A stretch of DNA of 64,000 nucleotides from Candidatus Omnitrophota bacterium (GTDB lineage: Bacteria > Omnitrophota > Gorgyraeia > Gygaellales > Profunditerraquicolaceae): the NCBI GenBank assembly GCA_963805065.1, contig CAWDSS010000010.1, forward strand, positions 856,359-920,358. Reading direction: 5' to 3'. The notes beneath the pieces were generated by a model. The model did no database searches and was not told the DNA's origin. It was given only the letters and a program-made list of their open reading frames with translations. Each line of letters opens with the position of its first letter. Positions within the stretch are counted from its first letter, which is position 1. This document shows positions 1 to 64,000 of this stretch, piece by piece. A program made the translations under genes and the position numbers.

Positions 1-1
1 T

Positions 2-766
2 TTAAAAGGAAAGGCTGCAATAGTTACGGGTGCCAGCCGCGGGATAGGTAAGGCATTAGCTTCCACTGCAGCCAGCCTGGGCATTAATTTAGCCATTGCC
101 GCCCGTCAGGAAGGCCCGTTAAAAGAAACAGCCGAAGAAATCAGCAAAAAGTATAAAGTTGAAATTCTGCCGGTTCCCTGCGATGTGACAAAATTATCTG
201 ATTTGGAAAACCTGGTGAATAAAACTAAGGAAAAATTCGGCAAAGTTGATATCCTGATTAATAATGCCGGAGTTTCCAGCCAGTATCCTTTTGAAAAACA
301 GCCCTTTGAAGATTTTGAAAGCCTGGTGCACACCAATTATCTTGGTTATGTTCGCCTGATACGTCTGGTTATCAATGATATGATACAAAATAAATCCGGG
401 GCAATCATCAATATGGTGTCCGGTTCAACGCTTTGCGATCCGCTGCCCAGGAATTTTTTGGTATATAGTTCTCTTAAGGTAGGATTACGTGCTTTTTCCA
501 AAGGCTTATTCTGGGAGATGCGCGACCACGGAATAAAGATTACTTCCATTCTTCCCGGGGTCACGGACACAGATTTAACCGGAAAGTTAAAAGAAATAAC
601 CCAAGACACATCCCGGCTGATGACCACAGAGGCAATTGAAAACGCGCTGAGATTTGCTTTGACAGTCCCTGCGAATGTCTGTCCTCTTGAAATTTCAGTA
701 ATTAATCAACAGACTCCCTGGACAGCGCCGGTTATTCCTTATAAACAAGAGCACTTAAAGAAATAA
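2..766 (+). CDS. short-chain dehydrogenase/reductase (SDR), 5' end cut by window edge
   Basis: Frame from nt 2 reads LKGKAAIVTGASRGIGKA (TGxxxGIG Rossmann motif) and continues into the 185..766 ORF, which has NNAG and a YSSLK-type active-site region. Confidence 0.8.
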   Translation, partial: LKGKAAIVTGASRGIGKALASTAASLGINLAIAARQEGPLKETAEEISKKYKVEILPVPCDVTKLSDLENLVNKTKEKFGKVDILINNAGVSSQYPFEKQPFEDFESLVHTNYLGYVRLIRLVINDMIQNKSGAIINMVSGSTLCDPLPRNFLVYSSLKVGLRAFSKGLFWEMRDHGIKITSILPGVTDTDLTGKLKEITQDTSRLMTTEAIENALRFALTVPANVCPLEISVINQQTPWTAPVIPYKQEHLKK

Positions 767-780
767 GATAAGGAGGAAAT

Positions 781-1395
781 ATGAAAATAACTAGCCTAGT
801 CATGGTGTTAGCTGTCAGCTGTCAGCTGTCAGCTGTCAGCTGTTTTGCGCAAAGCCAGCCTCTTTTAATTGATGACTTTGAAGGAACTATTTCCGGAGGG
901 CCTGAAGGCACCGTGGATTTCGGTGCAGGAAATGGTTCATCGGTAGATGTAACAGCAGCAACAGATATTCAGCATTCCGGCAAGCAATCCATAAAAGTAA
1001 CATTTGATGCGGTCTCAGGCGGATATATATGGATTGCCCGTGGCTTTGGCTTGGATGCAAAAAACACCGCCTGGTTAATTAAACCAGAAAATATTCCCTG
1101 GAAAGACTATAGTGCAATATCCTTTTATATGTACGGGAACGATTCCAAAACGAAAGTCGCCTTTGACATTAAGGACAACGGAAATGAGATATGGCGTTAT
1201 GTTACAGAGGATAATTTTAAGGGCTGGAAGCAGATAGTTTGTCCGTTTAAAGATTTTGTTGTCCGTGATGACTGGCAGCCGGACAGCGCTGATAAAAATG
1301 CAGTATTAGATTTTCCTTTAAAAAGTTATCAATTTGAACCCAGGCCAGCAGCAAAAGGCACGCTTTACTTTGACCAGGTAGAATTAATAAAATGA
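781..1395 (+). CDS. secreted beta-sandwich protein (CIA30/CBM11-like carbohydrate-binding fold)
   Basis: SD AAGGAGG 6 nt upstream. N-terminal signal peptide ends CFA-Q. DDFEG...YFDQVEL pattern resembles CIA30/CBM-type domains. Confidence 0.5.
   Translation: MKITSLVMVLAVSCQLSAVSCFAQSQPLLIDDFEGTISGGPEGTVDFGAGNGSSVDVTAATDIQHSGKQSIKVTFDAVSGGYIWIARGFGLDAKNTAWLIKPENIPWKDYSAISFYMYGNDSKTKVAFDIKDNGNEIWRYVTEDNFKGWKQIVCPFKDFVVRDDWQPDSADKNAVLDFPLKSYQFEPRPAAKGTLYFDQVELIK
811..843 (+). repeat. (GCTGTCA)x4.7 perfect tandem heptamer array inside the signal-peptide coding region
   Basis: gctgtca repeated 4 times plus gctgt, read directly. Encodes AVSCQLSAVSC. Confidence 0.95.
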
Positions 1396-1793
1396 ATATG
1401 GAAAAAAACGACTCCAAGGACCTAAAAAAACGCTATCTTATCTGGTTGTATAAGACTGCCAAAGAAGCATGGGATAGAATCGAGCGTAAATTTACGCAGC
1501 TGGATATTGATAAACGCATGCTTAAAGAGCTGAAGAAGCTGGATAAGAACAGAAAATCCGCAAAGTTTATCGACGAGTTTGAGGCTTATATCAAAAGCAA
1601 GGAGATTGAAGGTCTGACCCTTAAATACGAGAATAACGATCTTAAGGCTGATTATAATTTCCTGGCCTTGAAATTAAAAGCCGTGGAAAAAGCAATACTT
1701 AAGGAATTCGGCAACAAGGGCCTGCAGGAGATAAAATCCCTGTATGAAAAAGAAATGGTTGAGCGTATCTTAAAAAGCACAGAGGTAAAATGA
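1392..1793 (+). CDS. hypothetical Lys/Glu-rich, probably coiled-coil protein
   Basis: ORF with ATGA overlaps to both neighbours (translational coupling). No recognisable motif. Confidence 0.5.
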   Translation: MNMEKNDSKDLKKRYLIWLYKTAKEAWDRIERKFTQLDIDKRMLKELKKLDKNRKSAKFIDEFEAYIKSKEIEGLTLKYENNDLKADYNFLALKLKAVEKAILKEFGNKGLQEIKSLYEKEMVERILKSTEVK

Positions 1794-2698
1794 TTATTGA
1801 CGCGCATAGCCATTGGCTGCCGCAGAAAATCATTAATAACGCCCATTTTTTCTCCCATGCCTGGGGAGATATCGAGACCCAGCTAAAAATGATGCATGAG
1901 GCAGGTATTGCAAAGGCGGTATTAAGTTATCCCACAACCGATGCCCATCTTAAACTTGGCAGCATAAGCGAAGTAGCGCAAATATTCAATGACAACATCG
2001 CAGGAATTATTAAGAAGTATCCGGATAAATTTATTGGCGCTGCGATACTACCCATAGATGACTCATCCGATATGCTGGATGAGATTAAAAGAACTACGCA
2101 GGAGTTGGGTTTTAAGGCAATTTCTTTAGCTAGCAGTTATAACGGAAGATATCTTGACGACAAAATGTTTCTGCCTGTGTATGACAAGGCAAGAAAAGAG
2201 AATATTCCGATTTTTGTGCATGCGCAGATAGTTAACCCCATAGGGTTTGAGCGGGTAAATGATCCCTTGCTTACTCCGGTAATCGAATATACCTTTGATA
2301 CTACGATTTGTATTGGGAAACTCCTCATGGCCGATATCTTGCGTGAATACAGGGAAGTTAAATTCATCTTCGCGCACTTTGGAGGAGCGATTGGTTTTCT
2401 GCAGCACCGTTTTGATGCCACTTATCAGATGTTAAGAGGGATAAATTTCGTAAAAGACCTACAAGCTGATCCTTCAGAGTATCTGAAGAATATTTATGTT
2501 GATACTGGTGGTGATAAGGTAAAAACAAATTTCCTTTTAGCCTTGGAATTATTAGGGCCAAAGCATGTATTGTGGGGCAGCGACTGGCCGGCGAAAAGAG
2601 ATATTACAGGCGCGATTCAGGCGGTTACAGATTTGGCTATTCCCCAGGAAGACAAAGAAGGCATTTTGGGAGGAAATTTAAACAGGATATTCAGCTAA
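1790..2698 (+). CDS. amidohydrolase-2 family metal-dependent hydrolase/decarboxylase
   Basis: N-terminal IDAHSHW metal-binding motif, internal HAxxG and WGSDWP-type motifs typical of PF04909-like TIM-barrel hydrolases. Confidence 0.65.
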   Translation: MIIDAHSHWLPQKIINNAHFFSHAWGDIETQLKMMHEAGIAKAVLSYPTTDAHLKLGSISEVAQIFNDNIAGIIKKYPDKFIGAAILPIDDSSDMLDEIKRTTQELGFKAISLASSYNGRYLDDKMFLPVYDKARKENIPIFVHAQIVNPIGFERVNDPLLTPVIEYTFDTTICIGKLLMADILREYREVKFIFAHFGGAIGFLQHRFDATYQMLRGINFVKDLQADPSEYLKNIYVDTGGDKVKTNFLLALELLGPKHVLWGSDWPAKRDITGAIQAVTDLAIPQEDKEGILGGNLNRIFS

Positions 2699-2710
2699 GG
2701 AGAAAATAAA

Positions 2711-3460
2711 ATGCAGATGAAAAAAGAAATTCACCTGACGGGAAAAGACTTAACTGAGATGGTGCAGCTAAGGCCGCAGGATGTGGGAAAATACGCAATA
2801 GTTCCCGGCCCAAAAGACAGGCTGGAGGTATTGATAAAAAAATTAGAAAATCCCGCAAGGAATTTTTCTTTTATGGAATATACCATGTATACAGGTAATC
2901 TTGATGGCATAAAAATCACTGCCATAAACGGGGGAAGGTTTTCTACAGACACCTCTATTACTGCAGAAGTTATGTGTAATGCAGGAATCCCCAATATTAT
3001 CCGCATTGGTACCTGTGGCGCGTTGGATGAAAATATAAAAGTCGGAGATTTGGTTGTCGTAGATAAAGTTATTCGTGGCGACGGAGTAACTCCTTATTAT
3101 GTAGATAAGAATTTTCAAACTGTTTCCGACAAGAAAATTAGCGACACCATGTATGAAGTTGCCAAGAGCCTGGGTTTGAATATTCATCGCGGGACAGTCT
3201 GGACAACCGATGCCTTGCTTCGTGAAACCAGAGACGTAGTAGAAGCCAAACGCAAAGAAGGTGCGATTGCAGTGGACATGGTTTCTTCAGCGATCTTAAC
3301 CATTGCGCAAGTTTATAAAATCAAAGCCGGCTCAATCCTCTCAGTCAGTGATAATGTAATAACCGGAGAAATGGGTTTTATGAACCCCGCGTATTACATG
3401 GCTGAATCAAACCTGATTAAAATAGCTTTGGAGACGGTAAAAAAATTAGAAGGCAAATAA
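2711..3460 (+). CDS. nucleoside phosphorylase (PNP/UDP-1 family; candidate 5'-deoxyadenosine/MTA phosphorylase)
   Basis: IRIGTCGAL and TTDA..RET motifs of the PNP_UDP_1 family. Sits directly upstream of the MtnA-like isomerase. Confidence 0.7.
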   Translation: MQMKKEIHLTGKDLTEMVQLRPQDVGKYAIVPGPKDRLEVLIKKLENPARNFSFMEYTMYTGNLDGIKITAINGGRFSTDTSITAEVMCNAGIPNIIRIGTCGALDENIKVGDLVVVDKVIRGDGVTPYYVDKNFQTVSDKKISDTMYEVAKSLGLNIHRGTVWTTDALLRETRDVVEAKRKEGAIAVDMVSSAILTIAQVYKIKAGSILSVSDNVITGEMGFMNPAYYMAESNLIKIALETVKKLEGK

Positions 3461-4374
3461 TGAAATTTTCACCACTCTTTTGGCCCATTCAATTAAAAGC
3501 CAATACCATCTACATACTTGATGAAACAGCCCTGCCGCAAAAGCTAAAACCTATAAAGGCGAAAAATTACCTGCAAGCCTGTAAGGCAATAAAACAGATG
3601 AAAACCCGCGCAGTAGGCCAGGTATTATTGGTAATGTATACATTTATTTTAGCCAATAGGGAGGGTGAGGATTTAAATAAAGTCGCCCGGGCAATTAATG
3701 CAGCCAGGCCGACTTTGTCTTTTAAATTTTTAACAGACATGGTTTTAGGCTGGGCTAAAAAAGGAGTCCCCTTAGAAAAAAGTATTCTGGGTTTCTTAGA
3801 AATGTTAAAACACAAGCGCATCCAGCAGGCAGAAGCCGTAGCTAAATTAATCAAGCATAAAGATGTAATACTTACGCATTGTAATGTCAGCGGGCTCATG
3901 CCTTTAATTGCTGAATTTTGTAAGAAACAGGGTAAGAGCGTAAGTTTTTTTGTTACGGAAACCAGGCCGTATTTACAAGGTTCCCGCTTAAGCGCCTGGG
4001 AATTAAACAGGGGAGGATTCGATGTGACCATAATTACCGATAATATGGCAGCTTGTGTTATGTCGCAAGGTAAAATCAATAAAGTTATCGTCGGCGCAGA
4101 CAATTTAGCCCAAAACGGGGATTTCGCCAATAAAATCGGCACTTATCAGATTGCGCTTTTGGCAAGACATTTTAAAATACCTTTTTATGTGCTCTGCCCG
4201 CCGGCTTCCAGTGCTAAGACAGGCAAAGATATTAAAATAGAAATCAGGCCTGACAAGGAATTATTGGAGTTTGCAGGAGTGCGTTTAGCGCCTGCCGGAG
4301 CAAAGGCGTATTACCCGGCTTTTGATGTAACGCCGGCAAGATTAGTTACTAAACATATTTATCTTGAGGTTTAA
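3460..4374 (+). CDS. mtnA: (methylthio/deoxy)ribose-1-phosphate isomerase, eIF-2B alpha/beta/delta family
   Basis: VGADNLAQNGDFANKIGTYQIALLARHFKIPFYV and PAFDVTPARLVT match the MtnA/eIF2B signature region. Confidence 0.75.
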   Translation: MKFSPLFWPIQLKANTIYILDETALPQKLKPIKAKNYLQACKAIKQMKTRAVGQVLLVMYTFILANREGEDLNKVARAINAARPTLSFKFLTDMVLGWAKKGVPLEKSILGFLEMLKHKRIQQAEAVAKLIKHKDVILTHCNVSGLMPLIAEFCKKQGKSVSFFVTETRPYLQGSRLSAWELNRGGFDVTIITDNMAACVMSQGKINKVIVGADNLAQNGDFANKIGTYQIALLARHFKIPFYVLCPPASSAKTGKDIKIEIRPDKELLEFAGVRLAPAGAKAYYPAFDVTPARLVTKHIYLEV

Positions 4375-4376
4375 AT

Positions 4377-5375
4377 ATGGCTGACCAGGAAAAAATTCTC
4401 AAAGACCAGATTATTAATGTGGGACGCAGGCTTTATGATACAGGCTTGGCAGTAGCCAGGTCAGGCAATATTAGCGCAAGGCTGGATAGTGATAATATTC
4501 TTATCACAGCCACAGGAACATTCCTGGGAGATTTAAAATACGAGGATATCGTAAAAGTAAATTTAGCCACCAATAAAGCAGAATTAGGTAAACCCAGTTC
4601 TGAATTGCCGTTACACGCCCTGATTTACAAAAACTTATCTGCCAAAACAATCATTCATTGCCATCCGCCTTTAATCAACGGGTATTTTGCGGTAAATTCT
4701 TCACTTAAGGCCCTGACTTTTGAAACAAAATTTTATTTAGGAGAAGTACCAGTAATAGAGCAGGATACTCCTACCGTAACCAAGCCGGAATTGGTAATCA
4801 GTGCTTTAAAAACCAATAACCTGGCAGTCTTAAAGAATCACGGAGCAGTTGCCATAGCAGATAAATTTGAAGAGGGATTAAGTTTAGTCGAGGCATTAGA
4901 AGAAGCAGTCAAGACTGCTGCAGTAGCAAGGTTATTTAAGAAAGAAATCCTTGATGATTTGGACAAAGCCCTGAAAGATAATCTTACTAAGGATGAAGTT
5001 GCATATCCTATGTTTTCTAAAGAACATATCCAGGCGATTGTAGATTTGGTAAACCAGGATGAACTTATTGCGCAAAAAGGAAAAGAGCTGGATTTGACCC
5101 TAAAGCTGGCAATTAAACTCGATGAAGAAAACAAGTCTTATAAATTTAATTTTGAAAAGGGTAGGATAGTAAAGCTTGAGCTTGATGATAACGCGCCTTT
5201 TGTAATTTCTGCTCCTAAAGCAGTATGGGAACAGGTATTCCTGGGGAAACTGGATTCTTTTGTAGCTGTAACCCAGGGCAAGATGAAATTGCAGGGCCAA
5301 TTAGGCCAGCTTTCCAAATGGTACGTGCCATTTACTCGGCTTTTTGAATTATTCAAACAGGTTAAATTCCGATGA
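4377..5375 (+). CDS. class II aldolase/adducin-family enzyme (MtnB/Ald2-like) fused to a C-terminal SCP2-like domain
   Basis: N-terminal SGNISAR...ITATG...ELPLHALIY...HCHPP class II aldolase motifs. C-terminal ~100 aa end in VTQGKMKLQGQLGQLSKW, which is SCP2-like. Confidence 0.65.
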   Translation: MADQEKILKDQIINVGRRLYDTGLAVARSGNISARLDSDNILITATGTFLGDLKYEDIVKVNLATNKAELGKPSSELPLHALIYKNLSAKTIIHCHPPLINGYFAVNSSLKALTFETKFYLGEVPVIEQDTPTVTKPELVISALKTNNLAVLKNHGAVAIADKFEEGLSLVEALEEAVKTAAVARLFKKEILDDLDKALKDNLTKDEVAYPMFSKEHIQAIVDLVNQDELIAQKGKELDLTLKLAIKLDEENKSYKFNFEKGRIVKLELDDNAPFVISAPKAVWEQVFLGKLDSFVAVTQGKMKLQGQLGQLSKWYVPFTRLFELFKQVKFR

Positions 5376-6814
5376 GACAGCATAGTAAAATAATTAATCC
5401 CTCCAATGGAGAAGTTATAACTGAAGTTGCACTTGCTTCCAGCCAGGACGTAGAAGAGGCAATCAGCATGGCTCGTGATGCCTTTGATAACGGCCCTTGG
5501 AGCCGTATTTCTCTGGATGAGCGCAAAAATTATCTTTTAAAGATTAACCAGGGCATACTTGAGAAAGCAGGAGAGCTGGCGCGCCTCGAAACTCTTAATA
5601 CCGGAAAACCCATTAAAGAATCTACTTTTATGGATATTCCCTCGGCGGCCAAAACTTTTGAAGTTATTGCCCATAACTTCCAGAAATATTTGGTCGAAGA
5701 AAATCCCGTATTGGAAGCTGAAGCCGAGGCTAAACTAATCAGAGAGCCAAGAGGGGTTGTGGTTTTGATAGTCCCCTGGAACTATCCTTTATTAATTGCC
5801 TGCTGGAAATTAGCCTCTAGCTTAGCTGCTGGTAATACGGTTATTCTAAAGCCTTCCAGCCTAACTCCCTTGACTGCGTTAGAATTGGCAAAGATTATTG
5901 ACGCAGCTGGTTTACCAAAGGGTGCGGTTAATGTAATTAACGGGAGCGGAGAAACAATAGGCAAGCAATTATGTTCTGACAAGCGCCTGGATTTGATTTC
6001 TTTTACCGGTAGCAATGCAGTCGGTAAAAAGATTATAGGCTATACCTGCGAGAACGTTAAAAAGCTGATTATGGAATTAGGCGGCAAGTCTGCTTCCATA
6101 GTCTTAAAAGATGCAGATTTAGAGCTGGCTGTAAATGGTTCTTTATGCTCGACATTCTTAAATCAGGGGCAGATGTGCACTGCCATGTCGCGCATTTTTA
6201 TAGAAGATAAGATTTATGATAATTTTGTTAATGATTTTGTGAAAAAAACAAAATCTATAAAGTTGGGGCAGAGTCAGGAGCACGAAACGCAGATGGGCCC
6301 GTTAATTTCCCAGGCCCAGCGTAACAAAGTAATGGCTTATGTCCAGCAAGCTAAAAAAGAGGGAGCGAAATTGTTATGTGGCGGCAAGATCCCCGATAAT
6401 AAAGAATTAAAAAACGGATTTTTCTTTGAACCGACTATTCTTGCAGGTGTTACTCCTGTAATGACTATTTTCAGGGAAGAAGTTTTTGGCCCGGTAGTTT
6501 GCCTGAATAAATTCTCCGGCATAGATGAAGCGCTAAATTTAGCTAATACCAGCGATTTTGCCTTGGCCTGCTCTATCTGGACAAAAAATGAAACTGAAAC
6601 CTTGAGCCTGGCAAAAAAAATCAATGCCGGGATAATCTGGATTAATACTTACGGGATGTTTTATGACCAAGCCCCTTATGGAGGGTTTAAGCAAAGCGGA
6701 TTCGGCAAAGAATTAGGCAAAGAAGGTTTTCTGGAATATACGCGCCTTAAAAATATAATAATAGATAAACTCAAGGATTCTAAGCCCCTGGTAAATTATT
6801 GGTACGGCTTCTAA
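5372..6814 (+). CDS. NAD(P)-dependent aldehyde dehydrogenase
   Basis: ELGGKSA and NQGQMCTA (catalytic Cys) motifs; 480 aa. Confidence 0.85.
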   Translation: MRQHSKIINPSNGEVITEVALASSQDVEEAISMARDAFDNGPWSRISLDERKNYLLKINQGILEKAGELARLETLNTGKPIKESTFMDIPSAAKTFEVIAHNFQKYLVEENPVLEAEAEAKLIREPRGVVVLIVPWNYPLLIACWKLASSLAAGNTVILKPSSLTPLTALELAKIIDAAGLPKGAVNVINGSGETIGKQLCSDKRLDLISFTGSNAVGKKIIGYTCENVKKLIMELGGKSASIVLKDADLELAVNGSLCSTFLNQGQMCTAMSRIFIEDKIYDNFVNDFVKKTKSIKLGQSQEHETQMGPLISQAQRNKVMAYVQQAKKEGAKLLCGGKIPDNKELKNGFFFEPTILAGVTPVMTIFREEVFGPVVCLNKFSGIDEALNLANTSDFALACSIWTKNETETLSLAKKINAGIIWINTYGMFYDQAPYGGFKQSGFGKELGKEGFLEYTRLKNIIIDKLKDSKPLVNYWYGF

Positions 6815-6818
6815 AAAT

Positions 6819-8324
6819 ATGAACGTTGCCAGCATTTTAGAGACAAAAGCAAAGGCACTCTCTGGTAAGCCCGCCATAATCTTTAAAGACCAGGCTATCA
6901 GCTTCGGGCAATTAAAAGAATATGCATTCAAGCTGGCAGACAGCCTTATAAAACTTGGGCTAAAAAAAGGCGATAAGGTAGCAATATACCTGCCCAATTG
7001 GCCGGAGTATATTTACAGCTATTTAGCTATCTGGTGCTGCGGTGCGACTGCAGTGCCGTTGGATTTCATGCTTACCGACGATGAATTAATGTCCTGTATT
7101 TCCCACTCCGAAGCAAAAATACTTATTGCAAAGCATAAAGCTACACTTTCCTTGCCAAAAATTAAACAAAATTGCCCTCATTTAGAAAAGATTATCTTAT
7201 GTCATGAAATTCAGGAAGGTTGCCAAAGTTTTGAGCAATTAATTGAAAAAGGGAACCCCAAAAATCCGGGAATTAAAATCCAGGATAAGGATTATGCGAT
7301 AATTTTCTACACCTCAGGCACTACTGGTAAGCCTAAGGGCGTACTTATTAACTATCTGCAATTAGATGCTCCGCCCAAGTCTATGGAGTTTTTTGTAGAC
7401 TTGAATTCCTCCGACATTACCTTATGCGCTTTGCCATTTTCTCATTTAGGCGGGCTTATTTACATTCAGAACTGTATTGCTTACGGCTTAACCATTGTTT
7501 TAATGGAACGTTTTATGCCTCTTGAATTCCTGAAAAACATTGAAACTTATAAAATAACCTGTTTCTGGATAGTCCCTTCCATGTATTATGCAGTTTTACA
7601 GTTAAAGGAGTTTGAAAGCTTTGATTTGTCGAGTTTGCGCTGGATTGTCACATTTGGAGCATCCAATTCTCCTGATGCCTTAAGAAGATTCCTGCAATTT
7701 TGCCCTAAGGCGCATCTTTTAAACGGCTGGGGCCTCACAGAGACTAATGCGCCCACCACGGTTTTACCTATGGGCTCAAAAAAAATAGAGAGCGTAGGCA
7801 GGCCTGCTCCCTGGATTGAGGTAAAGATATTTGACGATGCTGATAAAGAGGTAGTGAAAGGAAACATGGGAGAAGTGGTAGTAAAAAGCTGGGTGGTTAC
7901 CGATGGATATTACAAAGACACTGTATTAACTCAAGAGGTTTTGTGCAATGGCTATTTTCATACCGGAGATTTAGGCAGGTTTGACAGCGACGGCCATTTA
8001 TATATCGTGGGCAGGAAAAAAGAAATGATCAAGGTGGGTGGTGAAATTGTTTTTGAGCCGGAAGTAGAATCCGTAATCCATAAACATCCTGATGTCGCAG
8101 AAGTAGCTGTTGTGGGTGTGCCTGATAAATTAAGAGGAGAGGTGCCTAAGGCGTTTATAGTTTTTAAAGAAAATAAAAGTATCCCGGAAGAAGATTTACG
8201 TTTTTTCCTGCGCCAGCATTTAGCGCATTTTAAAATTCCCCATTATTTTGAGTTTAGAAGCTCACTCCCTAAGAACCGCATAGGCAAGATAGACAAAGAG
8301 TCCCTAAGGAGGGACACCCTGTAA
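6819..8324 (+). CDS. AMP-forming acyl-CoA synthetase/ligase
   Basis: YTSGTTGKPKGV (AMP-binding P-loop), TGD and GRKKEMIKVGG motifs. Confidence 0.85.
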   Translation: MNVASILETKAKALSGKPAIIFKDQAISFGQLKEYAFKLADSLIKLGLKKGDKVAIYLPNWPEYIYSYLAIWCCGATAVPLDFMLTDDELMSCISHSEAKILIAKHKATLSLPKIKQNCPHLEKIILCHEIQEGCQSFEQLIEKGNPKNPGIKIQDKDYAIIFYTSGTTGKPKGVLINYLQLDAPPKSMEFFVDLNSSDITLCALPFSHLGGLIYIQNCIAYGLTIVLMERFMPLEFLKNIETYKITCFWIVPSMYYAVLQLKEFESFDLSSLRWIVTFGASNSPDALRRFLQFCPKAHLLNGWGLTETNAPTTVLPMGSKKIESVGRPAPWIEVKIFDDADKEVVKGNMGEVVVKSWVVTDGYYKDTVLTQEVLCNGYFHTGDLGRFDSDGHLYIVGRKKEMIKVGGEIVFEPEVESVIHKHPDVAEVAVVGVPDKLRGEVPKAFIVFKENKSIPEEDLRFFLRQHLAHFKIPHYFEFRSSLPKNRIGKIDKESLRRDTL

Positions 8325-8367
8325 TTCAATCGAGGGACACCCTGTAATTCAAAGCTAAGGGTGTCCC
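8309..8367 (+). repeat. 21-nt direct duplication (GAGGGACACCCTGTAATTCAA x2, 23-nt period) followed by the complementary arm GGGTGTCCC
   Basis: Read directly. Copy 1 contains the acyl-CoA ligase stop codon. Either GGGACACCC copy can pair with GGGTGTCCC (8359..8367). Confidence 0.9.
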
Positions 8368-8381
8368 CATTTATCTTAAAA

Positions 8382-9407
8382 ATGCAAGATATCAAAGAAT
8401 TATCTTTAAAACAATTAGAGAATGTAATTAAGGACTGGGGAAAGCCTGCTTTCCATGCCAGGCAGATATTTGCCTGGATTTATAAAAAAGGCATACAGGA
8501 TTTTAACGAAATGAAAGACTTGCCTTTGGATTTACGAAAACAATTAAAAGATAAATTTAATTTATCTACCTTAAAGTTAATTGAATCCACGCGATCCAGG
8601 GATGGAACAGAAAAGCTGCTTTTGGAATTACCGGACAAAAACCTTATTGAAAGCGTGATTATCCCTGCCGAAGAGCGGGTAACTGGCTGCGTTTCTACTC
8701 AGGCAGGATGTAAATTTGGCTGTTTATTCTGCGCCAGCGGGTTGTCGGGTTTTAAAAGAAACCTGACTACGGCGGAGATAATTGAACAAGCCTTATATTT
8801 AAAGCATAAATCCGCAAATAAACTCACCCACCTGGTATTTATGGGCATGGGAGAGCCGTTGGATAATTACGACAATGTAATCCAGGCAATCCGCACTATA
8901 AATTCTCCCGAAGGCCTGCACATTGGAGCAAGGAGGATAACAGTTTCTACCTGCGGTGTTGTTGCGGGTATAAAAAGATTAGCGCAAGAAGGCCTACAGA
9001 TAGAGCTATCTGTTTCTTTGCATGCCGCAGACGATAAAACCAGGAATCAGATTATGCCGGTTAATAAAAAATATCCCCTTAAAGAACTGATATCAGCCTG
9101 CAGGCAATATTTTAAACAAACAAATCGCCAGGTCACTTTCGAGTACATTTTAATTAAGGGAGTAAATTCTGATTTGCAAAGCGCCAAAAATTTAAGTAAA
9201 ATATTAACAGGCTTGAATTGCAAAATAAACCTCATTCCTTCTAATGCTGTGCCTGAATGCAGGATTGAGCCGCCGAATAAAATGGATATATTGTTGTTTA
9301 AGGATTATCTTGTAAAGCAGAGAGTAAATGTTACTCTCAGGAAGCCGCGCGGCCAGGATATCGAAGCTGCCTGTGGGCAATTGAGGTTAAGATATGTGGA
9401 TAAATAG
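8382..9407 (+). CDS. rlmN: 23S rRNA/tRNA (adenine-C2)-methyltransferase RlmN (radical SAM)
   Basis: FHARQIFAWIY N-terminus, CxxxCxxC cluster (CKFGCLFC), GMGEPL and C-terminal ACGQL. ATG 8382 is preferred; a GTG at 8361 is the alternative start. Confidence 0.85.
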   Translation: MQDIKELSLKQLENVIKDWGKPAFHARQIFAWIYKKGIQDFNEMKDLPLDLRKQLKDKFNLSTLKLIESTRSRDGTEKLLLELPDKNLIESVIIPAEERVTGCVSTQAGCKFGCLFCASGLSGFKRNLTTAEIIEQALYLKHKSANKLTHLVFMGMGEPLDNYDNVIQAIRTINSPEGLHIGARRITVSTCGVVAGIKRLAQEGLQIELSVSLHAADDKTRNQIMPVNKKYPLKELISACRQYFKQTNRQVTFEYILIKGVNSDLQSAKNLSKILTGLNCKINLIPSNAVPECRIEPPNKMDILLFKDYLVKQRVNVTLRKPRGQDIEAACGQLRLRYVDK

Positions 9408-10056
9408 TCGTCAGCGGATAATAAAATCAGCCCTACTCTTGCCAATTCTATTTTCTCTGGTGATTGCCGGTTGCACTAAATACGAAATCAAGAATGTTGA
9501 TTCCCGCGGGAAAAACATCATTTGTTTCGGGGACAGCATTACTTTCGGTTACGGCGTAAATCCGGATGAGGATTATCCTACAAACTTAAGCAAGATGCTG
9601 GATATACCGGTAATCAACAGGGGAATTGACGGGAATACTTCTTCTGAAGCCCTCAGCCGCTTTGAGCATGACGTATTGGATGATAAACCGCTTTTGGTCA
9701 TTATCGAATTTTGCGGCAATGATTTCATAACCAAGATACCAGTGGAAACCTCGGTAAGCAACATCAGAAAAATGATTGAAGCAACCCAGGCAAAAGGCGC
9801 AATGACAGCGATTGTGGATGTGAGTGCAGGTTTTTTCCTGGCGAATTACCGGTCAGCATTCAAGAGCCTGGCGCAGGAAACAGGTTCCATATTTGTGCCT
9901 AGCGCTTTAAACGGGATAATCACCAATCCCAGCATGAAAAGCGACTTTTTACACCCCAATGCCACAGGATATAAAATCATCGCCTCGCGTGTTTACCGCG
10001 CAATCATCCCCTACCTTAATAAAAATACGATTTATAAAAGATTCGGCAAGCAGTAA
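9394..10056 (+). CDS. SGNH/GDSL-family lipoprotein esterase (TesA/arylesterase-like)
   Basis: Lipobox VIAGC, GDSIT block I, GxND block III and DxxHP block V. Confidence 0.75.
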   Translation: MWINSRQRIIKSALLLPILFSLVIAGCTKYEIKNVDSRGKNIICFGDSITFGYGVNPDEDYPTNLSKMLDIPVINRGIDGNTSSEALSRFEHDVLDDKPLLVIIEFCGNDFITKIPVETSVSNIRKMIEATQAKGAMTAIVDVSAGFFLANYRSAFKSLAQETGSIFVPSALNGIITNPSMKSDFLHPNATGYKIIASRVYRAIIPYLNKNTIYKRFGKQ

Positions 10057-10059
10057 GGT

Positions 10060-10145
10060 TGGTGCCGAAGAAGGGAGTTGAACCCTTACGAGCTTACGCT
10101 CATCGGTTTTTGAGACCGACATGTATGCCATTCCATCACTTCGGC
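10060..10145 (-). tRNA. tRNA-Leu(CAA), class II with long variable arm, CCA encoded
   Basis: The reverse complement folds as a cloverleaf: GCCGAAG acceptor, anticodon stem TCGGT/ACCGA, loop CTCAAAA, GGTTCAACTCC T-arm. Confidence 0.85.
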
Positions 10146-10154
10146 ATTATTCTG

Positions 10155-10183
10155 TTGACGCCAAACATTTTATATTCTAAAAT
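10155..10183 (+). promoter_or_regulatory. sigma70-type promoter TTGACG-17-TAAAAT, candidate for the tRNA-Ala leader transcript
   Basis: Hexamers and spacing read directly. Confidence 0.45.
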
Positions 10184-10195
10184 AGCAAAGGTCAA
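10167..10195 (-). promoter_or_regulatory. sigma70-type promoter TTGACC-17-TAAAAT for tRNA-Leu, overlapping the divergent + strand promoter
   Basis: Hexamers on the minus strand; the -10 ends about 20 nt before the tRNA-Leu 5' end. Confidence 0.45.
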
Positions 10196-10300
10196 TAGAT
10201 AAATAATTCAAGGTTCTGTGGAAATCGTTCACAGGACCGGAGGCACTTGGCCACATTGTCCAAGTGCCCAAAAGATTTTTTCATTAATGAAAAAACTTTT

Positions 10301-10376
10301 GGGGCTGTAGCTCAGCTGGGAGAGCACTTGCATGGCATGCAAGGGGTCAGGAGTTCAATCCTCCTCAGCTCCACCA
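10301..10376 (+). tRNA. tRNA-Ala(GGC), CCA encoded
   Basis: Aligns position by position with canonical tRNA-Ala. Has the G3:U70 identity pair, anticodon loop ATGGCAT and T-loop TTCAATC. Confidence 0.9.
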
Positions 10377-10385
10377 AAATTACAA

Positions 10386-10406
10386 GGACGCAGAGATGCG
10401 TCCTTT
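10386..10406 (+). terminator. weak stem-loop (GGACGCA/TGCGTCC) plus TTT after tRNA-Ala
   Basis: 7-bp stem, 4-nt loop, only 3 U residues. Contains the first in-frame ATG of the nfo ORF. Confidence 0.3.
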
Positions 10407-11256
10407 AAAACTCATGCTTTTAGGCGTCCATGTTTCCGGCGTAAGTAAAATTTACGAAGCGTTCAACCTCGCGGATTCCCTCGGTTGTAATACCATGCAG
10501 ATATTCTCGCGTAACCCCCAGAGATGGCGCGAGAAATTCTTAGAGCCCCAGGACGTAAAAGAATTCAGGAAAAGGCGCCAGAATTTTAAGATAAAACCGA
10601 TTTTCATTCACATACCTTATCTGATTAATCTGGCTTCTCCCAACCCCAAATTATACGAGGGTTCAATTGAGGCTTATAGCGAAGATATCCTGGAGGCAGG
10701 GGAATTAAAGGCCGACTATATTGTCACGCATATGGGTAGCCACAAGGAAACCTCGGAAGATGCCGGGCTAAAAAGATTAACCGATGCACTAAATATAATT
10801 TTGGAAGACACCAAAGATTGCGATGTCGGTATTTTATTGGAAAATACCGCCGGCTCCGGCTCATGGCTGGGTTATAAATTCGAACATCAAAAGCGCGCAA
10901 TCCAGGGTTTAAAACACAAGCAGCGCGTCGGTCTTTGCCTGGATACTGCACACGCGTATCTGGCAGGATATGATATTGCAACCAAGGTGGGCCTAGAAAG
11001 CTTATTAAGTGAAATAGACAAATCAGTAGGAATAAATTTAATCAAGCTTATTCATTTGAATGACGCAAGGGGAGAATTAGGCTCGCATCATGACAGGCAT
11101 GACCATATTGGCAAAGGCAACATCGGACTTGAGGGGATGGAAAGAATTATTAACCACCCGAAATTAAGGAACCTACCCTTTATATTAGAGACACCTAAAG
11201 ATAACGACAATGCGGATAAGATAAATTTAGCGGTTGTCAGGGGGTTAAGGAAGTAG
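10396..11256 (+). CDS. nfo: deoxyribonuclease IV (endonuclease IV, AP endonuclease family 2)
   Basis: GVHVS, HxxYLINLAS, THxGS, LENTAG and HLNDA motifs. The true start may be ATG 10414 (MLLGVHVS). Confidence 0.85.
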   Translation: MRPLKLMLLGVHVSGVSKIYEAFNLADSLGCNTMQIFSRNPQRWREKFLEPQDVKEFRKRRQNFKIKPIFIHIPYLINLASPNPKLYEGSIEAYSEDILEAGELKADYIVTHMGSHKETSEDAGLKRLTDALNIILEDTKDCDVGILLENTAGSGSWLGYKFEHQKRAIQGLKHKQRVGLCLDTAHAYLAGYDIATKVGLESLLSEIDKSVGINLIKLIHLNDARGELGSHHDRHDHIGKGNIGLEGMERIINHPKLRNLPFILETPKDNDNADKINLAVVRGLRK

Positions 11257-12349
11257 TATATGAGCTATCCATTTAAAGAAATCGAAGAAAAGTGGCAGGC
11301 ATATTGGGCAAAACAGGAAGCCTTTAGCGTAAGAGAAGACTCTGCCAGAAAGAAATTCTATCTTCTGGAAATGTTCCCCTATCCGTCGGGAAAAATTCAC
11401 ATGGGCCATGTGCGTAATTATACTATCGCAGATGTTGCAGCCAGATTTAAGATGATGCAGGGGTTTAATGTTCTGCATCCCATGGGTTTTGACGCATTTG
11501 GCCAGCCCGCAGAAAACGCCGCCATAAAAAATAAAACCAAGCCCGATATCTGGACGCATAAATGCATTAACTGGATGCAGCAGGAATTAAAGAAAATGGG
11601 GTTTTCCTATGATTGGGAAAGAGAAGTTTCTACTTGCGACAGCGATTATTATAAATGGAACCAGTGGATATTTTTAAAAATGTTTGAGCGGGGCCTGGCG
11701 TACAAAAAAGCCTCTTCAGTTAATTGGTGCCCTTCCTGCGAAACGACCTTAGCTAATGAAGAGGTAATTGATGGCGGCTGTTGGCGGTGCAAAACCAAGG
11801 TAGAGCAAAAGGATTTGGAACAATGGTATCTAAAGATTACTGAATATAAAGAGCGCTTGTTAGAAGATTTAAAACAACTTAAAGATTGGCCGGAGAAGGT
11901 ATTAGCAATGCAGACCAACTGGATCGGCAAAAGCCAGGGAGTCCAGATATTATTTTCGCCTGAAAGAGGCTAATGCCGTCATACCGGTTTTTACTACCCG
12001 GGTGGATACTATTTTTGGCGCAACTTATATTGTATTAGCTCCGGAGCATCCGTTAGTCAAAGAGATCATTAAAGATAAACCCCAGGAAAAAGAAGTATTA
12101 AAGTTTATCGATAAAGTTGCCAAAGAAAGCAAAGTTGTGCGCACGGCCTCGGATGTTAAAAAAGAGGGAGTTTTTACCGGCGGCTACGCAATAAATCCGG
12201 TTAATAATGAAGAAGTTCCTATCTGGGTTGCTGATTATGTATTAATGGAATATGGTACAGGCGCGATAATGGCTGTGCCCACGCATGACCAGCGGGATTT
12301 TCTGTTTGCCAAAGAACATAAACTGCCGATGCGTATTGTTATCCAGCCT

Positions 12350-12381
12350 CAGAACCCAGAACCCAGAACCCAGAACCCATT
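12350..12381 (+). repeat. (CAGAACC)x4 + CATT heptamer array, in-frame in leuS
   Basis: Read directly. Encodes [11 protein letters not shown]. Identical 32-mer at 27524..27555. Confidence 0.95.
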
Positions 12382-13179
12382 AACTGAAGCCTACGAAGGC
12401 GACGGCATTCAGGTTAATTCCGGACAATTCAACGGGCTTAACAATCAGCAAGCCAAGCTTAAAATTGCCGAATGGATGGAGAAAACCCATATTGGCAAAA
12501 TCCAAACTCATTGGCGTTTACGCGACTGGCTGATTTCCCGTCAGCGTTATTGGGGCACGCCTATCCCAATGATTTATTGTGCGAAATGCGGTATTGTGCC
12601 TGTGCCGTACAAAGACCTTCCGGTAGAATTACCCAAGGATGCCCCTTTTACAGGAGAAGGCGGCAGCCCATTAGCCAAGGTAAAGGAATTTGTTAATGTC
12701 AAATGCCCGAAATGTAATGGCCCAGCTCGCCGGGAAACCGATACCATGGCCACATTCTTTGATTCTTCCTGGTATTTCTTAAGATTTTGTTCTCCTAAGT
12801 TTAATTACGGGCCATTTGATCAAGGTAGCGCAAAATACTGGATGCCGGTTGATCAATATATTGGCGGTATTGAACATGCTATCCTGCATTTATTGTATTC
12901 ACGTTTTTTTACCAAATTTTTTAAAGACTTAGGGCTGATAGATTTTGATGAACCATTCAGGAAATTGTTAACGCAGGGCATGGTATTAAAAGACGGCGAA
13001 GTAATGTCTAAGTCACGCGGCAATATTGTTGACCCGGATTCCATTATTAAGAATTATGGCGCAGATACCTTAAGGTTATTTATTTTATTTGCCGCTCCTC
13101 CTGAAACTGAATTGGAGTGGGATGATCGTGGCATAGAGGGGGCTTTCAAATTCTTAAACCGGGTATGGCGCATTAAAGA

Positions 13180-13211
13180 AAGTCAAAACTTAAAAGCCAA
13201 AAGTCAAAACT
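13180..13211 (+). repeat. degenerate A-rich heptamer array (units TCAAAAC/TTAAAAG/CCAAAAG/TCAAAAC), in-frame in leuS
   Basis: AAGTCAAAACT recurs with a 21-nt period. About 25/30 nt identical to the lnt array at 27982. Confidence 0.8.
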
Positions 13212-13818
13212 CGAATGAAGACGGCTTAATTAAAACCAGAAAGAAAATGCATGAGACTATTAAAGAAGTCAGCGAAGATATAGAGAATTTTAAATTTAAT
13301 ACTGCTATAGCAAGCTTAATGGAATTAGTAAATACCATCTATCAGTTTGGGGCAGATGAGGAAATATTCTCCAAGTTAGTAATCATGCTTAGCCCCATCG
13401 TCCCGCATTTTGCCGAGGAATTATGGCAGAAGCTGGGTAACAAGGAAAGCATCATCCGGGCTCATTGGCCGCAATACGACCCCAAGATGTTGATTGAAGA
13501 AACAGTTACTATTGTAATCCAGATAAACGGCAAACTGCGCTCAAAAATTGATGTTCCCTCAGACATCTCCGAAGAAAAACTTAAGGAACTTGTGTTTGCC
13601 GATGAAAGATTACAGCCCTGGCTTCAGGGGAAACCCCTCAAAAATTTCATCGTAGTCCCCAAAAAACTGGTTAACATAGTAGTCTAAATCCTCTCCTTTG
13701 CCCGGATATTTGCATTTTCATCAGAGTTAGAAGTTTTTGTCCTGCTTAAGATTAATGCATTTTTGCTTAGCCTGCCTTTTGCGTATTTTAGCTTGTAAAA
13801 TTGAATCGGAGCGGGGGG

Positions 13819-13847
13819 TTGACAAAGCCCGCTAAATATGTTAAAGT
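13819..13847 (+). promoter_or_regulatory. sigma70-type promoter TTGACA-17-TAAAGT, 8 nt upstream of the bamD ATG (near-leaderless)
   Basis: Hexamers read directly. No SD between the -10 and the ATG at 13856. Confidence 0.5.
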
Positions 13848-13855
13848 AAGTCTCT

Positions 13856-14803
13856 ATGAAACGCACCCCCTCTATTATTTTAATATTATTTTTCTTTTTA
13901 CTTTCAACGGGTAACGTCTATTCTTATTGGATTTGGACGCCCAAGACAGGCAAATGGGTAAACCCTAAGTACATGGCTAAGCCCAATCCTAAGGAACAGT
14001 TTGAATACGCCAAGGGATTTTACGATGAAAAGAAATATGAAGATGCAAAGCGCGAATTCAAAAGGCTGCTTAAGACATATCCTAAATCTTTCGAGGCTTC
14101 GGAGGGCCAGTATTATCTGGGCCTAATTGATGAGGCACAGGGGAATTCATACGAAGCATTTAAGGCATTTCAGAAGGTTATTGATAAGTACCCTTTTTCC
14201 GAACGGATCCCCGAGGTAATTGAGCAGGAATACAAAATCGCAGAGTCGTTCATGTCCGGGGAAAAACATAAAACCCTAAGCGCAGTTTTAGGAAGCGAGA
14301 ATCCAGCCATAGAGATATTTAATAAGGTTATTGAGAATTCTACCTATGGCCCGTTTGCGCCTAAGGCCCAATATAAATTAGGGTTGGTTTTAAAAGGGCT
14401 CACCCGTTACTATGAAGCTGAGGAGGCGTTTAATAAAGTAATCACGAATTATCCTGACAGCGAGTGGGCAGAGGCATCGAGGTTTCAAATTGCCTTATGC
14501 CGCCAGGCGGTTTCCAAGGGACCGGATTATGACCAGGGCGCAGCGCAGGAGGCAAAACAGAAATTCGAGGAATTCGTAAAAGACCATCCCGAGGCAGCAC
14601 TTTCCAATGAGGCGGGCAAAAACATCAGCCAACTTAATGAAAAAGAAGCAGAAAGTAACTATAGCATCGGGATATTCTATGAAAAACAAAAGCTATATGA
14701 AAGCGCAAAAATTTATTATAATGACGTAGTGAACAATCATCCTGACACTCGTTGGGCAGCTAAGGCGATGGAGAGATTACAGATAATGGAGAAAAAGAAA
14801 TGA
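13856..14803 (+). CDS. bamD: outer membrane protein assembly factor BamD (TPR lipoprotein, YfiO family)
   Basis: Signal peptide, repeated TPR-like YxxAxxxF..YP blocks (FKRLLKTYPKS, FQKVIDKYP, FNKVITNYPDSEW, NDVVNNHPDTRW). Confidence 0.7.
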   Translation: MKRTPSIILILFFFLLSTGNVYSYWIWTPKTGKWVNPKYMAKPNPKEQFEYAKGFYDEKKYEDAKREFKRLLKTYPKSFEASEGQYYLGLIDEAQGNSYEAFKAFQKVIDKYPFSERIPEVIEQEYKIAESFMSGEKHKTLSAVLGSENPAIEIFNKVIENSTYGPFAPKAQYKLGLVLKGLTRYYEAEEAFNKVITNYPDSEWAEASRFQIALCRQAVSKGPDYDQGAAQEAKQKFEEFVKDHPEAALSNEAGKNISQLNEKEAESNYSIGIFYEKQKLYESAKIYYNDVVNNHPDTRWAAKAMERLQIMEKKK

Positions 14804-15366
14804 GAGATTTACGTTTAATGCTTAGAAGAATCATTATTTGCTTCTTTCTTGCGGTTTTTTGTTCTTTTAGCCTTGCTGCATGCGGTTACACTACCCGCTC
14901 TCTGATTACAAACCAATTCAAGACTATTTATGTGCAGCCTTTTGTTAATAAAGTTGACATTACCAATGAAGCTTATCAGGAAAACAGATACCGGATTTAT
15001 AGGCCTACGCTTGAATCCGACGTTACGCAGGCCGTGATAAACAGGTACCTGCTTGATGGAAACTTAAGGCCTGCTAAACAAGAAGACGCGGATCTGGTTT
15101 TAAAAGGAGAGCTTGTTGAGTTTCGCAGGGACCCTCTAAGTTATAGCGATAGTGATACGGTAACAGAGTACCGCTTGAATATCGTGGTTAATCTTACCCT
15201 TTTGGATAAAAAAGAAAATAAAACCCTTTGGAGCGAAAATAATTTTACAGGGGACACCACTTATTTTACTACCGGCGCCAACGCAAAAACAGAAGATACG
15301 GCTATAAATGACGCGCTCACTGATTTAGGCCGCAGAATTGTTGAACGGACAGTCGAGCAGTGGTAG
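14800..15366 (+). CDS. lptE: LPS-assembly lipoprotein LptE-like
   Basis: Lipobox LAACG, ~180 aa. Sits between leuS and holA, as in the conserved leuS-lptE-holA arrangement. Confidence 0.6.
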   Translation: MRDLRLMLRRIIICFFLAVFCSFSLAACGYTTRSLITNQFKTIYVQPFVNKVDITNEAYQENRYRIYRPTLESDVTQAVINRYLLDGNLRPAKQEDADLVLKGELVEFRRDPLSYSDSDTVTEYRLNIVVNLTLLDKKENKTLWSENNFTGDTTYFTTGANAKTEDTAINDALTDLGRRIVERTVEQW

Positions 15367-15371
15367 GCAAT

Positions 15372-16010
15372 ATGGTTTACTTGTTCATCGGAGATGACTC
15401 CCTTTCCAAGGATGTGCAGTTAAAGAGGATGAGGCAGGAATTCCTGGCAAGGGCAACCGAACAATTTAACCTCGATACATTATATGCCAAAGATTCAACC
15501 TTAAAGTCGCTGCAGGAAACATTATTGCGCCTTCCCGTAAATAACCCCAGAAGAATCGTAGTAATAAAAGATGCCCAAGATCTAAAGCAGGACACAAAAG
15601 ATTTCCTGCTTAAATACGTAAAGACTCCCCATAGGCAAATAATCCTTGTCTTAGATATAAACCGCATAGAAAAAAAAGATGAATTTATAAACCTGATATA
15701 CAAATTTACCAAGGTAGTGCGCTTTAGAGAAACAAGGCCGCTGGATGTTTTCGCCTTAAGCCGCCAGATACAATTAGGAAAGGCTGATTTGGCACTTCGG
15801 ATTTTAAACCAGATCCTAAGGGAAGGAGAGCGCCCCGAGAGGATTTTGGGCGGGTTAAGATATGCCTGGGAAAGAGACGTTACCTACCCCGTTGATATAA
15901 AAAGAAAATTAAAGCTATTGCTTAATTGTGACCTGGAAATAAAGACAGGAAAATTAAAGCCCGCCTTTGCCTTGGAGAAACTTGTGGTAAGCTTATGCGG
16001 ACTTGGTTAG
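15372..16010 (+). CDS. holA: DNA polymerase III delta subunit-like (short, ~212 aa)
   Basis: YLFIGDD N-terminus and clamp-loader delta-like layout; synteny after lptE. About 100 aa shorter than typical HolA. Confidence 0.55.
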   Translation: MVYLFIGDDSLSKDVQLKRMRQEFLARATEQFNLDTLYAKDSTLKSLQETLLRLPVNNPRRIVVIKDAQDLKQDTKDFLLKYVKTPHRQIILVLDINRIEKKDEFINLIYKFTKVVRFRETRPLDVFALSRQIQLGKADLALRILNQILREGERPERILGGLRYAWERDVTYPVDIKRKLKLLLNCDLEIKTGKLKPAFALEKLVVSLCGLG

Positions 16011-16256
16011 CCTTTTCATCAGCCGGGATTTCTTACGGTCTGATGTGCGGCTGTGTATAATATTTTTCTTGGCTGCCTTATCAAGCTGAGAAAATACCTT
16101 ACCCAAGAGCGTTTTGGCTTCGTTTGTGTTTTTTGCCGACAATAACGCCTGAAATTTCTTTATTGTCTTCTTAAGCTGCTGTTTTACTTTTAAATTGCGC
16201 AGGTGTTTTTTCTTGTCCGCGCGTTTCTTTTTTAGAGATGTCTTTCTTCTGGGCAT
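15993..16256 (-). CDS. rpsT: 30S ribosomal protein S20
   Basis: MPRRKTSLKKKRADKKKHLRN...IHSRTSDRKKSRL basic protein. SD GGAG 7 nt upstream of the ATG at 16256. Confidence 0.9.
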   Translation of the reverse strand: MPRRKTSLKKKRADKKKHLRNLKVKQQLKKTIKKFQALLSAKNTNEAKTLLGKVFSQLDKAAKKNIIHSRTSDRKKSRLMKRLTKSA

Positions 16257-16325
16257 CTTAAGCTCCTTTTTTAATTTGATAAAATATAGCATAATTAAAT
16301 AATTATGTCAACCCTCTAAAATCCT

Positions 16326-17888
16326 ATGATTCATCACTCTAACCGCCATATTGCTAAATCTGCTACCATAATAGGCTTTGCCACCTTATTATCCAGGATT
16401 CTGGGCTTTATACGCGATATAGTCATTGCCAGGTTATTCGGTGTTTATATCTATGCGCAGGCATTTGTAATTGCGTTTAGGATCCCCAATTTATTCCGTG
16501 ACATAGTCGGAGAGGGCGCAACTAATTCTGCACTTGTGCCTGTATTTAGCGAGTATACGGTTAAACATACCAAGATTGAATATTGGGAGCTGGTAAATAC
16601 TTTGCTAAACATGCTTTTGGTAATACTTATGTCGCTAGTGCTTTTAGGTATAATGTTTGCTCCCATAATTGTCAGGCTCATTGCCCCGGGGTTTGTAACT
16701 ACCCCGGAAAAACTGGAGACGACAATCAGGTTAACCCGCATCATATTCCCTTACATTTTATTAATCAGCCTGGCAGCCTACTCTATGGGCATACTGAATT
16801 CCCTGAAACATTTCGCCGTGCCTGCATTTGCGCCCTGTCTTTTGAATATATCGATGATTGTATTTGTACTTTTATACGGTGAGGGAATAAAAGGACTGGC
16901 TTTGGGAGTTTTAATCGGCGGATGTTTACAGTTGGCAGTTCAAATGCCGGTTCTTTACAAAAAAGGCTTCAGGCTAAGGCTATTCAGGCGTTTTAAACAC
17001 CCGGCAGTAAAAACCGTAGGCAAACTCATGTTCCCGCGCCTGATAAGCACCTCAATTTATCAACTAAATAATTTTGTAGATTCGATATTCGGCTCTCTTG
17101 CCTGGATTGTCGGAGAGGGAGGAGTGGCAGTTCTATATTTCTCTTATAGGTTAATTCAATTTCCCCTGGGAATTTTTAGCAATGCGCTTTCCCAGGCAAT
17201 ACTTCCCACGCTTTCCACGCAGGCATTGGATAATGCCCTGGATAAATTAAGGCATACGCTTTCCTGGGGGTTGCGCACGACTTTTTTTGTGATGCTGCCA
17301 GCCTCAATTGGATTTATGGTGTTGTCTAAGCCAATAGTATCAACTCTATTCCAGGGCGGAAGATTTGATGCGGACTCAGCGCAATTGACTGCCAATGCAT
17401 TATTATTCTATAGCATCGGCTTATGCGCTTACGGAGGCACAAAAATTCTGCAATCATGTTTTTTTAGCCTCAAGGATACGATTACTACCACAAAAGTTGC
17501 CGGGATAGCTTTAATTATGAACGTTATCTTAAATGCGTGTCTTATGTTTCCCATGAAAATAGGAGGGCTGGCGCTGGCAACATCTCTATCCGGGATAGCG
17601 TCGTATTTAATTTTGTTCAGGCTCCTAAAGAAAAAGCTGGGGGATTTTCATACAAAAGAAATCATCGCTTCATTTTTACGGATATTCGCGGCAAGCGTTT
17701 GCATGGGCTTTGTTTGTTACTTTGTCTGGCAAAACGGCGTCGCTAGCAATAAGTATGTGCAATTAGGAATTGAAGTTTTGGCGGGATCCCTTTCTTACAT
17801 AGCCTTTTGTTTTGTGTTTAGGGTAGAGGAAATGCATCAACTGCGCAAATGGCTGGCAGAGAGAAAAATCTATGACCGATATCGATAA
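16326..17888 (+). CDS. murJ: lipid II flippase MurJ (MviN)
   Basis: LSRILGFIRD, FRIPNLFRD..GEGA..SA.VP motifs; ~14 TM helices. Confidence 0.9.
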   Translation: MIHHSNRHIAKSATIIGFATLLSRILGFIRDIVIARLFGVYIYAQAFVIAFRIPNLFRDIVGEGATNSALVPVFSEYTVKHTKIEYWELVNTLLNMLLVILMSLVLLGIMFAPIIVRLIAPGFVTTPEKLETTIRLTRIIFPYILLISLAAYSMGILNSLKHFAVPAFAPCLLNISMIVFVLLYGEGIKGLALGVLIGGCLQLAVQMPVLYKKGFRLRLFRRFKHPAVKTVGKLMFPRLISTSIYQLNNFVDSIFGSLAWIVGEGGVAVLYFSYRLIQFPLGIFSNALSQAILPTLSTQALDNALDKLRHTLSWGLRTTFFVMLPASIGFMVLSKPIVSTLFQGGRFDADSAQLTANALLFYSIGLCAYGGTKILQSCFFSLKDTITTTKVAGIALIMNVILNACLMFPMKIGGLALATSLSGIASYLILFRLLKKKLGDFHTKEIIASFLRIFAASVCMGFVCYFVWQNGVASNKYVQLGIEVLAGSLSYIAFCFVFRVEEMHQLRKWLAERKIYDRYR

Positions 17889-19113
17889 GCTAAGAGAGAA
17901 GATTGCCAAGGCACCGGATGCTGCTGGAGTGTATCTGATGAAAGATGCTGCCGGGAAGATTATTTATATTGGTAAGGCAAAGTCTTTAAAGAAGCGGCTG
18001 ATGAGCTATATGGCAAGGGACTTGGCTGCCAAGACCATGATTATGATGTCTCATGTCAGGGATATTGAATTTAAGCTCACCCAGACGGAAAGCCTGGCGT
18101 TGTTGCTTGAGGCCAGCTTCATTCATCAGCTCGAACCGAAATACAACGTATCGCTTCGCGATGACAAGAGTTTCCCCATGGTCAAGATTACCAATGAAAA
18201 ATTCCCCGCAATATGCATAACCAGAAAAAAAGAAGCTGACGGTGCAAGGTATTTCGGGCCTTATACCAGTGCAGGCCTGCTTAAGGAAGCGTTAAAAATT
18301 ATCAGAAGGCATTTTCCCTACCGCTCTTGTAAGAAGCTCCCTAAACTTGCGTGCATGTATTATAGAATTGGCCTTTCTCCCGCACCATGTGTAGGTAAAA
18401 TAAGTAAAAAAGCCTATGCTAAAATCATAAATAATATCGCTTTGATTTTGGAAGGAAGGACCAATACCCTGATTAAAAAATTAGCAAAAGAAATGAATTC
18501 AAAATCCCGGCAGCTAAATTTTGAGCAAGCAGCAAACATCCGGGATCAGATAAACGCCTTAAGCGCAATAGGCTATAGCCAGGCAGGTTCAGGGAGCCTT
18601 GATGAAACAGAAGATTTAAGGAGGCTATTGAAATCAAATAAATCTCCCCAGCACATTGAAGCATTTGATATCTCGAATATTAAAGGGCAAGATGCTACTG
18701 GTTCCATGGTCAGTTTCTATAGAGGAATTCCTGACAAGAATAATTATCGCCGTTTTCGTATAAAGACAGTTTCGGGAGTTGATGATTATAAAATGCTGGG
18801 AGAGGTTGTACATCGTCGGTATTTTAGGCTTAAGCAAGAGAAGCTGCCTTTTCCGGATTTAATTCTCATCGATGGAGGCAGAGCGCATTTATTAACCGCC
18901 AAGAAACAACTGGATAATTTAGGGATAGAAATTCCCCTGGTTAGTATTGCTAAAGAGCAGGAACACATATATACTAAAGATAGTTTACGTCCGTTGAAAT
19001 TGAATACGGATACTCCCGCGTTAAACCTTATCCGTAGGGTCAGGGATGAGGCGCACAGATTCGCGGTTTCCTATCACCATATATTAAGAAGAAAGAGAAT
19101 AATTGGTAAATGA
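17872..19113 (+). CDS. uvrC: excinuclease ABC subunit C, short form lacking the C-terminal (HhH)2 domain
   Basis: GIY-YIG (GVYLMKD..IIYIGKAKSLKKR), UVR motif (FEQAANIRDQINAL), central endonuclease region. Only 413 aa. Confidence 0.75.
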   Translation: MTDIDKLREKIAKAPDAAGVYLMKDAAGKIIYIGKAKSLKKRLMSYMARDLAAKTMIMMSHVRDIEFKLTQTESLALLLEASFIHQLEPKYNVSLRDDKSFPMVKITNEKFPAICITRKKEADGARYFGPYTSAGLLKEALKIIRRHFPYRSCKKLPKLACMYYRIGLSPAPCVGKISKKAYAKIINNIALILEGRTNTLIKKLAKEMNSKSRQLNFEQAANIRDQINALSAIGYSQAGSGSLDETEDLRRLLKSNKSPQHIEAFDISNIKGQDATGSMVSFYRGIPDKNNYRRFRIKTVSGVDDYKMLGEVVHRRYFRLKQEKLPFPDLILIDGGRAHLLTAKKQLDNLGIEIPLVSIAKEQEHIYTKDSLRPLKLNTDTPALNLIRRVRDEAHRFAVSYHHILRRKRIIGK

Positions 19114-19388
19114 CTAATTTTGCAAAAGATGTTTATAGAGTAGTATTAAGCATCCCCTTGGGGCAGGTTAGAAGTTATAAGTGGGTGGCTGAAAAGTGCG
19201 GCAGGCCCAAAGCATTTCGCGCAGTAGGGACAATACTTAAGAACAATCCTTATCCTTTGATTATTCCCTGTCATCGCGTGGTAAAAAGCAATAATGATAC
19301 GGGATGTTATGTTTTCGGCGCGAAACAGAAAAAATTACTTTTGGATTTAGAGAAGGAGATGGCTTTGTGTCTAGCGAACAGAAAATAA
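19110..19388 (+). CDS. minimal O6-alkylguanine-DNA alkyltransferase domain protein (MGMT C-terminal domain only)
   Basis: IPCHRVV active-site motif with the Cys retained; 92 aa. ATGA overlap with uvrC. Confidence 0.7.
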   Translation: MTNFAKDVYRVVLSIPLGQVRSYKWVAEKCGRPKAFRAVGTILKNNPYPLIIPCHRVVKSNNDTGCYVFGAKQKKLLLDLEKEMALCLANRK

Positions 19389-20308
19389 GGGCAGGGCTTT
19401 TTTATCTAAGCGTATTGATTTTTTTTACGGGATTACCCCTTATTTTGTCCTTTGCCCTGGGTTACAGGTTTAATACCAAGACATTCAAATTTACCAAAGC
19501 CGGTTTAATCGCCATAAAGACCCAGCCCCCGGGAGCCAGTATCTATTTAGACGGAAAGTTATTAAGCGAAAAGACCCCCTCTACGATAAATGAACTTCTG
19601 CCCGGTAAATACAGCTTAAGGATTGAATTAGAGAATCATTATGCCTGGATTAGCGAAGTAAATGTGGAGGCCAAAAAGGTAACGCGGCTGGAAAAAATAA
19701 TACTTTTCCCGCTTAGGGGAAATGTCTCGCAGCTAAACAAAGAAAAAATTACTTCATTCTGGGTGGATAGCGATACACAAACGGTTTATTACCTCAATCA
19801 GGAAGAAAATATTATTTATAAATCTGATTCTAACGGGGATAATTTTAAGGAGATTGGCTTATTGCCTGATATGCAACCGGTAAAAAAATGTAAAGTATCC
19901 CCTGACAAACAAAAATTGCTGTTTTTTAATCCCCATCAGTTAGCAGTAGTAAATTTAAAATTGCAGGCTGATTTGATTGAACCGGATTCGGCTATTATGC
20001 AGGATTATCCCAACCGTAAGATTACAGATGTATTCTGGCATTCTGATAGCTACCATCTCATTCTGGTCACGGAAAAAAATATCGAGGGAGTGGAGGCCAG
20101 CCCCAACGCGACACCCGTGAACCTCCTAAATTTAAATAAAAGGAATATCGTTTCTTTTTACGACGACAAGAAAGACACGCTTTATTTTATAGATTCCCAG
20201 AAGGCAGAAGACGCAAGGTTCTATGATAACGTGTATCAATTGGAGCTCGGCACCAAATTCCTGACTTTTAAGGAAATGATGAAGCCCAGGACAAATGAAA
20301 CAAAGTAA
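19367..20308 (+). CDS. membrane-anchored PEGA-domain protein
   Basis: GTG start with SD GAAGGAG. One TM helix, then a PEGA-like motif PPGASIYLDGK...TP...L.PGKY.L. Confidence 0.6.
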   Translation: MSSEQKIRAGLFYLSVLIFFTGLPLILSFALGYRFNTKTFKFTKAGLIAIKTQPPGASIYLDGKLLSEKTPSTINELLPGKYSLRIELENHYAWISEVNVEAKKVTRLEKIILFPLRGNVSQLNKEKITSFWVDSDTQTVYYLNQEENIIYKSDSNGDNFKEIGLLPDMQPVKKCKVSPDKQKLLFFNPHQLAVVNLKLQADLIEPDSAIMQDYPNRKITDVFWHSDSYHLILVTEKNIEGVEASPNATPVNLLNLNKRNIVSFYDDKKDTLYFIDSQKAEDARFYDNVYQLELGTKFLTFKEMMKPRTNETK

Positions 20309-21797
20309 AGGCATCTCTAAATTAAAAAGATCGCTGGAAATTATACCCGGGAGTGTTTCTTGGGGGATAATCGTTTTTTTTATATTACTGGCGATATTTA
20401 ATCCGGTAATCTGCGCGATACTGATTATTATTTTTGATTTCTACTGGATTATCCGCACAGTTTATCTAACCACCCTTTTAGTTTTAGCGCATAGAAAACT
20501 TTCCCAACAAAAAGACAGGAATTGGTTAGAGGCATGTAATGCCCAAAGCAAGAACAGGGATTACCACGATCTCTTGCACCTGGTTATATTCCCCGTATAT
20601 AAAGAAGGCCCGGAAGTGCTGCGCCCGTCATTGGAGGCTTTAAAGTCCAGCCATTATCCAAAAGAGAGGATAATCATAGTCTTGGCATTAGAAGAACGTA
20701 ACCCTAAGGCCTACGACAATGCCAGGATTCTTGAGTCGGAGTTTAAAACACACTTCTTTGATTTTTTGTCGACTTTTCATCCTGACGGCATACCCGGAGA
20801 GCAGCGCACTAAAGGGGCTAACGCAACCTGGGCGGCAAAACAAGCCAAAGAATATTTTGATGCCAAAGGCATTGCCTATAAAGATGTAATTGTTTCATGT
20901 TTTGATGCCGATACCTGCGTGGATAAAGGATATTTCGGATGCCTTACATATCATTTCCTCACTCAACCTAAGCCGCATCAGGCAAGTTACCAGCCAATGC
21001 CCGTTTACAACAATAATATCTGGCAGGCGCCTTCTTTTGCCAGGCTTGTGGAAATAAGCGCATCATTCTGCCAGCTGATTGAAAGCATGCGGCTGGAAAA
21101 ATTCGTTACCTTCTCCAGCCACAGCATGAGTTTTAAGACTTTAGTAGATATCGGCTATTGGCCTGTGGATATGGTCTCGGATGATTCAGTAATATACTGG
21201 AAGGCGTTCCTGTTTTTTAACGGAGATTACAGGGTCGTTCCTTTGTATATTACGGTATCTATGGATGTGGCATACTCCAGCAATTTATTCAAAACTATCC
21301 GTTTACAATATAAACAGAAGAGAAGATGGGCATGGGGAGTAGAGAATTTCCCCTTTGTCTTTTTGGGGTTTTTAAACAAAAAGCACATTCCCCTGTTCAC
21401 CAAAATAAGAAGAACATTCCATCTATTGGAAAGCCACATAACCTGGGCAGTATGGGCGATTATTCTTGTTTTGATTGGGCCGTTGCCGGTCCTGCTGGGA
21501 GGGGCATTCTTTAGCCAAATGGCCATAGGTTACAATTTACCCAAAATTACGGGGTTACTGCTAAACTTTACTTTAGTTACGAGCCTGGCATGGATAATTT
21601 TAAGCAGGACAATTTTGCCTCCGCGGCCAAAGGGGATAAGCTGGATGAAAAATGTGGTAATGATTTTAGAGTGGATTACCGTTCCTTTCATCATATTAGT
21701 CCTGGGGTCTACCCCTGCATTAGATGCACAGACCAGGCTCATGTTAGGCAAATATATGGAATTTAATCCTACTGAAAAAATAAAGAAAGTGGTATAA
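20295..21797 (+). CDS. integral-membrane family 2 glycosyltransferase (processive synthase-like)
   Basis: FDADT (DxD), QxxRW-type QKRRWAWG motif, flanking TM helices. Confidence 0.65.
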   Translation: MKQSKGISKLKRSLEIIPGSVSWGIIVFFILLAIFNPVICAILIIIFDFYWIIRTVYLTTLLVLAHRKLSQQKDRNWLEACNAQSKNRDYHDLLHLVIFPVYKEGPEVLRPSLEALKSSHYPKERIIIVLALEERNPKAYDNARILESEFKTHFFDFLSTFHPDGIPGEQRTKGANATWAAKQAKEYFDAKGIAYKDVIVSCFDADTCVDKGYFGCLTYHFLTQPKPHQASYQPMPVYNNNIWQAPSFARLVEISASFCQLIESMRLEKFVTFSSHSMSFKTLVDIGYWPVDMVSDDSVIYWKAFLFFNGDYRVVPLYITVSMDVAYSSNLFKTIRLQYKQKRRWAWGVENFPFVFLGFLNKKHIPLFTKIRRTFHLLESHITWAVWAIILVLIGPLPVLLGGAFFSQMAIGYNLPKITGLLLNFTLVTSLAWIILSRTILPPRPKGISWMKNVVMILEWITVPFIILVLGSTPALDAQTRLMLGKYMEFNPTEKIKKVV

Positions 21798-21822
21798 TAT
21801 TTGATATTTCAAAGGAGAAAAA

Positions 21823-22899
21823 ATGAGTATGACCATAAAAGAACTCATGAAGCTGATGGTTACGCGTAACGGCTCGGATTTGTTTTATCGCGCCGGAGGC
21901 AAGCCGCGTTTAAGGGTAGATGAAAAGGTGGTTGTTGTAGACGATGATGTATTAAGCGTGGATGACGTGACAAAGGCAACAGAAGAATTAACCACCCCTT
22001 CGCAAAAAGAGGCATTTCAAAGGACACGGGATATAGACTTCGCCATATACCTAAAAGAACTGGACAGGAGATTCCGTGTAAATATTTTTATGCAAAGGAA
22101 TTGGCCGTCGCTGGTTATCAGAAACTTAAACAGTAAAGTCCAGACCTTTGAAGAATTGGATTTACCGGTGGAGGTACTCCAGAAACTCTGCATGGAAAAA
22201 AGAGGCCTGGTTCTTTTGACCGGGACAATGGGCAGCGGTAAATCCACAACCCTCGCCAGCATGATAGAATATATTAATGTTAACAGTAATAAGCACATCT
22301 TAACTATTGAAGAGCCGATAGAGTTTACATTCAAAGATAAAAATTCTATCATTAACCAAAGAGAGCTTGGCCTTGATGTTTCTTCTTACGCGGTTGCGCT
22401 GCACGCCTTTACGCTGCAAAGTCCCGATGTCATGTATATAAGTAACATAAGGGACCTTGAGACAATGTCAGCGGCTATTACGGCTGCAGAAACCGGGGTC
22501 TTGGTTTTAAGCACCCTGCATACTATTAATGCCAGTAAGAGCGTTGAAAGGATAATTAATTTTTTCCCGCCCCATCAGCATCCGGAGGTTAGGAATCAGT
22601 TGTCTAGTTTGCTAAAAGGGGTAATATCGTTACGCCTCATCCCGCGTAAGGACGGAACCGGCCGCATTCCCGCTTACGAAGTTATGTTACTTACTCCTAC
22701 CATAAGCCGCCTGATCAGGGAAGGCAAGGGCTGGGAGATACCGGAATTTATCGAAGAAGGCGCAATATTCGGGATGCAATCATTTAACCAGTCTTTTGTA
22801 AAATTAGTCAAAGACGGTAAAATCACGGAAGAAGAAGCCACGAGATTCGCAGATAGCCGGGAAGAGTTTTCCCTGGCATTAAAAGGCATTAAGAAATAA
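21823..22899 (+). CDS. pilT: type IV pilus retraction ATPase PilT
   Basis: Walker A GTMGSGKSTT, IEEPIEF, SPDVM..SNIRD and STLHT motifs. Confidence 0.85.
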   Translation: MSMTIKELMKLMVTRNGSDLFYRAGGKPRLRVDEKVVVVDDDVLSVDDVTKATEELTTPSQKEAFQRTRDIDFAIYLKELDRRFRVNIFMQRNWPSLVIRNLNSKVQTFEELDLPVEVLQKLCMEKRGLVLLTGTMGSGKSTTLASMIEYINVNSNKHILTIEEPIEFTFKDKNSIINQRELGLDVSSYAVALHAFTLQSPDVMYISNIRDLETMSAAITAAETGVLVLSTLHTINASKSVERIINFFPPHQHPEVRNQLSSLLKGVISLRLIPRKDGTGRIPAYEVMLLTPTISRLIREGKGWEIPEFIEEGAIFGMQSFNQSFVKLVKDGKITEEEATRFADSREEFSLALKGIKK

Positions 22900-22910
22900 G
22901 CGAGGGCACA

Positions 22911-24012
22911 ATGTTAGAAGAAATAAAATCTAAACTGTCTGTTATCCAAAACAAGCTCCTACAACTAAGAGGTTATCTTTGACATAGATAACAAAAGCAG
23001 GCTCATAAATGAATTATCATTACAGATGTCCGTCCCGGGCTTCTGGGATGATGCAGCAAATTCAACGAAAGTAGTAAAGCAGCTAAAAAATTTAAAATCC
23101 TCTGTTGAGCCCTGGCAGATCATCTTTAAAAAACTTCAGGAACTGCAGGAGCTTATCCATATCCTTAAACCCCAGGACCAGGAATTCATTGCTGATCTGG
23201 AACGTAACACTAATATTCTTTTAAAAGAGATAGATCAGCTGGAATTTAGTACCCTGCTGGGAGGAGAACTTGATAGAAACAGCGCAATCTTAAGCATTAA
23301 TGCAGGCGCTGGCGGCACTGAATCCTGTGATTGGGTAGGCATGTTGTTGCGAATGTATACCCGCTTTGCAGAAAGGCATGGCTATGACGTAAAAACCATA
23401 GACTTTCTGCTTGGAGAAGAAGCCGGGATAAAAAACGTTACGGTTTTAATGGAAGGAGAATTTGCTTACGGCTATTTAAAGGCAGAACGAGGCGTACACA
23501 GGCTTGTACGCATATCTCCTTTTGATGCCAATAAGCGCAGGCATACTTCTTTTGCTTCGGTGGATGTGATCCCGGAAATCGAAGAAGACATAGATATAAA
23601 ATTAGAAGAAAAGGATTTACGCATTGAAGTCTACCGCTCAAAGGGAGCCGGGGGCCAAAGCGTTAATACTACGGATTCAGCGGTAAGGATTACGCATCTG
23701 CCTTCGGGCCTGGTCGCGCAGTGCCAGAATGAACGATCGCAACATCAAAATAAACAGACCGCCTTAAAAATATTAAAAGCCCGCATCTATGAGCTTAAAA
23801 GGGAGAAAAAAGAAAAGGAGCTGTTGAAACAATATGGCGCGCAAAAGAAGAAAATTGAATGGGGCAGCCAAATACGTTCTTATGTAATGCATCCTTACAA
23901 TATGGTAAAGGACCACCGCACGGATTTTGAAACCGGGGATGTGTCAAAAATTATGGACGGCGGGCTTGATGACTTTATCGAGGCATATTTAAAAAGCCAA
24001 CAGCAAAAATAA
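22911..24012 (+). CDS. prfB: peptide chain release factor 2, requires programmed +1 frameshift at 22977..22983
   Basis: The 23-codon ORF0 (MLEEIKSKLSVIQNKLLQLRGYL) ends in CTT TGA C. The +1 frame continues DIDNKSRL... into the 23026..24012 ORF, which carries SPF and GGQ motifs. Confidence 0.9.
22977..22983 (+). promoter_or_regulatory. RF2 autoregulatory +1 frameshift site CTT TGA C with upstream SD-like AGAGG
   Basis: Same slippery CUU-UGA-C heptanucleotide as the classical prfB site. Confidence 0.85.
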
Positions 24013-24013
24013 A

Positions 24014-26935
24014 ATGTTAAAATTAATCAGAAAAACAATCCTGGAAAACAAGCAGAAGCGTATCAGGCCAGGTTCCCCGGAGTAAATATTACTTTGCATC
24101 CGGAAATGCCCAATCCTTCCCTGAACAAGATGATAGAATTAAGCCGGATTGTGAATGCCATAAACGTGCTGGAACCTAAAATCAGCGCTCTTTCCGATGC
24201 CGAGCTTAAGGCTAAAACAGCCGGATTTAAAGAACATTGCCTAAAGAGGTCCCGGGAATACGAGCAGGAATTGCAGGAATTGGCAGAGTCGATGATGGCA
24301 GTGGCGATTCCTGAAGAGAAAGAGAAATTAAAGAAAAAAGTCAGGGATGTACGCAATAAAATCTTTGAGGAAATATTACCGGAAGCATTCGCGGTTGTAA
24401 GAGAAGCCTCCAGGCGCACAATTGGTCTTAGGCATTTTGATGTGCAGATGCTGGAGGGGTAGTCTTGCATGAGGGCAGGATTGCGGAGATGGCTACCGGT
24501 GAAGGAAAAACTTTGGTGGCAACTTTGCCTGCCTACCTTAATGCATTATTGGGGCAAGGTGTACATGTAGTTACAGTAAATGATTATCTTGCCCGGCGCG
24601 ACCGCGAGTGGATGGGCCCGATTTATGAATTTTTAGGGCTTTCGGTAGGGGTAATACAGCATGAAATGTCCGATGAGGAGAGAAAAATTGCCTATGCCTG
24701 CGATATAACCTACGGGACAAACAATGAATTCGGTTTTGATTATCTGCGCGACAATATGAAATACGGTTTGAATGATTTGGTGCAGAGGCCTTTCTATTAT
24801 GCAATCGTGGACGAAGTAGATTCCATACTTATTGATGAAGCGCGCACGCCGCTAATCATTTCAGGCCCCGCAGAGGAATCTACGGAAAAATATTACACCG
24901 CCAAGAAAATAGCAGACCAGCTAAGAGGAAGGCGGGTTACTGAAAGAGATCAAATCGATGCCAAATACAAGGGAGAAGATTTATCTAAGGGTTTTGATTA
25001 TCTTGCGGATGAGAAGGCCCAGACAGTAGCTTTAACTGAAGAGGGAGAAATAAAAGCAGCTAAGCTTTGGGGCGTAGAAAGTCTGCATCAGCTAGAGACC
25101 ATAGAATATCGTCACCATACTATCCAGGCCTTACGCGCAAAAGAATTTTTTGAACGGGATGTTGATTATGTGGTTAAAGATGGAGAGGTAATTATAGTCG
25201 ATGAATTTACCGGCCGCATGATGCCCGGAAGGCGCTGGTCAGACGGGTTGCATCAGGCAGTGGAGTCAAAAGAAGGCTTAAAAATCGAACGCGAAAATCA
25301 GACCTTAGCTACTATTACCTTCCAGAATTATTTCCGCATGTATGAAAAATTGGCAGGCATGACCGGAACTGCATTTACCGAGGCAAATGAATTTGAAAGC
25401 ATATACCAGCTGGATGTCGTGGTAGTGCCTACCAATAGGCCCTTAATACGTAACAATTAGCCCGGACAGGGTTTATAAAACAGAGAAGGAAAAATTTAAC
25501 GCTGTAGTAGAAGAAATTGCCGAACATTATAACAATGGAAAGCCCGTCTTAGTCGGTACCATTACTATTGATAAATCAGAGCGGCTTTCCGAAATGTTAA
25601 AAAGGCGCGGGATTACCGCATCAGGTGCTTAATGCCAAGTATCACGAGATGGAAGCGCAAATCGTTGCGCAGGCCGGCAGGTACAAAGCAGTAACTATTG
25701 CCACCAATATGGCAGGCCGCGGAACGGATATTTTATTAGGCGGCAACCCCGAATTCATTGCTAAAAACGTGATTAAACAAAAACTAAAACCAGAAGATCC
25801 TATTTATCAGGAGGAGTATAAAAAACTGCTGGATAAATACAAAAGAGAAACAGAAGAAGAACATAAAAAGGTTGTGGAGTTGGGAGGCTTGCATGTTTTG
25901 GGTACAGAACGTCATGAGGCCCGGCGTATTGATAATCAGCTACGCGGCCGGTCAGGCAGGCAGGGTGATCCTGGGTCATCCAGATTTTATGTAGCATTGG
26001 GAGATGATTTAATGCGTTTGTTTGGTTCTGACAGGCTGATCGGCATAATGGATAAGCTGGGATTAGAGGAAGGCCAGGTTATAGAGCATCCGTGGGTGGC
26101 GCGTTCCATAGAAATGGCGCAGAGGCGCGTAGAACAGCATAATTTTGAAATCAGAAAACAACTCCTGGAGTATGACAACGTTATGAATAAGCAGCGGGAA
26201 ATTATTTATGGCCAGCGTAGACAAACCCTGGAAGGGATTTCTTTAAAGGAAGAAGTAGAAGGGATAATTGAGAGGCTCATTGAAGACACCGTAGCAATTC
26301 ACATTCCAGATAACCAGGAGCCTGATGTGGCGGGTTTAGTAAGTATTATGAATTTGAAATTCGGCCTCGGGTTAGAAGTCCCCAAGATAGAAAATTTAAA
26401 CAAGGCCGATTTGAAAGATAAATTATCAGAAGATACGGTTAGCGCATATAACGAGAAAGAGAAGACAATCGGGACAGATTTGATGCGGCATCTTGAGCGC
26501 ATGGTATTTTTGCAGATTATTGACAGCAAATGGAAGGACCACCTTTATGCAATGGATAGCCTAAAAGAAGGGATAGGTCTACGCGCTTATGGGCAACGCG
26601 ATCCCTTGGTAGAATATAAACGTGAGGCATTTGAAATGTTCAGTCAGATGATTGCTTCTATAGAAGATGAGGCAGTGGAAGCGATATTTAAATTGCAGCC
26701 TCCCAAACAGGAAATATTCCGCGGCGTATTTAGCAGAGCTTCTCAGGAATTAATTCATCCCGAGGCAGTTAAATTCCAGAGGCCGCAAAACGAACCGGAA
26801 GAAATAACTGAAAGCCGGTTGCAGCCACAGTCAGCGCCTGCCTCTATCCCCCAACAATCCCATCCGAAGGTAGGAAGAAACGATCCTTGCCCCTGCGGCT
26901 CAGGCAAAAAATACAAAAAATGCTGCGGAAGATAA
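24014..26935 (+). pseudogene. secA: preprotein translocase ATPase SecA, split into four frames by single-base indels and with an anomalous 5' end
   Basis: Fragments 24094..24462, 24465..25460, ~25458..25632 and 25625..26935 together read as a complete SecA ([20 protein letters not shown] Walker A, C-terminal [14 protein letters not shown] zinc motif). Confidence 0.9.
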
Positions 26936-28434
26936 AACCATTAAAGTTTTGCATATTATCGGCGATCATCCTGGCTTTGCCATATGCGAACGCAAAGTTA
27001 TGGATTTTTGCCTGGTTTGGTTTCCTGCCTTTATTGGCTGCTCTTGCGGGTAAATCTAAACCTAAGGCATTCTTATTATCTTATCTTACGGGAATTATTT
27101 TCTGGACGCTGGTTATTTACTGGTTAGTGCATGTTACATTGCCAGGCACAATTATTCTCATTTTATATTTGGCATTATATTTTGGGATATTTGGCGTTTT
27201 AGTTACGAGCATCGAGCATCGAGCATCGAGCATCCTATTTTTGATTCCAGCCATATGGGTTTTGCTGGAATACGCGCGTTCACATCTATTGACGGGTTTT
27301 CCCTGGGCGCTTTTAGCTTATTCCCAGTATGAGAATTTGCCCATTATACAGATCGCAGATATAACGGGAGCGTGGGGAGTGTCGTTTGTGGTGATGTTAG
27401 TAAATACAACCGTTTATGGGGTTCTAGGTTCTAGGTTCTCGGTTCTAGGAAAAATCAAGAAATGCATACCTGTTTTATTATGTATTATTGTTGTACTTGG
27501 TTATGGATATTATAAGCTTTTGCCAGAACCCAGAACCCAGAACCCAGAACCCATTCGTATATCCGTCATTCAAGGAAACATCCCCCAGGAATTAAAATGG
27601 GACTCTTCCGCCAGGCAATATATTTTAAGCCAATACGCAAGATTAACAAGACAGGCAGCCAAAGACCATCCCGGCCTGATTATTTGGCCGGAAGCAGCCA
27701 GCCCCGGGTTATTAGGAGAAGATGATGCAGTTTTTGAAGAAATTGATTCTTTGGCAAGGAATGTCAAGGTGCCGTTACTCGTCGGAACAGTAGCCAAAGA
27801 CGGCAAGGAATATTTTAACAGCGCCATATTGATTAATCCAAGCGGTGAAATTGCCGCCCGTTACAATAAATTACACCTTGTCCCCTTCGGAGAATACATA
27901 CCTTTAAAGAAATACCTTCCGTTTCTGGAGACTATAGTTCCAATAGGAGATATCACAAGGGGTAAGGAATATACAATATTCCAAAACTTAAAACCTAAAA
28001 CGCAAAACGCGGAAAAATTTGCGGTTTTAATTTGCTTTGAAGATTTATTCCCTGAGCTTTCACGTAAGTTTATTCAGGGGGGGGCTCAATTTTTAGTTAA
28101 TATAACTAATGATGCATGGTATAAGGAAACCTCAGCACCTTATCAACATTTACAGGCATCGGTATTCAGGGCTGTGGAAAATCGCGTATTCTTAGTGCGC
28201 GCTGCCAATACAGGCATTTCCGGGTTTATTGCGCCTAGCGGAAGAATCGTATCTATTGTGCACGGCAAAAGGGACAGAGAAATATTTACCGATGGATACG
28301 AAACCCTGGAGATTCCGCTTCCTATTCCTAAGTCAAGCCCAACTTTTTATAACCGCTGTGGTGATTATTTTGTGTTGATTTGCTTTTTTACTTTTACCTT
28401 TTTGCTTTTACCTTTTAACTTTTTAAAAGATTAA
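26920..28434 (+). CDS. lnt: apolipoprotein N-acyltransferase
   Basis: Multi-TM N-terminal half plus CN-hydrolase domain (WPE, LICFE catalytic Cys, NITNDAW). Confidence 0.85.
27207..27234 (+). repeat. (GAGCATC)x4 perfect heptamer array, in-frame in lnt
   Basis: Read directly. Encodes SIEHRASSI. Confidence 0.95.
27420..27449 (+). repeat. (GGTTCTA)x4 heptamer array (third unit GGTTCTC), in-frame in lnt
   Basis: Read directly. GGTTCTN is the reverse complement of NAGAACC. Encodes [10 protein letters not shown]. Confidence 0.95.
27524..27555 (+). repeat. (CAGAACC)x4 + CATT heptamer array, in-frame in lnt
   Basis: Identical 32-mer to leuS 12350..12381. Encodes [10 protein letters not shown]. Confidence 0.95.
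27982..28016 (+). repeat. degenerate A-rich heptamer array (CAAAACT TAAAACC TAAAACG CAAAACG CGGAAAA), in-frame in lnt
   Basis: Read directly. Homologous to leuS 13180..13211. Encodes [12 protein letters not shown]. Confidence 0.8.
28383..28425 (+). repeat. degenerate T-rich heptamer array (CTTTTAC CTTTTTG CTTTTAC CTTTTAA CTTTTTA) at the lnt 3' end
   Basis: Read directly. Its reverse complement is NNAAAAG, the same family as the A-rich arrays. Encodes [12 protein letters not shown]. Confidence 0.8.
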
Positions 28435-28438
28435 TAAT

Positions 28439-29581
28439 ATGTTAAATATTATCCTATTAGGTATTACGAGCCTTTTGACGGACATATCCAGTGAAATGGT
28501 TTATCCGATATTGCCGATTTTTTTAGTTACTACGCTCGGCGCTGGTCCTGCTATCTTAGGGTTAATTGAGGGGATTGCGGAAAGCCTGGCGAGCCTGCTT
28601 AAAGTATTTTCCGGATATTTTTCTGACCTCACAAGAAAAAGAAAGCCTTTTACCATATTGGGTTATGCCAGTTCCGGAGTGGGTAAATTTTTTCTCTATA
28701 TCGCCAGCAGCTGGTTATATGTATTAATCGGCAGGGTGATTGACCGTTTTGGAAAAGGCGTACGCACCGCTCCCAGGGATGCGATTATTGCGGATAGCGC
28801 TAAAGAGGGGAAAAGAGGGGCTGCATTTGGTTTGCATAGGGCAATGGATACTTTGGGAGCGATTATCGGAGTCTTACTGGCATATTTTTTAGTCACTGGC
28901 TTCAAAGGCTCTTTAAGGGTTGTATTCTTGTTTTCTCTTATCCCTGCGTTTTTCGGGGTCTTGTTCCTGTTCCTGGTCAAAGAGAAAAAGAAAGAGCAAA
29001 CACAAAGCAGTAAAAGATTAGAGTTCAAATGGAGCGCTTTAGATAAGAGGCTGAGGCTCTTTCTTATATTTACATTTATATTTACACTGGGGAATTCCTC
29101 TAATTTATTCCTGCTGTTACGCGCAAAAAACCTGGGAGGCTCAGTTGGCTTGGTAATCCTGATGTATCTTGCTTATAACATTACATATTTTTTATCTTCT
29201 TATCCTGCAGCTTACCTTTCCGATAAAATCGGCAGGAAGAAACTGCTTGTGTCAGGCTATTTTTTCTATGGATTAGTTTATTTAGGATTCGCGGTTAGTC
29301 ATTCCTTAACTATGCTGTGGTTGTTGTTTGCGGTTTATGGTTTGTACATTGGTTTTACCGAAGGCGTAGAAAAGGCGCTGGTGGCAGATATCGCTCCGCA
29401 AAACTTGCGTGCCACAGCCATGGGCCTGCATGCAACATTGGTGGGTATTGGTTTATTGCCGGCTTCTTTGTTCGCAGGTCTGCTCTGGAAATTTCTGGGT
29501 GCTTCTACTCCCTTTTATTTTGGCGGGGTTATGGGTGTTGTGGCAAGCGTGGGATTCTGGTTTGTATTAAAGGGTATCTAA
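28439..29581 (+). CDS. MFS transporter
   Basis: 12 predicted TM helices, DRFGKG-type loop motif between TM2 and TM3. Confidence 0.75.
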   Translation: MLNIILLGITSLLTDISSEMVYPILPIFLVTTLGAGPAILGLIEGIAESLASLLKVFSGYFSDLTRKRKPFTILGYASSGVGKFFLYIASSWLYVLIGRVIDRFGKGVRTAPRDAIIADSAKEGKRGAAFGLHRAMDTLGAIIGVLLAYFLVTGFKGSLRVVFLFSLIPAFFGVLFLFLVKEKKKEQTQSSKRLEFKWSALDKRLRLFLIFTFIFTLGNSSNLFLLLRAKNLGGSVGLVILMYLAYNITYFLSSYPAAYLSDKIGRKKLLVSGYFFYGLVYLGFAVSHSLTMLWLLFAVYGLYIGFTEGVEKALVADIAPQNLRATAMGLHATLVGIGLLPASLFAGLLWKFLGASTPFYFGGVMGVVASVGFWFVLKGI

Positions 29582-30459
29582 TCTTCTCCCCGGGGTTCCA
29601 TGTGCACCACCACATCAGTCACTTCAGGAAGGCTGGTTTTAATTGCTTCTTCAATAGCAGAGCTTATTTTATGCGCTTCAGACATATGCATACTCGCGCT
29701 TACCTGGACGTGTAAATCTATGTGGACATCATCAGGCCTTCCGCGCGACCTTATCTTATGGCAGGCCTTGACTCCCTTTACCGTTAAAACGATATCCCTG
29801 ATTTTCTGGTCATCGAGTATGGCTGCGGTATCGCAGAGGACTCTTGAGCCCTCCCTGATTATATCGTAACCCGCATGTGCAACAAAAAACGAAATTATAA
29901 TCGTTACAATCGGGTCTAAGATTGGGAAACCTAATTTTATAGCAATAAGGGCGATTATAACGGACACGGAAGTAAATAAATCAGCCTTAGTGTGCATGGC
30001 GTCAGAAATCAATATGTCGCTTTTTAAGGCCTTGCCAATTTGTACCTCGTATCTCATAACCCAAAGATTAATTGCCATGGTAATAGTCATGATAAGGAAG
30101 CTTCTGATATCAACCTGGGGAATGGTTGGGGCGTATAAATGTGCGACACCTTCTTTTGCCAGGTTAAAGGCAACAATAAAAAGCAGGGCAGCGATTATTA
30201 GCGAGAACAATGTCTCATATTTCCTGTGGCCGTAGGGATGGTCTTTATCCGAGGGTTGACATGCAAAGCGTATGCCGATTATGCCTATGATATTAGACGC
30301 TCCGTCAGCCAGGGAGTGGAATCCGTCAGCAGTCATGCTTTCGCATTTGCTAAAGAGGCCGTAAATTATCTTGGCCAGAGAAACAGACCAGTTCAGCACC
30401 AGGACTATAATCAGGATACGCCGGATTTTAGCGTAATGTTCCTGCACTAAGGTATTCAT
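29578..30459 (-). CDS. cation diffusion facilitator (CDF) family metal efflux transporter
   Basis: ADGFHSLADG and HxxxD (MHTKADL) TM metal-site motifs; C-terminal cytoplasmic domain. Start at MNTLVQ (30459) is preferred because of the promoter geometry. Confidence 0.8.
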   Translation of the reverse strand: MNTLVQEHYAKIRRILIIVLVLNWSVSLAKIIYGLFSKCESMTADGFHSLADGASNIIGIIGIRFACQPSDKDHPYGHRKYETLFSLIIAALLFIVAFNLAKEGVAHLYAPTIPQVDIRSFLIMTITMAINLWVMRYEVQIGKALKSDILISDAMHTKADLFTSVSVIIALIAIKLGFPILDPIVTIIISFFVAHAGYDIIREGSRVLCDTAAILDDQKIRDIVLTVKGVKACHKIRSRGRPDDVHIDLHVQVSASMHMSEAHKISSAIEEAIKTSLPEVTDVVVHMEPRGED

Positions 30460-30466
30460 AGGACAA

Positions 30467-30494
30467 ATTATATAGTATTTTCCCGGCATTTCAA
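30467..30494 (-). promoter_or_regulatory. sigma70-type promoter TTGAAA-16-TATAAT placed 7 nt before the CDF ATG (leaderless mRNA predicted)
   Basis: Hexamers read on the minus strand. No SD. Confidence 0.5.
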
Positions 30495-30545
30495 ATGAAA
30501 GTTTATGTATTGAGGTATTAAAATTATATGATAAAATAAGGAACT

Positions 30546-31928
30546 ATGCGCAAAATAATAATATTAAATTTGGCAATTTTAATAATCCTCGCTGCCATTC
30601 ATTGTTACGCCCAGGAATTGAAGGAAATTGAGCCGTTCAATAAAAATGACCGGGTTCTAATTTTAGCCCCGCACCCGGACGATGAGGCTATTGCCTGCGC
30701 AGGCGTTATTCAAGATGCAATTGCCGCAGGCGCCCATGTCCACATCGCTTTCCTGACAAACGGCGACCATAATGAAATCGCATTTATTGTTTTTGAAAAG
30801 AGGTTTACTCTAAGACAAGGCGAATTCATTCATATGGGTAAAGTGAGAAGGGTAGAATCAATAGAGGCGATGAAGCTGTTAGGATTGCATGAAAACGATC
30901 TGACCTTCCTGGGTTATCCTGATTTCGGGACGTTTGCGATTCTTTGCAACCACTGGCAAAATAGCCCGCCTTATAAGAGTATGATGACAAGGATTTCTGC
31001 CGTTCCTTACAAGGAAGACCTTTCCTTCGGTGCTGCCTACAAGGGAGAAAATATTCTTAAAGACATTGAGAGCGTGCTCTTGGATTATAAACCAAACAAA
31101 ATTTTTGTATCGCACCCCGCAGATGCAAATGTGGACCATCGGGCATTATATTTGTTTTTGCAGATTGCCCTGAGGGACTTAGATAGGCAACTGCCACAAC
31201 CCAAAATATACCCTTATCTTGTACATTGCCTGGGTTGGCCCTTGCCGCGCCACTATCATCCCCAGTTAAGCCTCCAGCCGCCCACCAGCTTTACGGACAA
31301 ACAGATCAATTGGTTAAAATTAGACTTAACTCCCGAACAAGTAAATAAAAAATACCAGGCTATTCTTTGTTATAAAAGCCAGACAGAGTCAAGCGCCTTT
31401 TATTTATTAGCATTTGCGCGTAAAGACGAGTTATTCGGAGACTATCCCGATATTGAACTTAACAAACAGGTTTCTGTAAGGGAGAAAGGGGTGTCGTTCT
31501 TCGGATTTTCAGATATGTACATGGATTCTGATACTGGGGTGCTGGGGGGTTTGGAGGGTATTGAAGATAAGGGCCGGGTTGATTATGCTGCAGTGGATAA
31601 TTATATTTTGATACGCATAAAGAAATCCAAAGAATTCACCCGTTTTTTTAATTTTCAGCTATATATCTTCGGCTATAATGGCAAGCAGCCGTTCTCATCA
31701 ATGCCCAAAATACGCCTGTTAGCCGAAAACCGCAAATTCCAGGTTTTTGATGGCAAAGAAATTATTAAACCGCAAGGTGTATCGATGGATATAAATTCTA
31801 ATGAATTGGTTTTAAAAATACCTCTTAGCGTGTTGGGAAATCCCAATTTCATTTTGACTTCCATAAAAAGTTACGGAGGAAAGCAACCCTTTGATTCAAG
31901 CGCCTTTAGAAAGATTTATTTAAAATGA
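30546..31928 (+). CDS. secreted PIG-L/LmbE-family deacetylase with extra C-terminal domain
   Basis: Signal peptide, then LILAPHPDDEAIACAG and a HxDH motif. Confidence 0.75.
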   Translation: MRKIIILNLAILIILAAIHCYAQELKEIEPFNKNDRVLILAPHPDDEAIACAGVIQDAIAAGAHVHIAFLTNGDHNEIAFIVFEKRFTLRQGEFIHMGKVRRVESIEAMKLLGLHENDLTFLGYPDFGTFAILCNHWQNSPPYKSMMTRISAVPYKEDLSFGAAYKGENILKDIESVLLDYKPNKIFVSHPADANVDHRALYLFLQIALRDLDRQLPQPKIYPYLVHCLGWPLPRHYHPQLSLQPPTSFTDKQINWLKLDLTPEQVNKKYQAILCYKSQTESSAFYLLAFARKDELFGDYPDIELNKQVSVREKGVSFFGFSDMYMDSDTGVLGGLEGIEDKGRVDYAAVDNYILIRIKKSKEFTRFFNFQLYIFGYNGKQPFSSMPKIRLLAENRKFQVFDGKEIIKPQGVSMDINSNELVLKIPLSVLGNPNFILTSIKSYGGKQPFDSSAFRKIYLK

Positions 31929-31942
31929 TCGAGGGAGGAGAA

Positions 31943-32440
31943 ATGTTAAACCTGGAATTAATCAAGATAAACAAGCCCGATGACGTAAATTTGATTTTAG
32001 GCCAAAGCCACTTTATAAAAACGGTAGAAGATTTGTATGAGGTTTTAGTAAATTGCGTCCCGGGCATAAAATTCGGCTTGGCATTTGTAGAATCCTCCGG
32101 AGCCTGCAAAATAAGAGCAGAAGGAAATGATCCTGAATTAAAGCAGCTGGCAAGTGATAATGCCTTAAAGATTGGCGCAGGGCATAGTTTTCTTGTTTTT
32201 ATGAGGGAGGCATATCCTATAAACGTACTGAATGCGATTAAAAATATACCGGAGGTCTGTACGATATATTGCGCTTCTGCAAACCCGGTTCAGGTTATTG
32301 TGGCGCAAGACCAAGATCAAGGCCGCGGCATTTTAGGGGTTATTGACGGACAAAAGCCCAAAGGTATGGAAACAGAAGCTGATATTGCCTGGCGCAAAGA
32401 ATTCCTGCGTAAAATCGGCTATAAGCTAAGCGAGCACTAA
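31943..32440 (+). CDS. adenosine-specific kinase-like protein (PF04008-type)
   Basis: GQSHFIKTVEDL, VPGIKFGLAF.ESSG, GAGHSF, PINVLN and CASANP blocks recalled from that family. SD GGAGGAG. Confidence 0.55.
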   Translation: MLNLELIKINKPDDVNLILGQSHFIKTVEDLYEVLVNCVPGIKFGLAFVESSGACKIRAEGNDPELKQLASDNALKIGAGHSFLVFMREAYPINVLNAIKNIPEVCTIYCASANPVQVIVAQDQDQGRGILGVIDGQKPKGMETEADIAWRKEFLRKIGYKLSEH

Positions 32441-32479
32441 ACTTACGGAGTGCACTAATCACGACGTAAGTTTAGTGCT
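32432..32479 (+). other. perfect 16-bp-arm hairpin (GAGCACTAAACTTACG/CGTAAGTTTAGTGCTC) overlapping the stop codon
   Basis: Read directly. The loop carries a second GCACTAA copy. No U-tract follows. Confidence 0.85.
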
Positions 32480-32535
32480 CATTGAATTGTCCTTGAATTT
32501 TTGCACCCTTTTGTTATAATTCATTTACTCTTACC

Positions 32536-33468
32536 ATGGATTCCAAGAAAATACGTAAAAGTTTGGGCCGTTTCGCCGGTTGGGTTGCCTTAATTTTATG
32601 CTCTTTGATAATAAAGGTTCTCCCTGAGCGCTATATCTACAGGTTTGCCCGGCAGGTGGCTAATTTGGCCTACCGCTTTGTTAAAAAACAGAAGAAAATT
32701 GCCTTAGAAAGTTTAAATATTGCTTTTGGTAAACAGAAATCGCAGCAGGAAATAGAACAAATTGCCAAAGATTGCTTTACTTATATGGCAAAGTCAGCTT
32801 TCGAACTCCTGTTCCTTATAGACAGGCCTAAATTATTAAATGCAAACGTTGGCATAGAAGGTAAGGAGCATTTAGACAACGCATTATCCAAAGGCAAAGG
32901 AGTAATTTTGGTCAGCGCGCATTTTGGGAATTTTCCCTTGCTTATGTCGCGTTTAGGTATCGCGGGTTATAAAATCTCTGGTATTATGAGACCCATGCGA
33001 GATGATCGAGCGGAAAAATTCTTTATGAAAAAGCGCACAAAAGTAAATATAAAAATAATATACAGCCAGCCACGCAATACCTGCGTTATGAACACTATAA
33101 AGGCATTGCGCGATAACGGTTTGGTTTTTATACCTCTGGATCAGAATTTCGGTACAGGAGGAGTTTTCGTAGATTTTTTCGGCAGCAAAGCTGCCACAGC
33201 AACAGGGCCGGTGGTCCTTGCCAAGCGTTCAGGTGCGGTGCTCTTACCTTGTTTTATAGTCAGACAAATTGACGATCGCCACAAGATTATTTTTGAGCCG
33301 GAGCTGGATTTGATAGAGGCGCAGGACCCGCAGGAATTTATTCTTTTGAATATACAAAGGCTGACTAATATAATTGAGACCTATATCCGTAAGTACCCTG
33401 CGGAATGGGGATGGATTCATAGAAGATGGAAAAGTAAAATGAAGCCCGAACTTACGGAACGCAAGTGA
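32536..33468 (+). CDS. lipid A biosynthesis (lauroyl/KDO-dependent) acyltransferase, LpxL/HtrB family
   Basis: N-terminal TM anchor, SAHFGNF (HX4D-like region), YP.EW.W.HRRWK C-terminus typical of the family. Confidence 0.7.
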   Translation: MDSKKIRKSLGRFAGWVALILCSLIIKVLPERYIYRFARQVANLAYRFVKKQKKIALESLNIAFGKQKSQQEIEQIAKDCFTYMAKSAFELLFLIDRPKLLNANVGIEGKEHLDNALSKGKGVILVSAHFGNFPLLMSRLGIAGYKISGIMRPMRDDRAEKFFMKKRTKVNIKIIYSQPRNTCVMNTIKALRDNGLVFIPLDQNFGTGGVFVDFFGSKAATATGPVVLAKRSGAVLLPCFIVRQIDDRHKIIFEPELDLIEAQDPQEFILLNIQRLTNIIETYIRKYPAEWGWIHRRWKSKMKPELTERK

Positions 33469-33494
33469 ACGTAGTTAAAAAGGAGGTGTTTAAA

Positions 33495-33710
33495 ATGGCG
33501 GAAGAACTTAAGAAAGAAGAGAAGAAGTGTTGTGAACCAGGCAAAGCAACGTCAACTATCTTAAAAGTTCTTTTAGGCATCGTGTTTCTGGCGCTGGGTG
33601 TGACAGCTATATTAAAATGGTGGCCAAACCTTTGGTTGATTATAACAGGATGCATTGGTCCCTTCCTTATCCTGGCTGGTATAATTACGCTGGCGATCGC
33701 TAAGGAATAG
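33495..33710 (+). CDS. small two-TM membrane protein
   Basis: SD AGGAGGTG. Charged N-terminus with a CC pair, then two hydrophobic helices. Confidence 0.5.
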   Translation: MAEELKKEEKKCCEPGKATSTILKVLLGIVFLALGVTAILKWWPNLWLIITGCIGPFLILAGIITLAIAKE

Positions 33711-33730
33711 TTTTTCGCACAAAAATTTAA

Positions 33731-33779
33731 GGGTTAATAGAGGCTCCAGGGCCTCTATTAACCCCTGCTTTTCGTTTTT
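33731..33779 (+). terminator. Rho-independent terminator
   Basis: 14-bp stem GGGTTAATAGAGGC/GCCTCTATTAACCC followed by a T-rich tract. Confidence 0.75.
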
Positions 33780-33815
33780 ATCATATAAATATTATTGAGT
33801 TGCGAAGGAGATTAT

Positions 33816-34382
33816 ATGGAAGCGATACTGCATAAAGAAATAATTTTAAATAAGACAATCTGCAGGCTATTTTGCCTAATGACCTTTGTTTTGCTTACTG
33901 CATTGGGAGCTTTTGTGCGCATACCTTTACCGTTTACGCCAGTGCCTATAACCCTGCAGACATTCTTTGTCCTTTTGTCAGGCGCGCTATTGGGGAGTAA
34001 CCTGGCAACACTCTCACAATTGAGTTATATGGCAATAGGCCTAGCAGGCGCTCCTGTATTTACGCAAGCAGGAAGCGGATTATCTTACCTTCTGGGGCCG
34101 ACCGGCGGATATCTTTTCGGATTCTTGCTGGTCTCTTTTTGGCTGGGCAGGTTTATAAAATACGGCAGAGGGAATTTGATTCTTATCTTTGCTATTGTTT
34201 ACGCAGCAGATTTTCTACTATTATTGTGCGGTGTCATTTGGCTTAAATTTATTTTGGGGTACTCTTTTAGACAGGCATTCTTTCTGGGGTTAGTCCCTTT
34301 TATCCCCGGCGATTGCTTAAAGGCAACTGCTGCGGCAATAATTTACCTAAGGATTAGCGAGCGCATAAAGCAGGTGCTGTAA
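33816..34382 (+). CDS. bioY: biotin transporter BioY (ECF S component)
   Basis: RIPLPFTPVPITLQTFFVLLSG.LLG and GGYL.GF motifs. Confidence 0.85.
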   Translation: MEAILHKEIILNKTICRLFCLMTFVLLTALGAFVRIPLPFTPVPITLQTFFVLLSGALLGSNLATLSQLSYMAIGLAGAPVFTQAGSGLSYLLGPTGGYLFGFLLVSFWLGRFIKYGRGNLILIFAIVYAADFLLLLCGVIWLKFILGYSFRQAFFLGLVPFIPGDCLKATAAAIIYLRISERIKQVL

Positions 34383-34400
34383 GTTAAAACAGGTATGACC

Positions 34401-34429
34401 TTGACAAAAGGTTTAAATTATGATAGATT
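34401..34429 (+). promoter_or_regulatory. sigma70-type promoter TTGACA-17-TAGATT with TG extended -10
   Basis: Read directly. Confidence 0.45.
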
Positions 34430-34466
34430 ATTTTGCAATTGTCCCACAAAAAATCGGAGGTGCCAT

Positions 34467-35060
34467 ATGAAGGTAAGAACAGCTTTGCTGATGATGGTGT
34501 CAGCCGCATTAATTTTCGTAATCTCTAAGACAGTATTCAGCCAGGATACAACACCCACAGAAACCGCGCAACCGGCAGAAAATACGCAGGAAGTTGTCCA
34601 GGGCGGAGCAGTGCCTGCAGAAACCGCAAAGCCTGAACCAGAGACACAGTGGGTTTGGGGAGAAGTGGTTAACGTTGACGCCCAAAATAAAACAATTTCT
34701 GTAAAATACCTTGATTACGAATCAGACCAGGAAAAGGAGATGACTGTGGGTGCCGATGATAAGACTACCTTTGAAAATGCCGCCTCCTTAGACGAATTAA
34801 AAGCCAAAGATACAGTAAGCATAGATTATATAACCCAAGACGGCAAAAATATTGCCAAGAATATAAGTGTTGAAAAACCAGAGGCTCAGCCGGTTGCTCC
34901 TCAGACACAAACCGAGACATCAGTTCCTGCTATGCCTCAAGCCTCGGCTCCAGCTACACCAGCTGCGGCTCAAACTGAAACCAAACCCGAAGAGGCTGCA
35001 ACTACTACACAGGCCCCGGCGGCAGAGCAGCCTTCGGCTCAAGCACCCTCCGGAAATTAG
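34467..35060 (+). CDS. secreted protein with Pro/Ala/Gln/Thr-rich low-complexity tail
   Basis: SD GGAGGTG, signal peptide, no recognisable domain. Confidence 0.5.
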   Translation: MKVRTALLMMVSAALIFVISKTVFSQDTTPTETAQPAENTQEVVQGGAVPAETAKPEPETQWVWGEVVNVDAQNKTISVKYLDYESDQEKEMTVGADDKTTFENAASLDELKAKDTVSIDYITQDGKNIAKNISVEKPEAQPVAPQTQTETSVPAMPQASAPATPAAAQTETKPEEAATTTQAPAAEQPSAQAPSGN

Positions 35061-35085
35061 ACGCCAAAAGATATTAAATTTTAGA

Positions 35086-35121
35086 ATAAGGCAGGGAATT
35101 ACTCCCTGCCTTATATTTTTT
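35086..35121 (+). terminator. Rho-independent terminator
   Basis: 12-bp stem ATAAGGCAGGGA/TCCCTGCCTTAT followed by ATTTTTT. Confidence 0.8.
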
Positions 35122-35123
35122 AG

Positions 35124-35762
35124 ATGACAAACATAAAACTCGTTATCTTTGATTTAGACGGCACTTTAGTGGACGCATACCCTGCAATTTCCCAAAGCGT
35201 AAACCATACCCTGCAAAAATTAAATTATCCCAGACGCGATGCCTTAACCATAAAAAGAGCTGTTGGCTGGGGAGATGTCAGTCTCCTTAAGCCTTTTGTA
35301 AAGCCGAAAGACTTAAAACATGCGGTTAGGATTTATCGTCACCACCACAAAACAGCTTTGGTCAGATATTCAAGGCTCCTGCCCCATGTAAAAAATATAT
35401 TAAATTACCTGCGAAAAAAAGGTTATAAGTTGGCAGTCGCCAGCAACCGGCCGACTAAATTTTCTCTGATTTTAATCAGGCACTTAGGGATAAAGAAATA
35501 CTTTGATTATTTACTCTGCTCAGATAAACTTAAGCACGCAAAGCCTAATCCTTTAATCCTTAATAAGATTAGACAAAAGCTGAAAGTTTCAGCACTCGAG
35601 AGCCTGTATGTGGGCGATATGGTTATAGATGCCCTGGCAGGCAAGCGCGCAAAAATAAAAACAATCATTGTAACTACCGGTTCAAGCACAAAACAGGAAA
35701 TTAAGAAAGCCAGGCCTTTTCGCATCATTACTGGAATCAAAGAGTTGCTTAAGGCGCTTTAA
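35124..35762 (+). CDS. HAD-superfamily hydrolase (phosphoglycolate phosphatase-like)
   Basis: FDLDGTLVD motif I, SN motif II, GD..D motif IV. Confidence 0.75.
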   Translation: MTNIKLVIFDLDGTLVDAYPAISQSVNHTLQKLNYPRRDALTIKRAVGWGDVSLLKPFVKPKDLKHAVRIYRHHHKTALVRYSRLLPHVKNILNYLRKKGYKLAVASNRPTKFSLILIRHLGIKKYFDYLLCSDKLKHAKPNPLILNKIRQKLKVSALESLYVGDMVIDALAGKRAKIKTIIVTTGSSTKQEIKKARPFRIITGIKELLKAL

Positions 35763-35776
35763 GTGTTTGTTTTGCC

Positions 35777-35805
35777 TTGACAGTAGTTATGTTTGGGGAT
35801 ATATT
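35777..35805 (+). promoter_or_regulatory. sigma70-type promoter TTGACA-17-TATATT
   Basis: Read directly. Confidence 0.5.
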
Positions 35806-35830
35806 AAGATCAAATCATTGCGGAGTCAGA

Positions 35831-36397
35831 ATGAAAAGGACAGCATTTTATTTAGCGGCTTTATGTTTAGTTTTTACGTTTACAGCAGCCTTAGCAACTC
35901 CCGCTGCTGTTACAAAACCAAAAGTAGTCTTGTTGATCTCGGAACAAAACATCGAGGGGCCGCAAAGGTCATGGTGGGCAAGTGAGATAGACTTATCTAC
36001 GACAGAAGCCGCCGTAGCCAATATACTTATTGATTCGGGTTTTGAGGTCCTTGAGCCGTCAGTCCTAAGCAAGGTTATAAAGCAGGATAAGGCATTCCGT
36101 GTGATTGCTCCCTCTGAAGCCAGCTCAATAAAGTTAGGTAATTTATCAAAGGCTGATTACGTAGTATTAGGTAAAGCCATTGCCTCTGCCGGAGGTAAGG
36201 TTCCGCAATCCAATATGGTTTCCTGTTTTGCCAATATTACGGCAAAGGTTATACGCGTAACAGACGGTAAGGTAATTGCTTATCTTGATGCTGCGGGAAG
36301 TTCTGCGCATTTAGATGTGATAACCGGCGGCAGGGAAGCCCTGAATAATGCCGGCCAGGATCTGGCCATAAAAATAATAAACGCTTTGAATAAATAG
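35831..36397 (+). CDS. secreted hypothetical protein, partner of the CsgG-like lipoprotein
   Basis: Signal peptide. Alpha/beta pattern resembling the next gene (ADYVVLGKA.., ..KVIRV.DGKVIA). Confidence 0.45.
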   Translation: MKRTAFYLAALCLVFTFTAALATPAAVTKPKVVLLISEQNIEGPQRSWWASEIDLSTTEAAVANILIDSGFEVLEPSVLSKVIKQDKAFRVIAPSEASSIKLGNLSKADYVVLGKAIASAGGKVPQSNMVSCFANITAKVIRVTDGKVIAYLDAAGSSAHLDVITGGREALNNAGQDLAIKIINALNK

Positions 36398-36410
36398 GGA
36401 GGAAAGAGTG

Positions 36411-37151
36411 ATGAGAAAAAAGTTACTGCTTGCAGGGTGCATTTTTTTAGCCGTTACTTTTGCAGGCTGTGCTTCACTAATGCAGCCTAGCGCCCAGGTA
36501 GATAATTATGCGGGTGCCGCGCCGTTACCTCCTTATTCAGGCCCCAGGGCAAGGATAGCAGTGGCGGATTTTGATGTTAAAGCAGCAAAGGCAGGAGGAG
36601 AGATAGGCACAGGGCTACGAGAGATGTTGGTTACTGCACTGATTAACAGCAGCAGATTCAGCGTGGTTGAACGCCAGGCGCTGAATGCGGTTATGCAGGA
36701 ACAAGAATTAGGAGCTTCGGGTGCGGCGCAGCCAGGTGCTGGCGGAGCGCAGAGAGGCAAAATTAAAACAGCAGATCTGATTATTACTGCTGCTGTGACA
36801 GAATTTGAACCTGAGGCCTCAGGAGGCAGGGCAGGTATAGGCGGCGGAGGAGGAGTTGGCAGCGGAGTATTGGGTGCATTATTGGGAGCCTCCTTAAATA
36901 AAGCTCACATGGCTTTAGACATACGCATTATAGACGCCTCTACTTCTGAAGTTTTGGCAGCTACTCGCGTGCAGGGTCAGGCGTCTGATGTTTCCGGAGG
37001 TGCTTTAGGAGGATTTTTCGGCAATTGGGCATTGGGAGCAGGGCTTTACGGTTATGCAAATACACCTATGGAAAAGGCAATTCGTATTTGTATAATTGAA
37101 GGAGTACGCTATATTTCACAGACTATACCGGCAAATTATTTTAAGTACTAA
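36411..37151 (+). CDS. CsgG-family lipoprotein (curli-type secretion channel family)
   Basis: Lipobox FAGC, RIAVADFD, LREMLVTALINSSRFSVVERQ, ADLIITAAVTEFE, LDIRIIDASTSEVL. Confidence 0.7.
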   Translation: MRKKLLLAGCIFLAVTFAGCASLMQPSAQVDNYAGAAPLPPYSGPRARIAVADFDVKAAKAGGEIGTGLREMLVTALINSSRFSVVERQALNAVMQEQELGASGAAQPGAGGAQRGKIKTADLIITAAVTEFEPEASGGRAGIGGGGGVGSGVLGALLGASLNKAHMALDIRIIDASTSEVLAATRVQGQASDVSGGALGGFFGNWALGAGLYGYANTPMEKAIRICIIEGVRYISQTIPANYFKY

Positions 37152-37160
37152 GTGAAGCAG

Positions 37161-37219
37161 GCTCGGGATTCCCGCTTATGCGGGATTTCGCTAGATAAGA
37201 GCGTAAGGTGCTCAAAATT
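37161..37219 (+). repeat. ~60-nt conserved intergenic element, copy A (hairpin CGGGATTCCCGC-TTAT-GCGGGATTTCG plus promoter-like TAGATA-16-AAAATT)
   Basis: About 53/59 nt identical to 54462..54521. Confidence 0.9.
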
Positions 37220-37245
37220 AGCCTGAAGTAAGAAAGGGCAAATTA

Positions 37246-37326
37246 ATGGGAAAAAGAAAGAGAAGAGGCAAGCTGAACTGGCGCTCTAAGAAAGCCAATA
37301 AGGGAAGAAGGCCTTGTCTGGGGTAA
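37246..37326 (+). CDS. 26-aa highly basic micro-protein MGKRKRRGKLNWRSKKANKGRRPCLG (possible bTHX-like ribosomal peptide)
   Basis: ATG..TAA ORF below the track cutoff, directly downstream of the promoter-like element. MGK..RRGK.xWR...RP resembles Thx as I recall it. Confidence 0.3.
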   Translation: MGKRKRRGKLNWRSKKANKGRRPCLG

Positions 37327-37380
37327 ATTCGCGCATATAACTTATGTCGTACTTCGTACTCCATAAGTTATGCGCTGATT
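37327..37380 (+). repeat. bulged hairpin family member H1 (ATTC-GCGC-A[TA]TAAC...GTTAT-GCGC-TGATT)
   Basis: 5+9 bp stem with a 2-nt bulge. The loop is the tandem heptamer TCGTACT TCGTACT. Confidence 0.85.
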
Positions 37381-37384
37381 GTAG

Positions 37385-37442
37385 ATACCCTCCGTTATGC
37401 ACTTCGCAGATTTCTTTGAAATCTGCTCGTAACGTCGGGTAT
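37385..37442 (+). repeat. long imperfect hairpin H2 with inner GCAGATTTC-TTT-GAAATCTGC stem, preceded by GTAG
   Basis: Outer ATACCC/GGGTAT and CGTTATG/CGTAACG pairings read directly. Confidence 0.8.
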
Positions 37443-37444
37443 TA

Positions 37445-37495
37445 ATTCGGCCAAATAATTTACGTTCACTTCGTTCCGTAAATTATGGCCTCATT
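37445..37495 (+). repeat. bulged hairpin family member H3 (ATTC-GGCC-A[AA]TAAT...ATTAT-GGCC-TCATT), abutting the SD of the next gene
   Basis: Same architecture as H1 and 54519..54570, with compensatory base-pair changes. Confidence 0.85.
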
Positions 37496-37509
37496 AAAAG
37501 GAGGTGGGT

Positions 37510-37764
37510 ATGCAGGAAACAGAGATAGGTACAATTACTCACTATTACGGCCACTTAAGCGTGGGTATAATCGAACTCTCAGGAGCACTCAAGGTAAACG
37601 AAGCCATACATATTAAGGGCCACTCCTCTGATTTTTCTCAACAGATAGACTCAATGCAGGTTGAGCATGCAAGCGTCTCTGAGGCAAAGGCAGGAGATGT
37701 TATCGGTGTAAAGCTGACTCAAAAGGCGCATCCTCACGATAAAGTCTATAAAGTTATCCCATAG
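37510..37764 (+). CDS. small EF-Tu domain-2-like beta-barrel protein
   Basis: SD AGGAGGTG. IGTITHYY..L.VGIIEL...L.V...IHI.G pattern resembling stand-alone GTP_EFTU_D2-like proteins. Confidence 0.45.
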   Translation: MQETEIGTITHYYGHLSVGIIELSGALKVNEAIHIKGHSSDFSQQIDSMQVEHASVSEAKAGDVIGVKLTQKAHPHDKVYKVIP

Positions 37765-37837
37765 CATGTTTTTTATGTTCCTGTCTAACGGATTCCGGTA
37801 AGCATACTTGCCCTAGTTTTTCCTACATCTTATACCA

Positions 37838-38833
37838 ATGAAAGCTATTTGTTTAATATCCGGCGGGCTGGATAGTATTCTAGCTGCCCGCTTGATTAAA
37901 GAGCAGGGAATTGAAGTTGTGCCTACCAGCTTTTTTATACCCTTTCTTAACCGAAGCAGCCCTGATAACTCCAAAGACAAAACTTCCCTGGTGAGGGAAG
38001 CGCTGGGTGAGGAATTACGGGTAATTGATATAAGCAATGAATTCTTAAAGATGCTGGAAAATCCGGTTTATGGTTTCGGCTCTAATATGAATCCCTGCAT
38101 AGATTGTAAGATCCTCATGTTCAGCCGAGCCAGGCAATTGATGCAGGAATCCCATGCGCAGTTTATCGTCACCGGTGAAGTCCTGGGCCAGCGGCCCATG
38201 TCTCAACATAGGCAGGCATTGCAACTTATTGAAAAGAAATCCGGGTTAGAAGGATATCTTTTAAGGCCATTGTCGGCAAAAAATCTTTCAGAGACAGTGC
38301 CGGAAAAAAACGGCTGGGTTAGGCGCAGCGAATTAATGAATTTTAGCGGGCGTTCGCGCAAACCGCAGATTGAACTCGCCAGGATATTTAAAATTACGGG
38401 TTATCCTAACCCGGCAGGAGGTTGTTTATTGACGGATCCCGGCTATGCCAGTCGTCTTAAAGACTTAATCAATCACAAGGAGTTGAATCTAAAGAATACG
38501 CAGTTATTAAAATTAGGAAGGCATTTTAGATTCTCAGAAGATGCAAAATTAATAGTAGGCAGGGATGAAGGAGAAAACAGGCAACTATTAAAGCTTGCCG
38601 AAAATGAAGACTATTTGTTTATGCCGCAAGACTCAGCAGGCCCAACATGCCTTGGTATCGGTGTTTTAAATGATGAATTAATCAGGTTGTCTTGTGCCTT
38701 AACCTGCCGTTATTGCGACCGTGATGGTAAGGCAAAAGTAAGCATTGCCTACCGAAAAATGCAGGATAAAGAAAAACGCATTTTAGAAATCGAGCCAATG
38801 CAAGAAACCGAAATTGTAAAATACAGAATATGA
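37838..38833 (+). CDS. PP-loop ATP pyrophosphatase, ThiI/MnmA-like tRNA sulfurtransferase family
   Basis: SGGLDS PP-loop at the N-terminus, NPCIDCK Cys pair, TGEVLGQRPMSQ. Confidence 0.55.
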   Translation: MKAICLISGGLDSILAARLIKEQGIEVVPTSFFIPFLNRSSPDNSKDKTSLVREALGEELRVIDISNEFLKMLENPVYGFGSNMNPCIDCKILMFSRARQLMQESHAQFIVTGEVLGQRPMSQHRQALQLIEKKSGLEGYLLRPLSAKNLSETVPEKNGWVRRSELMNFSGRSRKPQIELARIFKITGYPNPAGGCLLTDPGYASRLKDLINHKELNLKNTQLLKLGRHFRFSEDAKLIVGRDEGENRQLLKLAENEDYLFMPQDSAGPTCLGIGVLNDELIRLSCALTCRYCDRDGKAKVSIAYRKMQDKEKRILEIEPMQETEIVKYRI

Positions 38834-38911
38834 ACCCCGCACCTTCTAAAAATTCAGTAGTTTATAAAGTAACAGGTGCAGGGTTTAGGAATAGTAAAGA
38901 AGGTGCGGGGT
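38834..38911 (+). promoter_or_regulatory. long-range 14-nt inverted repeat (ACCCCGCACCTTCT...AGAAGGTGCGGGGT) sequestering the amrS SD and start, with an internal decoy arm
   Basis: Arms at 38834..38847 and 38898..38911. Decoy ACAGGTGCAGGGT at 38872..38884 matches 10/13. Confidence 0.5.
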
Positions 38912-39917
38912 GAAAGAAGCGTTACTTTTTGAAAAGCTGGAAAATAATATTGTCCGCTGTTATTTGTGTTCCCATTATTGCAAGATTTCCGAAGGTGATT
39001 TCGGGTTTTGTCAGGTAAGGCAGAACACCGCAGGTACTCTTTATTCGCACTCCTATGGAAAGGTTGTTGCAGCGCACGTCGACCCCATAGAAAAGAAACC
39101 GCTCTATCATTTTCTGCCTGGTTCATCAAGTTTTTCTATTGCTTGCGCCGGATGCAATTTCCGTTGCGGTTTTTGCCAGAATTGGGAGATTTCTCAAGTA
39201 TCATCAAAAGAGGGGACTAACTTAGAAGAACAGGAATTTCCTCCTGCAAGAATAATAACACAGGCCTTGGATAATAATTGTAAAAGCATATCTTATACTT
39301 ATACTGAACCGACCATATTCTTTGAATATGCCCTGGAAACCGCAAAATTAGCCAAAGAAAAGGGATTGTATAATAATTTCGTCACTAACGGCTTTATGAC
39401 CAAAGAGTGCCTGGAAATGATAAAACCATATTTAGATGCTGCTAATGTGGACCTGAAATTTTTCCGCGAGGAGTCCTACCGTAAAATTTGCGCAGGGTCG
39501 CTTACGCCAGTGTTAAATTCCATTAGGTTAATGAAAGAATTTGGCATCTGGGTTGAAATAACTACTTTAATTGTACCGGGCGAGAACGATTCCGAAGAGG
39601 AGTTAAGCGATATTGCTAAATTCATTGCCGGGTTAGATTACAATATCCCCTGGCATGTTTCTCGCTTCCATCCCGACTTCAAATTTACAAACCGGTTTGC
39701 CACAACTGTTGAGACCTTAAAAAAAGCAGAAAAGATCGGGAGAATTTGCGGGCTTAGGTATGTTTATGCAGGCAATGTCACAGGTTTTGGCAATGATACT
39801 TACTGCCATAGCTGCAATCGGCTGTTAATTAAAAGGGAAATTTTTGATTGTTTAGAGTATAATATAAAAAAAGGTAAGTGCCCTTCTTGTAATGCAGTGA
39901 TCCCCGGGGTATTTTGA
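38910..39917 (+). CDS. amrS: AmmeMemoRadiSam-system radical SAM enzyme (AmrS-like)
   Basis: N-terminal CxxCxxxC...C (VRCYLCSHYCKI..G..GFCQVR), radical SAM CNFRCGFCQNWEIS, C-terminal CxxC...CPxC. Confidence 0.75.
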   Translation: MKEALLFEKLENNIVRCYLCSHYCKISEGDFGFCQVRQNTAGTLYSHSYGKVVAAHVDPIEKKPLYHFLPGSSSFSIACAGCNFRCGFCQNWEISQVSSKEGTNLEEQEFPPARIITQALDNNCKSISYTYTEPTIFFEYALETAKLAKEKGLYNNFVTNGFMTKECLEMIKPYLDAANVDLKFFREESYRKICAGSLTPVLNSIRLMKEFGIWVEITTLIVPGENDSEEELSDIAKFIAGLDYNIPWHVSRFHPDFKFTNRFATTVETLKKAEKIGRICGLRYVYAGNVTGFGNDTYCHSCNRLLIKREIFDCLEYNIKKGKCPSCNAVIPGVF

Positions 39918-39920
39918 AGG

Positions 39921-40421
39921 ATGAAATTTAAATATCAGTCTGTTGCGCCTTTGGAAATAGCCATCGTAACAGTCTTTTTGACGGCTGCGTTAATTTTTAT
40001 TCTTTCCCATGTTTCCCAAAGAAACACCTTTGTAGATATCCTAACCCAGGACTTTTACCCCGAGATAAGCGATACGGTTAAGCAATGGAAAAATGGCGCT
40101 GACCTAGTTATTGTCGGAAAACTATTGAACAGGCACGATGAGGTTGAAGGAGGGGTTCTGGAGAAATATACTGGTTTAGTTTTTTTTGAGATTGCCGTAG
40201 AAAAAGTCGAGCGGGGTGAGTATCCTTACGAAGAAATCGAGGTTTGTGTTGGCATGTATTCGAACGTAATACCGTTGTTTGATTACCCGCCGTTTGTGAA
40301 GAAAAATTACCGGCAGGGAGACCATATTAGGGTTTACGTATATTATGATCATCCTAAAAATGCATATTATACACCGGGAGGCCTCTTAACAATTGAGCCG
40401 GTGAGTGAGACTGATGAATAA
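39921..40421 (+). CDS. hypothetical membrane-anchored protein
   Basis: One N-terminal TM helix, no recognisable motif. Confidence 0.45.
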   Translation: MKFKYQSVAPLEIAIVTVFLTAALIFILSHVSQRNTFVDILTQDFYPEISDTVKQWKNGADLVIVGKLLNRHDEVEGGVLEKYTGLVFFEIAVEKVERGEYPYEEIEVCVGMYSNVIPLFDYPPFVKKNYRQGDHIRVYVYYDHPKNAYYTPGGLLTIEPVSETDE

Positions 40422-41013
40422 TCGTAAAACCAAGAAAGCCCTTTTGGTAGTGGATGCGCAGAATGATTTTTGCCCTGGTGGGGCATTGGGTGTGCCTGAA
40501 GGCGATAAAATTATCCCCAGGATAAATAAATATGTCTCGATATTCACAAAAAACAAATTGCCCATTTTTTTCACCCGTGACTGGCATCCGGTAAAAACCC
40601 GCCATTTTAAAGACTTTGGAGGCATCTGGCCTGTCCACTGTATTCAGAATACTTACGGGGCAAAATTCCATCCTAAATTGAAACTGCCGAAAGATGCAAT
40701 ACTCTTGTATAAGGGGATGGATCCCAAAAAGGATGCATATTCTGCTTTTCAGGCTGAGGATGTAAGCGGTACTGCCTTGCCCGTTTTACTAAAAAAAATG
40801 GGGATAAACCAACTTTACATAGCGGGTTTAGCCACAGATTATTGCGTGAGGTTTTCTAGCCGCGATGCGCTAAAGCAGGGATTCAAAGTAAAAATATTGG
40901 TAGACGCCATAAAAGGCGTAAATCTAAAGCCCAATGATTCAGAAAATGCAATCAAGGAAATGGTAAAAGCCGGAGCAAAAATCATAACCTTAAAAGACGT
41001 GCAGCGCCAGTGA
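40405..41013 (+). CDS. pncA: nicotinamidase/pyrazinamidase (isochorismatase family)
   Basis: LLVVDAQNDFCPGGAL, DWHP, YIAGLATDYCV (catalytic Cys). Confidence 0.85.
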   Translation: MRLMNNRKTKKALLVVDAQNDFCPGGALGVPEGDKIIPRINKYVSIFTKNKLPIFFTRDWHPVKTRHFKDFGGIWPVHCIQNTYGAKFHPKLKLPKDAILLYKGMDPKKDAYSAFQAEDVSGTALPVLLKKMGINQLYIAGLATDYCVRFSSRDALKQGFKVKILVDAIKGVNLKPNDSENAIKEMVKAGAKIITLKDVQRQ

Positions 41014-41031
41014 GGGCGCCTCGTTACATTG

Positions 41032-41682
41032 ATGGAAGAAATAATCATACGTCGCTACAAGGATCAGGACCGCTCCTTCATCAGAAATATTGCCTGGGAT
41101 ACTGCTTTTATCGGCGACTCGGCAAGTATATTCTTTAGCAGTAAAGATATTTTAGCCGATTTTCTGACCTCGTATTTTACCGATTACGAACCTGAATCCT
41201 GTTTTGTTGCTGAACACGGCGGTAAGGTTGTGGGTTATTTGATAGGCGCAAAAAGCGTGCGTAAATTGAATAGAATATTCCAGCTTAAGATATTATTGCG
41301 CTTATTAGGGCGATTCATTTTTAAAGGCGTTTTGTTTAAGAAAAAAGACACAGTGTTCATACTCAATTGTCTTATGAGTCTCTTACGGCAGGAATTTAAA
41401 ATGCCTGATTTCTTAAACGATTACCCGGCGACACTGCACATTAACCTTGATAAGGATTGGCGTAATTTACATGCAGGCTCAAGATTGATATCCGCGTATC
41501 TGGATTATTTGACAGAAGAACAAATAAAGGGAGTGCATCTTGCCACCATGTCTAGTAACGCGGCAGAATTCTTTAAAAAACAGGGTTTTGTCTTACTATA
41601 TGAGGGAAAGCGTTCTTATTACAGGTATCTTTTACACAAGGATATACCTATATATATACTAGGTAAGAAATTGCTATTCTAA
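41032..41682 (+). CDS. GNAT-family N-acetyltransferase
   Basis: GKVVGYL..., HINL...R..G.G..L and FFKKQGF blocks. Confidence 0.6.
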   Translation: MEEIIIRRYKDQDRSFIRNIAWDTAFIGDSASIFFSSKDILADFLTSYFTDYEPESCFVAEHGGKVVGYLIGAKSVRKLNRIFQLKILLRLLGRFIFKGVLFKKKDTVFILNCLMSLLRQEFKMPDFLNDYPATLHINLDKDWRNLHAGSRLISAYLDYLTEEQIKGVHLATMSSNAAEFFKKQGFVLLYEGKRSYYRYLLHKDIPIYILGKKLLF

Positions 41683-41769
41683 GGCTTAAACTTGCACTGC
41701 CAGAAGAGGTTAGGCAAATAGGCAAAAAAATCCTTGTTTTTTGCGTAATTTTTGGCACAATATAACCTT

Positions 41770-42444
41770 ATGGGACAAACAGTTAATGCGGCAAAAAACG
41801 GTAAACGTGTAGTCTTTTTTGACTTTGATAACACAATCTCTACTTTCGATGTCTTTGACGATATGCTGGTTAATTTCTCGCGGAATGACACCTGGAAAAA
41901 GCTGGAAGACAAGTGGAGAAAAGGCTTGATTGGCTCAAGAGAGTGTCTGGAAGGCCAGCTAAAGACCATAAACGTAAGCAGGAAGGTTTTTGATCAATAC
42001 CTCTCTAGGATAAAACTGGACCCTTATTTCGAAAGGCTAATAAAGTTATTTAAGGCAAAAAAAGTCAAGACCGTTATTCTAAGCGACAATTTTGATTATA
42101 TCTTAAACCGTGTATTAAGATATAACGGGTTTAAGAAGCTAAAGGTTTATTGTAATAAGCTAAAATTCAAAAACGATTCGATTACTTACGATTTTCCTTT
42201 TGAGCACAGGAACTGTAAGATCTGCGCTCATTGTAAGACGAAAAATCTCTTGGCAAACAGGAAAGCAGGCTCTATAATGTTCTATATCGGAGATGGGCAT
42301 TCTGATATTTGCCCGGCTGGTCACTGCGACATCATCTTTGCTAAGGAAAGGCTGCTTAGTCATTATAAAGGCAAAAAAACGCCTTGTTTTGCCTATCATA
42401 ACTTAAAAGACGTATATAAGTATTTTAAAAGGAGTTTAGCATGA
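41770..42444 (+). CDS. HAD-IB phosphatase, MtnX-like (2-hydroxy-3-keto-5-methylthiopentenyl-1-phosphate phosphatase family)
   Basis: FFDFDNTIS motif I, SDNFD, Cys cluster CKICAHCK, YIGDGHSD, resembling B. subtilis MtnX as recalled. Confidence 0.55.
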   Translation: MGQTVNAAKNGKRVVFFDFDNTISTFDVFDDMLVNFSRNDTWKKLEDKWRKGLIGSRECLEGQLKTINVSRKVFDQYLSRIKLDPYFERLIKLFKAKKVKTVILSDNFDYILNRVLRYNGFKKLKVYCNKLKFKNDSITYDFPFEHRNCKICAHCKTKNLLANRKAGSIMFYIGDGHSDICPAGHCDIIFAKERLLSHYKGKKTPCFAYHNLKDVYKYFKRSLA

Positions 42445-43874
42445 ACGGCAAGCAGGAAAATACAAAGCAATCCGCCAACCAATTAAATTCAGTGAGCGAA
42501 ACTGCGGTTGATGAGCTCCTGGAATTGGAAGCAAAACATTGCTCTTGGGGGGATACCGTCCATTATGCGGATAAGCTTAACATATTCAAAAGGGCAGAAG
42601 GCAGTTACTTGTATGACACAGAGGGAACCGAGTATTTGGATTTGCAGATGTGGTATTCTGCGGCAAGTTTTGGATATAAAAATAAACGGCTTAATGCAGC
42701 TCTGAAGAAACAAATTGATACCCTGCCGCAATTAGCCTGTCAGTATCTGCATGAAGAGAAAATCAGGTTAGCTGCAAAATTAGCCCAGAGAAACGAGATG
42801 ACCTTTGAAGAGAAAGGCAGGGTGCATTTCAATGTCGGAGGCTCAACAGCCGTTGAAGATTCCCTGAAACTGGTGAGAAATCATTCAGGTAGGAGCCTGG
42901 TGTTTGCTTTTATGGGCGGCTACCACGGCAGGACACTTGCTGCCTCTGCGATTACCTCGAGTTTCCGTTACAGGGAACGCTTTGGCCATTTCGGAGACAG
43001 GGCTTTATTTGTACCCTTTCCTTATTGTTTCAGGTGCCCTTATGACAAAAAAAGAGATTTCTGCGATTTTTATTGCCTTAAGCAATTTGAGAAGTTATTC
43101 GAGACAGAATATCATTCAGTCTTGAATAAGAAAACTAACAAATGTGAATTCTCAGCTTTTTACGTTGAGGCAGTGCAGGGGACAGGCGGCTATATAACTG
43201 CGCCTCAGGAGTATTTTAGCGGGCTTAAAGATATTCTGGATAGATACGACATATTGCTGATAGACGATGAAATTCAAATGGGGTTCTTTAGGACAGGTAA
43301 ATTCTGGGCAATAGAGCATTTTAATGTCACTCCTGATATAATCGTTTTCGGAAAGTCGCTGACTAACGGGCTTAATCCGTTATCCGGCGTCTGGGCAAAA
43401 GAAAAACTCATATCACCGCAAGTTTTCCCTCCTGGTTCCACTCACTCTACGTTTTCGGCAAATCCCTTGGGCACTGCAGTGGGCCTAGAAGTAATGAAAT
43501 TAATTGAAGAGTCAAGTTTTGCCACGGAAGTTCCCAAAAAAGGCCAATATTTTATTTCACGCCTGAAGAAGCTTCAAAAGAAGTATCCCCAGATAGGAGA
43601 TGTTGATGGTTTGGGTCTGGCGATAAGGGTAGAAATGTGCGGGAAAGACGGATTTACCCCAGACAGGAAATTGACTGATGCAATAGCGGAACTGGGCTTA
43701 AGCGGTAAACTTTGCGCCGGCGGTAAAAAACGCGGCCTTATCCTGGATGTGGGCGGATATTACAAGAATGTTTTTACCCTGGCGCCCTCTTTCTATATTA
43801 CGGAAAAAGAGATTAATCTGGGAATTGACCTTTTTGAAGAAGCGCTTGCAAAGGCATTAAAGAAATCTTCTTAA
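42441..43874 (+). CDS. class III pyridoxal-phosphate aminotransferase
   Basis: GGSTAVE, LLIDDEIQMGF.RTGK and FGKSLTNG (Schiff-base Lys region). Confidence 0.8.
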   Translation: MNGKQENTKQSANQLNSVSETAVDELLELEAKHCSWGDTVHYADKLNIFKRAEGSYLYDTEGTEYLDLQMWYSAASFGYKNKRLNAALKKQIDTLPQLACQYLHEEKIRLAAKLAQRNEMTFEEKGRVHFNVGGSTAVEDSLKLVRNHSGRSLVFAFMGGYHGRTLAASAITSSFRYRERFGHFGDRALFVPFPYCFRCPYDKKRDFCDFYCLKQFEKLFETEYHSVLNKKTNKCEFSAFYVEAVQGTGGYITAPQEYFSGLKDILDRYDILLIDDEIQMGFFRTGKFWAIEHFNVTPDIIVFGKSLTNGLNPLSGVWAKEKLISPQVFPPGSTHSTFSANPLGTAVGLEVMKLIEESSFATEVPKKGQYFISRLKKLQKKYPQIGDVDGLGLAIRVEMCGKDGFTPDRKLTDAIAELGLSGKLCAGGKKRGLILDVGGYYKNVFTLAPSFYITEKEINLGIDLFEEALAKALKKSS

Positions 43875-43905
43875 GCAGCCTGCCCTTATTTCTTCTTCTG
43901 CTTGC

Positions 43906-44835
43906 ATGCTGAATAAATCAATACGCATATTAAATTTTGATGACAGCATTACAAAACAGAAGAATCTGGTCTCGCAATACCAAACCGAAATCATTGATTT
44001 TAAAGATTTAGGCCCAAATGCTAGGCACTGGATGAATAATAAAACTGGCCAGCTCATCCAGGAGAGGTTAAGCAATACAAGCCGCAGTAGCGTTACTTTT
44101 TTGGGTTCAGGAGATTTCCACCACTTAAGCCATATACTTATCGGGGAATTCCAGAAGCCAATATGTCTGATTGTTTTTGATTCCCATCCCGATTGGGACA
44201 TCCTGCCTCCGCGTTTAGGGTGCGGTTCATGGGTTACGCGGGCCTTAAAAACTAACAGAATCTTAAAATGCATTTTGCTGGGAATTTCCTCTGATGATAT
44301 TTCCACTTGGAGTATCCAAAGCGGTAATCTTGCTTCTCTAGGGCAAAGCAGGGTCGAAATATATCCCTATCAGCACAAGCCCACCCTGGTTTTTTTTAAG
44401 AGGGTGCCAGAAAATCCGTCCATTAAACAAGAAAAAGGCTTATTTTTTAGTAAGGTTTATTGGGACGAGCTGAAGAATAAAGAATTGTCAGAGTTTCTCT
44501 TGTCTTTATTGAAACGTATGCCCTCTAAGCAAGTATATATTTCAATAGACAAAGACTGCCTGAAGAAAGAATACGCCTTAACCAATTGGGAAGAAGGCAG
44601 GTTATCCCTGGAAGAGCTTATATTTATGCTAAAGATTATAAAAGAAAATATGGACATAGTTGGAATGGATGTAGCGGGGGATTATTCCAGGGTTTGCGTA
44701 GCAGGCAGTATCAAACACATCATTTCAAAAATTGACCATCCTGTCCGGGTAGAAGCCTCTAGGCACTCTGTCTCCTCAATAGATTCTCTAAATCAACAGA
44801 CAAACCTTAAAATCTTGAAGTCCCTGGGCATATAA
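43906..44835 (+). CDS. arginase/agmatinase/formiminoglutamase-fold ureohydrolase family protein
   Basis: GSGDFHHLS, VFDSHPD and SIDKDCL metal-ligand-like motifs. Confidence 0.55.
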   Translation: MLNKSIRILNFDDSITKQKNLVSQYQTEIIDFKDLGPNARHWMNNKTGQLIQERLSNTSRSSVTFLGSGDFHHLSHILIGEFQKPICLIVFDSHPDWDILPPRLGCGSWVTRALKTNRILKCILLGISSDDISTWSIQSGNLASLGQSRVEIYPYQHKPTLVFFKRVPENPSIKQEKGLFFSKVYWDELKNKELSEFLLSLLKRMPSKQVYISIDKDCLKKEYALTNWEEGRLSLEELIFMLKIIKENMDIVGMDVAGDYSRVCVAGSIKHIISKIDHPVRVEASRHSVSSIDSLNQQTNLKILKSLGI

Positions 44836-44842
44836 TTCTTAA

Positions 44843-45709
44843 TTACTTATGGCTTTCGAAGAAGGAAATGGCTTTTTCTGCAACCTTATCCCTTTCCTGG
44901 TCTGCGGTAATAATATGGTAGGAGTCTTCAAAGAAGATAATTTGTTTATCTTTTGAAGAGATATTGCGGTAAATATAATAGGAATTCTTTGGGCTGGTGA
45001 CGTCGTCATTTTTTGCCTGAAGCAATTGTATGGGCAACTCAATCTTATCAAGAATAGACATGACGTATTTTGCCAGCAGGTAGTTTTGATACATGCATGA
45101 TACGGGAATTACGGGATAGCCGTAAAGATGGACTTTGCTGTAATCATCAATCTTAGAATCTTTATAATAAGATTCTATCCTCGAACGCAATTTCTCATTT
45201 TTAATCCCGTAGGGGTATTCTTCCTTAAAATAAAAATAATATTTCAGGGGTGTTTTGTATACGATAGGCAGCAAGATTCTTAGCTTAGGCGTTCCCCATC
45301 CGTCAAAAAACAGGGTGGGAGAGAAGCAGTTTAGTGCTTTAACTTTCTTAGGGAACTCATAGGCCAGCAGTATCCCCAGCAATGCCCCGAAAGACAGGCC
45401 TGCAACGAATATATTTCTATAATGCGGTTCGTATTCCAGGAATGCCTTTTTTATGGAGTTGTACAATTCCTGCCAACTTTTTCTTTTGAGGACAGAAATA
45501 GATTTATTATGGCCTTCCATGAGCGGTGCGGCAACAGCAAAGCCTTTGTTATTCAGGCGCTGCGCAAGAGAGCCCATTTCTTTGGCAGTGCCAGTGAGGC
45601 CATGGATAAGAAAACAGAGGTTATCATTGTCTCCCTGCAGAAAAAAACTTGAGTTGGGTATATCCTGTATATCCCTGCGGTCTTCTTTTAGCGAAAAAAT
45701 AATCGACAT
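44843..45709 (-). CDS. alpha/beta-hydrolase (esterase/lipase)
   Basis: LIHGLTG oxyanion region, nucleophile elbow GLSFG, C-terminal SYH. Confidence 0.7.
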   Translation of the reverse strand: MSIIFSLKEDRRDIQDIPNSSFFLQGDNDNLCFLIHGLTGTAKEMGSLAQRLNNKGFAVAAPLMEGHNKSISVLKRKSWQELYNSIKKAFLEYEPHYRNIFVAGLSFGALLGILLAYEFPKKVKALNCFSPTLFFDGWGTPKLRILLPIVYKTPLKYYFYFKEEYPYGIKNEKLRSRIESYYKDSKIDDYSKVHLYGYPVIPVSCMYQNYLLAKYVMSILDKIELPIQLLQAKNDDVTSPKNSYYIYRNISSKDKQIIFFEDSYHIITADQERDKVAEKAISFFESHK

Positions 45710-45716
45710 GTTATTT

Positions 45717-46928
45717 CTATAGTTGTTTTACGGTATTAATTAGCAACTTTGTGTCATCCGGTTTTAAAAATGAGCTTGTACTTAATGTTATATGCCTTTT
45801 GGCAATATTTCTGGCATTGGGGCAGGGGGTATCCTCTATTATGTCTTTTAGATAGTCATAATCCGTAATTGCAGCAGCGTAAATCTGAGACCCCCCCAGG
45901 CCTAAACTCATTAGCTTTTTTATTGCTGTCTCTTGCTTTAGCGGTTCGTCAAAAATCAAAGTAACATACGGGTAAGTAGCCCTGGTATTTTCTTCTTGGG
46001 AAATAATTTTTAACGTTTTAAGATTCCTTAACCCATCCATATAAATGCCTGCTTTAATTCTTTGGTTTTCTATCTCGTTATCAAGACGGCTAAAACATGC
46101 ATGCCCTACAGATTTTCTGATTCCAGAGACCTCATGCGTAGGAAAATCAATGCTGAAATATTCCGCCATTGCCCTGAAGTGCCGGCCTTGTGATTCCCAG
46201 AATATTTGCGGCAGCCTCCAGACAAACCAGAAAAGCTGCGGCCTGTAAAAAATCCAATACCCGAATAATTCCAATATCTTTAAGCCTTCTTGAAGATAGG
46301 CGTTCTTAACAATCCTTTTGATTGCCGATTCGATTATAGTTGAGTACTGCCCATTGGTGGTAGCTATAACCCCCCCTTCATAAATAGTTAAACCTTTGCC
46401 GCGGCAGAGACTAAAAAAAGAGAATTCGCCCAGAGTGCCAACCAATTTATTTTTGTATAATGCTCCCAGCGATTGTGCACAATCTTCAATTATAAATATT
46501 TTGTACCTTTGCGCTGTTTCTTTTATGGCGTCAAAATCTATAGGTAAGCCTGCCAAATGAACTGCCACTATTGCCAGCACATCTTTGTTTTCAAAACATA
46601 TCTTATCTAATTGTTCTTTGTCAAAGCTAAAGTTAGCATTGTTTATGTCGCATACAGCCACTTTGAACCCCGCTCGCTTTATGGCTAATGGAATGAGGGG
46701 GCAAACAAATGAGGGGATAATTACGGTTCTTTTGGATGACAGTTCTTTTAACCCCTCCAGAATAATATAAAAAGCAGCTGTGCCTGAATAGGTAATTTTT
46801 GCATAAGCGATATTCAGATAAAGTTTAAAGTCTTCTTCCAGGCAATTCTGCTTGGAGGAGGCAGCAAAAAAATCTCTTAAGATTAAGGGGAAGCCTGCAG
46901 TAGGCGGGATTTCCCTGAAAATGCTCAT
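45717..46928 (-). CDS. DegT/DnrJ/EryC1/StrS-family PLP aminotransferase (ArnB-like)
   Basis: Family-typical IIEDCAQSLGA, FSFF..K.LT..EGG pattern. Confidence 0.75.
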   Translation of the reverse strand: MSIFREIPPTAGFPLILRDFFAASSKQNCLEEDFKLYLNIAYAKITYSGTAAFYIILEGLKELSSKRTVIIPSFVCPLIPLAIKRAGFKVAVCDINNANFSFDKEQLDKICFENKDVLAIVAVHLAGLPIDFDAIKETAQRYKIFIIEDCAQSLGALYKNKLVGTLGEFSFFSLCRGKGLTIYEGGVIATTNGQYSTIIESAIKRIVKNAYLQEGLKILELFGYWIFYRPQLFWFVWRLPQIFWESQGRHFRAMAEYFSIDFPTHEVSGIRKSVGHACFSRLDNEIENQRIKAGIYMDGLRNLKTLKIISQEENTRATYPYVTLIFDEPLKQETAIKKLMSLGLGGSQIYAAAITDYDYLKDIIEDTPCPNARNIAKRHITLSTSSFLKPDDTKLLINTVKQL

Positions 46929-47000
46929 ATTTTCCTTTAAGGTTTCATCTATTCTATGTTAAAATACTTCGAAATGCAAGTTACTTATTAACAAAGCCCC

Positions 47001-48125
47001 ATGGAAAATATTACCTCTAAAATTGTAGATTCCATCACAAAAATAAATGAAGAAGACTGGGACTCGGTTTTCGGCAAGCTTCCCGAGGGTTACAGTTTCT
47101 ATAAGACGCTGGAAGAATCCCGGTTGAAAGAATTCAGTTTTTATTACGCCATATTATACCATGATAATAAGATTATAGGTATTGTGCCTTTATTTATCGC
47201 TGCCTTTGACGTGAATATCGTAGCGGATGGAGTTATAGAGAAAATTATAAATTCCGTACGCAAAATTTTTCCGAGGTTTATGATTTTAAGGACATTGTTC
47301 TGCGGATCGCCATTCGGAGAAAACGGGCGTCTGGGAATTATGCAGCCAATAGCGGATAAAGACGCTGTCCTCGATGAATTAGTAAAGGCATTGGACGTAT
47401 TTTGCAGGCAAAAGCGCATACCGCTAGTAATCTTCAAGGACTTTTTAAAGCAGGATACGGTTTTTTTAGATGGGCTAACAGAAAAAAATTTTTTTAAAAC
47501 AGAAAGTTTTCCCGGAGTAGCAGTGGAATTGAATTACGATTCTTTTGAAAAGTATTTAGGCAGCTTAGGGCATTCAACCAGGAAGAGTTTACGTAAAAAA
47601 TTACGGCAGGCTTATTCATCAGCCGATATCTCGGTGAAAGTCGTAGAGCATATAGACAATTTAGTAGATGATATACTTAGGCTTTACGAAAATACCTATT
47701 ATAGCGGTTCTACAAAATTTGAGAAGCTGACAAAAGAATTCTTCTTAAGCATAAGCACGAATCTTTCCCCGCACGTCCGATTTTTTCTTTATTATGTAAA
47801 TGGCAAACTCGGGGCATTCAACCTCTGTTTTAATTATAAAGATTTATTCATTGATAAATTCATAGGCTTTGATTATGATATATCCAACAGGTATAACTTA
47901 TATTTTGTGAGCTGGTGCTTTAATATAGAGTGGTGTTTAAAGAACTCGATACGCCTATATCAGTCCGGGCAAACCGATTATCAACCGAAATTAAGATTAG
48001 GCGGCAGTCTAATACCCTTATTTGCATATTTAAAACACAAAAACCCCCTGATGAATTCCCTACTTAAATTGCTTGCCAAAATCATTGTACCGGCAAGCTA
48101 CGATACAGGTAAAAGTGCTCTATAA
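47001..48125 (+). CDS. FemAB/BioF2-like GNAT-fold acyltransferase
   Basis: ~370 aa with the two-lobed layout and RKSLRK..-type linker seen in Acetyltransf_6-like proteins. Motif-level only. Confidence 0.4.
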   Translation: MENITSKIVDSITKINEEDWDSVFGKLPEGYSFYKTLEESRLKEFSFYYAILYHDNKIIGIVPLFIAAFDVNIVADGVIEKIINSVRKIFPRFMILRTLFCGSPFGENGRLGIMQPIADKDAVLDELVKALDVFCRQKRIPLVIFKDFLKQDTVFLDGLTEKNFFKTESFPGVAVELNYDSFEKYLGSLGHSTRKSLRKKLRQAYSSADISVKVVEHIDNLVDDILRLYENTYYSGSTKFEKLTKEFFLSISTNLSPHVRFFLYYVNGKLGAFNLCFNYKDLFIDKFIGFDYDISNRYNLYFVSWCFNIEWCLKNSIRLYQSGQTDYQPKLRLGGSLIPLFAYLKHKNPLMNSLLKLLAKIIVPASYDTGKSAL

Positions 48126-48126
48126 A

Positions 48127-48549
48127 ATGTTAAACAAAAAACTCACCCTTAAAATATTATTGTTTCTGATATTTTCCGATATATTAGAAACCCTGACTCA
48201 AGTTTGTTTTAAAAAAAGCGTCTTGACTCAGAGTGTATTTTCACCTACGGGTATCTCGGATATTTTCGTATTTCTTAAAGGAGTATTTTCTTCCCCGTTT
48301 TTGTGGCTGGGGCTTTTTTCGGTTATCCTGACATTTATTATTTGGTCGGCAGTACTTTCTAAAATCGATTTAAGCGTGGCTGTGCCAATAGCAAGTTTTA
48401 GCTATATACTTGTGCCGCTAAGCTCGATTATCTTACTGCACGAAAAAATAAGCCTTGCAAGGTGGGTGGGTATTTTATTCATACTAGCCGGGGTAATACT
48501 TGTCTCCTTAAGCACTAAAGAAAACAAGGGAGCTATTAATGGAAGCTAG
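48127..48549 (+). CDS. small 4-TM EamA/DMT half-transporter (ArnE/ArnF-like), subunit 1
   Basis: ~140 aa, four TM helices, overlaps the next gene by 11 nt. Confidence 0.55.
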   Translation: MLNKKLTLKILLFLIFSDILETLTQVCFKKSVLTQSVFSPTGISDIFVFLKGVFSSPFLWLGLFSVILTFIIWSAVLSKIDLSVAVPIASFSYILVPLSSIILLHEKISLARWVGILFILAGVILVSLSTKENKGAINGS

Positions 48550-48919
48550 TTTAATATTCATTCTATTCTTGATAGTACTGACCAGCATTTGCGATACCAT
48601 AAACCAGCTGCTTTTAAAATCCACGATAAACTCGCTTGATACCCTCACAGGGGAATTTTTTAACTTACTGCGGTTTATCTTTAAGCTTATTATCTCACCT
48701 CGGGTATGGATAGGATTTTTATTCTCCGTTTTATCTTTATGTATCTGGCTTTTTGTATTATCGAAAGCAGATCTGAATTTTGCCTTTTCTGCCGATAGCA
48801 TGCATTATATATTTATTGCCCTTGCTTCCAGATTCCTGTTAAAAGAAAAGATAGGTTTTAACAGGTTGCTGGGCACGATTTGTATTATAGCAGGAATTGT
48901 ATTGGTTAGTTTAAATTAG
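48539..48919 (+). CDS. small 4-TM EamA/DMT half-transporter (ArnE/ArnF-like), subunit 2
   Basis: 126 aa, four TM helices, paired with the previous gene. Confidence 0.55.
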   Translation: MEASLIFILFLIVLTSICDTINQLLLKSTINSLDTLTGEFFNLLRFIFKLIISPRVWIGFLFSVLSLCIWLFVLSKADLNFAFSADSMHYIFIALASRFLLKEKIGFNRLLGTICIIAGIVLVSLN

Positions 48920-48984
48920 AATTCAAAGATTACCCCGCCAAGCACAAAATAGCTGTTTATCCCGGTTTCAAGGGAAAATTTTTC

Positions 48985-49014
48985 TTGACAAATGATACCA
49001 ATATGGTATCATTT
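48985..49014 (+). promoter_or_regulatory. promoter TTGACA-16-TATCAT overlapped by a perfect 11-bp-arm palindrome AAATGATACCA-ATA-TGGTATCATTT (operator candidate)
   Basis: Read directly. Lies upstream of the Rrf2 regulator gene. Confidence 0.6.
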
Positions 49015-49030
49015 TCTAAAAGGAGGCAAG

Positions 49031-49108
49031 ATGCATGTAACTATTAAATACATGTTGCGGCCTGTAGCACACTGCAAAGAAGGCTGCTCAGCTTTGTCCC
49101 GGGCATGA
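49031..49108 (+). CDS. 25-aa micro-ORF MHVTIKYMLRPVAHCKEGCSALSRA
   Basis: Strong SD AAGGAGG 5 nt upstream. Lies between the operator and the Rrf2 gene. Below the track cutoff. Confidence 0.3.
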   Translation: MHVTIKYMLRPVAHCKEGCSALSRA

Positions 49109-49159
49109 CAATAAACTGCCTCTTACCTATATGTTAAATACATCCAATCAGGAGAAAGA

Positions 49160-49558
49160 ATGAAGTTAATTACCAGAGATACTGATTATGCGTTAAGAGC
49201 GCTAAGTTTCATGGCTAAAAAAGGCAAAGGGATAGTCGCGGTTTCGGAATTAGCGGAGAAGTTAAATATGCCCCGTCCTTTTTTAAGAAAGATACTCCAG
49301 GCATTAAACAAGGAGGGTGTTCTTAAATCGTATAAAGGTCCGGGAGGAGGATTCGCGCTGGCTAAGCCGGCAAAAAGCATTTTTTTAGTGGATTTAATGC
49401 GGCAGTTCCAGGGGCCGCTACGGTTAAACGAGTGTCTTTTTAAAAAGATAACCTGCCCTGACAGAAAAACCTGTGCCCTGCGGAAAAAAATAAGCAATAT
49501 AGAAAAACACATGATTTCGCAATTAAAATCAATCACAATCGCTTCACTGTTAAAATAA
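49160..49558 (+). CDS. Rrf2-family transcriptional regulator
   Basis: MKLITRDTDYALRAL..., winged-helix LRKILQ.L...G.L.S..G..GGF.LA, C-terminal Cys residues. Confidence 0.85.
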   Translation: MKLITRDTDYALRALSFMAKKGKGIVAVSELAEKLNMPRPFLRKILQALNKEGVLKSYKGPGGGFALAKPAKSIFLVDLMRQFQGPLRLNECLFKKITCPDRKTCALRKKISNIEKHMISQLKSITIASLLK

Positions 49559-49601
49559 GGATAATTATGGCAATTATCGGCATAAAGCAAGAAAGGGTAA
49601 A

Positions 49602-49820
49602 ATGAATTTTAAATGCCCCGGGCAAGACTCAAGAAACATAAAAGCTGAATCTCTGGTTTGTCCTGGTTGCGGCTATAAATTGGAGATTTTTTCCGACGAG
49701 GTGAAAATTACCTGCCCAAAATGCAAAAGCCTGGCTTGCAGGGAGAGGTTGCCTTCTTGTGCGGATTGGTGCAAATTTGCCAGGGAATGTATTGGTGGAA
49801 TAACCGCAAAAAGAAACTGA
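49602..49820 (+). CDS. Cys-rich zinc-ribbon protein
   Basis: CPG...CPGCG...CPKC plus a C-terminal CxxWCxxxxxC. Confidence 0.5.
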   Translation: MNFKCPGQDSRNIKAESLVCPGCGYKLEIFSDEVKITCPKCKSLACRERLPSCADWCKFARECIGGITAKRN

Positions 49821-49865
49821 CTTTTGCTTGCTGCGGTGTTATAATAATTCCCCAGAGGTTAAGAG

Positions 49866-50618
49866 ATGAAAAAACCAAACCAGAAGTTACCTGTCACAAA
49901 CAGAATATTGCTTGTAGACGACGATTCGGTATTTAGAAGTGAATTTAAAGAGTGTTTCCAGGACTACGGAATAGCGGAAGCCTCAAATGGAGAGGAAGCG
50001 CTAAAGATACTAAAAAAACCCCATGAAATAGACCTGGTTGTTTTAGATGTCAGGATGTCAGGGATGAATGGTATTGAGGTGTTGGAAAAAATCAAAAAGA
50101 TGTTTCCCGAAATGCGCATTTTTATTTTAACCGGTTACGGGTCAAAAGACGTTGCAGTTGAGGCCTTGCGGGGTAAGGCCGATGACTATATAGAGAAGCC
50201 TTTGGATATTGATAAGGCAAAAGAGCTTATCGAGAATACACTGGCAATCGGCGGTAAAGACTCCCTTGGGGAATTATCAACCCAGGATTTAAAAGGTAAA
50301 ATTGAACATGTAAGAGAATTCTTGCGCAGAAATTGTTTTAAAAAGGTGGGATTGAAGGACGCGGCGGCAGCTGTGTGTTTAAGCCCCAAATATTTAAGCC
50401 GGGTCTTCAAAGAATATTCCAAACAGGGGTTTAACGAATTTAAACTAGGCTTAAAAATAGAACAGGCAAAGAGCCTTCTAAGAAAAACCAGCCTTAACAT
50501 TGACCAGATTTCCTACAAACTGGCATACCAGAATTCCGAGTCATTTATAAGGCAGTTTAAGAAATTCACCAAACGCACCCCTACGCAGTTTCGCAGAAAA
50601 TACTCAAAAACAAGATAA
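49866..50618 (+). CDS. response regulator with AraC-type HTH output domain
   Basis: Receiver LLVDDD...DLVVLDVRMSGMNG. C-terminal AraC HTH (LSPKYLSRVFK...SESFIRQFKKFT..TP.QFR). Confidence 0.85.
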   Translation: MKKPNQKLPVTNRILLVDDDSVFRSEFKECFQDYGIAEASNGEEALKILKKPHEIDLVVLDVRMSGMNGIEVLEKIKKMFPEMRIFILTGYGSKDVAVEALRGKADDYIEKPLDIDKAKELIENTLAIGGKDSLGELSTQDLKGKIEHVREFLRRNCFKKVGLKDAAAAVCLSPKYLSRVFKEYSKQGFNEFKLGLKIEQAKSLLRKTSLNIDQISYKLAYQNSESFIRQFKKFTKRTPTQFRRKYSKTR

Positions 50619-50645
50619 CAGGCTAATTTTTAAGAAAACAGGTAA

Positions 50646-51896
50646 ATGAATAAAAGGATACCGCTAATTGACTCGAATATTTTTTTTGTATCAATTGTCG
50701 GTATTTTTATTATTTCCATGGCCTTTGTTGCCTGCGCCAGGGACGGCCGGGACCTAAGAGTGGGTTTATTTGGCGTAGAGCAGGTATTGCAAAAAAAATC
50801 TCCTTACGATAATCCTACTGACCCTGCGAGAACGATATTCAGGTATGCCCCGGGGATAACCATATTGCAATACCCATTCTTGCTTAAAGCTAAACTCATT
50901 GCACCGTTTGAATTTAGCGACATAATCCCTTCCATACTTCTCTGGTATTTAATAAAGATGATTCTTTTATTCTTAACTTGTGTGATATTGCTTAAGCTTA
51001 TCCCTTCTATATCCAGGCAGGAGAGTTGGTATAATTTAAAACTAAGTATTCTATTGGCTATACCTTTAATAGGCTATGAATTATCAAACAGCCAGAATAA
51101 ATTACCGGCATTGTTTTTTGTTCTAGCTTCTCTGTATTTCTTTGAAAAAGACAGGCTGTTTGTTTCAGGGATACTGTTTAATATTGCCTTAACAATTTAT
51201 ATACCGTTGGTAATTTTTATAATATACTTTTTTTTAAAGAATAAGAAATTTATTTTTAGCTTCATTGTTTCTGCTTTAATAGTGTTTATTGTCGTTCCTT
51301 CTTTGATATTCGGTTTAAATTTTAATACCTTTCTATTAAAAGAATGGTTCCTGCGCACGCTTAAACCGTTTATGTTTACAAACTCCTACTCTACCTACAT
51401 TGATTTAAGGGGTAGCAGCCAATCAATCTCCAGCGCCATAGGCAGGATTTTTGTTATTGGTAAAGCGGGAAATTTTAGATATTTCATTGCTCCTGCCCAC
51501 ATACATCTAATCGTTAAGGCATTTTATGCCTTAGTCGTTTCATTCTCTCTCTTGGCAGTATGGAAACAATCCCAGACTTTTTCAAAAGGCCTGGCATATT
51601 CAATTCTATTAATATTAGCTTTGATATTGCCGCAGTACTGCATTTACTACAGTTGGGCATGGACCTTCGTTTTTTATTTCTCAATATTTAACTACGTAAG
51701 TTTCCCCGGTATTCCGCAAAAAGAAAAGAAGGTGCTTTTATCCCTGGCATTTCTTTTATTCCTGTCAATCTGCCTCATAGGTTTCGATTCCTTAAAGCAC
51801 CTCTCGGTTATTTTTTGGATGACTATTCTGTTATGGTCCGCAATAACCGCATCCCTAATTTCTTCCAAAAGTAGCTTAGTAGAAAAAGGTCAATAA
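50646..51896 (+). CDS. polytopic membrane protein (possible GT-C/DUF2029-like glycosyltransferase)
   Basis: Over 10 TM helices. No soluble domain and no firm motif. Confidence 0.35.
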   Translation: MNKRIPLIDSNIFFVSIVGIFIISMAFVACARDGRDLRVGLFGVEQVLQKKSPYDNPTDPARTIFRYAPGITILQYPFLLKAKLIAPFEFSDIIPSILLWYLIKMILLFLTCVILLKLIPSISRQESWYNLKLSILLAIPLIGYELSNSQNKLPALFFVLASLYFFEKDRLFVSGILFNIALTIYIPLVIFIIYFFLKNKKFIFSFIVSALIVFIVVPSLIFGLNFNTFLLKEWFLRTLKPFMFTNSYSTYIDLRGSSQSISSAIGRIFVIGKAGNFRYFIAPAHIHLIVKAFYALVVSFSLLAVWKQSQTFSKGLAYSILLILALILPQYCIYYSWAWTFVFYFSIFNYVSFPGIPQKEKKVLLSLAFLLFLSICLIGFDSLKHLSVIFWMTILLWSAITASLISSKSSLVEKGQ

Positions 51897-51997
51897 AAGG
51901 GAGAATCGGGCAATTTACTTAATTTTCTCGCCTGCTATTATTAATTAGTATATTACTACTATTATCTTTAAGGATGGGATGGGCCAAATAAAAAATA

Positions 51998-52372
51998 ATG
52001 CTAACTAAGAAAATCATGATTGTAGATGATGATAGGGTATTTGCTGATGAGGTTAGAGAATTATTAATCTCAAGCGGATACGAGACAAGCGTTGTCAACG
52101 ATAGCAGGCAGGCATTCGATGCCGCACGCATTTTCAAGCCGGATACTATAGTGCTTGATATAAAAATGGACGGGTTGGATGGTTTTCGGGTGTTGGAGAG
52201 ATTAAAGAGCCTTCCGGAAACAGAAAATATCCCTGTAATCGTAATGACGGGTTATTTTACACAAGAGGAACATTCCCGGCTAATGAGTTTGTGTGGCATG
52301 GATGCGTTCCTTATAAAGCCTTTCAATGCACTGGATTTGATTTCCAGAATCGAATTCCCTCCCCATGATTAA
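51998..52372 (+). CDS. stand-alone CheY-like receiver protein
   Basis: IMIVDDD, DTIVLDIKMDGLDG, PVIVMTG, KP. Confidence 0.85.
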   Translation: MLTKKIMIVDDDRVFADEVRELLISSGYETSVVNDSRQAFDAARIFKPDTIVLDIKMDGLDGFRVLERLKSLPETENIPVIVMTGYFTQEEHSRLMSLCGMDAFLIKPFNALDLISRIEFPPHD

Positions 52373-52406
52373 AATACAGGTAGAAAAAAGTCAATAAAAT
52401 GACGAA

Positions 52407-52423
52407 TTAAGTAATTTACTTAA
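52407..52423 (+). promoter_or_regulatory. perfect 17-bp palindrome TTAAGTAA-T-TTACTTAA upstream of the P-type ATPase
   Basis: Read directly. Half-site AATTTACTTAA also occurs at 51912..51922. Confidence 0.5.
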
Positions 52424-52455
52424 CGTTATTTTGCTGTAACATATTCTTAATTAAC

Positions 52456-54426
52456 ATGAAAGAAACAAATACCTGTCATTACTGCCATATGGTAGAGGAT
52501 TTTAAGAAGAGATTCTGGGTCTGTCTTGTCTTGACTATCCCTGTCCTAATTCTTTCACCCATGATTCAGGAATTCTTGCGCATCGGTTCATTATTGAGAT
52601 TCAGGGGGGATATGTATGTACTCTTTATCCTCTCCTCAATTATATTCTTTTACGGCGGCGTTCCGTTCTTTAAGGGACTTGCGGGAGAGCTGAAAGATAA
52701 ACAGCCGGGTATGATGACTTTAATTGCACTGGCTATAATCTTAGCTTACTTCTATAGCACAGCCGTCGTGTTTGGCCTGGGTGGAAAAATATTCTTTTGG
52801 GAACTGGTAACGCTTATAGATATTATGCTCTTAGGCCATTGGATAGAAATGAACTCTGTAATGGGCGCAGAAGGCGCATTGGAAGACTTAGCCAATCTGC
52901 TTCCTGCGCAGGCGCACAGGGTAGGCCCGGATGGCAGCATAAAAGATACTCCACTTGAGGAGCTAAATCCCCATGATATTGTTCTTATTAAGCCGGGAGA
53001 AAAAATACCTGCGGATGGGGTGGTGATTAAGGGTGAAACATCGGTGAATGAAGCAATGCTTACAGGCGAATCCCTTCCTGTATTAAAGAAAATAGGAAAC
53101 CAGGTAATAGGCGGTTCCATTAATTCAGAAGGCTCCATTACTGTAAAGATCAATAAGACAAAGCAGGACTTATTTATTTCCCGGGTTATCGAATTGGTCA
53201 GTGAGGCAAAGCAAAGTAAATCACACACGCAGGATTTAGCTAACCGTGCGGCTTTATGGCTTACAGTTGTTGCCCTTGTTGCCGGAGCGATTACGCTTTT
53301 TATGTGGCTACTGCCGATGAACAAGGATTTTGCTTTTGCCTTGGAAAGGGCAGTAACTGTGATGGTAATTACCTGCCCTCATGCCTTGGGGTTGGCAATA
53401 CCGTTAGTAGTCGCCGTCTCTACAGCCATTGCTGCAAAGAACGGGTTGTTAATTAGAAACCGGGTTGCTTTTGAAAAAGCCAGGAATATTCAGGCAGTCA
53501 TCTTCGATAAAACAGGCACCCTTACCGAAGGCAAATTCGCAGTAACCAGCGTAATTCCTTTGTCAAAAGACACAGATGAAAACGAGATCCTGAAATTAGC
53601 AGCTTCTCTGGAATCGTATTCTGAACATTCTATCGCGAAAGCAATAGTATCTTCTTCTAAGGAAATTATACCTGTGGATGGTTTTAGGGCCATTCCGGGC
53701 GAGGGAATAGAAGGGCGCATTTACGGTCGGCAAGCCAAGGTTGTTAGCCGCAGCTATTTAAACCAGAAAAATATTTCAGTCAGCGAAGATTTAGCCAAGA
53801 AAATATCTTCTCAAGGCAATACATCTGTTTTCCTGCTTCTGGACGGCGAGCCCAAAGGCGCTATTACTCTATCCGACATCATCAGGCCGGAGTCGCAAAA
53901 AGCAATCACGCTGCTTAAGAAGATGGGGATTAAATGCATGATGCTTACGGGAGACAATAAACAGGTTGCAATGCAGGTTGCTTCTCAACTTGGATTGGAT
54001 GAATATTTTGCAGAGGTATTGCCCGGGGAAAAGGTAGCAAAAATTAAGCAAGTCCAGCAAAGAGGCTTGGTTGTGGCGATGGTGGGAGACGGCATAAATG
54101 ATGCGCCTGCGTTAGCCCAGGCTGATGTGGGAATTGCCATCGGCGCAGGGACTGACGTGGCTGTTAATACAGCTGATATAATTCTTGTAAAGAATAATCC
54201 GCTGGACGCAGTTAAGATAATCGGGCTTGCGAAAGCCACTTACCGAAAGATGGTGGAAAATCTATTATGGGCAACCGGCTACAATGCATTCGCTATCCCG
54301 CTTGCAGCAGGCGTGCTTTATAAGCCGGGAATAATTTTAAGCCCTGCCCTGGGAGCATTATTAATGTCTTTAAGCACCATAATTGTTGCCATAAACGCTA
54401 GATTCTTGCGGTTATCCCTCGCGTAA
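52456..54426 (+). CDS. heavy-metal P1B-type ATPase, CPH (CopB/P1B-3-like) subtype, no HMA domain
   Basis: TGES, CPH in TM4 (ITCPHALGLA), DKTGTLT, GDGINDAP, MSLST in the last TM. N-terminal CHYCH. Confidence 0.85.
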   Translation: MKETNTCHYCHMVEDFKKRFWVCLVLTIPVLILSPMIQEFLRIGSLLRFRGDMYVLFILSSIIFFYGGVPFFKGLAGELKDKQPGMMTLIALAIILAYFYSTAVVFGLGGKIFFWELVTLIDIMLLGHWIEMNSVMGAEGALEDLANLLPAQAHRVGPDGSIKDTPLEELNPHDIVLIKPGEKIPADGVVIKGETSVNEAMLTGESLPVLKKIGNQVIGGSINSEGSITVKINKTKQDLFISRVIELVSEAKQSKSHTQDLANRAALWLTVVALVAGAITLFMWLLPMNKDFAFALERAVTVMVITCPHALGLAIPLVVAVSTAIAAKNGLLIRNRVAFEKARNIQAVIFDKTGTLTEGKFAVTSVIPLSKDTDENEILKLAASLESYSEHSIAKAIVSSSKEIIPVDGFRAIPGEGIEGRIYGRQAKVVSRSYLNQKNISVSEDLAKKISSQGNTSVFLLLDGEPKGAITLSDIIRPESQKAITLLKKMGIKCMMLTGDNKQVAMQVASQLGLDEYFAEVLPGEKVAKIKQVQQRGLVVAMVGDGINDAPALAQADVGIAIGAGTDVAVNTADIILVKNNPLDAVKIIGLAKATYRKMVENLLWATGYNAFAIPLAAGVLYKPGIILSPALGALLMSLSTIIVAINARFLRLSLA

Positions 54427-54429
54427 TCA

Positions 54430-54458
54430 TCCCGAAAATCTCTTTGAGATTTCCGGGA
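54430..54458 (+). repeat. hairpin TCCCGAAAATCTC-TTTG-AGATTTCCGGGA directly after the ATPase stop
   Basis: Same CTTTGA loop as the inner H2 hairpin (37406..37426), with a different covarying stem. Confidence 0.8.
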
Positions 54459-54461
54459 TAC

Positions 54462-54521
54462 GCTCGGGATTCCCGCTTACGCGGGATTTCGCTAGACAAA
54501 AGCTTGAGGTGCTCAATAATT
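54462..54521 (+). repeat. ~60-nt conserved intergenic element, copy B (hairpin plus promoter-like TAGACA-16-AATAAT)
   Basis: About 53/59 nt identical to 37161..37219. Confidence 0.9.
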
Positions 54522-54570
54522 CGCGCAAATAACCCAGCACATAAATTATGTGCTGGGTTATGCGCTCATT
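54519..54570 (+). repeat. bulged hairpin family member (ATTC-GCGC-A[AA]TAAC CCAGCACAT...ATGTGCTGG GTTAT-GCGC-TCATT), abutting an SD
   Basis: Same conserved base and 2-nt bulge as 37327..37380 and 37445..37495; the upper stem is unrelated. Confidence 0.85.
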
Positions 54571-54586
54571 TAAGGAGGTGATATTG

Positions 54587-54649
54587 ATGAGTTGCGGAAG
54601 TTGCGGGCCGAAGAAGCCAAAGAAAAAAGCCAAGAAGAAAAAGAAATAA
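54587..54649 (+). CDS. 20-aa micro-protein MSCGSCGPKKPKKKAKKKKK
   Basis: Near-perfect SD AAGGAGGTG 7 nt upstream. Flanked by hairpins on both sides. Below the track cutoff. Confidence 0.4.
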   Translation: MSCGSCGPKKPKKKAKKKKK

Positions 54650-54659
54650 ATTCTTATAA

Positions 54660-54690
54660 GGCAGATACAGCTTTATTAGCTGTATCTGCC
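54660..54690 (+). other. perfect 12-bp stem hairpin GGCAGATACAGC/GCTGTATCTGCC after the micro-ORF
   Basis: Read directly. No U-tract. Confidence 0.8.
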
Positions 54691-54708
54691 TGTATACTGG
54701 AGGCATGA

Positions 54709-55158
54709 ATGGTAAAGTTTTCCCAAGAACTGAAAGATTTCTTAAAAAAATATTTGGCAATTGTGGCGACCGCAGACAAGAAAGGTATGCCCAATGCAGT
54801 GCCAAAAGGCGATGTGGCAATTTTAGATGATCGGCATATAATTTTCGCGGACTTATACAGTCATCAAACCAAAGATAACCTGAAGAACAACCCCAATATC
54901 GCTATTACAGTATTAAATCCCGCAGGCTATAAAGGTTATCAACTTAAGGGGATCGCAGAAATTATTGAACGAGGTCCTGCTTATGAAAAATTAGCTCTTC
55001 AGGCAAAAGACGCAGGCCAATTGAATCATCCGGATGCTAAATACGCGGTAAAAATCAAAGTGAATAAAATAATAGACATAGGCTATGGAGAAACCGGAGA
55101 TAAGGAAATAGGCAATATCAGCCAGAAAAAGCAAAAGGGAGAAAACTATGCAAGCTAA
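54709..55158 (+). CDS. pyridoxamine 5'-phosphate oxidase-family FMN-binding protein
   Basis: Split-barrel pattern (ATADKKGMPNAVPKG...I.FADL...T..NL..NP.IAITV). Confidence 0.65.
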   Translation: MVKFSQELKDFLKKYLAIVATADKKGMPNAVPKGDVAILDDRHIIFADLYSHQTKDNLKNNPNIAITVLNPAGYKGYQLKGIAEIIERGPAYEKLALQAKDAGQLNHPDAKYAVKIKVNKIIDIGYGETGDKEIGNISQKKQKGENYAS

Positions 55159-55333
55159 AGTTGATGCTGACATCTGTATCGGTTGTACTTTGTGTACGCA
55201 AACCTGCCCCGAAGTTTATAAAATGCAGGAAGACAAGGCAGAGGTGTATGTGGAAAAAGTGCCAAAGGAAGTTGAGGATACCTGCAAACAGGCTGCAGAA
55301 GAATGCCCTGTAAATGCAATAACTTTAGCGTAG
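55148..55333 (+). CDS. small ferredoxin (single [4Fe-4S]/[3Fe-4S] type)
   Basis: CIGCTLCTQTCP ... CP motif; 61 aa. Confidence 0.8.
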   Translation: MQAKVDADICIGCTLCTQTCPEVYKMQEDKAEVYVEKVPKEVEDTCKQAAEECPVNAITLA

Positions 55334-55374
55334 TAAGCTCGCGTTAATTTTTTGCTACAAAAAGAGGAGGTAAT

Positions 55375-55770
55375 ATGGCAGAACTAAAAGAGTTATTTCA
55401 AAGCGCAGACTGGAAAACAGAAAAACACGTGCCGGTAATTGAAGGCCCTGACAAAGCCAAAAAGACAGAGATGCTTAAAATTACGGTAAGTGTAGGCAAA
55501 GAAATCCCCCATCCCAATACTACCGAGCATCATATCCGCTGGATTACGGTTTATTTTCAACCCAATGCGGAAAAGTTTCCTTATGAAATAGGCAGGTTTG
55601 AGTTTAACAGCCACGGAGAATCTCTGCAAGGCCCTAATACCAGTACGGTATATAGCCATCCGGAGGTTATTTGCAGTTTTAAAACTGAAAAACCAGGTAT
55701 GATTCTTGCAAGCTCCTACTGTAATATACACGGGCTTTGGCAGAATGCAAAAAAATTGGAAGTCGCTTAA
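55375..55770 (+). CDS. superoxide reductase (1Fe-SOR/neelaredoxin type)
   Basis: EKHVPVIE, HPNTTEHHIRWI and C.IHGLW ligand motifs. No desulforedoxin domain. Confidence 0.85.
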   Translation: MAELKELFQSADWKTEKHVPVIEGPDKAKKTEMLKITVSVGKEIPHPNTTEHHIRWITVYFQPNAEKFPYEIGRFEFNSHGESLQGPNTSTVYSHPEVICSFKTEKPGMILASSYCNIHGLWQNAKKLEVA

Positions 55771-55789
55771 TTCTATAAGGAGGAAATAT

Positions 55790-56161
55790 ATGATTAAACG
55801 TTTGGCTGTATTATGTATTATTTTGTCAATATTACCTTTGCTTTCTGGTTGCTGGTTCTTAGTGGGAGGAGCAGCTGGATATGAATTGACGTCTGATAGC
55901 GCAATAGGCCATTATGATACATCTTACAGTAGAGCTTATAAAGCCGGCCTGGATGTATTGCGGGCTCAAGGAAACACCAGTATGGAAGATGAAACAGGCG
56001 GATGGGTTAAAGCCAGTATTAACAATTATGACGTGGCTGTGCATATAGAGCAGCTGACGCAGCGAACCGTAAAAGTTACTGTATCGGCAAGAAAATATGC
56101 CTTGCCTAAATCCCAATTCGCCCGCGATATCCTGCTCAAAATAGCTAATAAGTTGAAATAA
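55790..56161 (+). CDS. small lipoprotein (DUF3568-like)
   Basis: SD AAGGAGG, lipobox LLSGC. Confidence 0.55.
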   Translation: MIKRLAVLCIILSILPLLSGCWFLVGGAAGYELTSDSAIGHYDTSYSRAYKAGLDVLRAQGNTSMEDETGGWVKASINNYDVAVHIEQLTQRTVKVTVSARKYALPKSQFARDILLKIANKLK

Positions 56162-56176
56162 AAAGGTAATAGCGCA

Positions 56177-57889
56177 ATGGACAAGGATCTTGTTATAAGA
56201 ATTTGTGGAGAAGCCGGCCAGGGAATGCAGACCATAGGCATAGCCCTGGCCAAGCTTTTTAAAAAGGCAGGGTTGAATATTTATTCCCACCAGGATGTCA
56301 TGTCCAGGATACGCGGAGGCAATAATTTTACGCAAATACGAATCTCTAGAATCCCTGTTTTTTCACCGCGTGCTAAAGTAGACCTAATAGTGGCCCTGGA
56401 TAAACTCAGCGTGTCTTTGCATCGTCACAATCTGAATAAAAAAGGAATTTTAATTTTGGACAGGCAGAAATGCGGCATTACCGAACAAGATAAATACTTC
56501 TTTGATGCGCCTATGTATGACTTGGCAAAAAGGATAGGGGGAAGTGAATTATTCGTTAACTCGGTAGCCTTTGGGCTCCTGGCGGCAATTACCGCAATAG
56601 ATTTTCAATATGTGCAAGCTGTGTTAAAAGATATATTTCAAGACAAAGCTGAAGAAATAATTCGTAAGAATATTGAAACGGCTAATTCTGGATTTACTTT
56701 TGCAAAAAAAAATTTTAAACAAGAATTTTTTAGCATGGACACGCGCAGTGAAAAACAAGGCCTTCTCATGAACGGCAATGATGCAGTTGCCCTGGGAGCG
56801 ATAAGGGCGGGTTGTAAATTTTACTCTGCTTACCCTATGTCGCCCTCTACGAGCATTATGAATACCCTGGCTCATTTCGCCAAAGATTTTAATATAGTCG
56901 TTGAACAGGCAGAAGATGAAATTGCCGCCATAAATATGGTAATCGGAGCATCTTTCGTAGGTGCACGCTCCATGTGCTCTACCTCGGGTGGCGGATTTGC
57001 TTTGATGGTAGAAGGAGTAAGCCTTGCGGCTATGACTGAAACCCCCATTGTTGTAGTAGATGCGCAACGGCCTGCGCCTGCCACGGGTTTTCCTACCCGC
57101 ACAGAACAAGCAGACCTGGATTATCTTATTCACGCCGGGCACGGAGAATTTGCTCGCGCTGTTTTTGCTCCCGGCACAGTGGAACAGGCATTTTATTTGA
57201 CAGTCAGGGCATTTAATCTAGCGGAAAAATACCAGATTCCGGTTTTTATTATGACTGACCAGCATCTTGCAGAATCCTACCGTAATATAAATTTATTTGA
57301 TTTGGATAAAGCTAAAGTCAAACGCTTTATCATAAGCAAAGAAGACTCCCCAAAAATATCAAATTACAAAAGATACCAGCTTAGTCCATCCGGAATATCT
57401 CCGCGGGCAGTGCCTTCCTGGATTAATGATGTAATTTACGCTGATAGCGACGAACATACGGAAGAAGGCCATATTACCGAAGATGCCCAAATCAGGGTAA
57501 AAATGGTTGAGAAAAGATTTTACAAAAAAATGATTGGCCTATCCAGGGAATTAGTCAGGCCGCAGGCGCATAATATATCGGCAGCTAAAGTTATTCTGCT
57601 TGGCTTCGGTTCTACGTACGGTGTTTTAAAAGAAACCTGTAAATCGCTAAGCAACAGAAAAATAGGCTTTATTCATTTATCTCAGGTATGGCCTTTTCCC
57701 TCGCGCGATACGATTAGATTATTAAAGGCTGCAAAAAAGATTATTACAGTGGAAAATAACGCAGGGGCTCAACTTGCCAGGTTGCTTCGCCGGGAAACCG
57801 GTATTACTGTGAAAAATTCCATATTAAAGTTTGATGGCAGGCCTTTTGATTTAGATTTCTTAAGAGATAGAGTCGTAAAGGAGCTATAG
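56177..57889 (+). CDS. korA: 2-oxoacid:ferredoxin oxidoreductase, fused gamma-alpha subunit
   Basis: N-terminal gamma-type GEAGQGMQT, then alpha-type YPMSPST...AEDEIAA... Confidence 0.8.
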   Translation: MDKDLVIRICGEAGQGMQTIGIALAKLFKKAGLNIYSHQDVMSRIRGGNNFTQIRISRIPVFSPRAKVDLIVALDKLSVSLHRHNLNKKGILILDRQKCGITEQDKYFFDAPMYDLAKRIGGSELFVNSVAFGLLAAITAIDFQYVQAVLKDIFQDKAEEIIRKNIETANSGFTFAKKNFKQEFFSMDTRSEKQGLLMNGNDAVALGAIRAGCKFYSAYPMSPSTSIMNTLAHFAKDFNIVVEQAEDEIAAINMVIGASFVGARSMCSTSGGGFALMVEGVSLAAMTETPIVVVDAQRPAPATGFPTRTEQADLDYLIHAGHGEFARAVFAPGTVEQAFYLTVRAFNLAEKYQIPVFIMTDQHLAESYRNINLFDLDKAKVKRFIISKEDSPKISNYKRYQLSPSGISPRAVPSWINDVIYADSDEHTEEGHITEDAQIRVKMVEKRFYKKMIGLSRELVRPQAHNISAAKVILLGFGSTYGVLKETCKSLSNRKIGFIHLSQVWPFPSRDTIRLLKAAKKIITVENNAGAQLARLLRRETGITVKNSILKFDGRPFDLDFLRDRVVKEL

Positions 57890-57890
57890 C

Positions 57891-58751
57891 ATGACAGAAA
57901 TAAAAGATTTCCTAAGCCTTGATGAAAATGCCTGGTGCCCTGGTTGCGGAGATTTTGGAATATTGAATGCAGTAAAAAAAGCGCTTGTGAAGCTGGGGAA
58001 ACCTCCCAAGGATATTTTAATTGCTTCAGGCATAGGCCAGGCAGCCAAGCTCCCGCATTATATTAAGTGCAATTGTTTTAATGGCCTTCATGGAAGGGCC
58101 TTGCCTCCTGCAGCAGGTGCAAAAATCGCAAACCGCGAACTTACTGTGCTGGTTACTACCGGTGACGGAGATTGCTACGGAGAGGGCGGAAATCATCTGA
58201 TTCATAATATAAGAAGAAACCTGGATATAACCGTAATCGTGCACGATAATCAGATTTACGGCCTTACCAAGGGACAGGCTTCACCGACAACAGACGAGGG
58301 ATATGTTACTAAAGTCCAGGCCGCAGGCGTTATTTTAGAGCCGATACATCCATTACAAATGGTTATTGCCTTAGGCGCGGGATTCGTTGCCAGAGGGTAT
58401 TCTGCGGATTCAGAGCATTTGTCCTGGCTTATCCTTGAGGGAATAAATCATCAAGGATTTGCCCTCATTGATGTATTACAGCCTTGCGTTTCATTTAATA
58501 AAAAGAATACCTATGAGTGGTATGCACAGAGGATATACAAAGTTAATGAAGATAATTCCTACAATCCACAGGATCGGCTTAAGGCATTCCAAAAGGCAGG
58601 CGAATGGGGCGATAAAATACCCATAGGCATAATTTACAAAGCCGAGAAACCGACTTATGAAGAGAAAAGCGGGATTAATAAAAAATCACCGCTTAGCGAT
58701 GAAGATATATCCGATATAGACATAACCGGCGCACTTAAGGAATTCTTATAA
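57891..58751 (+). CDS. korB: 2-oxoacid:ferredoxin oxidoreductase, beta (TPP-binding) subunit
   Basis: WCPGCGDFG and GDGD...GGNH motifs. Confidence 0.85.
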   Translation: MTEIKDFLSLDENAWCPGCGDFGILNAVKKALVKLGKPPKDILIASGIGQAAKLPHYIKCNCFNGLHGRALPPAAGAKIANRELTVLVTTGDGDCYGEGGNHLIHNIRRNLDITVIVHDNQIYGLTKGQASPTTDEGYVTKVQAAGVILEPIHPLQMVIALGAGFVARGYSADSEHLSWLILEGINHQGFALIDVLQPCVSFNKKNTYEWYAQRIYKVNEDNSYNPQDRLKAFQKAGEWGDKIPIGIIYKAEKPTYEEKSGINKKSPLSDEDISDIDITGALKEFL

Positions 58752-58774
58752 TAGGAATTATTCTGGCAGTTATG

Positions 58775-58783
58775 TGTTATAAT
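58775..58783 (+). promoter_or_regulatory. extended -10 promoter element TGTTATAAT upstream of rubredoxin
   Basis: Read directly. No good -35. Confidence 0.35.
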
Positions 58784-58823
58784 AGCTAAAAACTTAAGAG
58801 CAATTTTAAAAAGGAGAAACAGT

Positions 58824-58985
58824 ATGGACAAATACAGATGCACGGTTTGCGGATACATATACGACCCGGCAATCGGAGATTCTACCCAAAGCATTACTCC
58901 AGGTACGCCTTTTGAAAAACTTCCTGACAGCTGGGTATGCCCTGAATGCGGAGTGCCAAAAGATATGTTTGAGAAAATAAGTTAG
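58824..58985 (+). CDS. rubredoxin (53 aa; missed by the >=60-aa ORF track)
   Basis: [15 protein letters not shown]...[21 protein letters not shown], a canonical CxxCG...CPxCG rubredoxin. SD AAGGAG. Confidence 0.9.
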
Positions 58986-58995
58986 GAGGCATAAA

Positions 58996-59853
58996 ATGAA
59001 GCCTAACATAACGTTTAAGGGCAACCCTGTGACTTTAGTGGGCAGACAGATAAAAACCGAAATGCCTGCCCCGGATTTTCGCGTGGTAACAGGCGATCTT
59101 AAAGAAGTCGGCCTCGCTGATTTTAGCGGGAAAATTAAAGTTATCAGCGTATTCCTTTCCATTGATACCCCGGTGTGCGATCTGCAAGTTAAGGAGTTTA
59201 ATAAAAGAGCAGTAGGTTTTTCCTCCGATATCGTTATTTTAGGCGTGAGCAAGGATTTACCTTTTGCACAAAAAAGATTTTGTCAGGCAAACGAAATTAA
59301 AAATGTAATCACTCTTTCTGACTACAAGTTCTCTTCCTTTGGAATAAATTATGGCCTGCTGGTTAAAGAATTGAATCTCCTGGCGCGGGCGGTAATTATT
59401 CTGGATAAAAAGGATATCGTAAGGTATGTGCAAATTGTCCCGGAGTTGAGTAGTGCGCCGGATTATGAAGATGTTTTGAAAAGCCTGTTTGAAATTGCAA
59501 AAAATCCCGAACTATCTGTAAAAAAAGAATTACCTGAAAAATGCAAGCCCTGCGAAGAAGGCACTCTACCTTTGCCTAAGGATAAAATAGAAAAGCTGCT
59601 GGCTAAATACCGCGGATGGCAGCTAGTAGAGGGAAAAAAGCTGGTAAAGGATTTCCAATTCAAGGATTTTGTTGAGGCAAAGTATTTTTTAGACCTCATT
59701 GCCGTAATTGCCGAAGAACAGGGTCACCATCCGAACCTGTCTTTAGCATATAATAAATTGAAAGTCACGCTTACTACGCATGCTGCCGGAGGCTTGACTG
59801 AGAATGATTTTGTCATGGCAAAGATCATTGATGAAATAGGAGGAGAGGTATGA
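58996..59853 (+). CDS. tpx: thiol peroxidase (Tpx) fused to a pterin-4a-carbinolamine dehydratase (PCD/DCoH) domain
   Basis: N-terminal Tpx (FLSIDTPVCDLQ peroxidatic Cys, RFCQAN resolving Cys). C-terminal W....K.L...F.F.DF..A..F...IA..AE...HHP....YN.L...L.TH PCD signature. Confidence 0.75.
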   Translation: MKPNITFKGNPVTLVGRQIKTEMPAPDFRVVTGDLKEVGLADFSGKIKVISVFLSIDTPVCDLQVKEFNKRAVGFSSDIVILGVSKDLPFAQKRFCQANEIKNVITLSDYKFSSFGINYGLLVKELNLLARAVIILDKKDIVRYVQIVPELSSAPDYEDVLKSLFEIAKNPELSVKKELPEKCKPCEEGTLPLPKDKIEKLLAKYRGWQLVEGKKLVKDFQFKDFVEAKYFLDLIAVIAEEQGHHPNLSLAYNKLKVTLTTHAAGGLTENDFVMAKIIDEIGGEV

Positions 59854-60350
59854 AAAGGGCGGCTGTATTAGTGGAAGATTATTACCAGGTTTTAGAAGTC
59901 TGGTATCCGTATCTTAGGCTGCGTGAAGAGGGAATAGAGACAATATTGGTAGGAACCGGAAAAAAAGAATACAAGAGCAAAGAAGGGTATCCCGCAGCAG
60001 AAGAATTATCTATAAAAAAAGCCAAGGCAGAAGATTTTGATGTAGTAGTAATACCCGGTGGTTATGCCCCGGATTTATTAAGGAGGCATGAGGAAATCAA
60101 TAATTTTGTCAAAGATATGTATAACCAGGGAAAAATCGTTGCCTGCATATGCCATGGCGGTTGGGTATTAGTTTCTGCGGGTATTTTAAAGGGGAAAAAA
60201 GTTACCGGGTTTTCGGCTATAAAAGACGACCTGATTAATGCAGGGGCGCAATTTCTGGATAAAGAAGTTGTGGCCGATGGCAATTTGATTACTTCACGTA
60301 ACCCCTATGATTTACCAGCGTTCTGCAAAGAAATAATTAAAAAGCTCTAG
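59850..60350 (+). CDS. DJ-1/PfpI-family protein
   Basis: VVIPGG and nucleophile elbow ACICHGGWVL. Confidence 0.8.
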   Translation: MKRAAVLVEDYYQVLEVWYPYLRLREEGIETILVGTGKKEYKSKEGYPAAEELSIKKAKAEDFDVVVIPGGYAPDLLRRHEEINNFVKDMYNQGKIVACICHGGWVLVSAGILKGKKVTGFSAIKDDLINAGAQFLDKEVVADGNLITSRNPYDLPAFCKEIIKKL

Positions 60351-60358
60351 AGATTACC

Positions 60359-61063
60359 ATGACCAAAGAATTGAATCTTAAAATTAAGGAAGTGATTAAA
60401 AGGAATTATAACGTAATGAGTATCCGTCTGGCTATTGACACAGAACCTGATTTTACTGCGGGGCAATTCTTGAACGCCTGCTTTGTGGGAGAAAAGCAAT
60501 GCCGGAGGTATTTATCAATATCCAGTTCACCTACTGAAAAGGGCTACATCGAATTTACAAAAAAACTTACAGGAAGCGATTTTTCCAAAATGATAGAATC
60601 AGCCAAGCCAGGCGACCCTATTAAGGTAGAGTATCCGTTTGGTAAATTTACACTCGGCGACCCTAAAGAAAAGATCGCTTTTTTATCCGGCGGTATTGGT
60701 ATCACTCCCATAAGAAGTATTTGTAAATTCGTGGTTGATAAAAACCTGGGTACGGACATGGTTTTGGTTTATGCAAACAGGTCAATAAAAGACATTGTCT
60801 TCCGGGAAGATTTTGACCAGATGCAAAAACAATACTCAAAATTAAAAGTGGCGCACGTGCTCTGTGAACCAGAACCCGGATTCAAGTGTACCGTAGGCCT
60901 GATAAATGCCCAGGTTATCAAAACCCAGGTAGAGGACTACTCAGAAAGAAAATTCTATATTTGCGGTCCTCCACCTATGGTAGAAGCAATGTGCAAAATA
61001 TTAAGCGATGAATTGAAGTTATCCCAGGAAAATATAATTACCGAACAGTTCCAAGGCTATTAA
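60359..61063 (+). CDS. FNR-like FAD/NAD(P)-binding oxidoreductase
   Basis: RRYLSISS (RxYS FAD motif), LSGGIGITP NAD(P) motif, C-terminal YICGPPPM. Confidence 0.75.
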   Translation: MTKELNLKIKEVIKRNYNVMSIRLAIDTEPDFTAGQFLNACFVGEKQCRRYLSISSSPTEKGYIEFTKKLTGSDFSKMIESAKPGDPIKVEYPFGKFTLGDPKEKIAFLSGGIGITPIRSICKFVVDKNLGTDMVLVYANRSIKDIVFREDFDQMQKQYSKLKVAHVLCEPEPGFKCTVGLINAQVIKTQVEDYSERKFYICGPPPMVEAMCKILSDELKLSQENIITEQFQGY

Positions 61064-61075
61064 AAAGGAGAACCC

Positions 61076-62272
61076 ATGTCAAATTTGAAAATACTGCCTG
61101 ATATTTATTCAGTAGGCGTTATTGACTGGAACGTGCGAACGTTTCACGGCCATACTTATAGTACAAACAGGGGTTCTACTTATAATGCCTATTTGATTAT
61201 GGATGAAAAAATCGCACTAATAGATACGGTATTAGGGTCTTTCTCAAAAGAGCTGATAGAAAATATAAAAGAAATAGTTCCTGTAGAAAAAATAGATTAC
61301 ATTATTGCTAATCACGTAGAGACAGACCATTCCGGGGCACTGCCTGAGTTGATGAAGCTTTGCCCCCGGGCAAAAATATTCTGCACGCAGAAATGTAAGG
61401 AAGGCTTATTCAAAAATTATTATGGCAACTGGGATTTTCAGGTTGTAAAAACTAATGATTCACTTAAACTTGGCAAAAAGACCTTAACTTTTCTTGAGGC
61501 CCCCATGATTCACTGGCCGGACAGTATGTTCACATACTGCCCTGAGGAGCAGCTTCTTTTGCCTAATGATGCCTTCGGCCAGCATTATGCAACCAGCGAA
61601 AGATTTGATGACCAGGTCAGTGATTGTGAGCTGATGGATGAAGCGGCAAAATACTACGGGAATATACTTTGGCCGCTAAGTGCGATTATCTTAAGAAAGA
61701 TAGAAGAAATCCAGAAAATGAATTTAGCCATAAAAATGATTGCGCCCAGCCACGGTATTATCTGGCGCAAAGACCCGGCAAAAATTATCAAGGCTTATAC
61801 TTCGTGGGCAAAAAATGAGACTAAACCAAAAGTCGTGGTTATGTATGAAACCATGTGGGGCGCTACAGAAAAAATGGCAAGAAAAATTGTCGAGGGCTTA
61901 ACCGATACCGGCGTAAGCGTAAAACTCTATGATGTCCCTACAACCGACCGCTCCGAAATGATAAAAGAGATGCTGGATGCAAAGGGGTTTATCTTCGGTT
62001 CTTCTACGCACGACAATGATATGCTGCCTAATATGGCAGGATTCCTGGAATTTGTAAAAGGCCTATTGCCTAGGGAGAGGATTGCTGCAGCGTTTGGTTC
62101 CTGCGGCTGGGCAGGAGGGGCACTCAAGGAAATGGAGGACGTGCTTAAACAGTCAGGTATAGAAATTGTTCAGCAGCAACTATCAGTAAAATACATGCCA
62201 GACGATAACGAAGCAAAAGCCTGTTATATTTTTGGCAAGGAATTTGCCGCAAAAGTCAAGGGAGGTAAATAA
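61076..62272 (+). CDS. flavodiiron protein (FprA/ROO-type O2/NO reductase)
   Basis: Metallo-beta-lactamase HVETDHSG di-iron motif plus a C-terminal flavodoxin domain (VVVMYETMWGATEKMA). Confidence 0.85.
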   Translation: MSNLKILPDIYSVGVIDWNVRTFHGHTYSTNRGSTYNAYLIMDEKIALIDTVLGSFSKELIENIKEIVPVEKIDYIIANHVETDHSGALPELMKLCPRAKIFCTQKCKEGLFKNYYGNWDFQVVKTNDSLKLGKKTLTFLEAPMIHWPDSMFTYCPEEQLLLPNDAFGQHYATSERFDDQVSDCELMDEAAKYYGNILWPLSAIILRKIEEIQKMNLAIKMIAPSHGIIWRKDPAKIIKAYTSWAKNETKPKVVVMYETMWGATEKMARKIVEGLTDTGVSVKLYDVPTTDRSEMIKEMLDAKGFIFGSSTHDNDMLPNMAGFLEFVKGLLPRERIAAAFGSCGWAGGALKEMEDVLKQSGIEIVQQQLSVKYMPDDNEAKACYIFGKEFAAKVKGGK

Positions 62273-62451
62273 TGGTACCGGTAGAGGCCTTAAAATTGGC
62301 ATTAGTAAAGGAGCAAAACTCAATAGCTTTATACCAGAAACTTAACCTTGAGCATCCGGGATTAAAAGATTTATTCGAATTCCTGATTAACGAAGAAGAA
62401 AAACACAAAAAATTAATTGAGAAAAGAATCCAGGAAGCAACCAAGTTTTAA
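62272..62451 (+). CDS. 59-aa ferritin-like/rubrerythrin half-domain protein (missed by the ORF track)
   Basis: TAATG overlap with fprA. A..E..S...Y......L..LF..L..EE..H motif like the 63232 protein. Confidence 0.55.
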   Translation: MVPVEALKLALVKEQNSIALYQKLNLEHPGLKDLFEFLINEEEKHKKLIEKRIQEATKF

Positions 62452-62589
62452 ATAAGTTTTTTGTTGCAAAGTGGAGCCCGCCTGGGCGTTAACTCGGGGT
62501 TCCTAAGGGCGGAATACTCAAGCGGTCACAATCCATCCGCGCTCTAAAGGGCGCGGTTTTAGGCCGCGGAGTATAAAGGGAGATAAGTA

Positions 62590-62748
62590 ATGGTAAAGAA
62601 AATTATCAAAAAAACCGCCAAGTCTAAAAGGGGCAGCCGCTATGCCTGCAGCGTTTGCGGCCTGTCAATTACCGTGGATAATATTTGCGGTTGTGTGGAT
62701 GCCCGTGATATAATCTGCTGCGGTAAAGCCATGAAGCCTAAAAAATAA
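62590..62748 (+). CDS. 52-aa desulforedoxin-like Cys-rich protein with basic N-terminus (missed by the ORF track)
   Basis: YACSVCG...ICCGKAM matches the CxxC...CC-G-x-x-M desulforedoxin pattern. SD AAGGGAG. Confidence 0.55.
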   Translation: MVKKIIKKTAKSKRGSRYACSVCGLSITVDNICGCVDARDIICCGKAMKPKK

Positions 62749-62757
62749 CCTTTCTGT

Positions 62758-63219
62758 ATGAAGAGCCTGAATGACGAGATAATCAATTTTTTTCATAACC
62801 AGGGCTGCGTTATCGTTTCAACCATAGATAGATCCGGCCTGGTGCACAATTCCTGCAAAGGCATAGTCAAGATGACCCGTAGCGGCAAGATTTATTTGCT
62901 CGATCTTTATAAAGCCAGGACCTACGCAAATCTAAAATATAACCCCTCACTTAGCATTACCGCAATTGATGAACACAGGTTTATGGGGTTTTGCCTGAAA
63001 GGAAAAGTTAAATCCATACCGAAAGCAAAACTTCATCCGGAAATTATCAAGGCCTGGGAAGACAGGATTACCAGTAGGCTTACCCGCAGGCTCCTCAAGA
63101 ACATCAGGGATGAAAAAGGCCATCCCCGGCACCCGGAAATCCTCCTGCCAAAGCCGCAGTATTTGATAATTATGCAAGTCCAAGAAATAATCGATTTAAC
63201 GCCGCAGCAACTTAAATAA
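62758..63219 (+). CDS. pyridoxamine 5'-phosphate oxidase-related FMN-binding protein
   Basis: Split-barrel pattern similar to 54709..55158 (CVIVSTIDRSGLVHNSCKG...NLKYNPSLSITA). Confidence 0.6.
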   Translation: MKSLNDEIINFFHNQGCVIVSTIDRSGLVHNSCKGIVKMTRSGKIYLLDLYKARTYANLKYNPSLSITAIDEHRFMGFCLKGKVKSIPKAKLHPEIIKAWEDRITSRLTRRLLKNIRDEKGHPRHPEILLPKPQYLIIMQVQEIIDLTPQQLK

Positions 63220-63231
63220 GAAAGGACGGAT

Positions 63232-63711
63232 ATGGGAAATATATTTTCCGGCAGCGAAGTAGTAGAAATTGGCATCCAAATTGAAAAAAACGGCAGGGAT
63301 TTTTACAATGCCCTGGCAAAAAAATCAAAAGATGCTTTAGCCGCAGGAATTTTTAAATATTTAGCTGGCGAGGAAGAAAAACACATTAAGGCCTTCCAGA
63401 ATATATTAGAGAAGACGGAACTTTACGAACCCTTAGGCCTGGATGCGGACCAGTATTATGCCTATATGAAGGCATTGGCCGGTGAATATATATTTACGCA
63501 GGAAAATAAAGGCAAAGCCGCAGCCAAGCAAGCAAAAACAGATAAGCAAGCTATAATTATGGGCATCGGATTTGAAAAAGACTCCATTGTATTTTATACA
63601 GTAATTAAAAAAGTCATCCCTGTCTTTGACCAGAAGATAGTTGACGAGTTAATTTTACAGGAACACAATCACTTAAGGCAACTGCTCGAATTAGAGAAAC
63701 AGATACAATAA
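63232..63711 (+). CDS. rubrerythrin/ferritin-like di-iron protein (no rubredoxin domain)
   Basis: Two E...EExH helix pairs (IEKNGRDFY...GEEEKH; GFEKDSIVFY...QEHNH). Confidence 0.7.
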   Translation: MGNIFSGSEVVEIGIQIEKNGRDFYNALAKKSKDALAAGIFKYLAGEEEKHIKAFQNILEKTELYEPLGLDADQYYAYMKALAGEYIFTQENKGKAAAKQAKTDKQAIIMGIGFEKDSIVFYTVIKKVIPVFDQKIVDELILQEHNHLRQLLELEKQIQ

Positions 63712-63724
63712 CAGTGAGGCGCAG

Positions 63725-63961
63725 ATGGAAAAAAGCGTGAAAGTATACAGCACTCCTACTTGCCCTTGGTGTATCAGAACAAAGCAGTTCTTAAAGGAAA
63801 ATAACATCGCCTTTGACGATGTGGATGTTGGCGCTGATCAGGCAGCTGCAGAAGAGATGATCCAAAAGTCAGGCCAGATGGGTGTGCCTGTTTTGGACAT
63901 TGACGGCGAAATCATCGTAGGGTTTGACAAAGAAAGAATCAAATCCTTATTAGGGCTATAA
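63725..63961 (+). CDS. glutaredoxin-like protein (NrdH/YruB type)
   Basis: CPWC active site, GVPV..I.G..I.GF. Confidence 0.85.
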   Translation: MEKSVKVYSTPTCPWCIRTKQFLKENNIAFDDVDVGADQAAAEEMIQKSGQMGVPVLDIDGEIIVGFDKERIKSLLGL

Positions 63962-64000
63962 ATGTATGATTTGATAGTTATAGGAGCAGGACCCGCAGGG
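63962..64000 (+). CDS. FAD-dependent pyridine nucleotide-disulfide oxidoreductase (thioredoxin reductase-like), 3' end beyond the window
   Basis: MYDLIVIGAGPAG dinucleotide-binding start immediately after the glutaredoxin gene. Only 13 codons are visible. Confidence 0.6.
   Translation, partial: MYDLIVIGAGPAG

Follow-up and report, generated by a model that had tools for sequence, protein, structure and literature searches.

To our knowledge, descriptions of small dispersed repeats come almost exclusively from cultivated Proteobacteria, Firmicutes and a few pathogens. The REP/BIME sequences of Proteobacteria are mobilised by RAYT transposases (TnpA_REP, Y1/HUH), and the junctions of Correia elements can create promoter-like hexamers or terminator-like hairpins. 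Omnitrophota is an uncultivated phylum of ultra-small cells, and our literature search returned nothing published on repeats in this phylum. We have analysed a window, by which we mean a whole stretch of 64 kb from a complete 1.19-Mb Omnitrophota genome whose intergenic spacers are often 0-20 nt long. A preliminary description of this window had pointed to a 60-nt intergenic element, about 90% identical at two loci. We found that this repeat is a module of a previously undescribed hairpin-forming DNA repeat family of Omnitrophota, represented in the window by three loci with about 8 units. We consider it probable that these hairpin-forming intergenic mosaics are a repeat family specific to the lineage, REP/BIME-, BOX- or MITE-like in kind and probably mobile.

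In pairwise comparison, the two copies of the repeat core (copy A, 37161-37215; copy B, 54462-54516) were 91% identical over 55 nt. A 35-nt IUPAC consensus, allowing at most 3 mismatches, matched only these two sites in the window, with 0.00 expected from 100 shuffles. The preliminary description had considered a longer segmental duplication; however, pairwise alignment showed that the flanks of the copies are unrelated and that the similarity collapses on both sides, which rules out a collinear segmental duplication for the 60-mer pair. An independent short-read assembly (L056; comparison loci carry L numbers throughout) was 100% identical where it covers locus B, ending at the tip of the right hairpin unit, which indicates that the repeat sequence is not an assembly artefact. 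The 60-mer is composed of a 6-bp GC hairpin, H1 (TCCCGC-N4-GCGGGA), and a tail (TTTCGCT…GGTGCTCAAT). The preliminary description was accurate in that the stretch CCCGC-TTAY-GCGGG forms a hairpin, since TCCCGC-TTAY-GCGGGA folds in both copies, and in that both copies follow a stop codon and precede a small basic ORF. On the other hand, the element is not limited to the 60-mer, because further units of the family adjoin it at both loci, in a different order at A and B. The features are as follows.

32430..32486, plus strand (tentative): solitary right-type unit at an ORF end, GAGCACTAAACTTACG…CGTAAGTTTAGTGCTC-ATTGAA; fold -30.5 kcal/mol, z -7.6; covariance model (CM) R1 27.5 bits (minus strand), 21.8 bits (plus strand).
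36408..37151: CsgG-family ORF upstream of copy A, stop codon 37149-37151.
37152..37169, plus strand: left end of composite A, directly after the CsgG-like stop, GTGAAG plus a left unit's 3' half (…AGGC-TC-GGGAT).
37170..37185, plus strand: H1 copy A, TCCCGC-TTAT-GCGGGA, from consensus scan, alignment and folding.
37186..37219, plus strand: tail copy A, TTTCGCT-AGATAAGAGCGTAA-GGTGCTCAAAATT, a short form; in other copies this unit encloses its own hairpin.
37246-37326, plus strand: micro-ORF A, 26 aa, basic (MGKRKRRGKLNWRSKKANKGRRPCLG), a flanking gene outside the repeat with an orthologue in L007.
37325..37383, plus strand: right unit U_R, first extra unit of locus A, AAATTCG-GCGCA-TA-TAACTTATG…CATAAGTTA-TGCGC-TGATTG; CM R1 70.8 bits, fold z -4.9.
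37385..37442, plus strand: left-type unit U_L, second extra unit of locus A, ATACCC-TC-CGTTA…TAACG-TC-GGGTAT; -25.2 kcal/mol, z -6.3; same architecture as 54414-54470.
37443..37498, plus strand: second U_R, third extra unit of locus A, ending …GGCCTCATTAAA right before the AGGAGG of the next gene; CM R1 71.8 bits, z -5.3.
52456..54426: copper P-type ATPase ORF upstream of copy B, stop codon 54424-54426.
54414..54470, plus strand: U_L of composite B, an extra unit of locus B, ATCCC-TC-GCGT…ACGC-TC-GGGAT; -28 kcal/mol, z -5.9; the element begins here and covers the last ATPase codons and the stop codon.
54471..54486, plus strand: H1 copy B, TCCCGC-TTAC-GCGGGA, from consensus scan, alignment and folding.
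54487..54521, plus strand: tail copy B, TTTCGCT-AGACAAAAGCTTGA-GGTGCTCAATAATT, holding TAGACA at 54493-54498 and AATAAT at 54515-54520.
54517..54573, plus strand: U_R of composite B, the other extra unit of locus B, ending …GCGCTCATTTAA right before the Shine-Dalgarno (SD) sequence of micro-ORF B; CM R1 48 bits, -30.4 kcal/mol, z -6.9.
54587-54649, plus strand: micro-ORF B, 20 aa, basic (MSCGSCGPKKPKKKAKKKKK), a flanking gene outside the repeat with homologues in L038, L039, L043, L044 and L055.

A full composite has the order left hairpin unit, H1, tail and right hairpin unit. The left unit follows the pattern ATCCC-TC-GCCT-AA-…-AGGC-TC-GGGAT, and the right unit consists of AATTCG, a 5-bp GC stem, a 2-nt bulge or inserted branch, a variable stem and CTCATTnAA. 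These units are separable, reorderable and found in both orientations. In L035 and on the minus strand of L004, the left unit is joined straight to the right unit without H1, and in L005:3040-3165 and L035 the stretch GGTGCTCATTTA(A/C) occurs without a right unit. Inserts are found within the tail in L018, L007 and L027, and L031 carries two composites in tandem. A hairpin always lies within 1-2 nt before the tail, and in two copies this position is taken by an unrelated hairpin sequence.

In terms of structure, all units of the window fold with z-scores from -4.9 to -7.6. The H1 stem was identical in 18 copies from other contigs; the stem was fixed by the search pattern while the loop varied, and this invariance is thus partly a consequence of the exact-match search. 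The second stem of the left unit carries the compensatory pairs GCCT/AGGC, GCGT/ACGC, GCTT/AAGC and GTCT/AGAC (L003, L018, L021, L031, L035). In the right-unit alignment A10, which was fitted to the model structure, 93.5% of cells were paired and both-side changes occurred in 15 of the 18 pairs; the covariation score (0.42, vs 0.03-0.10 in slid controls) was reached by none of 500 shuffles. Palindromic repeats can stay complementary without selection on RNA. When the strands were compared by G·U versus A·C and by folding energy, the minus strand had a slight advantage for right units (12 of 15 cases) and the plus strand for whole intergenic segments. Units were 80-100% conserved between genomes whose CsgG-like orthologues are just 50% identical, suggesting that the source of the units is under constraint. 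That H1 and the tail are so highly conserved across divergent genomes could instead mean a host function, for example in protein binding or as part of an RNA.

Units were recovered from 15 or more distinct MAG and metagenome contigs of Omnitrophota, beside unrelated genes. The search for more copies, which the preliminary description had proposed, gave 5 loci with the exact H1 pattern in 4 Omnitrophota-type MAGs (1-2 copies per MAG) and 32 metagenome loci. About 18 non-redundant copies have the extended architecture in common, and more units without H1 were recovered by nhmmer and the covariance model. All units are intergenic or overlap just the final few codons of genes. The genes downstream of the other copies include glmU, nusB, rubrerythrin, glutaredoxin-like, tRNA-Tyr, membrane protein and ACT-domain protein genes. 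About 17 of 25 copies are co-directional with the downstream gene, so that the orientation is biased but not fixed; whichever way the units point, they directly border an SD or a stop codon, and units in L013, L035 and L043 are antisense to both neighbours. Three of the five genome matches of the exact H1 pattern lie near tRNAs. Among viral contigs, the exact core and the right-unit pattern gave 0 matches each, and blastn gave no match to the element in plasmids and phages. The query GGTGCTCAATAATTCG had 6 viral-contig matches, all of them chance matches within GC-rich coding DNA.

Comparison of orthologous sites provided the clearest view of how the units behave. Seven filled-versus-empty comparisons showed units to come and go exactly in the gap from a stop codon to the following Shine-Dalgarno sequence, where gain or loss is read by parsimony without an outgroup. 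The spacer between the CsgG-like gene and micro-ORF A is filled in the window and empty, at about 53 nt, in L007. The U_R-U_L-U_R block 3' of micro-ORF A, whose first unit starts within the stop codon of this ORF, is likewise missing from L007. Conversely, the site downstream of tRNA-Leu(CAA) is filled in L004 and empty in the window. L043 differs from the approximately 93%-identical L039 by four inserts of 90, 292, about 120 and 145 nt, three of which lie exactly between the stop codon and AGGAG. Two of the L043 inserts open with GTGAAG, the left end of composite A, which makes three inserts overall with this end. Micro-ORF B is followed by the PNPOx gene without the element in L038 and L055, and the repeat core is missing from about 115 kb of related oxidative-stress loci. 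On the basis of these comparisons, both window copies appear to be insertions beside pre-existing micro-protein genes. The dispersed module or mobile element remnant suggested in the preliminary description is therefore borne out by units that occupy non-orthologous sites in many Omnitrophota genomes and are present or absent at orthologous ones.

Direct repeats of at least 10 nt flank no copies except those at two tRNA sites (21 and 27 nt). The four clean filled/empty junctions share just AT-rich 2-4-mers of differing sequence, without a target-site duplication of fixed length. The 145-nt L043 insert is bounded by right-type units in inverted orientation, which by eye agree at about 14 of 18 nt, and composites A and B of the window have no terminal inverted repeats. 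No transposase, recombinase or autonomous parent element was found in the annotated loci that we examined.

The preliminary description had implied a link between the element and the basic micro-ORFs. The orthologue of micro-ORF A in L007, which also follows the orthologous CsgG-like gene, is identical at 25 of 26 aa, with 14 synonymous codon changes vs 1 conservative change. The homologues of micro-ORF B have the form MGCG(V/A)CG…KKAKKKKK and belong to oxidative-stress clusters; in L038 and L055 the PNPOx gene comes immediately after the homologue, an arrangement shared with the window, but the 60-mer is absent. By this sequence comparison, both micro-ORFs are real, conserved genes, and elsewhere they are found with no copy of the element beside them. 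The 60-mer is not a dedicated control element for the adjoining micro-ORFs and the association is incidental, as the unrelated genes that follow other copies also indicate. Neither micro-protein was found in the protein-cluster collection, both being too short for gene callers. We also considered the ribosomal protein bTHX as an identity of micro-ORF A, but there was no match in PDB, Pfam or NCBIfam and no BLASTP alignment to a Thx sequence.

Taken together, the family has a conserved, covarying hairpin geometry, is dispersed at non-orthologous sites and shows presence and absence at orthologous sites. We suggest that the units propagate non-autonomously. An enzyme acting in trans would recognise their hairpin geometry together with the short conserved flanks ATCCC/GGGAT and AATTCG/CTCATT, most plausibly on single-stranded DNA. 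Inserted units may then be part of operon mRNAs, folding into stable hairpins without covering the downstream SD, and this would account for their being tolerated. Any terminator or promoter activity, such as that of TAGACA-16-AATAAT in copy B, would arise incidentally where units join and would not be why the sequence exists, and any regulatory effects would be secondary.

The first alternative is the terminator-plus-promoter cassette of the preliminary description, in which H1 would end the upstream gene and TAGAYA-16-AATAAT would start a transcript into the next gene, its 5' end protected by the right hairpin. The proposed promoter, TAGAYA-16-AAWAWT, was recovered by a sigma-70 scan in copy B (TAGACA-16-AATAAT, 10 of 12 matches with a 16-nt spacer), but copy A reached only 7 of 12 and was not flagged. 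About 11 of 18 copies score at least 8 of 12 at the same position, with a -35-like T[AG][GA]A[TC][AT] kept 16-18 nt upstream of AATAAT. The co-directional downstream gene of most copies, the SD located 1-5 nt after the right unit (window B, L003, L010, L021, L031), the copies between divergent genes (L007, L021) and a sigma-70-like promoter native to this lineage (TTGACC-17-TAAAAT, before the tRNA-Leu gene) are also consistent with a cassette. However, the -35-like stretch is the least conserved segment of the core, and the conserved G.GCT.A sits in the would-be spacer. The AATAAT is made by the unit junction GCTCAAT|AATTCG and vanishes without the right unit, leaving GGTGCTCATTTAA. Moreover, a hairpin of 20-120 nt separates the '-35' from the '-10' in L005, L007, L018, L027 and L002. 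As for termination, the terminator scan (criterion, at least 5 T in 8) reported neither H1 copy because the U-tract is weak, the tail ATTTCGCT having too few U, though canonical U-tract terminators do occur in this lineage. The antisense units and the orthologous loci that function without the element are further arguments against it. Accordingly, we regard the cassette as unlikely, and terminator or promoter activity as at most a side effect of unit junctions.

A more far-reaching reading is that the units represent a novel class of mobile hairpin module defined by structure, with attC-like layering of outer stem, TC/TC internal loop, GC stem, 2-nt extrahelical bulge and exchangeable tip. They would be moved by a single-strand-specific recombinase or nuclease of Omnitrophota, inserting at stop/SD junctions (…TA|AGGAG…) and at tRNA 3' ends with a target duplication of 21-27 nt, and would rewire translational coupling and transcript stability in streamlined genomes of about 1 Mb. 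We give this reading only a small chance of being correct.

A structured cis-regulatory RNA (leader or riboswitch-like), or an sRNA gene, serving downstream micro-ORFs or stress genes would fit the strong hairpin covariation and the slightly better folding of whole intergenic segments on the plus strand. It would also fit the copies before redox or stress genes, namely rubrerythrin (L021), a glutaredoxin-like gene (L003) and the micro-ORF B/PNPOx/superoxide reductase cluster of the window. On the other hand, no Rfam family matched the elements of the window and 31 loci at gathering or permissive thresholds. The best score at an element was that of RsmY, 19 bits vs a gathering score of 57, and the Rfam matches elsewhere were tRNAs, one c-di-GMP riboswitch, one group II intron and Gut-1. 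Redox and stress genes apart, the genes downstream are unrelated, units occur in both orientations with varying order and number, the orthologous genes of relatives lack the element, and no single conserved multi-helix fold spans the units. Nor is there support for the small-RNA gene of the preliminary description, for which synteny, defined ends and an Rfam match were all lacking. We therefore hold a regulatory RNA to be very unlikely.

Still more improbable is a site for a host DNA- or RNA-binding protein (e.g., a nucleoid protein, recombinase or RNase) that is selected at many intergenic positions and is not itself mobile. It would account for the near-invariant H1 stem and GGTGCTCA motif across genomes with about 50% protein identity, and for a geometry of outer stem, TC/TC internal loop, GC stem and 2-nt bulge that recurs with different sequences. 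However, H1 invariance comes partly from the search, and such a site alone leaves unexplained the precise 90-290 nt composite insertions between close relatives and the tandem, inverted and nested arrangements. Chance similarity or a recent segmental duplication in this genome, which might be suspected from just two full copies in the 64-kb window, has a negligible probability given the 0.00 expectation, the unrelated flanks and the same sequence in many other genomes.

That the units form a family of mosaic, probably mobile repeats has consequences for three areas. For annotation, the repeat blocks mimic promoters, terminators and sRNAs and break assemblies, and two very short conserved genes had been missed by gene callers, one encoding a 26-aa basic protein and the other a 20-aa protein with CxxC and poly-Lys. 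For evolution, reduced genomes would still gain and lose intergenic DNA via such repeats. For mechanism, the conserved geometry and flanks point to an enzyme that would recognise them.

Among known systems, the combination of an intrinsic terminator with a sigma-70 promoter resembles the element in the GC hairpin after a stop codon, followed in copy B by -35/-10-like hexamers. Unlike such intergenic punctuation, the element has a weak U-tract and poorly conserved, junction-made hexamers, and is dispersed at non-orthologous sites and missing at orthologous ones. By eye, a sigma-54 promoter (unfit GG-N10-GC spacing), Xer/dif (GGTGCTCAATAA resembles the XerC arm, but the XerD arm is absent), a NusB/E boxA (GCTCAA without a U-run) and CRISPR repeats (spacing not regular) were set aside.

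Integron attC sites, which are folded single-strand substrates, have the same layers as the units: outer and inner stems separated by an unpaired internal loop, extrahelical bases on a single arm and a variable tip that may be branched. In both, structure is conserved rather than sequence; this resemblance is architectural only. In contrast to attC, they delimit no gene cassettes, and no integron integrase was seen. An assignment to attC was rejected, as the R''/R' boxes (RYYYAAC…GTTRRRY) are not at the stem base, the AAC/GTT triplets lying above the bulge; the outer stem of the right unit is (T/A)AAT/ATT(A/T).

The BOX elements of Streptococcus pneumoniae and the Correia/ERIC MITEs are comparable in kind, having distinct boxes in variable number, a stable structure and a position adjoining gene starts and ends, and the units show MITE-like presence/absence polymorphism at orthologous sites. 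However, the units lack consistent terminal inverted repeats and a fixed-length target duplication, and there is neither sequence similarity nor a related insertion sequence that we could find.

Compared with REP/BIME, the units differ in having no 5' GTAG/GTGG tetranucleotide at the foot of the palindrome, where the flanks are instead AATTCG/CTCATT and ATCCC/GGGAT, and in being longer (55-110 nt), with a bulge, a defined internal loop and a tip that varies or is branched. No RAYT gene is linked to them in the annotated loci examined, their copy number appears modest (three loci per 64 kb; 1-2 exact-H1 copies per MAG), and their host belongs to an uncultivated, genome-reduced phylum. Like REP/BIME, on the other hand, they are short imperfect palindromes located in intergenic regions or at gene ends, and together with short linker motifs they form mosaics of variable number and orientation. 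They occur singly, in tandem or as inverted pairs (REPINs compared with L043:16068-16206), they keep their hairpin shape while the sequence covaries, and they are tolerated in operons.

The two copies of the 60-mer, copy A (about 37161-37219) and copy B (about 54462-54521), form the two-locus repeat of the preliminary description: 37161-37215 shares 91% identity with 54462-54516 across 55 nt, and the 35-nt consensus, at up to three mismatches, matches only these two sites in the window (shuffle expectation 0.00). Pairwise alignment loses the similarity sharply at each edge, so the repeat is not part of a longer collinear duplication. The 5' half folds as the proposed hairpin, TCCCGC-TTAY-GCGGGA (H1), and each copy indeed lies 3' of an envelope or membrane gene and ahead of a small basic ORF. 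L056, one of the Omnitrophota-type MAG and metagenome contigs (L-numbers) that we compared with the window, is an independent short-read contig, identical to the window across the covered region until it stops at the adjacent hairpin tip, and the repeat sequence is therefore genuine. L056:1 corresponds to window 54541, in the loop of the right-unit hairpin (14 bp or more), and this same-organism assembly breaks at precisely that point; palindromes of this type break up assemblies. A profile search of the window with the core revealed no copies beyond those known.

Repeat units and neighbouring ORFs in the window
32430-32486: solitary unit
36408..37151: CsgG-family protein ORF, upstream of copy A
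37152-37219: locus A before the micro-ORF, part of the composite
37246-37326: micro-ORF A, 26 aa
37325-37498: locus A after the micro-ORF, three more units
52456..54426: copper-translocating P-type ATPase ORF, upstream of copy B
54414-54573: composite B, overlapping the ATPase stop codon
54587-54649: micro-ORF B, 20 aa

The suggestion of a dispersed module was supported. With one genome per species, the hairpin core was found at 5 loci, four in Candidatus Omnitrophota MAGs and one in a Planctomycetales-labelled bin, which shares synteny with the window around a tRNA-Ala/tRNA-Leu pair. A slightly relaxed core was found at 32 metagenome loci, with no match in viral contigs. About 18 non-redundant copies (group 1) have a common extended architecture, of which the 60-mer is only one part.

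Architecture of group 1, 5' to 3'
Left hairpin unit: ATCCC-TC-GCCT-AA-…-AGGC-TC-GGGAT, at times only ATCCCGCC-loop-GGCGGGAT
H1: between left hairpin unit and tail
Tail: TTTCGCT…(A)AGGTGCTCAAT, 3' of H1
Right unit, 5' part: AATTCG, 5-bp GC stem, followed by either a 2-nt bulge or an inserted branch hairpin
Right unit, 3' part: (C/T)AACTTAYG…CRTAAGTT(G/A), stem complement, CTCATTnAA

The geometry is the same in left and right units: the outer stem has 4-6 bp, a TC/TC internal loop leads to a GC stem of 4-5 bp, and a 2-nt 5' bulge and a variable tip follow. The flank pattern TTCG(C)…GCTCAWT is common to the tail and the right unit. These units are separable. The left unit is fused straight to the right unit without H1 in L035 and L004(-), GGTGCTCATTTA(A/C) is present without the right unit in L005:3040-3165 and L035, and in L004 and L005 the tail comes after two hairpins of unrelated sequence, each time within 1-2 nt. 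In L005, L007, L002, L027 and L018 the tail encloses a hairpin of its own or some longer insert, and the window tail is a short, degenerate version of this hairpin-enclosing form. Two composites stand in tandem in L031, and L043 has an inverted pair of units. In a second metagenome group (L009, L011, L019, L020, L023, L029, L032, and also L006/L016/L028 and L012/L014/L030), the same hairpin is followed almost directly by CGCTCAACATT, often within heptamer-periodic AT-rich intergenic DNA; in L006, L016 and L028 it has the complete gene on one side and, on the other, a truncated duplicate of the 5' part of that gene (…KIRVVTAASLFDGHDAAIN). This group may be a related minimal tail-unit form in other lineages.

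Comparison of filled and empty sites showed that units are gained or lost between relatives, and where they are placed. At the L007 site orthologous to locus A, the CsgG-like gene is followed by a spacer of about 53 nt without the 60-mer, then the micro-ORF and, 18 nt past it, the next gene; relative to L007, the window carries inserts of about 70 nt ahead of the ORF and about 175 nt behind it. Conversely, L004 has a composite downstream of tRNA-Leu(CAA), between 21-nt repeats of the tRNA 3' end, and the orthologous window site is empty. L043 has four extra blocks relative to L039, which is about 93% identical.

Extra blocks in L043
90 nt: left-plus-right dimer, end ACTCATTTG/AGGAGG
292 nt: first bases are exactly ATCCCGC
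About 120 nt and 145 nt: start GTGAAG directly after a stop codon, end CTCATT(T/A)A(A)/AGGAG

The GTGAAG start after a stop codon recurs in window copy A. Blocks fill the space from a stop codon to the following SD; when they are reversed, it is their TTTAA end that overlaps a convergent stop codon. About 17 of 25 units are co-directional with the downstream gene, a modest bias among units that are not mutually independent. The core was absent from the approximately 115 kb of related loci in which it was sought. The composites at tRNA-Leu(CAA) (L004:2506-2683) and tRNA-Thr(TGT) (L005 minus strand, about 828-1000) lie between direct repeats that comprise the 3' end of the tRNA and some bases downstream of it (21 nt, AACTCCCTTCTTCGGCACTTA, and 27 nt, ATTCCCTTCTTCGGCTTGATATTGAGA, respectively). 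In L004(-)2215-1900, on the downstream side of tRNA-Ala, units are interleaved with three nested direct repeats.

The implied tie between the 60-mer and the micro-ORFs did not hold: both ORFs exist without the element, and their association is accordingly incidental. Micro-ORF A (MGKRKRRGKLNWRSKKANKGRRPCLG, basic) recurs at L007:10985-11065 after a CsgG-like gene with 25/26 identical residues, 14 synonymous codon changes and one conservative change (R to K); the CsgG-like proteins next to it share only 50% identity. Micro-ORF A is a strongly constrained, unannotated micro-protein. Micro-ORF B, a CxxC followed by a Lys-rich tail, is preceded by a strong SD and occurs at five other loci (L038:9757, L039:14380, L043:14472, L044:6313, L055:3918; 20-21 aa, M[SG]CG.CG…KKAKKKKK), all in oxidative-stress clusters (PNPOx, rubredoxin, rubrerythrin, superoxide reductase); in L038 and L055 it is followed by PNPOx without the element. 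A conserved hairpin, GGCAGATA…TATCTGCC, follows it in the window (54659-54691), L039 and L043. Synonymous changes and conserved Cys positions support micro-ORF B as a real gene. Neither micro-ORF matched a known family or was present in the protein collection. After composite A, an 86-aa ORF (37504-37764) shows weak similarity to EF-Tu domain 2; its probable start is the ATG near 37510, after AAGGAGGTG, rather than the GTG at 37504. Two long ORFs that are unrelated to each other (12002..13687 and 26887..28434) contain the same 32-nt tract, (CAGAACC)x4+CATT, at 12350-12381 and 27524-27555; it is read in differing frames and looks like an in-frame intragenic repeat insertion.

Structure is conserved in both hairpin units. 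The covariance model R1, built from eight unbranched right units, recovers 18-20 units among the loci compared; in this alignment, which was fitted to the model, 93.5% of cells are paired and 15 of 18 pairs have changes on both sides (58 cells), and palindromic repeats may keep complementarity for reasons other than RNA function. None of 500 shuffles matched any pairing measure, and with the partner slid out of register the covariation score was 0.03-0.10 instead of 0.42. Covariation extends to the second stem of the left unit (GCCT/AGGC, GCGT/ACGC, GCTT/AAGC, GTCT/AGAC, CGTTA/TAACG). Either strand may be the one that folds in vivo. Units are 80-100% conserved among genomes highly divergent in protein, yet lie at different loci, indicating that copies come from a constrained source without decay in place. 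We consider that this is how non-autonomous repeats behave when a conserved enzyme recognises them. By analogy with the well-established REP/RAYT and IS200/IS605 families, a putative enzyme would recognise the folded single strand. No mobilising enzyme was found in the annotated loci compared, and the compared copies showed no consistent target duplications or terminal inverted repeats. H1 and the tail could instead be host protein-binding sites.

The promoter-like 3' half was called in copy B (TAGACA-16-AATAAT, 10/12) and not in copy A, and in about 11/18 copies AATAAT is preceded, at a distance of 16-18 nt, by a -35-like hexamer. Four points count against a dedicated promoter: the -35 region is the least conserved core segment, the conserved core bases sit in the would-be spacer, AATAAT arises at the tail/right-unit junction, and several copies have long inserts between the two hexamers. 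Promoter activity of copy B is possible, but it does not define the element. For the lineage, a useful native-promoter reference is the conserved sigma-70-like TTGACC-17-TAAAAT upstream of tRNA-Leu(CAA) in the window and L004, within the divergent tRNA-Leu(CAA)/tRNA-Ala(GGC) pair (window 10060-10376, L004:2216-2523). The scan did not call H1 a terminator in either window copy. A riboswitch, leader or sRNA is argued against by the varied downstream genes (glmU, nusB, rubrerythrin, glutaredoxin-like, ACT-domain protein, membrane proteins, tRNA-Tyr) and by the absence of an Rfam match in the window and the loci compared.

The units differ from the known systems considered. REP lacks the flanks of the Omnitrophota units, which in turn lack its GTAG motif; the units show no consistent TIR or TSD of the MITE kind; and, compared with attC, the boxes are misplaced. 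Our literature search found no publication on Omnitrophota repeats. Specialists in mobile elements and genome streamlining would find three features noteworthy: the placement from stop codon to SD, the layered geometry and the phylum of the host. No described family fits, and the general kind, small dispersed palindromic or mosaic intergenic repeats, is already familiar.

Follow-up and report, generated by a model that had tools for sequence, protein, structure and literature searches.

Bulged palindromic repeats under base-pairing selection at the gene boundaries of Omnitrophota, an apparently undescribed family

Three bulged hairpins found at gene junctions in a 64,000-nucleotide stretch of Omnitrophota DNA (the window) belong to what is apparently an abundant and undescribed family of palindromic repeats, each 55-60 nt long, whose base pairing is under selection. 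The Omnitrophota, a group of uncultured and for the most part ultra-small bacteria, have compact genomes whose gene-expression signals are poorly known; no description of the hairpin repeat was found in the searched Omnitrophota or REP literature. With slightly better than even confidence, the family can be read as a copied, dispersed repeat of the REP/BIME or REPIN kind, selected as a folded single strand of DNA and co-transcribed into stem-loops at the ends of cistrons.

The window has a G+C content of 41% and is compact, with nearly all of its genes on the + strand. Three hairpins built on a common frame had been proposed in the original prediction, which was made from the window alone, and all three are present:

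37326..37380, + strand: H1, a type-A bulged hairpin (fold and covariance model (CM) R1, 70.1 bits)
37442..37497 (core 37444-37495), + strand: H3, a type-A hairpin whose foot is fully paired over 5 bp (fold and CM, 71.7 bits)
54518..54570, + strand: a third type-A copy with an atypical upper stem (CCAGCACATAA...) (fold and CM, 59.8 bits)

The pattern that they have in common is AATTCG-SS-CA-NA-TAAY...RTTATG-SS-CT-S-ATT, and each half of it matches exactly three times in the 64-kb window, the chance expectation for the two halves with up to one mismatch being 0.9 and 0.5 matches. All three adopt the folds as drawn, with z scores against shuffles of -5.5 (H1), -5.0 (H3) and -9.3 (the 54518 copy). 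The first A of H1 is the final base of the TAA stop codon of a 26-aa ORF, and the outer 2-bp foot of this copy is unpaired. The other two abut strong SD sites, as had been noted: H3 ends 2 nt before the GGAGGTG (37500-37506) of an 84-aa gene with its ATG at 37510, and the 54518 copy ends 3 nt before the GGAGGTG (54574-54580) of a 20-codon ORF (54587-54649). The upper stems, thought at first to be unrelated in sequence, are private in the 54518 copy only; those of H1 and H3 carry the family-wide TTAYG...CRTAA, and the supposed tandem heptamer of the H1 loop is an apical palindrome, GTAC-TTC-GTAC.

From the foot upwards, the consensus hairpin comprises 5 bp (T-N-A-A-T / A-T-T-N'-A), an internal loop that is TC/TC in 144 of 150 copies, a further 5 bp (G-NN-C-A / T-G-NN-C), a 2-nt bulge, N-A, on the 5' arm, 9 bp (TAAYTTAYG / CRTAARTTA), and a second internal loop, usually TC/TC, which is followed by a variable apical stem-loop, the apex measuring 8 to 38 nt. 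Pairing alone does not account for the conservation of the TAA in the 3' arm, which is at least 98%. Changes between the window copies that had been taken as compensatory, GCGC/GCGC to GGCC/GGCC and AAC/GTT to AAT/ATT, are real, and covariation is seen in sets of 87 and 150 homologues. In the 87-sequence alignment 94.8% of paired cells are complementary, as against 82.0% in shuffles, none of 500 reaching the observed value, and 26-42% in slid controls. Of 128 copies, 119 have complementary free dinucleotides, in 11 Watson-Crick combinations, and the Y/R pair of the same 128 copies is C-G in 95, T-A in 30 and C-A in 3. The seed alignment is biased by the search pattern, but a foot pair and the covariance-model hits escape this bias. 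Two further stem pairs, both outside the pattern, are predicted by RNAalifold, and one of them, in the foot, covaries freely (UA 37, AU 25, CG 13); in the covariance-model hits, A:T has become G:C in 17 copies and T:A has become C:G in 14, and at two positions C:G has become T:A or G:C. A hairpin family exists and its base pairing is under selection, with the caution that covariation alone is no proof of an RNA function.

The family is much larger than could be seen from the window. One genome for each of 185,579 species was scanned with the pattern AATTCGNNCANNTAAY-N(8-38)-RTTATGNNCTNATT, which puts no constraint on the two inner pairs of the lower stem, and at least 120 loci were matched where about 2 were expected by chance. 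Among the matches listed, 118 loci come from about 83 Omnitrophota-type assemblies, and the remaining two (Lachnospiraceae and Photorhabdus) are unpaired chance matches. These assemblies go under the label Omnitrophota, Planctomycetia/Planctomycetales or just 'bacterium', the last two being the labels of some third-party-annotated (TPA) MAGs. Typical copies also occur on two short contigs that were binned, probably in error, as Methanobacteriota and Proteobacteria. A separate scan of viral contigs gave one match. The covariance model built from the 87-sequence alignment recovers about 170 copies in 0.67 Mb of family loci, about 65 of them beyond the pattern matches, and many copies form inverted pairs flanking a GC hairpin. 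The density is about one copy per 10-16 kb, at which the repeat would number roughly 100-200 per genome of 1.2-2 Mb. Selection on structure and the existence of a family, as originally claimed, are strongly supported: many further members with supported pairing were found, clearly at odds with an isolated trio or a recent local duplication. Local duplication as the origin of the window copies is rejected.

Copies of the repeat lie at the boundaries of genes. With ORFs called mechanically, only 3 of 153 copies fall inside one, and 143 of the 153 scored for orientation have a called ORF on the side of the CTCATT foot; 103 of these face a start, and 40 are inverted, facing the 3' end of a gene on the opposite strand. 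A same-strand start codon follows CTCATT by 1-4 nt in 34 copies, leaving no room for an SD, and by 7-23 nt in about 50 more, where AAGGAGG comes directly after the foot. Essential genes are among those that start within 1-4 nt (rplK, rpsJ, glmS, dnaJ, accC, leuA and rpoC), and these starts are genuine N-termini of L11, S10, GlmS (MCGIIG), DnaJ, AccC, LeuA and RpoC. At the other end of genes, the foot itself makes the stop codon (TAA or TGA) in 28 of the 40 stop-facing copies, and four copies lie 1-2 nt past the 3' end of a tRNA. The conserved 5' flank of the family, C-GGG-A-T-N, belongs to a neighbouring G+C-rich hairpin, of which it forms the 3' arm, and a further, inverted family copy often lies upstream, giving composites of inverted copy, GC hairpin and direct copy. 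A subfamily, type B, is distinguished by a G:C at the second foot position, a T.T below the bulge and a flipped G:C, and it occurs only at stops (10 stop, 0 start), whereas 22 type-A copies are at stops and 91 at starts (Fisher p = 4e-7). Genes bracketed by copies in the arrangement A> ... <B are housekeeping genes. At one locus (L096) a complete 150-nt B-GC-A composite takes up exactly the space between the stop codon of rpoB and the ATG of rpoC, and the infC/rpmI junction is occupied in four of five divergent genomes, in which ThrS is only 47-56% identical to that of the reference locus, L002.

Several other features of the window accompany the hairpins or are related to them:

37383..37444, + strand: H2, a GC-hairpin module (ATACCC...GGGTAT) ending in the family 5' flank GGG-T-A-T (fold -26.2 kcal/mol, z -6.5; inverted repeats I2 and I5)
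54429..54459, + strand: a GC-hairpin module with a CTTTGA loop (ATCCCGAAAATCTC-TTT-GAGATTTCCGGGAT), beginning 3 nt past the stop codon of a P-type ATPase gene
37161..37215, + strand: copy 1 of the D3 module, a CCCGC-TTAT-GCGGG hairpin with ATTTCGCTA...GTGCTCAA, a 55-nt direct repeat
54462..54516, + strand: copy 2 of the D3 module, directly abutting the 54518 hairpin and carrying promoter-like hexamers, TAGACA-16-AATAAT
32432..32478, - strand: a degenerate inverted family copy (CM 24.3 bits, E 0.0013)
37246..37326, + strand: a conserved basic 26-aa ORF (MGKRKRRGKLNWRSKKANKGRRPCLG) whose stop codon is abutted by H1
37510..37764, + strand: the 84-aa gene downstream of H3, with 299 homologues

The CTTTGA-loop hairpins had been recognised previously; they exist, and they recur in other genomes. 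One forms the inner hairpin of H2 (37406-37426), so that H2 and the element at 54429-54459 both belong to the CTTTGA-loop GC-hairpin module, and the inner hairpin AAATTTC-TTYG-GAAATTT, which defines this class of GC hairpin, has 17 copies against about 2 in shuffles when searched as a loose pattern. GC-hairpin modules recur upstream of type-A copies in other loci. The GTAG before H2, likened at first to that of REP elements, is not a feature of the family and is found only before the H2 of the window. The two D3 copies, 91% identical over 55 nt, lie upstream of both window hairpin loci, and the module adjoins type-A hairpins in three other loci as well (L018, L041 and L083). Neither D3 nor the degenerate copy at 32432-32478, whose foot overlaps the stop codon of the ORF at 31925-32440, appeared in the original prediction. 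The product of the 26-aa ORF is near-invariant and rich in arginine and lysine, and in other species a type-A hairpin stands 3-4 nt before its ATG instead; it has no match in Pfam or NCBIfam, and no BLAST similarity to a Thx sequence. The 84-aa product has weak similarity to EF-Tu domain 2, at 27.6 bits, below the Pfam cutoff of 30.3. An Rfam 15 search of the window at gathering and permissive thresholds returned two tRNAs and no family matching the hairpins, the best sub-threshold matches over them being miRNA or sRNA noise, and sigma-70 and terminator scans did no better than on shuffles, except for one promoter-like site in D3.

Comparison of orthologous sites indicates that the hairpin blocks come and go. 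Orthologues of the 84-aa gene of the window, 64-83% identical, were compared at 80 metagenome loci, of which about 12 have a family copy nearby, at varying positions; most of these copies stand 3-4 nt before the ATG of the 26-aa ORF, and L144 alone has one immediately ahead of the 84-aa gene. About 16 of the orthologous loci have a spacer of 1-2 nt ahead of the 26-aa ORF and others one of 64-248 nt, the spacer ahead of the 84-aa gene ranges from 15-20 nt to about 580 nt, and many loci have spacers of 1-2 nt or of an SD only. Removal of 37326-37495 from the window leaves TAA-AAGGAGG-N5-ATG, the architecture of an empty site; the hairpin blocks of the window are inserts in an otherwise minimal junction. 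A block of about 100 nt, consisting of a GC hairpin and a type-A hairpin, is present in L073 but not in L020, the two being 83-87% identical. Occupancy of a given site is thus not conserved. The repeat has also spread by copying: 7.1% of copy pairs within a genome are at least 90% similar, as against 0.39% of pairs between genomes, one assembly has four copies in which a common hairpin with GAACATTAAAGGAGG precedes unrelated genes, and another has a 127-nt unit in three tandem copies. Since median similarity is the same within genomes (0.68) as between them (0.69), the family is old and diverse in every genome. No target-site duplication (TSD) was found at the insertions, the flanking N/N' bases being complementary rather than direct repeats, and the one 12-nt direct repeat seen at a filled site is not adjacent on both sides. 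A tblastn search of 1.09 Mb of partial genomes with E. coli RayT, a single query of low sensitivity, gave a best E of 0.66, and clustering of 783 neighbouring ORFs revealed no recurrent transposase-like family.

Whether it is DNA or RNA that folds can be approached through the mismatches. In 19 well-aligned pairs of 150 copies, G.U occurs 18 times and A.C 22 times; in the 102 copies that are on the transcribed strand the counts are 13 and 17, and an RNA-like ratio of 3:1 is rejected (p = 2e-4). At the two pairs that switch from C:G to T:A, only 3 of about 290 cells are U.G. Inverted copies, read as RNA, would present GA/GA loops instead of UC/UC, with the bulge on the other strand. The equal rarity of G.U and A.C and the use of both orientations argue against a typical RNA helix and favour constraint on folded DNA or on competence for copying. 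Of the hallmarks of an Rfam-type cis-regulatory RNA, covariation of the helix is found, and an excess of G.U over A.C and a stable association with a gene or site are not. The orientation bias, the stop-only subfamily, the recurrent occupancy of infC/rpmI and the flush starts of essential genes nonetheless suggest a role for the host, probably at the RNA level, with or instead of mobility. Flush junctions are explained in part by insertion into very short ancestral spacers, and starts that lack an SD are not special here, because only about a third of the genes of the window have a strong SD; for the same reason the idea that the hairpin replaces the SD at such starts was dropped.

The REP/BIME-like candidate, one of four put forward in the original prediction, is the best fit of the four to the high copy number, intergenic location, mosaic clusters and varying occupancy of the family. 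On this reading the unit travels with partner modules, namely the inverted and stop-specific type B, the G+C-rich hairpins (including the CTTTGA-loop class) and D3, and the resulting blocks come and go in the space that separates a stop codon from the SD or start codon of the following gene. Because wobble pairs are no better tolerated than A.C and both orientations are in use, the form under selection would be a folded single DNA strand, presumably read by a hairpin-specific enzyme as RAYT reads REPs. The blocks would be transcribed through, as between rpoB and rpoC, to give stem-loops at the 5' or 3' ends of neighbouring cistrons, which they may insulate or stabilise. Even so, the family is not to be filed as canonical REP, since the 1.09 Mb yielded neither a RAYT nor any other transposase, there is no GTAG tag, and there is no TSD.

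A live rival, which we consider possible though clearly less probable, is 'gene punctuation' in RNA, whereby type A would be the 5' and type B the 3' stem-loop of transcription units. A helix-specific factor (RNase III-like, a dedicated nuclease or a binding protein) would cut or protect the mRNA ends, yielding short-leader or leaderless-like mRNAs with stable 3' ends, and the spread of copies would be only a by-product. Much of the placement is as this predicts: feet flush with an ATG or with AAGGAGG, inverted copies overlapping stops or following tRNAs, A> ... <B bracketing, the stop-specific subfamily, the recurrently occupied infC/rpmI junction and the rpoB-rpoC composite, which must be transcribed through; the conserved helix from foot to upper loop is moreover about 21 bp, the size that an RNase III substrate might be expected to have. 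Yet G.U is not preferred even in transcribed-strand copies, sequence is conserved within the helices, which RNA proteins that read helices rarely require, the RNA of inverted copies differs in its loops and bulge, and occupancy is dispensable at orthologous sites; the flush junctions could also arise by insertion into spacers of 1-20 nt, and about two thirds of the window genes lack a strong SD in any case. The candidate role of an mRNA 5' stem-loop, also proposed at the outset, is possible as a part but not the whole of the story, with inverted copies at stops and a mismatch spectrum that is not RNA-like. In a bolder version, which we regard as unlikely, the A and B hairpins would be recognition sites of an Omnitrophota-wide transcript-punctuating machinery in which a dedicated hairpin-specific factor cuts or caps RNAs at the feet. 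If this were true, cistrons would be released with leaders of 1-4 nt or of an SD only and with hairpin-protected 3' ends, a bacterial counterpart of mitochondrial tRNA punctuation, and copying at the DNA level would install the signal at new gene boundaries; the 26-aa arginine/lysine-rich peptide of this locus is, speculatively, a candidate for the factor.

Other explanations fare worse. Promoter or terminator cassettes, with TAAGTT/TAAATT of the 3' arm as a -10-like element or the GC hairpin and TTAATT as a terminator, would account for the position of the family in front of many units with which operons begin in model bacteria (rpsJ, rpsP, rplU, tuf), for the hexamers of D3 and for the excess conservation of the 3'-arm TAA. 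They are nevertheless quite improbable: a promoter needs no covariation of base pairs, an apex of such variable length permits no fixed -35, promoter-like sites in the region of locus A are no commoner than in shuffles, there are no T-runs, a composite sits within the rpoBC operon, and inverted copies would fire antisense into genes. An intrinsic terminator as such is rejected, at least 5 T within 10 nt past the foot being found in only 5 of 124 copies in the sense direction and 3 of 126 on the opposite strand, and the composite within rpoBC likewise speaking against it. The original suggestion of a 5'-UTR operator, through which an RNA-binding protein would control the 84-aa and 20-aa ORFs, drew on the two of three window copies that abut the SD of small ORFs. 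It now has very little probability, with the identical hairpin type before well over 50 unrelated genes and with copies so sparse and so variably placed among the orthologues of the 84-aa gene, where many spacers measure 1-2 nt or hold just an SD; the hairpins are not an operator specific to either gene, and the candidate is rejected. Least probable of all, and likewise rejected, is the suggestion that the hairpins are attC sites of integrons or sites of some other site-specific recombination. What invites the comparison is a bulged, imperfectly palindromic form, a length like that of attC and the AAC/GTT of the stem, but the feet are TNAATTCG and CTCATTNA rather than RYYYAAC (R'') and GTTRRRY (R'), AAC/GTT lies inside the stem and not at the foot, several hairpins follow one another with no ORFs between them, and in place of cassette arrays the neighbours are core housekeeping genes, even at the rpoB-rpoC junction. 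Long-range pairing between A and B, in the manner of REPINs or of rRNA-processing stems, was also rejected, since the partners differ at variable positions and each hairpin covaries internally, as were a kink-turn, a boxA/boxB nut-like site and a self-cleaving ribozyme, all of which misfit in geometry and have no Rfam match.

The repeat fits exactly into the space between a stop and a start codon, with rpoB/rpoC and ribosomal-protein genes among those concerned. It provides a ready marker for the binning and annotation of Omnitrophota. It also offers a test case of a REP-like element that keeps its sequence across deep divergence with no visible transposase, and a lead to a candidate new hairpin-reading enzyme, acting on single-stranded DNA or on mRNA ends.

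Among known systems, REP elements and their BIME clusters are the closest in kind. They too are short imperfect palindromes at an estimated 100 copies or more per genome, strictly intergenic (as are all but the few copies of the family inside called ORFs), arranged in clusters of alternating orientation with linker modules, which the B-GC hairpin-A and D3-A composites recall; they are co-transcribed, often lie a few nucleotides from stop codons, and vary in occupancy between relatives. The Omnitrophota unit is longer, however (55-60 nt against 20-40), with two conserved TC/TC loops and a bulge fixed at 2 nt, and carries C-GGG-A-T-N in the place of a GTAG/CGTC tag. RAYT, a Y1 HUH transposase, is usually flanked by REPs, and none was found in the sampled 1.09 Mb. 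The core sequence is common to about 83 species-level genomes and not just to a genus or family, far broader than the REP families of the searched REP literature, and one end of the repeat is flush with start codons or SD sites. The REPINs of Pseudomonas, consisting of two inverted palindromes and a spacer, are similarly long-lived and vertically inherited with a minority of recent copies, but the arms of the Omnitrophota composite (types A and B) are not copies of one another, each hairpin covaries alone, the spacer is a conserved GC hairpin, and many copies are solitary.

More distant likenesses extend to the mobility and the RNA aspects of the family. Correia elements (CREE/NEMIS) of Neisseria are small non-autonomous gene-adjacent repeats that are co-transcribed, whose hairpins affect the processing of mRNA by RNase III and which can bring expression signals. 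The Omnitrophota repeats are likewise small, gene-adjacent, co-transcribed and hairpin-bearing; Correia elements, however, have 26-bp terminal inverted repeats (TIRs) and duplicate a TA target, whereas the Omnitrophota repeats have no TSD, and at each of their ends a hairpin folds on itself. The ends of IS200/IS605 elements and of palindrome-associated elements (PATEs) are differing subterminal bulged hairpins with no TIR or TSD, read as folded single-stranded DNA, and the Omnitrophota blocks also have different bulged hairpins at their two ends and neither TIR nor TSD. The LE and RE hairpins of IS200/IS605 lie on the same strand, whereas A and B are mutually inverted, and no TnpA was found. 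The intercistronic RNase III sites of phage T7 and the 5' stabilisers of the ompA type are stem-loops with internal loops, placed between cistrons or at mRNA 5' ends near ribosome-binding sites, and in all of this the Omnitrophota hairpins, which adjoin ribosome-binding sites between cistrons, resemble them; but those are RNA signals of single genomes that tolerate G.U, whereas the mismatch spectrum here is not RNA-like and inverted copies are common.

Family hairpins, the bulged palindromic repeats of 55-60 nt found at Omnitrophota gene boundaries, occur both singly and with partner modules, as is seen in loci from other genomes (designated by L-numbers). In L096 (2019-2173), a complete composite of about 150 nt, consisting of an inverted copy, the G+C-rich partner module (GC hairpin) and a direct copy in that order, exactly spans the interval from the rpoB stop codon to the rpoC ATG. 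A tandem arrangement is found in L019 (6139-6446), where the family hairpin and its upstream GC hairpin are present three times with a period of ~127 nt, the units being 98-100% identical to one another. In L065, L070, L112 and L115, tRNA genes on the opposite strand, none of which encodes CCA, have their 3' end 1-2 nt before a family copy.

The window features considered here are as follows.

Window features associated with the hairpin family
32432-32478, minus strand: degenerate inverted family copy, its foot overlapping the stop codon of ORF 31925-32440
37161-37215 and 54462-54516, plus strand: two copies of the 55-nt D3 partner module, 91% identical
37246-37326, plus strand: very basic 26-aa ORF (MGKRKRRGKLNWRSKKANKGRRPCLG), conserved in orthologous loci
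54587-54649, plus strand: 20-codon ORF (MSCGSCGPKKPKKKAKKKKK) with a strong SD in front

The 2-nt bulge that characterizes the family is absent from the degenerate inverted copy. In L184, one family copy, about 310-210 nt upstream of the start of the 84-aa gene that lies downstream of hairpin H3 in the window, holds an extra small hairpin (GACGCCCTATGGGCTA) at the bulge position, which suggests that branching is tolerated there. A filled site is evident when L073 (5566-5671) is compared with L020: L073 possesses an additional hairpin block followed by AAAGAGTAAAAG, which exactly duplicates the 12 nt preceding the upstream gene's last sense codon (GAA) and stop; L020 has a single copy matching at 11 of 12 positions. 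The repeat could have arisen by microhomology-mediated copying, or it could belong to the mobile unit.

D3 consists of a CCCGC-TTAY-GCGGG hairpin together with ATTTCGCTA...GTGCTCAA, and it also adjoins family hairpins in L018, L041 and L083; its second window copy includes promoter-like hexamers (TAGACA-16-AATAAT). Elsewhere in the window, a 32-nt stretch of CAGAACC heptamer repeats (CAGAACCCAGAACCCAGAACCCAGAACCCATT) is identical at 12350-12381 and 27524-27555, 15 kb apart.

The 26-aa ORF is nearly unchanged in at least 50 of the 80 orthologous loci, from different species, and is more conserved than the adjacent 84-aa gene. Searches of Pfam and NCBIfam returned no match to this ORF, which probably encodes a genuine ribosome- or RNA-binding micro-protein. 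The 20-codon ORF, which closely follows a P-type ATPase gene (52456-54426), would encode a peptide with a CxxC motif and a poly-Lys tail. Across the window, SD-independent initiation seems to be common in the source organism, because just 21 or so of the 65 called genes have a candidate start with a strong SD within 18 nt, and A/T-rich sequence precedes many starts.

Typical family copies were also found on L037 and L116, contigs binned as Methanobacteriota (2 kb) and Proteobacteria (5 kb). In L116, the copy together with its flanking sequence is identical to the corresponding stretch of Omnitrophota contig L089, and both L037 and L116 are probably mis-binned; thus, the family hairpin might be usable as a marker for the phylum.
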